Shown: positions 1-20,329, numbered from the stretch's first letter. The stretch: 20,329 nucleotides of DNA from an uncultured cyanobacterium (GCA_963807635.1 CAWEDJ010000045.1:1-20329); one strand, 5' to 3'. Program-made: numbers and translations. The notes: generated by a model from the letters alone, not told the origin.

Positions 1-1652
1 AGAGCTTGCTGAAAAAAGCTGAAAGCCTTATAAGAAAAGAGATGAGGGGATTTAGAGAGCAAAAAAAGTGCAAAAAAAAGGTCTAAAATGAGTGAAAAGG
101 CTTGCACCCCTCCCCTTCCAGAGCATTGAACGATGTACCCCAAAAAAGAATCCGAAAAATCGACTGTTGAAAACTTCAAAATACCAAGTGAGTGGAAGCC
201 AAAAGAAGAAAATCGTTGGGTAATCATGTCAAAAATAATTCCGTGGGAGGAATTTGAAGAAGAATATGCAAAACAATTTTCAGAAAATAAAGGAGCGACA
301 GCCAAACCATTTAGGATGGCATTAGGGTCATTAATAATAAAAGAAATATTGAGAATAAGTGACCGAGAAACAGTAGAACAAATAAAAGAAAACCCTTACT
401 TACAATATTTTATAGGACTAGAAGTATATGAAAATGAGGAGGCATTTGATGCGTCACTGTTAGTACATTTCCGTCAAAGAATAGGAATGGACTTGGTGAA
501 TCAAATAAATAAAGCAATGGTAAAAAAAGAAGAAGAAATATTATCAGAAGTAAAAGAAAAAAGTGAAGGGGAAAATCAGAATAGAGGAAAGCTATTAATA
601 GATGCAACCTGTGCACCAGCAGACATCAAATATCCAACAGATATAGGAATCTTGAATGAGGCAAGAGAAAAAACCGAAAAAATAATAGACAACTTGTATA
701 AAAAAACTAAAAAAAAAGGAAAAAAACCAAGAACCTATAGAATAAGAGCCAGAAAAGATTACTTAAAATTGTCAAAAAAACGCCGTCCGTCGAGAAAAGA
801 AAGGAGAAAGGGCATAAAAAAACAAATCCAATATATCAAAAGAAACCTTTCCCATATAGAAAAATTAAGAGAAGATAAAGAGGTCGCAAAATTAAGTAAA
901 AAAGACGAAAAGATACTGTCGATAATACAAAAAGCCTATGAGCAACAAGTAGGAATGTATGAAAATAAAGAAAATAAGGTAGAAAATAGAATTGTGAGTT
1001 TGACTCAACCTCATGTTCGTCCCATTGTTAGAGGAAAAGCGGGAACGCCAGTAGAGTTTGGTGCAAAACTATCAGCAAGTTATGTGAATGGATATCTTTA
1101 TTTATACCGATTAAGTTGGGATAATTATAATGAATCAGGCGACTTCAAAGGACAAATAGAAGAGTTTAAACGTGAGACAGGCTACTATCCCCAGTCTGTT
1201 CATGCTGATGCAATCTATCGCACAAGGGAAAATCGCGCTTTTTGTAAGGAGAAGGGAATTCGATTGAGTGGCCCACCCTTGGGAAGACGACCCACAAATA
1301 TTAGTCCAGAAAAAAAGAAAGAAGCTCTTCAAGATGAAAGAGACCGTAATGCTATTGAAGGCAAATTTGGTCAAGCAAAGAGACGATTTAGCCTCAATCG
1401 AGTTATGACAAAACTTCCTGATACCTCTGAAACCGCTATTGCTATCACCTTTTTAGTCATCAATCTTTTTGCCCTGCTTCGGCAGGTTTTACGTTTTTTT
1501 TGTCTTTTTCGGAAGAAGAGCTTATTTTTCTGCCCTCTTATTAGCCCAGCTTATGCTTTGTGTTGACAATTCATTTAACCCTTATGTTTTACTCGCCTTA
1601 AATTCATAAATTAATCCCCTCTTCCTGTTTTTTGACTTTTTCAGCAAGCCCT
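1..1652 (+). mobile_element. IS5-family insertion sequence, complete
   Basis: Terminal inverted repeats agagcttgctgaaaaa (1-16) and tttttcagcaagccct (1637-1652) match at 15/16 and enclose a single transposase ORF. The left target duplication falls outside the window; the true ends may be 2..1651 with a TA target. Confidence 0.88.
133..1566 (+). CDS. IS5-family DDE transposase (DUF772-like N-terminus + DDE domain)
   Basis: Intact 477-aa ORF with motifs SDRETVEQIKENPYLQYFIG, LLIDATCAPADIKYPTD, RGKAGTPVEFGAK, HADAIY and RNAIEGKFGQAKRRF. Confidence 0.92.
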   Translation: MYPKKESEKSTVENFKIPSEWKPKEENRWVIMSKIIPWEEFEEEYAKQFSENKGATAKPFRMALGSLIIKEILRISDRETVEQIKENPYLQYFIGLEVYENEEAFDASLLVHFRQRIGMDLVNQINKAMVKKEEEILSEVKEKSEGENQNRGKLLIDATCAPADIKYPTDIGILNEAREKTEKIIDNLYKKTKKKGKKPRTYRIRARKDYLKLSKKRRPSRKERRKGIKKQIQYIKRNLSHIEKLREDKEVAKLSKKDEKILSIIQKAYEQQVGMYENKENKVENRIVSLTQPHVRPIVRGKAGTPVEFGAKLSASYVNGYLYLYRLSWDNYNESGDFKGQIEEFKRETGYYPQSVHADAIYRTRENRAFCKEKGIRLSGPPLGRRPTNISPEKKKEALQDERDRNAIEGKFGQAKRRFSLNRVMTKLPDTSETAIAITFLVINLFALLRQVLRFFCLFRKKSLFFCPLISPAYALC

Positions 1653-1675
1653 AAATAATTAACAGCTTACTAATT

Positions 1676-3369
1676 TTATTTACTAATCATATTATCAATT
1701 TTTTCTTGAATTGCTAATTTAATTAAAGACCGTATTAGAAGTAAGCTAAATAAACCTGCTAATCCAAATCCTGCGATCGCGAATTTAAAATAAATGGTTG
1801 AAAGTAAAATGGTCGCAGAGAGTAACGTAAAACCTGTTAAACAAGCATAAATTAAACTTTTAATAGCTAAGTGAATATTTTTGAGCAAGCGATCGCTCTC
1901 TAGGGAACGAATACGGACTTGTAACTCTCCGCGCTCAATTTTATCTTCTAAATTTTGCAAAAATCGTTCCGTTCGATTAGGTCTTGTTCAGCCTTGGATG
2001 ATCAACGTCTGGGCTTGTTTGACTAACGAACTCCATAACGTTCCTGTCTTCTTATCCACCGCGACACTTTGAATAAAAGGTTGACTAGCAGCAATCAAAT
2101 TATACTGGGGATCGAGAGCGCGGGCAATTCCATCAAGGGTCATAATCGATTTGAGAATAAAAGTCATCTGGGGCGGCAAGCGAAAAGGTTGTTGTTGAAA
2201 CATCAGATAAACTTCATCACTAATTTGCTCAAAGGCCCTCACATCTACGGGTTTTTCCCGAAAGTTATCCAATAGAAAAATCACAATTCGTTTGACCGAT
2301 CGCAGGTCTCCCTTTGATTCCACTAAACCCATGTAAATTAACGTTTCTAAGACCTTATCCACATCTTTTTGGAGGATAGCAAAAAAAGTCTGAATCATTT
2401 GATCTTTGGCAATGGTTTTGACCTCAGCCATCGTGCCAAAATCATAAAAAATCAATTCCCCTTCGAGATTCACCGCCATATTTCCAGGATGGGGATCGGA
2501 CTGGAAAAAACCATCCAATAATAATTGTTTAAGATAAGCACAAATTCCCTTTTCAATAACCTTATCTAAATTAATGCCTTCCGCCGCTAAACTCGCTCGA
2601 TCATCAACTTTAATGCCTGGTAAATATTCCAGGGTGAGAACTTTTTGGGTAGTATAATCCCAATGAATACTCGGAATTTTTACGCCTGGATAGTCCTGAA
2701 AATTTCTTCTAAAACGATCTGCATTTTTCCCTTCATTGATATAGTCAATTTCCTGAAACAGTAACGCAAAAAATTCTTGATAAATCGCTTCAACTTCGTA
2801 TTTCTGAGTGGCTTTTTTAAATCCTGGTAGCCAACGTTTGCCGAAACGAATTAATTGACGTAGAACTTCAAAATCTAATGTTAATAATTTTTCTAACCCA
2901 GGTCGTTGCACCTTCACAACCACTTCTTCCCCACTATGGAGGGTTGCCCGATGTACCTGACCTAAACTCGCCGAAGCCAAGGGAATCATCTCAAAACTCT
3001 GGAACAAATCCTTAACCGATCGCTGAAATTCCTGTTCGATTACCGCGATCGCCTCCTGGAAGAAAAGGGCGGAACCCGATCCTGGAGTTGACTCAACGCT
3101 TGGATATATTCGGCGGGAATAAGATCGGCACGGGTCGAGAGCGATTGACCAATTTTAATAAAGGTCGGGCCGAGATCTAATAAATGATTAACGAGCCATT
3201 GAGCGCGACGTTGACGCTGAGAAGAAGTCAAATTCTGGACAGATTTATCCCAAATCAGAAAAAATGAAAAATTAACAGCTATCTTGAAAATTTCTAGCTG
3301 TCGTCGCAGGGGAGAAGACTGAGCGCGTTGCCAACGAAACAATTGGGTAGGAATTTGCTTAATCAGCAT
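1676..3369 (-). CDS. ABC1/AarF/UbiB-family atypical protein kinase; split by one frameshift (~3058) and one in-frame TGA (1988-1990)
   Basis: Three consecutive ORFs give [48 protein letters not shown] and two C-terminal hydrophobic helices. Restoring one C (tccag to tcccag) joins the first two ORFs. Confidence 0.9.
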
Positions 3370-4761
3370 GAGAAATGGACGTAGCCATTAAACCAAGGGG
3401 AAAAGTCAACGTAAAAGTCATTAAACAATAGTCAACATCCTCTGTGGGGTCACAGGTCACTGCTATCCTACCATCAAGCTGTTCCACTAATTCCTTGATA
3501 ATACAAAGACCTAATCCTATCCCCGCGATCGCATTATCAATGACCCACTGCTCTCGGTAGAAAGGATCAAAGAAATAGGCTAGATTTTTAGAGTCAATCG
3601 AAGGCGTTAGATTGCTCAATTGCAGAAGAATAACTGGCCTCCCTTTCTTCTGGGTCTCCCTGATTTTTAGGGTAATATCCGTATTTTTTAAGGCAAATTT
3701 TTGGGCATTAGTGAATAATTCGTCACAAATTTGTTGTAAATAATTAATATCCGCATCAAAAAACAAAGTTTTTTTGGGTAAATCTGTCTTAACGACTATT
3801 TTTTTCGAGTATTCAGCCCACTTAATTTCATAATTTGCAACTAACCGTTGAATAAAATCAGTGAGGTTTATCTTCTGTACCTGGAGAGTCGTTTTATTAA
3901 ATTTAGAGGTTTTTAATTGGAGTATCTTTTCATTAATTTCGTTTAACTTGCGCCATTCTTGCTCTAGGATATCTAATCTTTGCTGGAGCTTTTCGGGAGA
4001 AGGGGGATTTCTCCGCAACATCTCAATCCCCATCCGAATCGTTGCTAGGGGATTTCGGGTTTGGTCACTCATAATGGTGACGATATTATGAATGAGTTGA
4101 TCATGACTAGAACGTTGTTGTTCTAACTTTTGGCGAGTGGCTTCATACCAAGCTTTGAGGATAGGACTTTCATCCGACGGCACGGCTCGGTTCAGGTTGT
4201 TGCTCTTCACCGTTTCTGTTGCGTTCTGGGGAAGAACGGGGAGGGTCTGGAAAAAATGATTCGCGATCGCCAAACTATCAGCAATCTCAACCAATTGGGT
4301 CTCTTGCAGAGAATAATCCTTTTCATCCTGGGACGAACCAACAATCACCATACCATTCACCCTGTTTTGAAACACAATACGCAACCCCAAACCCGATCGC
4401 ATCACCAGATCCTTCGTTATTTGAAAAGCTTGTCGAGAATTCGTGTTGGAGGTCAATAATAGAGGATACTCCTGATCTTGAACCGCTTTCAGCCAAGAAT
4501 GTTTCAAAACAGGAGAATTTGCTCCCAATAGAATTTTTTGCGATGGTGTTCCAGCTTACTCCCTGCAAGGACGACTCACCTACCGCACCAACCAACAAAA
4601 TGCAAATATCAACATCTAAGGACAGCCCAATCATCTCTGGCCATGGCAGGGAGCATTTGCCGGGACTCCGTATGATTGCCAATTAGGTGAATCAGGCGTT
4701 GCCCTAATAACATTTGCGAGATGGGTGGAAAAGTGAGAAAACGATTGGGAGTAATAACCAT
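3359..4761 (-). CDS. Sensor histidine kinase-like protein (GAF-like N-terminus, HisKA-like helix, HATPase_c); two apparent frameshifts near ~4640 and ~4540
   Basis: HisKA-like [20 protein letters not shown] box [10 protein letters not shown] box FFDPFYR and G2 box GIGLGL. Upstream frames (MVITPNRF..., [16 protein letters not shown]) extend the gene to an ATG at 4761; that start is inferred. Confidence 0.78.
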
Positions 4762-5304
4762 AGAATACCCAGCATTACCTAAAAGAATGACTATTAACCC
4801 TAGGCCAAGATATGCTCACGGCAATCCACGTCAGCAGCAACTATCAGAAAATGGGGCATCGGGTCAACCTAATTCCCTAATGATGAATGTTTTACCGCTC
4901 AGTTCCCAAGGGAATAATTACTGATTTTATGAAAATTAACAATTTATCAATACTGAGAATGTCATAAGTTTTTTGAAAAACCAGACTTTATTCGAGAGAC
5001 CGTTTTTGATCAGAAGACGTGATCATGGGTTTCCTAGAAAAGATTATAAATTAGTATTTTGGGTAGATTAATCACTCATAAAACCCAAAAAAGCCTGATT
5101 TAGAAGTTGAGTTAAGGCAATGAACTCAGATAATCAAGCTTTTTTCTATAAAAAGTCAAGCAGGATTGGTTCAGCGATCGCCGAGTCCTTCCAGCTAAAA
5201 ACCCTAGTGGTACTTACAACATCTTACTTAAGTAATAAGGTATGGGGAGATACCTTGGATTTTTTCTACCTAGATAGGCAAGTATCTAATTTCAAGACAG
5301 ACAA

Positions 5305-6812
5305 TTAAATCCCTATATTGACCGCAATCCGATGGCCACAGGCAAATCCTGAAAAACGCCACCGCATTTAATCCCTGCCCAGGAAACGTGCTATCTCCCA
5401 CACAATACAGCCCCGAAATCGCGGTTCGATTAAAAGGCATTCCTAATAAACCCGCTAATTTACGCTGGGGAATGGGGCCATAGGTTCCATCCTGACGACC
5501 AAGAAAACGACGGTGAGTGCGGGGAGTCCCGACTTCTTGATAATCTAAAGCCCTATCAAGTCCTGGAAAAATAACTTCTAGGCGATCGATTAACTTTTCA
5601 GCCGCCGTCTTCTTTTTTCGCTTCATAATCCTGGGGAGAAAGGTTTTGCCATTCTTCTAGCCAGCTAGGGGTAAAGGCATGGATGATGTGATGACCTGCG
5701 GGCGCGAGGTCGGGATCAAGCAGGGTCGGAATGGAAACAAAAAGCGTTCCCTGTTCCTTTTCCATATTTGCCCAATCTTCTAATAAGATATGATGACATT
5801 CGGTTCCCAGGGGTAAAACCTCGGCCTTGACTCCTAAATGTAAACTCAGAAAACTAGGGGATTTTTGGTAACGTTGTTGCCAGCGTTTTTCCTTGGTAGG
5901 CATGGCTTCGGCGGGTAATAATTTGTCAAAGGTATCCCAACGGGTCGCATTAGAAACAATCCGTTTAGCGAAATATTGCTCTCCATTCGTCAATTCCACC
6001 CCAATCGCCTTCCCTTTTTCCAACAAAATTTGCTGAACTTTGGATTTATAGCGAATCTCGCCCCCTTTTTTTTCTAAACCTTCCACTAATTTTTGGGCAA
6101 TTTGACCCACGCCGCCCTTGGGATAATTGATGCCTCCATAATGGCGATCAGAGAAAACCATCCCCGCATTAATCATCGGCGTTAGATCCGCAGGAACCAC
6201 TGACCAACAGTAGCATTCCATGTCAATAAACTTGAGTAATTCAGGATCTTGGATATAACGTCGGGCAATATCCCCCGCATTTTGGGGTAAATATTTGACT
6301 AACCCTAAACAGGCTCCAGGATGTTGGAAGAAAACCCGCATCAAATAACCCAATTCTTCCAGGGACAATAACTCCATTGCATTGAGGCAATTAAACACTT
6401 GCCAACATTCATCATAAAAACGACGAATTCCCACCTTCTCTTGGGGAAAACGGGTAATTAATTCCTGCAAAAACTTTTCATAATCTCGATGAACTTTAAT
6501 CTCTAGATCCTGGGGTAAATGGTAATGAATCTGCACAGGATCGGGTAGGGTTTCTAGTTCCATGTCCACCGCAGCCAAGGCACGGGTCAATAAATTGGTC
6601 GTTCCCTTTTCCCCAAAACCAAAAATCATCGAAGCTCCCACATCAAAGTGATAGCCTTCCCGTTCAAAATAGCCCGAACTTCCCCCAGGAATGAGATAGC
6701 TTTCTAAAATAAGAACCTTTGCACCTTTGGCCGCCAGTTGAGTCGCGGTGACTAATCCCCCAATACCCGAACCGATCACAATGACATCGTAGTTTGGCTT
6801 GTTGACCATCAC
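5305..6812 (-). CDS. crtH: Carotenoid cis-trans isomerase CrtH (prolycopene isomerase); two apparent +1 frameshifts (~5612, ~5354)
   Basis: FAD-binding [50 protein letters not shown] and [16 protein letters not shown]. The frame-corrected end reads [15 protein letters not shown] with its stop at 5305. Confidence 0.92.
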
Positions 6813-6986
6813 CCCGTTATTACCCCAATAATTGTTTCCTAACCCTTTATTTTAAGGCAAAAAAAGAGCGTTATTTAATTATTTTGATTGTATGGTCAAT
6901 ATTTTGATGCTTAAGATTACTCCGCCTGGCTGACCGATCAATAAAGCGTGTAAGGTATTAAATAGAGGGCAATTTATCTAGGAGCC

Positions 6987-8080
6987 ATGAACGCAACAAA
7001 CGACATTTTAATTATTGGGGGCGGGATTATTGGCTGGCGATCGCCGTTGAATTGAGACAAAGGGGTGCGAGCGTTACCGTACTAAGTCGAGATTTTCAGG
7101 AAGCGGCCAGTCATGCGGCGGCGGGAATGTTGGCTCCCTACGCTGAACAAATTCCTGCTGGCTCCATGCTAGAACTGTGTACGCGATCGCGGCAAATGTA
7201 TGCAGATTGGACGGGCAAACTAGAAAATTTAACAGGATTAGCAACGGGTTATAACCCCTGCGGTATTTTGTCGCCCGTCTTTGAACTGCCCGATAATCCT
7301 ACCCCCCTTGCCCCCACTTCAAGCTGGCTGAATCAAACCGAAATCCATGCCTTTCAACCAGGCTTAAATCCCGACATTCTCGGCGGATGGTGGCATCCCG
7401 AAGATGGCCAGGTTGATAATCAAAAATTAGTCCATACCCTACGGCAAGGGGCGAAAATCTTAGGCGTAAATCTCCAAGGAAGGGGCGGTAGTTCAATCTA
7501 TTATTCAAAAATCAGGTAAAATTGACAAGATTTTAACCCAAAATCAAGACTATCAAGCTCAAACCTATGTTTTAGCCACAGGTTCCTGGTCATCTGAATT
7601 AATGCCCCTACCAGTCCGCCCTGTCAAGGGTCAAATGTTAGCCCTACGAATGCCCACTCCCCAAAGCTTGGAACGAGTCCTATTTGGCCGAATACCTATC
7701 TAGTCCCCCGAAAAAATGGCCGTCTCATTATCGGCGCAACCTCAGAAGAAGTCGGTTGGACTCCCCACAATACACCCCAGGGAATTAACGCTCTCTTGCA
7801 AAGGGCAATGGGACTGTACTTGCCGATCGCAGATTGGACGATTGAAGATTTTTGGTGGGGATTTCGGCCAGGCACAACGGATGAATTCCCCATTTTAGTG
7901 CCGAGTGGCTATGATAATCTAGTTTTGGCGACGGGTCATTATCGCAATGGTATTTTATTAGCTCCCATTACCGCGACCCTCATTGCGGATCTGATTACCC
8001 ATCAAGTGACCGATCCTTTGTTAACCTCTTTTAACAGCGATCGCTTTTTCCAAAAATCCGACTTTTCCCCAAAATCATGA
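6987..8080 (+). CDS. thiO: Glycine oxidase ThiO (likely N-terminal domain of a ThiO-ThiG fusion); apparent frameshifts at ~7033, ~7478 and ~7690
   Basis: ATG at 6987 after GGAG. Motifs across the frames: [51 protein letters not shown] and [14 protein letters not shown]. Confidence 0.88.
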
Positions 8081-8921
8081 CGACTATCGGTCTTTCTTCC
8101 CCTAAAAATATTGTGAATACTGCCTCTGACGCGAACGACGATCTGATTATCGCTGGAAAGAAATTTCAATCTCGGTTGCTGACGGGTACGGGTAAATATC
8201 CCTCGATCGCTGTGATGCAAGACAGTATCAGCGCGAGTGGTTGTCAAATTGTGACCGTTGCCGTCCGTCGAGTCCAGACCAACGCTCCTGGCCATGAAGG
8301 ATTAGCAGAGGCGATCGCCTGGTCAAAAATCTGGATGTTACCCAACACCGCAGGCTGTCAAACCGCAGAAGAAGCCATTCGGGTCGCCCGTTTAGGCCGA
8401 GAAATGGCCAAATTATTAGGACAAGAAGATAATAATTTCGTCAAATTAGAAGTGATTCCCGATAGTAAATATCTGTTACCCGACCCCATCGGAACCCTAG
8501 AGGCGGCTGAAAAATTGGTTAAAGAAGGATTTGCCGTACTGCCCTATATCAACGCCGATCCGCTTTTAGCCAAACGCCTAGAAGAAGTCGGTTGTGTGAC
8601 CGTTATGCCCCTGGGTCTCCCATCGGTTCGGGTCAAGGAATTCGCAATGCGGCTAATATCGGCATTATTATCGAAGAAGCGAAGGTTCCCGTCGTGGTGG
8701 ATGCAGGGATTGGGACTCCGAGTGAAGCCGCTCAAGCAATGGAAATGGGAGCCGATGCAGTTTTAATTAATAGCGCGATCGCCTTAGCCCATAATCCTGT
8801 CGCCATGGCCCAGGCTATGGGAATGGCCGCGATCGCAGGACGTTTAGCCTATCAGTCAGGTCGGATGCCGATTAAAGCCTATGCCAGTGCGAGTTCACCC
8901 TTAACAGGAATCATTAAATAA
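8077..8921 (+). CDS. thiG: Thiazole synthase ThiG; one apparent frameshift at ~8615
   Basis: [46 protein letters not shown] (after correction), VDAGIGTPS and ASASSP. Confidence 0.93.
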
Positions 8922-8943
8922 GTCAATTTCTCTTAATTTTTGT

Positions 8944-10469
8944 CAGCAATTCCAAATTCAAATGGTATAAACAAAAACAGAATGGTATTCGCATTTAGGG
9001 GTCTATGAACAAGAAGAGAAACTTTTGCTGGTTTTGTAGAGTGTGAAATGAAAGTAACCGACCTAAGTTTTGATGGAATCATGGAGTGTTTAAACGAGGT
9101 TATCGCAAAAATAGATGACCCGCGCTCAGCGAGTAACGCAACGAAATATAGTCTAAGAGAGGCGATATTGGGTGCATTTGCCGCCTTTTTTACGCAAAAT
9201 GAGTCATTTTTAGAGTACCAACGTCAACTCAACAGTCGTTGTGGGCGAGATAATGCTCAAAGTTTGTTTGGACTAAACAAAATACCGACAGTAGAGCAGA
9301 TTCGTAATATTGTGGATGGGATAACAGCGAGCAGTCTATTCCCATTGTTTGGGTTGATTTACCAAGCATTGAGAAACATGGGATTCCTAAAATCTTATGA
9401 GATATTGGGGGGAAATCTATTAGTGGCGATGGATGGAACAAATTATCACAGTTCAGGGAAAGTCAATTGTCCATGCTGTTCAACCAAAACGTCAAAACAG
9501 GGAAAAGTCACCTACTTTCATCAAGCATTATTACCAGTGATTGTTTCCCCAGACCATGAATCAGTTTTCTCCTTAGCTCCTGAATTTATCACTCCTCAAG
9601 ACGGGTCGGAAAAACAGGATTGCGAGCAAAATGCGGCAAAACGCTGGATAAGTAATCATGCCAGTTTGTTTGCATGGCAGAAGATAACGCTACTAGGGGA
9701 TGACTTGTTCAGTCGTCAGCCGACTTGTCAGCATAGTCTAGACCACGACTTCAACTTTATCTTCGTCTGTTTGCCGACTTCTCATCCCACACTTTATGAG
9801 TGGTTAGCCTATTTAGAAGCCAACGGGGAACTCAAAACTACTCAACACCGACGCTGGAATGGGAAGTATTTTGAGATTTGGCAATGTCGTTATCTCAATC
9901 AAATCCCCCTGCGAGAGCAACAGCCTGCTTTGTTGGTTAACTGGTGTGAACTAAAAGTCTACCGCGAATCCGATGCTCAACTCCTCCATCACAATAGTTG
10001 GATTACCAACCATTTTCTCACCCCTCAAGTCGTTCTTGATGTCTGTCGTGCTGGACGGACTCGTTGGCGCACGGAGAATGAGAATCACAATATTCTCAAA
10101 AATCGGGGCTATCATTTAGAACATAATTTTGGGCATGGAAAACAACACCTTGCCTCCGTTTTGCTCACTCTCAATCTACTGGCTTTTCTCTTCCACACGG
10201 TTTTGGGTTTGGTTGATGAACGTTACCAGAGGATTCGCGTCCAACGCTGTACTCGTAAGGGATTCTTCCAAGACTTTCTTTCTTTAACCAAATATTTACT
10301 CTTTGAAAGCTGGCATCATCTTTTAGATTTTATGCTTGATGACCCCCTTTCTCCTGCTGCTTCCAATTCTTCTTAATTTCTTACTTGGAAATCTTCAAGG
10401 TAAAACCCTTGCCAGTAAAAAGCTTGAGTTTTTTTTGTCTTTAGCTACATTCTGAATTTGGAATTGCTG
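8944..10469 (+). mobile_element. ISNCY-type (ISAs1/H-repeat-like DDE) insertion sequence, complete, with 9-bp target site duplication
   Basis: Perfect 17-bp inverted repeats cagcaattccaaattca (8944-8960) and tgaatttggaattgctg (10453-10469). Direct repeat aatttttgt at 8935-8943 and 10470-10478. Confidence 0.93.
9048..10376 (+). CDS. DDE transposase (ISNCY family)
   Basis: Intact 442-aa ORF with DPR...KYS, VAMDGT, CPCC, KQDCEQNAAKRW, LLGDDLF and RWRTENENHNILKNRGYHLEHNFGHG. Confidence 0.88.
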   Translation: MKVTDLSFDGIMECLNEVIAKIDDPRSASNATKYSLREAILGAFAAFFTQNESFLEYQRQLNSRCGRDNAQSLFGLNKIPTVEQIRNIVDGITASSLFPLFGLIYQALRNMGFLKSYEILGGNLLVAMDGTNYHSSGKVNCPCCSTKTSKQGKVTYFHQALLPVIVSPDHESVFSLAPEFITPQDGSEKQDCEQNAAKRWISNHASLFAWQKITLLGDDLFSRQPTCQHSLDHDFNFIFVCLPTSHPTLYEWLAYLEANGELKTTQHRRWNGKYFEIWQCRYLNQIPLREQQPALLVNWCELKVYRESDAQLLHHNSWITNHFLTPQVVLDVCRAGRTRWRTENENHNILKNRGYHLEHNFGHGKQHLASVLLTLNLLAFLFHTVLGLVDERYQRIRVQRCTRKGFFQDFLSLTKYLLFESWHHLLDFMLDDPLSPAASNSS

Positions 10470-10549
10470 AATTTTTGTCGGGCTATTTTGTGATGGGCGT
10501 CTTGTTGATTGGCTAGGGCTAACCAAAATCCTGTATCAGTGATGATCAT
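10470..10549 (-). pseudogene. vapC: VapC/PIN toxin, N-terminal remnant interrupted by the IS
   Basis: MIITDTGFWLALANQQDAHHKIARQK is a typical PIN start. Its ATG at 10549 overlaps the upstream antitoxin stop, and the frame runs into the IS right end. Confidence 0.8.
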
Positions 10550-10802
10550 ACTTAGCCTCAAGTTCATCTGCAAGCACTTGTTTGTAGTTGATAGATAAGT
10601 CACTTTCGACTGAGCAACATCCAATAAAGCCTGATTCTTCCAGAATATCAAAGGGTGTTTTGTGTTGTTGATGTTTGAGTTTTTGATAATAGGAGTCTAT
10701 GGCATCTTGCAAAATTTCAGAGATAGCCTGATTAGTCTGTTGTTGAATATAGATGAGTTTATCTGTGGTTGCTGAGTCGATTTGGGTGTTAATTTGTGAC
10801 AT
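10536..10802 (-). CDS. Putative CopG/RHH-type antitoxin (partner of VapC)
   Basis: 88-aa ORF with SD-like GAGGT upstream, SEILQDAIDSYY and SGFIGC...DLSINYK, overlapping the PIN start. Confidence 0.75.
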   Translation of the reverse strand: MSQINTQIDSATTDKLIYIQQQTNQAISEILQDAIDSYYQKLKHQQHKTPFDILEESGFIGCCSVESDLSINYKQVLADELEAKYDHH

Positions 10803-10817
10803 TAATTTTACCTCTTA

Positions 10818-10986
10818 TTAATTTATTGTAATTGCATTATATTCTTGTTCGGTTAGTTCAAATTCTGGGTCGATTATTTTTATTTCTTCATAGTGAGGTT
10901 ATAAAGTTTGTAAACTAGTTGATTGATTTCTTTTTCTAAAGTGGTTGTATCAGCTTTTGGATCGGATTTTTTAGCAATGATAATTT
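10818..10986 (-). repeat. Copy (A') of the 3' end of the Type IIG RM gene
   Basis: About 90% identical by eye to 13236-13385. Encodes IIIAKKSDPKADTTTLEKEINQLVYKLYNLT-EEIKIIDPEFELTEQEYNAITIN*. Confidence 0.92.
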
Positions 10987-11005
10987 TCAGCTCGTCTTTT
11001 TAAAT

Positions 11006-11314
11006 TTACGATTGAGTCATTGCATTTAATGCCGTATTAATAATTTCTTCACTAACTCCCTGACATTTTAAATTTTCGATAAATACAGAAATTCCTTGAT
11101 TACGACTTTCTAAATAATATAAAATCGCGGCGATAGGAGATGGTGGTTCAATCGGATAGTTGTCTTTTTCATAAGCTTCTACCAAAGTTATTAAAATGTC
11201 TAATTTTTCTAATTCCTCTAATTCCTCTGTATTATTTTGAGCATCAAATAATCGTTCAATTTCTTTGATTGCTAATTGATAATCTTTTTCAGTTTTAATT
11301 GGTTTTAAATTCAT
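11006..11314 (-). CDS. higA: HigA-like antitoxin (N-terminal HigA domain, no clear C-terminal HTH)
   Basis: MNLKPIKTEKDYQLAIKEIERLFDA...LDILITLVEAYEKDNYPIEPPSPIAAILYYLE. It lies directly downstream of the HigB remnant, with an AGGAG ribosome-binding site. Confidence 0.8.
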   Translation of the reverse strand: MNLKPIKTEKDYQLAIKEIERLFDAQNNTEELEELEKLDILITLVEAYEKDNYPIEPPSPIAAILYYLESRNQGISVFIENLKCQGVSEEIINTALNAMTQS

Positions 11315-11328
11315 AAAATTAAATCTCC

Positions 11329-11489
11329 TTAAACAGTTGTTGCATCTATTTTATCGTATTCTTGATGAGTCCCGATAAAGCGAATAAAAACAATACTAAT
11401 ATCGTAACGTATATGAAAATTAGACGATGATTATTCCCTTTAATGTTAAAAACTACTCGATTATTCGCAATAATACTCGCATTTGCATA
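11329..11489 (-). pseudogene. higB: HigB (RelE-like) toxin, C-terminal half only
   Basis: YANASIIANNRVVFNIKGNNHRLI, then after one frameshift HIRYDISIVFIRFIGTHQEYDKIDATTV*. The N-terminal half is absent. Confidence 0.85.
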
Positions 11490-11741
11490 GGGGATTGTTG
11501 TCGTTTCAATCCAGATTGCACGATTTTTTATCTGTTGTGCTAGGCGTATGGCTTGATTTTGGTCAATATATTTGTTTAATCGAGGTCGGTTCCATACTTC
11601 ATGGAGTTCATCTAAAAGGTTTTGGCTCATGACTAATTGGAATTTGTCTTGATTAAATGCTTCTAAGATTGGAAGTGTGATTCTACCTTTTAGCAAGATA
11701 CGAATCCAAATGTTTGTATCTATGACTACTCGAAATTCCAT
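11490..11741 (-). pseudogene. PIN-family putative toxin (PIN_3-like), C-terminally truncated and fused in frame to the HigB remnant
   Basis: MEFRVVIDTNIWI...LVMSQNLLDELHEVWNRPRL. The expected RDPxD...GDxDL C-terminal motifs are missing. Confidence 0.8.
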
Positions 11742-11743
11742 GT

Positions 11744-11965
11744 TTAGTTTCTTGATTGCTGACGTACAGCTTTAATTTCGTTCATAATCTCGGTATCTGT
11801 AATGTCATCTATAGGGGGTTGGCTATACAGTTCTTCAAGTAAGTTTGTGAGGTCTGATTTTAATTCCATGTGAATTAAAGCTTTGGCGACTTGTTCGCGA
11901 TCGCTGGGTTGTAGTTGTTGTAGGGTTGTAATCAGTTGTTCTAGGGTTATTGGTAGTTGAATCAT
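11744..11965 (-). CDS. Putative antitoxin of the PIN toxin
   Basis: 73-aa acidic ORF (ITLEQLITTLQQL...ITDTEIMNEIKAVR) ending 2 nt before the PIN start. Confidence 0.7.
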   Translation of the reverse strand: MIQLPITLEQLITTLQQLQPSDREQVAKALIHMELKSDLTNLLEELYSQPPIDDITDTEIMNEIKAVRQQSRN

Positions 11966-12003
11966 GATTGTTCACCATAATAATTTGTTGTCTGTGATTT
12001 TGT

Positions 12004-12125
12004 ATTATTTAATTTTTCTTTGTCATTTACCTCCTTCTAGTATTTTAATCTCTTCTCCTGTTAATCCATAAAGTTGATAAACTAGTTAATCTATTTCTTT
12101 TTCTAAGGCGGTTGTATCAGCATTT
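12004..12125 (-). repeat. Copy (B) of a Type IIG RM 3' tail, short variant, plus the stub of a following gene
   Basis: Encodes NADTTALEKEID*LVYQLYGLTGEEIKILEGGK*. 12004-12085 matches 12548-12629 at 76/82 nt. Confidence 0.88.
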
Positions 12126-12136
12126 AGAATACCTGT

Positions 12137-12297
12137 TTACTTGTTTCTAATTCTAAATTTATTTTGATCGACAATTACGATCGCGCCAATTATTTGTGGT
12201 AAATTAACTTGATCAATAAATTTCTCTAATGCTTGTCGAATTTCTACGGCGATCGCATCAAAGGAAAATCTCAAAATAATTAAACCGCAATGGATAT
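12137..12297 (-). pseudogene. DUF5615-like PIN toxin, C-terminal fragment
   Basis: IHCGLIILRF...IGAIVIVDQNKFRIRNK* lies immediately after DUF433, the usual partner of this family. No start codon or N-terminus is present, and it is not in the ORF track. Confidence 0.7.
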
Positions 12298-12495
12298 TTA
12301 AGAGAAGTAGGTGAGTGATGCCAAAATTTGTTCTTGAGTGACTGCATATTCTTGGATTACTTCGTCATAGGTCATGCCACCAGCGAGGGAACCGATGATT
12401 ACTGCGACGGGGATACGAGTACCTTTTAGGACGGGTTTACCATGTTGGATTTCGTTGTCGATGGTGATAGCGTCGTGTACGATGCTTTTTTTCAT
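12298..12495 (-). CDS. DUF433-family antitoxin
   Basis: ITIDNEIQHGKPVLKGTRIPVAVIIGSLAGGMTYDEVIQEY...QILASLTY. Confidence 0.88.
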   Translation of the reverse strand: MKKSIVHDAITIDNEIQHGKPVLKGTRIPVAVIIGSLAGGMTYDEVIQEYAVTQEQILASLTYFS

Positions 12496-12547
12496 AATCT
12501 AGTTCCTTATAAAAGTTGATTTTTTCAAATACTTGCATGATAATCGA

Positions 12548-12635
12548 ATTATTAAATTTTTCTTTGTCATTTATCTCCTTCTACTATTTTAATCTCTTCT
12601 TCTGTTAATCCATAAAGTGAATAAACTAGCTGATT
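12548..12635 (-). repeat. Copy (B') of a Type IIG RM 3' tail, short variant, plus the stub of a following gene
   Basis: Encodes NQLVYSLYGLTEEEIKIVEGDK*. Direct repeat of 12004-12085. Confidence 0.88.
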
Positions 12636-12638
12636 CCG

Positions 12639-13079
12639 TTACTCATCTTGTAGTTTTTCTAAATCGGCTAGATCTTGAAGTTGCCCAGAGGCTAATTTAT
12701 TTTTTTTGAGATTCTCAAGATTTATGAATTTAACAGGTACATCATTAAGGGGAATCAATTTTGGAGTCATAGCAAGTTTTAAAGTCAATGCCATCGGGGT
12801 TAGTAATTAAATCAATTCGACTGGGGGGATAACCAAGCTGAATGATTTGATTGGTGTTTGAAAGTCATCGGCTGTTAATCCTAAACTTTGAAATCCAAAT
12901 TGAGTTAATACTGTTATTAATTTTTGAACGTTTTCTTCACTTATTTCAATCCAAATGTCAATGTCTTTGGTATAGCGTGGATGTCCATGAACTGTGACAG
13001 CGTAGCCACCAATAACAAGATATTTAACTTGATTTTCGTTTAATAATTGTATAAACTCTTTGAAATCTTGGTTGAGCAT
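12639..13079 (-). CDS. Small nucleotidyltransferase (Pol-beta superfamily, DUF6036-like); apparent frameshifts
   Basis: MLNQDFKEFIQLL...YLVIGGYAV..HGHPRYTKDIDIW. The frame-corrected continuation is IIQLGYPPSRIDLI...LKKNKLASGQLQDLADLEKLQDE*. Confidence 0.8.
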
Positions 13080-13211
13080 TGTATTTATATTGGTGATATT
13101 CTTGACGGATTTGTTCGAGTGCTTTAGGCGTTTTTGAGGTGTTTGTTGTTGCCAGTATTGGAAGTCGCTAGTTTGTTGTTTGAGAGAGATTTTAGTAATA
13201 ATTTTTTCCAT
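13024..13211 (-). CDS. Small partner protein of the nucleotidyltransferase (~62 aa); one apparent frameshift at ~13124
   Basis: Corrected reading MEKIITKISLKQQTSDFQYWQQQTPQKRL(E)ALEQIRQEYHQYKYNAQPRFQRVYTIIKRKSS*, overlapping the NTase start. Confidence 0.65.
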
Positions 13212-13215
13212 GATT

Positions 13216-16200
13216 TTATTCCATTTTGATGTTTGTATATTCTTGTTCGGTTAGGTCAAATTCGGGGTCGATGATTTTTATTTCTTCATAGGTGAGGTTA
13301 TAAAGTTGATAAATTAGTTGATTGATTTCTTTTTCTAAGGTGGTTGTATCAGCTTTTGGATTGGATTTTTTAGCTGTGAGAATTTGATTAACTAATTTTT
13401 CTAATGATAATTCCTCAATTTCTGTAGCTTCTTTGATAGGCAATAGCTCAATTTTATATTTCTTCCATCTATTTGTCCCCCATTCCGTAGTAGTTGAAAT
13501 TTGGTTAAAGTACCATTCAGATAGTTTTTTTGAATTTAAAATTCCTAGCAAGTATTTAAGTTTTTCGCCAGTCATTAAGAATGCAGTAGCTTCGGGATAA
13601 TAATTAGAATCATCGAAAGTAAATTTTGGCTTGTCATAAATTTCACCCCAAACAATCTTAGGTTTTTCAAAATCTTCTAAATATGCACAATTTCTTAAAT
13701 TACTCCAATGGTTACCTTTGTCTTGTCGTTGCTCAATTTTTGGCAAAAAAGAAGTTAGATAATTATAAATATTTGGGTAATTTTCTTTGACTTTAATTCT
13801 TTCAATATTATTTTTGAAAACTCCATTATGTGTGTTAATTAAGTAAGTTTTCGAGAAATCATAGCTATATTTTTTTAAATCTCTACCCCTTAAAATTGGT
13901 TTAATTACGTCAGCAGAATTAGGATCTTGATATATTAATTCATTTTTGACTTGTTCATCTATAATAAAGAAACCTCGTTATATCCTGTCTTAATACCAAA
14001 ATTAATTGTTATTTTAAAATCTTTTAGTGGTTTACCAACAAAATCTATTTTTTGCTTTAATTTTCCAATATTTTTCATTGCCTATAATCCATTCAGATGT
14101 ATTAGGTATTAGAAATTGAAAATAATTTTCATCAAAATAATCACCTAATGAAGAGCCAATAAAATAATTATTATTTAGACTAGCAACATTGAAAAATTCA
14201 TTTGGTCTATTTTTCAAAAGTGATAATATTTGATTCTACAGTCGCTTCTTCAAAAATCTGCATATCTTCAATATTTAATAAATTCTTAGGTTGCATATTT
14301 TCAATTAAATATTTTTTCAACAAATCACCATAAATAGTTTTTAGCCAAGAATTAGAAGTAATATAAGTTAAAAATCCTTTTTTCTTAATATACAACTTCC
14401 TTTTTCGTAAAATAAGCAATAAATATCTGTACCCTTTATATAAGTTTGATAATGATTTTCAAAATAACTTTTTGAGATTGTTCTTTAATTTTAGATAGTG
14501 AAATATAAGGAGGATTTCCAATAACCACATCAAAACCAATAAAATCACCATCATCATTCAAAACTTCAGGAAACTCAAACCGCCATTCTAAAGCATTTTC
14601 ATAAATTTTACCACTTTCTATATCTTCAATTTCAACGTTTAATTTATCAATCTCATTATTCAATTGAGCTATTTTTTTCTCCCGTTTTTTTTTTTCAGCT
14701 TTACGTTTCTGGAATAATAAAATTTGATTTTTCAATGATAAAGTTCTCCTTCTAAATTTCTTAACTTAGTCTTATTTGGATCACTTTCCCAATGTAATGT
14801 AGTTTCAAATCTATTTTTAATTTCCTCAATTAATTTTTCCATTTCCTGTTTTTGTTCTTTATTTTCAGCATTGCGATAGGTTTTAACAGCATTTTCGATA
14901 ACTTTCTATACTGTATTTATCTATTATAAAGTAGCTCGCAAATCACATCTAAAGGAAACCGACTAATTAAAGAATTACCAGGTTTAATATTAATATCAAT
15001 ATTGGGTAAAGTTTCCAATTCCCGTAATTGCTGGTTCTATAATAAGCATTTTTCAAAAGTTCAATCCATAAACGCAACCGACATATTTTCACAGAATTAG
15101 GATTTATATCCACACCAAATAAACAATTTTCAATAATCGTTTGTTTTTCATGAAAGAGAGTTTCTTGTACTCGTTGACTTTCCTGGCTTTTTAGGATTAT
15201 ATTCAAATAATAAACCATCTTCATCATAGAATAATTAACTCATCATTCCCAACTTCTATCTGATAATCTTTTAATCGTCTTATCCTTCTCTATCAAGTAA
15301 AATCTTAAATTCACTTTTAATCGCAATAATTTCATTCAAAGCCGAAACTAAAAAATGTCCTGAACCCACCGCAGGATCACAAATTTTGAAACTATTAATA
15401 ATCGTATTAGCTTCTTTTTTATCTTCGTAATTTTTTCATATAAATCATCAATATTTTCACAACTCCAATCTTTAATTTCATTAAATTTTTGTACAACCGC
15501 TCTTCTAATTGTTTCCCGACACATATACATAGTAATAAAACCAGGAGTAAAGAAAGAACCATCTTTATAACCGTTAATTTTCTCAAAAATTAACCCCAGT
15601 ACAGACGCATTAATTAACTTTTTATTATCCTCTTGATTCTCTTCCGATTTTCACTACTAAAATCATAAGCCTTAAGAAATTCAAAAAATATTCTAAAGCA
15701 TTTAATTTCGCCCAATCGTTGTTTACCATTATTATCTTTAAGACCGTAGGAGAGAAAATTGGTAAATTCTCATTATTTCAAATTACTAATCTAATGTAAT
15801 CATTCTCATTTCGTTGGTTCAAATAAAGAACTATTCAAATAAGGAACATTAGCAAAATATTTTTTACAATTCGCTGTCTTTCGTTTATGTAGAGCTAATA
15901 CACTAAAAAAACAGATTATTCAAATCACCATAATTTTGAATTTTTGTAAATTCAAAAATGCATAAGCTTGATCATCTTGATGATATTTAATTAATTGAGC
16001 TTCTAATAATTTGAGAAAGAGAATTCGATTAATCCAAGTAATTGCTAATTCTAATCCAACATTAAAAACGGTTCAATTATTCTTCTCCAAAATTTTCTCT
16101 AAACTTCAATTTGCGAGATAGCATTTTCAATTAATGAACCGCTATTTCGTTCCCTTTCTTTGTTGCTGAATCAATTTTTTACCACCTTCTTTAATTTCCG

Positions 16201-17003
16201 TTAAACCGATAATATGTAATAACTCACTATAAAATCCTTTATCGAAAGTATTACTATCATTTGCAAAAGGTAACTTTAATAAATGTTCTGGTGAAAATAA
16301 TTTAAACAAATTTCTAATTTTGATTAACTCCCTTATTTTCCCCACGAACAGGGGCTTAAGCCCCTTGCCTAAATAATGCTTGATATTCTCGAATATCAAA
16401 ATGGGTAAAAATGATTTCATCTTGAATACCGTCGATAGCAGGTTTAGCAATTTCCTTATAAAAGAAATCAGTTTTTTACTACTTAATGCTTTTCTTCAAA
16501 ATCAGTAAATTGCTGAACTAGTGTTTTATTTTCTGCAAAAAATTTTCAAAAATTGAGCGTCAAAAATAAACCATTCATAAATATTAGTAGCAATTAAATA
16601 TTTAATTTCTAGATTTTTATTGTTAACGTTCTCGCAGAAAATATAAAACTAATTGTTGAAAAGCTTTAGTATTCAAATTATCAACTTTGGCAAGCATATT
16701 CGTTTTATTGTGGGCTTTTTAGCTTCTAAAATCACACCAACTGACTTTTAGCATCTTTACCATTATGAATAACAAGATCATTACGTCCCTTTAGTATTAA
16801 TAAAGTGATTTGGCTATAATATGTATTCTTTAAAAAATCAGCAATCAGATTTTTATGAAACTCCTCTGATTCAGATTCATTAATTTGGTCGATAAGCTTG
16901 CCAGATTAATTTTAAAATTCTCAAAATCTCTGAATTAGGTTTAAGTTTTAGCAAAAGCCTTATTTTTTAACGCCTCTTTTCGATATAGCCTATTGTTTTC
17001 CAT
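13216..17003 (-). CDS. Type IIG restriction endonuclease-methyltransferase (Eco57I/Cj0031-like, N6-adenine MTase, TaqI-C-like specificity domain); heavily frameshifted in this sequence
   Basis: Collinear fragments: ESEEFHKNLIADFLK, RNDLVIHNGKDAK, ILEAKKP (nuclease), FSPEHLLKLPFANDSN, FEKINGYKDGSFFTPGFITMYMCRE, motif I DPAVGSGHFL, GVDINPNSVKICRLRLWIELLK, motif IV GFDVVIGNPPY, and LRNCAYLEDFEKPKIVW...YLLGILNSK. The start at 17003 is inferred. Confidence 0.88.
16350..16365. repeat. Perfect 16-bp GC-rich palindrome (REP-like) inside the RM gene
   Basis: aggggcttaagcccct is self-complementary and sits in otherwise very AT-rich DNA. Confidence 0.7.
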
Positions 17004-17257
17004 CAAAACCTACACCTCAAAAATAATCCATAGAATTAATAATAATGGATTGTTCTAAACTTTACACAGAAATGCTCCACAGAATCCAAAATCTCATTTT
17101 CCTTAAATTTTTCTTAAAATAGAGGGCTAAGTAATAAATCTTTGTTAACCTGAAACCCAAAGAATAACCCAAGTCACTGTTAAAATCGACAAAGACGCGA
17201 TGCAAAAAACATCCCTCGCGATCGCCAATAATTCTTAGTACCGCCATAAACACTCCT

Positions 17258-17717
17258 ATGACAACCGCAACCCTCTTCCCCACGCCCCTGACATCACTGC
17301 CAATCGACTATTGTTGTCGGATTATCACCTGCTTTCTCAAAAAAGACGGCGAATTTCATTAAGTCGAAATCCTGGAACCCATCCCCTCCGCCGCCCTAGA
17401 AGCCATCCTTAAAGGCGTTCCTACCTCCTTTCAATGGGCAAAAGCGATCTTGAATGTAAGATATTGTCGATCGCCGGCCCCAAAAAACAGAACATTTTCC
17501 CGTAGAAGCCCAATTTTGCGATGAATTTGTCGAAAGAGTTTTAGCCACCCTCCGCATCTATAAAAGTCGTCCCCAAGCCCAGACCCATATTCCCCTCGGA
17601 ACCGTCCGCCAAGACTTTAACTATTCCCTCGATCGCAAACGAGTACTCAACGCCAGCAAAGTCGTCCGTACCGAAGATAACGTTAAACAACATTCCCACA
17701 CCCACCAAGTTCTCTAA
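17258..17717 (+). CDS. Conserved cyanobacterial hypothetical protein (~155 aa); frameshifted, missed by the ORF track
   Basis: Pieces read MTTATLFP..APDIT, TCFLKKDGE, VEILEPIPSAALEAILKGVPTS, FPVEAQFCDEFVERV and DFNYSLDRKRVLNASKVVRTEDNVKQHSHTHQVL*. Confidence 0.75.
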
Positions 17718-17762
17718 ACCATAGGGTTTAATACAGTGGGGTTAATACAGTTAAATTCATTT

Positions 17763-17810
17763 AAAAGCGATCGCATTTTTTCTTAATTCAGGAAGTGCGA
17801 TCGCTTTTTT
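17763..17810 (+). terminator. Putative intrinsic terminator hairpin built from two HIP1 sites
   Basis: aaaagcgatcgca (17763-17775) pairs with tgcgatcgctttt (17796-17808). It ends in a T run, about 45 nt after the upstream stop. Confidence 0.55.
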
Positions 17811-17991
17811 AGTAGAGGCTTTTGCTTTTTCATTTTTTTAATAAAAATAGTAATACTTTACTAGAGTAACACTTCTTAAATGTCAAACAATTAGTATTTT
17901 CTCTCTTCCCTAATCTAGTTCCCCATTGATAGAGTGGAATGTCATAGATGCTTAGTATCCACTTAAAATTTAATTATAAAAATATAGTAAC

Positions 17992-20329
17992 ATGAATCCT
18001 ATAAATTCTGCGTCTCTTCTCAATCCTGTTATTGACCTCCGTTCTCTTGGTCTAGATCTATTAAAAAATGCAGTTGCTTCAAGCAGAGAAGTCAACATTA
18101 GTTTTCCTAAAAATAAATCTCCTAATACTCCAAGCCCCACTAATCCATTAGATGTAAGTTTTTCTTCCCCATAAACTCAACAGCAGTAATATCCCAATGG
18201 ATAATTCTGAGACTTTTGGTCGGGATTTCCAACGGATTGAACGTAAAAGTCAAAATTGTTGCAGATGCTCCTATCGTTAATCCTGCACCTACTTTTACGA
18301 CGACCTTACTCCCACTTACACATAACCCACTTTTCGGTAGCTCAAAACATCCTATTCCGCAAAATCATCAGTATCAGGGAGAGCAAGAGAAGAATTCCTA
18401 ACTATCATTTTGGAGACCATGAATCGACGCCGATGGTTTTCCGATGTTCGATCCCCAACAACTACAACAGGCTACTCCCCAAGACCCGACAACTGTAACC
18501 GCCGTAACAAGTTTGAGCAATACTTTTTTATTACACAGTAATCCTTTTGCCACCAAAACTATTTATCTTGATTTTAACGGTCACATATTACCCGCAAATA
18601 CGGGCTGGACTAACAGTTATACGCTGGCAATGCTATCAATGCGCCCGCCTGGAGTATGGATGCGGATAACACGACTTTTAGTGATGCAGAATTGACTCGT
18701 ATCAAACAATCTGGCAACGAGTTGCAAAGATTTTGCTCCCTTTAACGTAGATGTAACAACGGATTTTCGAGGAGAAGATTATCTTACCCGTAGCAGTTCT
18801 AGCGATCAAGTTTACGGAATGCGGTCCTTAATTAGTCCAATTAGTAGTTATGTTGGCGCTTACGGTGGGATTCCCTATCTCGGCATCTGGTAATGTGGGA
18901 GATGCCTACAAACCTGCCTTGATTTTTCCTGAAAACCTTGGGCCTAATGGAGAAAAGTATATTGCTGAAGCAATTTCCCATGAAGTCGGCAATACTTTAG
19001 GGCTTAACCATGATGGGCCTTTACCCAGGGTTACTATAGTGGTCAAGGGTCTGGGGCAACGGGATGGACCCCGATTATGGGAGTCGGTTACTATAAGCAT
19101 TATCCCAATGGAGCAAGAGAATAACCGATACCAATAACAAAGAGGATGATCTGAGTATATACAGGTACCAATAATGGCTTTGGTTATCGAGTGATGATGC
19201 GGGGAATAATGCTCTAACTCTCAATGATACAGGTCTTTTAGGACAAAACGCTTTAAATAATAGTCTGACCGATGTGAGTCAATTTGGCATTATTGAAAAA
19301 AAATACAATCAGGATTCGTTTCGTTTCACCACAGGAAGTGGTGCAATTAATTTAACAATTCAGGCTATTACCAAGGCTTGGATTAATAATGGGGGAGTTT
19401 TAGTGCAGAATACCTGACTCAGCCTAGCGGTGCCACTAATTTGGATATTTGGGCGGAATTTATGGGTCAGATGGGACAACTTTAATCGCTCAATCCAATC
19501 CAACTGATTTGCTTAGTGCCAATTTTAGCAACCTATTTCTCAATGCAGGGACTTATTATTTGGCGATCGATGGAGTAGGCAAAGGAGATTTAATCACAGG
19601 CTATTCCGATTACGGTAGTCTCGGTCAGTATGCCATCACAGGAACCATTATTGGTAATGGCATGACCGTCACCCCGATCGCAGACTGACTACCACCAAAG
19701 AAGGAGGCACCAACCTTTACCGTTGTTCTCAATACCGCCCCCACCGCCGATGTGGTGATCACTCTCAATAGCAGTAATACGAATGAAGGCACTATTGACA
19801 AATCGACCTTAACCTTTACCACTGCCAACTGGAATATCGCCCAACAAGTCACCGTGACAGGAGTAGATGACGCAATTAATGATGGCGATCAAAATTATTC
19901 TATTATTCTCAATTCTGCTAGTTCTACTGATGCCAACTACAACGGAATTATCCCAGGGATGTCAGCCTTGTTAATATCAACAATGACTTACCTGTACTTA
20001 ATATCACCACTAGTCCCCAAGTGATTGTTGAAGGATTAACCAGTCCTCAAAGTGTGGTCTATACCGTTGAACTTACAGGGATAATAAATAGTAGTCAAAC
20101 CGTTACCGTTCAATATGCAACAAGCAACGCCTCTGCTACCTCTGGTTCAGACTATACCAGCACGACTGGAACCTTAACCTTTACAGGAGGTGTGACGAGC
20201 CAAAATATTACGATTCCGATCATTAACAATGCCCTTAATGAAGCTGACGAAACGTTTACCTTAACGCTTTCTAATCCTACTCAAGCGACCCTGGGTAATA
20301 CTGCTTCTGTGACAACGACTATCACCGAT
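17992..20329 (+). CDS. Large extracellular zinc-metalloprotease-like protein with PPC-like and Calx-beta domains; multiple frameshifts, runs off the window end
   Basis: TFLLHSNPFATKTIYLDFNGH, DFAPFNVDVTT, AEAISHEVGNTLGLNHDG, AGTYYLAIDGVG...YSDYGSLGQY, TLTFTTANWNIAQQVTVTGVDD, and Calx-beta VTVQYATSNASATSGSDY...GTLTF...ETFTLTLSNP. The start position is uncertain. Confidence 0.75.

Follow-up and report, generated by a model that had tools for sequence, protein, structure and literature searches.

The 3' tail of a Type IIG restriction-modification (RM) gene was found as repeated, co-oriented copies between toxin-antitoxin (TA) cassettes in an uncultured cyanobacterium, with four copies (A, B', B and A') separating four TA cassettes in the window, i.e. 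the whole analysed stretch of 20,329 nt. This architecture recurs in other genomes, the cassettes are shuffled between genomes, the breakpoints of cassette indels lie inside tails, and mosaic tails occur. The same layout with different cassettes is present in many bacteria, and the tail therefore looks like a shared recombination joint for the gain and loss of defence genes. From these sequence comparisons the tail is proposed to be a homology anchor for the insertion, deletion and exchange of cassettes, with a probability of roughly 0.6.

Tail copies and cassettes in the window

The tail is the final conserved stretch (last ~20-60 codons) of Eco57I-type Type IIG genes, with the motif ...ADT..LE..I..LVY.LYGLT.EEI.I..., and is bordered by the hypervariable specificity domain upstream and by unrelated DNA downstream. 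A tail profile built from five intact tails found all four window copies, with per-genome E-values from 3e-28 to 5e-11. The features are as follows.

8943 to 10470, plus strand: IS element (1527 bp), with a DDE transposase ORF at 9048-10376 and a weak DDE_Tnp_1_assoc match
10471 to 10802, minus strand: cassette 5, 88-aa antitoxin-like gene and VapC/PIN stub (intact pair in G002)
10806 to 10987, minus strand: tail A', an orphan A-type copy lacking 1 nt (profile 55.1 bits)
11006 to 11965, minus strand: cassettes 3 and 4, fused (Pfam and NCBIfam)
12004 to 12153, minus strand: tail B, an orphan B-type copy interrupted by an in-frame TAA (profile 58.3 bits)
12137 to 12495, minus strand: cassette 2, DUF433 and DUF5615/PIN-like toxin fragment (Pfam DUF433, E 5e-19)
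12548 to 12638, minus strand: tail B', orphan, B type, 5'-truncated (profile 36.6 bits)
12639 to 13211, minus strand: cassette 1, small partner protein and DUF6036-type nucleotidyltransferase (NTase; weak Pfam NTP_transf_5/DUF6036)
13204 to 13386, minus strand: tail A, of A type, which forms the 3' end of the RM gene itself (profile 90.9 bits)
13216 to 17006, minus strand: Eco57I-type Type IIG RM pseudogene (TaqI_C by Pfam, E 4.6e-14)

Tail A ends with LYNLTYEEIKIIDPEFDLTEQEYTNIKME (stop), and tail B' reads from its start QLVYSLYGLTEEEIKIVEGDK (stop). The minus-strand order is tail A, small protein and DUF6036-type NTase, B', DUF433 and DUF5615 fragment, B, VapB15-like antitoxin, PIN_3/HigB chimera and HigA-like gene, A', and RHH-like 88-aa gene and vapC stub; all tails and cassettes lie tightly packed on this strand, in the order of the original prediction. 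The tails were compared by repeat search and by blastn against the whole 4.03-Mb assembly. Identity was 92.0% over 150 nt for A (13204-13400) and A' (10806-11000), 92.7% over 82 nt for B and B' (exactly the 76/82 positions predicted) and 88.5% over 61 nt for A and B, and the rest of the assembly gave only weak tail DNA matches (74-79%, on C98, C93 and C88). All four predicted copies were recovered, and the predicted borders were too narrow for B (extending to 12153) and A' (starting at 10806).

The RM gene is open in one frame only over its last 176 codons (13216-13746), which hold the TaqI_C domain and the tail. With the intact RM of G004 as tblastn query, its pieces were placed in frames -3/-2/-1/-3/-2/-1/-3, corresponding to at least six frame changes relative to that protein, and its translation is full of stops. 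The intact syntenic relative carries the predicted domains DUF7149, DUF7814, Eco57I, N6_Mtase and TaqI_C, of which only TaqI_C is in frame in the window copy; sequence search found no solved homologue of the C-terminal 250 aa.

The cassettes are damaged as well. Cassette 1 has at least two frameshifts (ORFs 12807-13211 and 12639-12794), with extra bases at 13124 and 12754 in contigs of relatives and an intact form in G014 (73 aa and 146 aa). Cassette 2 consists of DUF433 (12298-12495, 65 aa) and the last 45 aa only of DUF5615 (12137-12274), as against 80 and 121 aa in the intact pair of G001, and at 12292-12302 the window has 9 letters where relatives' contigs have 255. Cassettes 3 and 4 comprise a VapB15-like antitoxin (11744-11965, NCBIfam VapB15), a chimera of a PIN_3 N-part and a HigB C-part (11346-11741, junction near 11489; Pfam PIN_3 at residues 4-71 and HigB_toxin at 85-110) and a HigA-like antitoxin (11006-11314). 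They appear to be joined by deletion: G004 has an intact HigB (97 aa) with HigA, and contig joints at 11489/11490 in relatives provide each of the two cassettes with its own tail. Cassette 5 retains the 88-aa gene (10536-10802), with no family match in Pfam or NCBIfam, and the first 25 VapC/PIN codons (10471-10546), the intact pair in G002 being 88 aa and a 141-aa PIN protein. The array is cut off by the IS element, at which the vapC stub ends (10471) and which abuts the end of thiG; seven further copies in the assembly are at least 99.9% identical and have the same ends. The adjacency to thiG in this genome looks like a by-product of the IS insertion rather than a conserved anchor. All five window toxin genes are inactivated (truncated or fused) and three antitoxins are intact. 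With its RM pseudogene, broken toxins and IS-cut end, the window array is a decayed relic and not an active system.

Mis-assembly, named as a risk with the original prediction, is unlikely, because the copies differ by 8-30% and junctions recur in independent assemblies (HigA/tail A' of G004 in L013, 12036-12213; DUF5615/tail in L014). Pseudogenes and IS copies abound in the genome and G002 has an internal RM deletion, as would suit unrelated relics of tandem complete RM genes, deleted independently, or an assembly artefact. This explanation is disfavoured and hardly credible: each deletion would have to remove everything from the previous cassette's stop codon to the tail, the arrangement is repeated in independent assemblies and phyla, the cassette indels fall in tails, and the tails are too diverged for an assembler to collapse or duplicate them.

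Cassette variation among relatives

Cassettes varying in number and order between tails, together with different specificity domains, had been predicted and were found in G004, G001 and G014/G103. In the syntenic region of G004, an intact RM of 1215 aa with another TRD is followed by a B-type tail, RHH/PIN, HigBA and the same orphan tail A'; in G001 the order after the RM is A-type tail, RHH/vapC stub, DUF433/DUF5615, second tail and RelN-type antitoxin. G014 is arranged as RM, t1, a cassette of a 102-aa protein and Shedu SduA_C, t2 and NTase, and G103 as RM, one tail and NTase, so that the two differ by the presence or absence of the Shedu cassette and one tail. Both t1 and t2 align to the single G103 tail, as direct repeats of >30 bp flanking the insert, and the breakpoint is inside the tail, the 5' end of the G103 tail matching t1 and its 3' end t2. 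Tails directly joined where the window has cassettes were present in assembled metagenome contigs of relatives; none of the sequencing runs contained the window strain itself, the best one having 21% of its sampled words.

In genus g11 the RM tail is followed directly by an 897-aa gene in four species, and cassettes plus a second tail lie between them in two. On the left, the break falls within the tail core; on the right, the filled site is joined outside any tail, and the duplicated unit continues for 26 nt after the stop codon, taking in the opening codons of the next gene. Target duplication or a one-sided illegitimate join would account for these right-hand features no less well than the proposed anchor. 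L115 provides only a partial single-copy empty site for L124 (tail1/tail2), as its tail there is of another type.

In a target-duplication reading, a cassette is inserted just after the RM stop codon and a long, variable stretch (60-400 nt) is duplicated by break-and-repair, which makes the tails insertion footprints and not recombination substrates. The repeats flanking the G014 Shedu cassette differ at 3 positions in ~85 nt with one copy at the G103 empty site, the duplicated unit of L124 likewise reaches beyond the stop codon to the opening codons of the following gene, and pieces of the TRD are present on some distal copies (L070, L128). There is also precedent in the insertions of RM units described by Furuta, Abe and Kobayashi (2010, PMC2853133), which lack mobility genes and have repeats of 24-423 bp; they include cases that span a stop codon, cases with an RM gene as target and one case in Microcystis. 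This explanation is nevertheless considered unlikely, since it does not account for many different cassettes in many phyla independently hitting the same RM tail, for mosaic tails or for a tail-NTase-tail module 93% identical in a distant genome, and the nested order A[B'..B]A' would need a whole composite block to be inserted at once.

A mosaic is given by window tail B and the second tail of G001, which share the DUF5615/tail junction and have 3' halves of different types. The same cassettes were also found in different tail contexts: the NTase cassette in G000, G004:C231, G014/G103, genus g11 and G386, DUF433/DUF5615 in G000, G001 and contigs of runs X2/X3, RHH/VapC in G000, G001 and G002, and HigBA and VapB/PIN_3 likewise. 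The module of G386, a member of another family, consists of tail A, an NTase remnant and tail B'; its NTase part is 93% and its RM body 72% identical to the window, which points to horizontal movement. The TA cassettes of relatives pair a small antitoxin gene with a neighbouring toxin gene from established families, as in type II TA systems, and include PIN, HigB, HicA/HicB, PemK, RelE, HEPN/MNT, DUF433/DUF5615, DUF4160/DUF2442, PhdYeFM, RelN and VapB15.

Recurrence and proposed mechanism

A search of 89 same-family genomes matched the tail 116 times; 47 of the matches fell in short open frames (<=100 aa) and 50 in long ones (>=900 aa), and many of the short-frame matches stood in series, 0.6-1.3 kb apart, often with TA/defence cassettes between them. 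For the window and 19 of 20 fetched loci, 42 tails were counted (13 RM-attached and 29 orphan), co-oriented within each locus; the orphan tails were followed by a TA/defence cassette or remnant (21), by an unrelated gene at the array end (6) or by the contig end (2). Extra tails were carried by 17/79 loci from many phyla, 20 of these tails being co-oriented and 3 inverted. Tails are not a general TA feature; in G000, 6/28 places matching 11 cassette proteins were within 1.5 kb of a tail. Adjacent tails without cargo between them occur at L032, L061, L075 and L083 and are not predicted by simple tail-to-tail exchange; L075 has a repeat unit with a REP-like palindrome, next to a Y1-transposase-like gene. 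The Treponema locus L110 looks like a phase-variable RM shufflon.

Serial replacement of RM alleles was considered quite improbable. Here, recombination in the conserved methylase part and an illegitimate join near the resident 3' end would bring in an allele with its downstream cassette, each swap changing the specificity domain and leaving the old tail behind. TRDs do differ among genus members (N-terminal 2.5 kb 69-74%, tail 84-92%), the most divergent G014/G103 tail adjoins the downstream core gene, TRD pieces are kept on the distal copy at two loci, and G002 shows that internal RM deletions occur, its RM N-fragment being joined to the final 55 nt of a tail. However, if joins were illegitimate and random, large 3' pieces of the RM gene would often be expected in the arrays, and an RM body was directly upstream of only one of the 29 orphan tails (first 20 sources), in G002; neither the arrays of 4-5 tails spaced 0.6-0.8 kb (L021, L022) nor the clean tail-to-tail indel of G014/G103 can be explained in this manner.

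Pfam searches of the window (ORFs of >=70 aa and cassette ORFs) found two DDE transposases and no integrase or recombinase, a scan of the cassette genes at cyanobacterial loci likewise gave no recombinase, and all tail strands (8/8) folded no better than shuffled sequence (z 0.00 to +1.18). The predicted lack of an integrase and of attC-like sites is thereby borne out, and the term integron-like array holds for the topology and fails for attC-like folding and integrase. The window has direct repeats only and no recombinase, in place of the inverted specificity-gene copies and recombinase of a shufflon; its 16 inverted pairs are short (71-86% complementary) and consistent with chance.

A recombinase encoded elsewhere and acting in trans on a core site of the tail, in a true integron-like system, would agree with three boundable crossover intervals within ~25 nt around the ...I(D)xLVY codons, with small, co-oriented and promoter-less cassettes like those of integrons, and with Y1 transposase genes (L083, L087, L080) or a resolvase (L110) between tails in other phyla. 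It is rated as very improbable: no such enzyme was found in or beside the cyanobacterial arrays examined, the tails showed no hairpin potential, and the crossover clustering is expected anyway because this is the only stretch common to tails of different types.

As homology anchors, the tail copies would act as portable homology. A cassette between two tails could be deleted by tail-tail recombination, excised as a cassette-plus-one-tail unit and inserted beside any similar enough RM gene or orphan tail, with the RM reading frame unbroken. Repeated events would stack cassettes, and each tail would become a hybrid, its 5' part moving with the upstream cassette and its 3' part with the downstream one. 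The originally predicted role of the tail as a recombination handle is supported by the cassette shuffling, the tail-internal breakpoints and the relatives' tail joints. We infer the recombination pathway, any circular intermediate and the origin of the first tail duplication; host homologous recombination is the likeliest pathway, and it may follow DNA uptake or take place between copies of the genome. The tail homology, of about 57-180 nt and 8-30% diverged, is a poor substrate for RecA-type exchange, which counts against a homology anchor; nor does such an anchor account for the first tail duplication. Codon identity at identical residues was 0.67 in the tail vs 0.49-0.84 elsewhere in the RM gene; being no higher than elsewhere, it gives no sign of DNA-level homogenisation, and the higher DNA identity of the tail is due to protein conservation.

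The wider proposal, that the conserved tail is a general docking and exchange site operating without a recombinase within and between species, is put forward tentatively, at somewhat below even odds; any cassette with tails on both sides would become mobilisable by host recombination into similar RM genes. If true, this would be a concrete way in which RM genes seed defence islands and let them grow, not only in cyanobacteria but also in Bacteroidota, Chloroflexota, Planctomycetota and other groups.

Comparison with known systems

Full-text literature searches found no description of tail-separated cassette arrays, in agreement with the original view that the arrangement is apparently undescribed. 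Defence islands and insertion with long target duplication are already known, and the tail-cassette array is a variant of these. Orphan cdiA-CT/cdiI and rhs-CT/immunity modules form toxin/immunity arrays downstream of a large gene, each after a conserved coding fragment through which the module can recombine with the main gene; a new toxic C-terminus follows the fragment, so that protein function is changed. The present arrays similarly have toxin pairs downstream of a large gene, separated by conserved fragments of that gene, but the fragment is the extreme C-terminus and recombination would change only which independent cassettes follow.

In the long target duplications described in PMC2853133, direct repeats flank a defence insert with no transposase or integrase and with one copy at the empty site, the repeats may span the stop codon with the target gene left intact, and RM genes can be the target, all as here. 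The inserted unit in those cases is an RM system, in a single event per different target, whereas in the present arrays it is the RM gene that is hit repeatedly, the inserted units are TA pairs, a Shedu nuclease and other small defence-type genes, serial events form arrays, and repeats are re-used for exchange (mosaic tails, shared modules).

The partial RM specificity segments and TA pair within an RM locus, with excision and reintegration at repeats, of the pneumococcal tvr shufflon (as described in PMC6265443) are comparable. Shufflons of that type have inverted or direct hsdS repeats, a dedicated recombinase and a specificity change, unlike the window with its direct repeats only and neither recombinase nor TRD copies. 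Sedentary chromosomal integron arrays, as presented in bioRxiv 10.1101/2024.07.02.601686, resemble the tail arrays in their co-oriented, mostly promoter-less small cassettes, repeated junction element, content varying between relatives, and TA and defence cargo; the present arrays have no IntI and no attC, and their junctions are coding-derived and non-folding, from the 3' end of a neighbouring gene. TRD movement by homologous recombination at conserved motif-coding sequences (Furuta and Kobayashi 2012, PMC3467074) likewise uses short conserved methyltransferase coding stretches as homology arms between non-orthologous loci; as described there, the TRD is exchanged inside the gene, whereas here whole cassettes would be exchanged outside it and spare copies of the arm left behind.

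Tail copies in the window

Copies of the conserved 3' end (tail) of the Eco57I-type Type IIG restriction-modification (RM) gene were located by repeat search and by blastn against the entire assembly (4.03 Mb, 107 contigs). The four tails of the window are all minus-strand features, and every one of them spans the gap from the stop codon of one cassette to the start of the next.

13204-13386, minus strand, tail A, the RM gene's own
12548-12638, minus strand, tail B', orphan
12004-12153, minus strand, tail B, orphan
10806-10987, minus strand, tail A', orphan

The original prediction had put A and A' at about 90% identity and B and B' at 76 of 82 matching nucleotides, and both estimates held: A (13204-13400) and A' (10806-11000) were 92.0% identical over 150 nt, and B (12004-12160) and B' (12548-12680) 92.7% identical over 82 nt; A and B were 88.5% identical over 61 nt. 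Outside the window, only weak DNA matches to the tails were found by blastn in the rest of the assembly. The tail repeats of the window are real and fall into two types, the A type (A and A') ending in ...LYNLTYEEIKIIDPEF(D/E)LTEQEY..I.. and the B type (B and B') ending in ...LYGLT(E/G)EEIKI(V/L)EG.K, each followed by the stop codon. About 20 nt past the stop codon are also common to B and B'. An in-frame TAA interrupts tail B, and one nucleotide is deleted in tail A'.

As predicted, neither an integrase nor an attC-like site was found in the window: ORF scans gave no integrase, and all eight tail strands folded no better than shuffled sequences (z from 0.00 to +1.18). The tail as a promoter of the downstream cassette was not supported by the consensus scan (19 sites vs 15.6 ± 4.1 in shuffles), in which three promoter-like minus-strand sites touched tails (12026-11997, 10832-10805 and 11004-10977). 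Tails as a general feature of toxin-antitoxin (TA) loci were rejected, as only 6 of the 28 places matching 11 cassette proteins in the window's genome lay within 1.5 kb of a tail. DNA-level homogenisation of the tails was not detected: codon identity at identical residues was 0.67 in the tail vs 0.49-0.84 elsewhere, in a data set dominated by one genus. Amino-acid identity was 0.65-0.72 in the tail vs 0.16-0.36 in most of the preceding specificity domain (TRD), and since synonymous-site identity was not raised, the higher DNA identity of the tail is attributed to conservation of the protein. No solved structure was matched by sequence for the TRD together with the tail.

Recurrence of tails and their cargo

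A tail profile built from five intact tails was used in the surveys of the family, the phylum and one genome per species, respectively. Among the 89 genomes of the family, 116 tail matches were found in 42 genomes, with reading frames of ≤100 aa at 47 matches, ≥900 aa at 50 and in between at 19. A total of 42 tails (13 RM-attached and 29 orphan) was counted in the window plus 19 of the 20 loci fetched; they were co-oriented within every locus, and series of four and five tails were present (L021 and L022, respectively). According to our reading of the profile, ORF and family-scan results, the 29 orphan tails were followed by a TA/defence cassette or remnant (21), by an unrelated gene at the array end (6) or by the contig end (2). 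The families behind the 21 were PIN with antitoxin, HigBA, HicAB, PemK, RelE, MNT/HEPN and DUF433/DUF5615, and further DUF4160/DUF2442, DUF6883/DUF4926, NTase and one Shedu SduA_C nuclease.

Tail matches were present in 71 of the 401 genomes of the phylum survey, and arrays occurred outside the family too. In a genome of another family (G386, contig C8, about 3980-6760), the order was RM fragment, tail, PIN pair, tail, NTase remnant, tail, TA pair and tail, of which tail A, NTase remnant and tail B' repeat the window's order. Identity to the window DNA was 93% in the NTase part vs 72% in the RM body/fragment, which speaks for the horizontal transfer of a tail-cassette-tail module; the PIN cassette was 87% identical to that of genus g11, another cyanobacterial genus with tails. 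These identities suggest a recent lateral transfer of the module, or possibly a binning error. Elsewhere (G224, contig C4, 2200-9040), the same gene set (104/115, 281/348 and 290/263 aa) stood behind each of two full-score tails 5.7 kb apart, and this locus is a tandem duplication of the whole block of RM gene plus neighbours.

When each species was represented by a single genome, the 80 best matches corresponded to 79 distinct loci, and extra tails (20 co-oriented and 3 inverted) were found in 17 of the 79, one of which duplicates a locus already counted; the fraction is a lower bound because many loci are cut by contig ends. The 17 loci include Bacteroidota, Chloroflexota, a Kuenenia MAG, Kiritimatiellia and a Treponema MAG. 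Their cargo was larger and comprised IS200-like Y1 transposase genes in three or four loci, DUF3800, AAA_14/DUF4143, an HNH protein, a polyvalent-type kinase and a 963-aa SMC_N-like protein. Single Y1 genes stood between RM tails in two Bacteroidota and one Kuenenia MAG (L083 6596-7057, L087 6250-6684 and L080 5697-5999), where they may be present by chance, as cargo or as the agent of duplication. The Treponema MAG (L110 35-4260) carried an RM fragment with tail, a serine resolvase gene and another tail; a further methylase fragment lies on the opposite strand. The layout resembles that of an invertible specificity switch and not that of a cassette array.

At least 349 proteins of 24-77 aa among public gene calls matched the tail, some of them being contig-end fragments and not orphans; where named, they were mostly 'hypothetical protein' or 'adenine-specific DNA-methyltransferase'. 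The pattern is thus hidden by annotation.

Probable exchange at the tails

For the window cassettes and tails, 41 related genomes were searched by DNA, and the matching loci were fetched and mapped. The same parts occurred in other orders, in agreement with the expectation that the order and number of TA cassettes would vary between relatives with different TRDs (other orders in G004, G001 and G002, and a different TRD in G004). G004 holds the syntenic locus, its upstream flank being 92% identical to the window. Its RM gene is intact (1215 aa, DUF7149+DUF7814+Eco57I+TaqI_C), with a TRD unlike the window's and a B-type tail, and is followed by RHH-like/PIN, intact HigB/HigA and an orphan tail whose junction with HigA is that of the window. 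Another contig of this genome (C231) carried a degenerate tail and NTase remnant adjoining an unrelated gene, without RM gene. In G001, the order was RM with A-type tail, RHH + vapC stub, intact DUF433/DUF5615, orphan tail and RelN-type antitoxin. This orphan tail shares the DUF5615/tail junction of window tail B but has a 3' half of the other type, most simply explained by a crossover within the tail. In G002, an N-terminal RM fragment fused to the last 55 nt of the tail was followed by RHH/VapC, tail, MNT/HEPN and DUF433/DUF5615.

Joints were also read from assembled contigs of four metagenomes containing relatives (88-99% alike), which represent other organisms and not this strain's reads; no sequencing run holding the window's strain was found, the best containing 21% of the sampled words. 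In these contigs, tails were joined across cassettes that the window has. The NTase cassette was absent at one joint (12611 to 13300), and an A-like tail stood directly before the RHH gene at another (10827 to 13236). Two joints (11489 to 12564 and 10974 to 11490) gave HigBA and VapB/PIN a tail each, so the PIN_3/HigB chimera of the window is explained by a deletion across a tail. The joint 12085 to 12639 was weak, its shorter side having 28 letters only.

Breakpoints were located in two further genera. G014 carries RM, tail t1, a 102-aa gene with Shedu, t2, NTase pair, t3 and a core gene, and G103 of the same genus carries RM, tail, NTase remnant, tail and core gene. The first tail of G103 aligned to t1 on its left side and to t2 on its right, with t1 variants at two 5' sites and then the t2 variant at the next; t1 and t2 differ at only three sites in about 85 nt. 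Each of the five aligned tails of these genomes starts with the cyanobacterial HIP1 octamer GCGATCGC, and partial versions were seen at the ..AID.. codons of other tails. In g11, an RM gene with B-type tail was followed directly by an 897-aa gene in four species; in two species, an RM gene with A-type tail was followed by NTase remnant, DUF2281/PIN, second tail, truncated DUF433 and the same 897-aa gene. The left breakpoint lay inside the tail core and the right one in intergenic DNA, and the duplicated unit comprised the tail through its stop codon + 26 nt, reaching the first codons of the DUF433 gene. Orphan 5' limits taken from profile coordinates were dropped, because the profile starts late on divergent types (G014 tails begin about 13 codons earlier), as was a conserved NTase/tail junction across genera, because the junctions differ.

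In the best-supported account, exchanges resolve in the tail because nothing else is common to RM alleles between the hypervariable TRD and unrelated downstream DNA. A cassette with a tail on either side would be lost through tail-tail exchange, and could move to any similar tail either as a cassette-plus-tail circle integrated by a single crossover or by unequal exchange with incoming DNA of a relative; both routes would keep the RM frame and make hybrid tails. Mosaic tails, the clean G014/G103 indel, shared modules and the arrays of n cassettes with n+1 tails (G014, G103 and contig C98 of the window's assembly) all agree with this account. Three things lie outside it: the first duplication, the right-hand junction in g11 and the cargo-less adjacent tails (L032, L061, L075 and L083). 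These fit better an insertion with long target duplication, such as Furuta et al. (2010; PMC2853133) describe for RM units, with RM genes among the targets and repeats spanning stop codons; one-sided illegitimate joining during RM allele replacement fits the same three points as well. In a Chloroflexi MAG (L075 6018-6415), the tail plus an 18-nt perfect palindrome formed 3.2 tandem copies (period 123 nt, 94% matches), beyond which lay more palindromes and a weak Y1-transposase-like gene. At least one other route of tail duplication thus exists outside cyanobacteria, and the arrangement resembles REP/RAYT-type activity at the stop codon of the RM gene.

Erosion of the window array and comparison with known systems

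The window RM translation contains stops throughout, the protein of an intact relative matches it only piecewise with at least six frame changes, and only the last 176 codons (TaqI_C + tail) are open; judged from its reading frame, the gene is dead. The whole assembly was found to lack any further RM gene of this family or a second, related one; its contig C98 has a second small array (tail, DUF4160/DUF2442, tail, unrelated gene). All toxin-side genes of the array (10471-13211) are inactivated: the NTase pair by at least two frameshifts (extra bases at 13124 and 12754 in relatives), DUF5615 by loss of its N-terminal part (9 letters vs 255 in relatives; 45 aa vs 121 aa in G001), PIN and HigB by fusion of a PIN_3 N-part to a HigB C-part, and vapC by a 1527-bp IS (8943-10470), at which it ends after 25 codons. 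Three antitoxin genes are full length.

11744-11965, VapB15-like antitoxin
11006-11314, HigA-like antitoxin
10536-10802, 88-aa antitoxin-like protein

The array is a clean example of toxin-first TA erosion with persisting antitoxins; TA erosion as such is already known (PMC13617665). The IS has seven further copies, at least 99.9% identical, in the assembly, and because it lies 21 nt from the thiG end, an IS-linked rearrangement probably removed the distal end of the array. Another DDE transposase gene, unlike that of the IS, is located at 133-1566. The thiO-like (DAO) and thiG frames (7052-8921) are split into four ORFs (7052-7519, 7796-8080, 8077-8766 and 8592-8921), reflecting either a thiazole synthesis pseudogene or assembly indel errors.

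Genes for defence form islands, in many cases around RM systems, whose accretion without integrase or transposase has so far found little explanation. In the present case, the cassette joints can be seen and identified as copies of the tail of one RM gene; such joints are recurrent in different phyla, and the gain and loss of cassettes map onto them. Island growth without mobile-element enzymes thus becomes testable, with the tail profile as a simple sequence marker for pangenomes.

In the full-text literature search, no description of RM-tail copies punctuating TA/defence cassettes was found, and Supplementary Figure 7 of PMC2853133 (Microcystis and H. pylori cases in which RM genes are the targets) might contain a related example; that the tail of one gene serves again and again as the joint in cassette arrays appears to be new. 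The parts are known, namely defence islands around RM genes, long target duplications (PMC2853133), exchange at conserved methylase motifs (PMC3467074) and TA erosion. In Microcystis MaOC1 (PMC7935541), a TA pair lies between identical 152-bp intergenic repeats, an arrangement different from joints made of RM tails.
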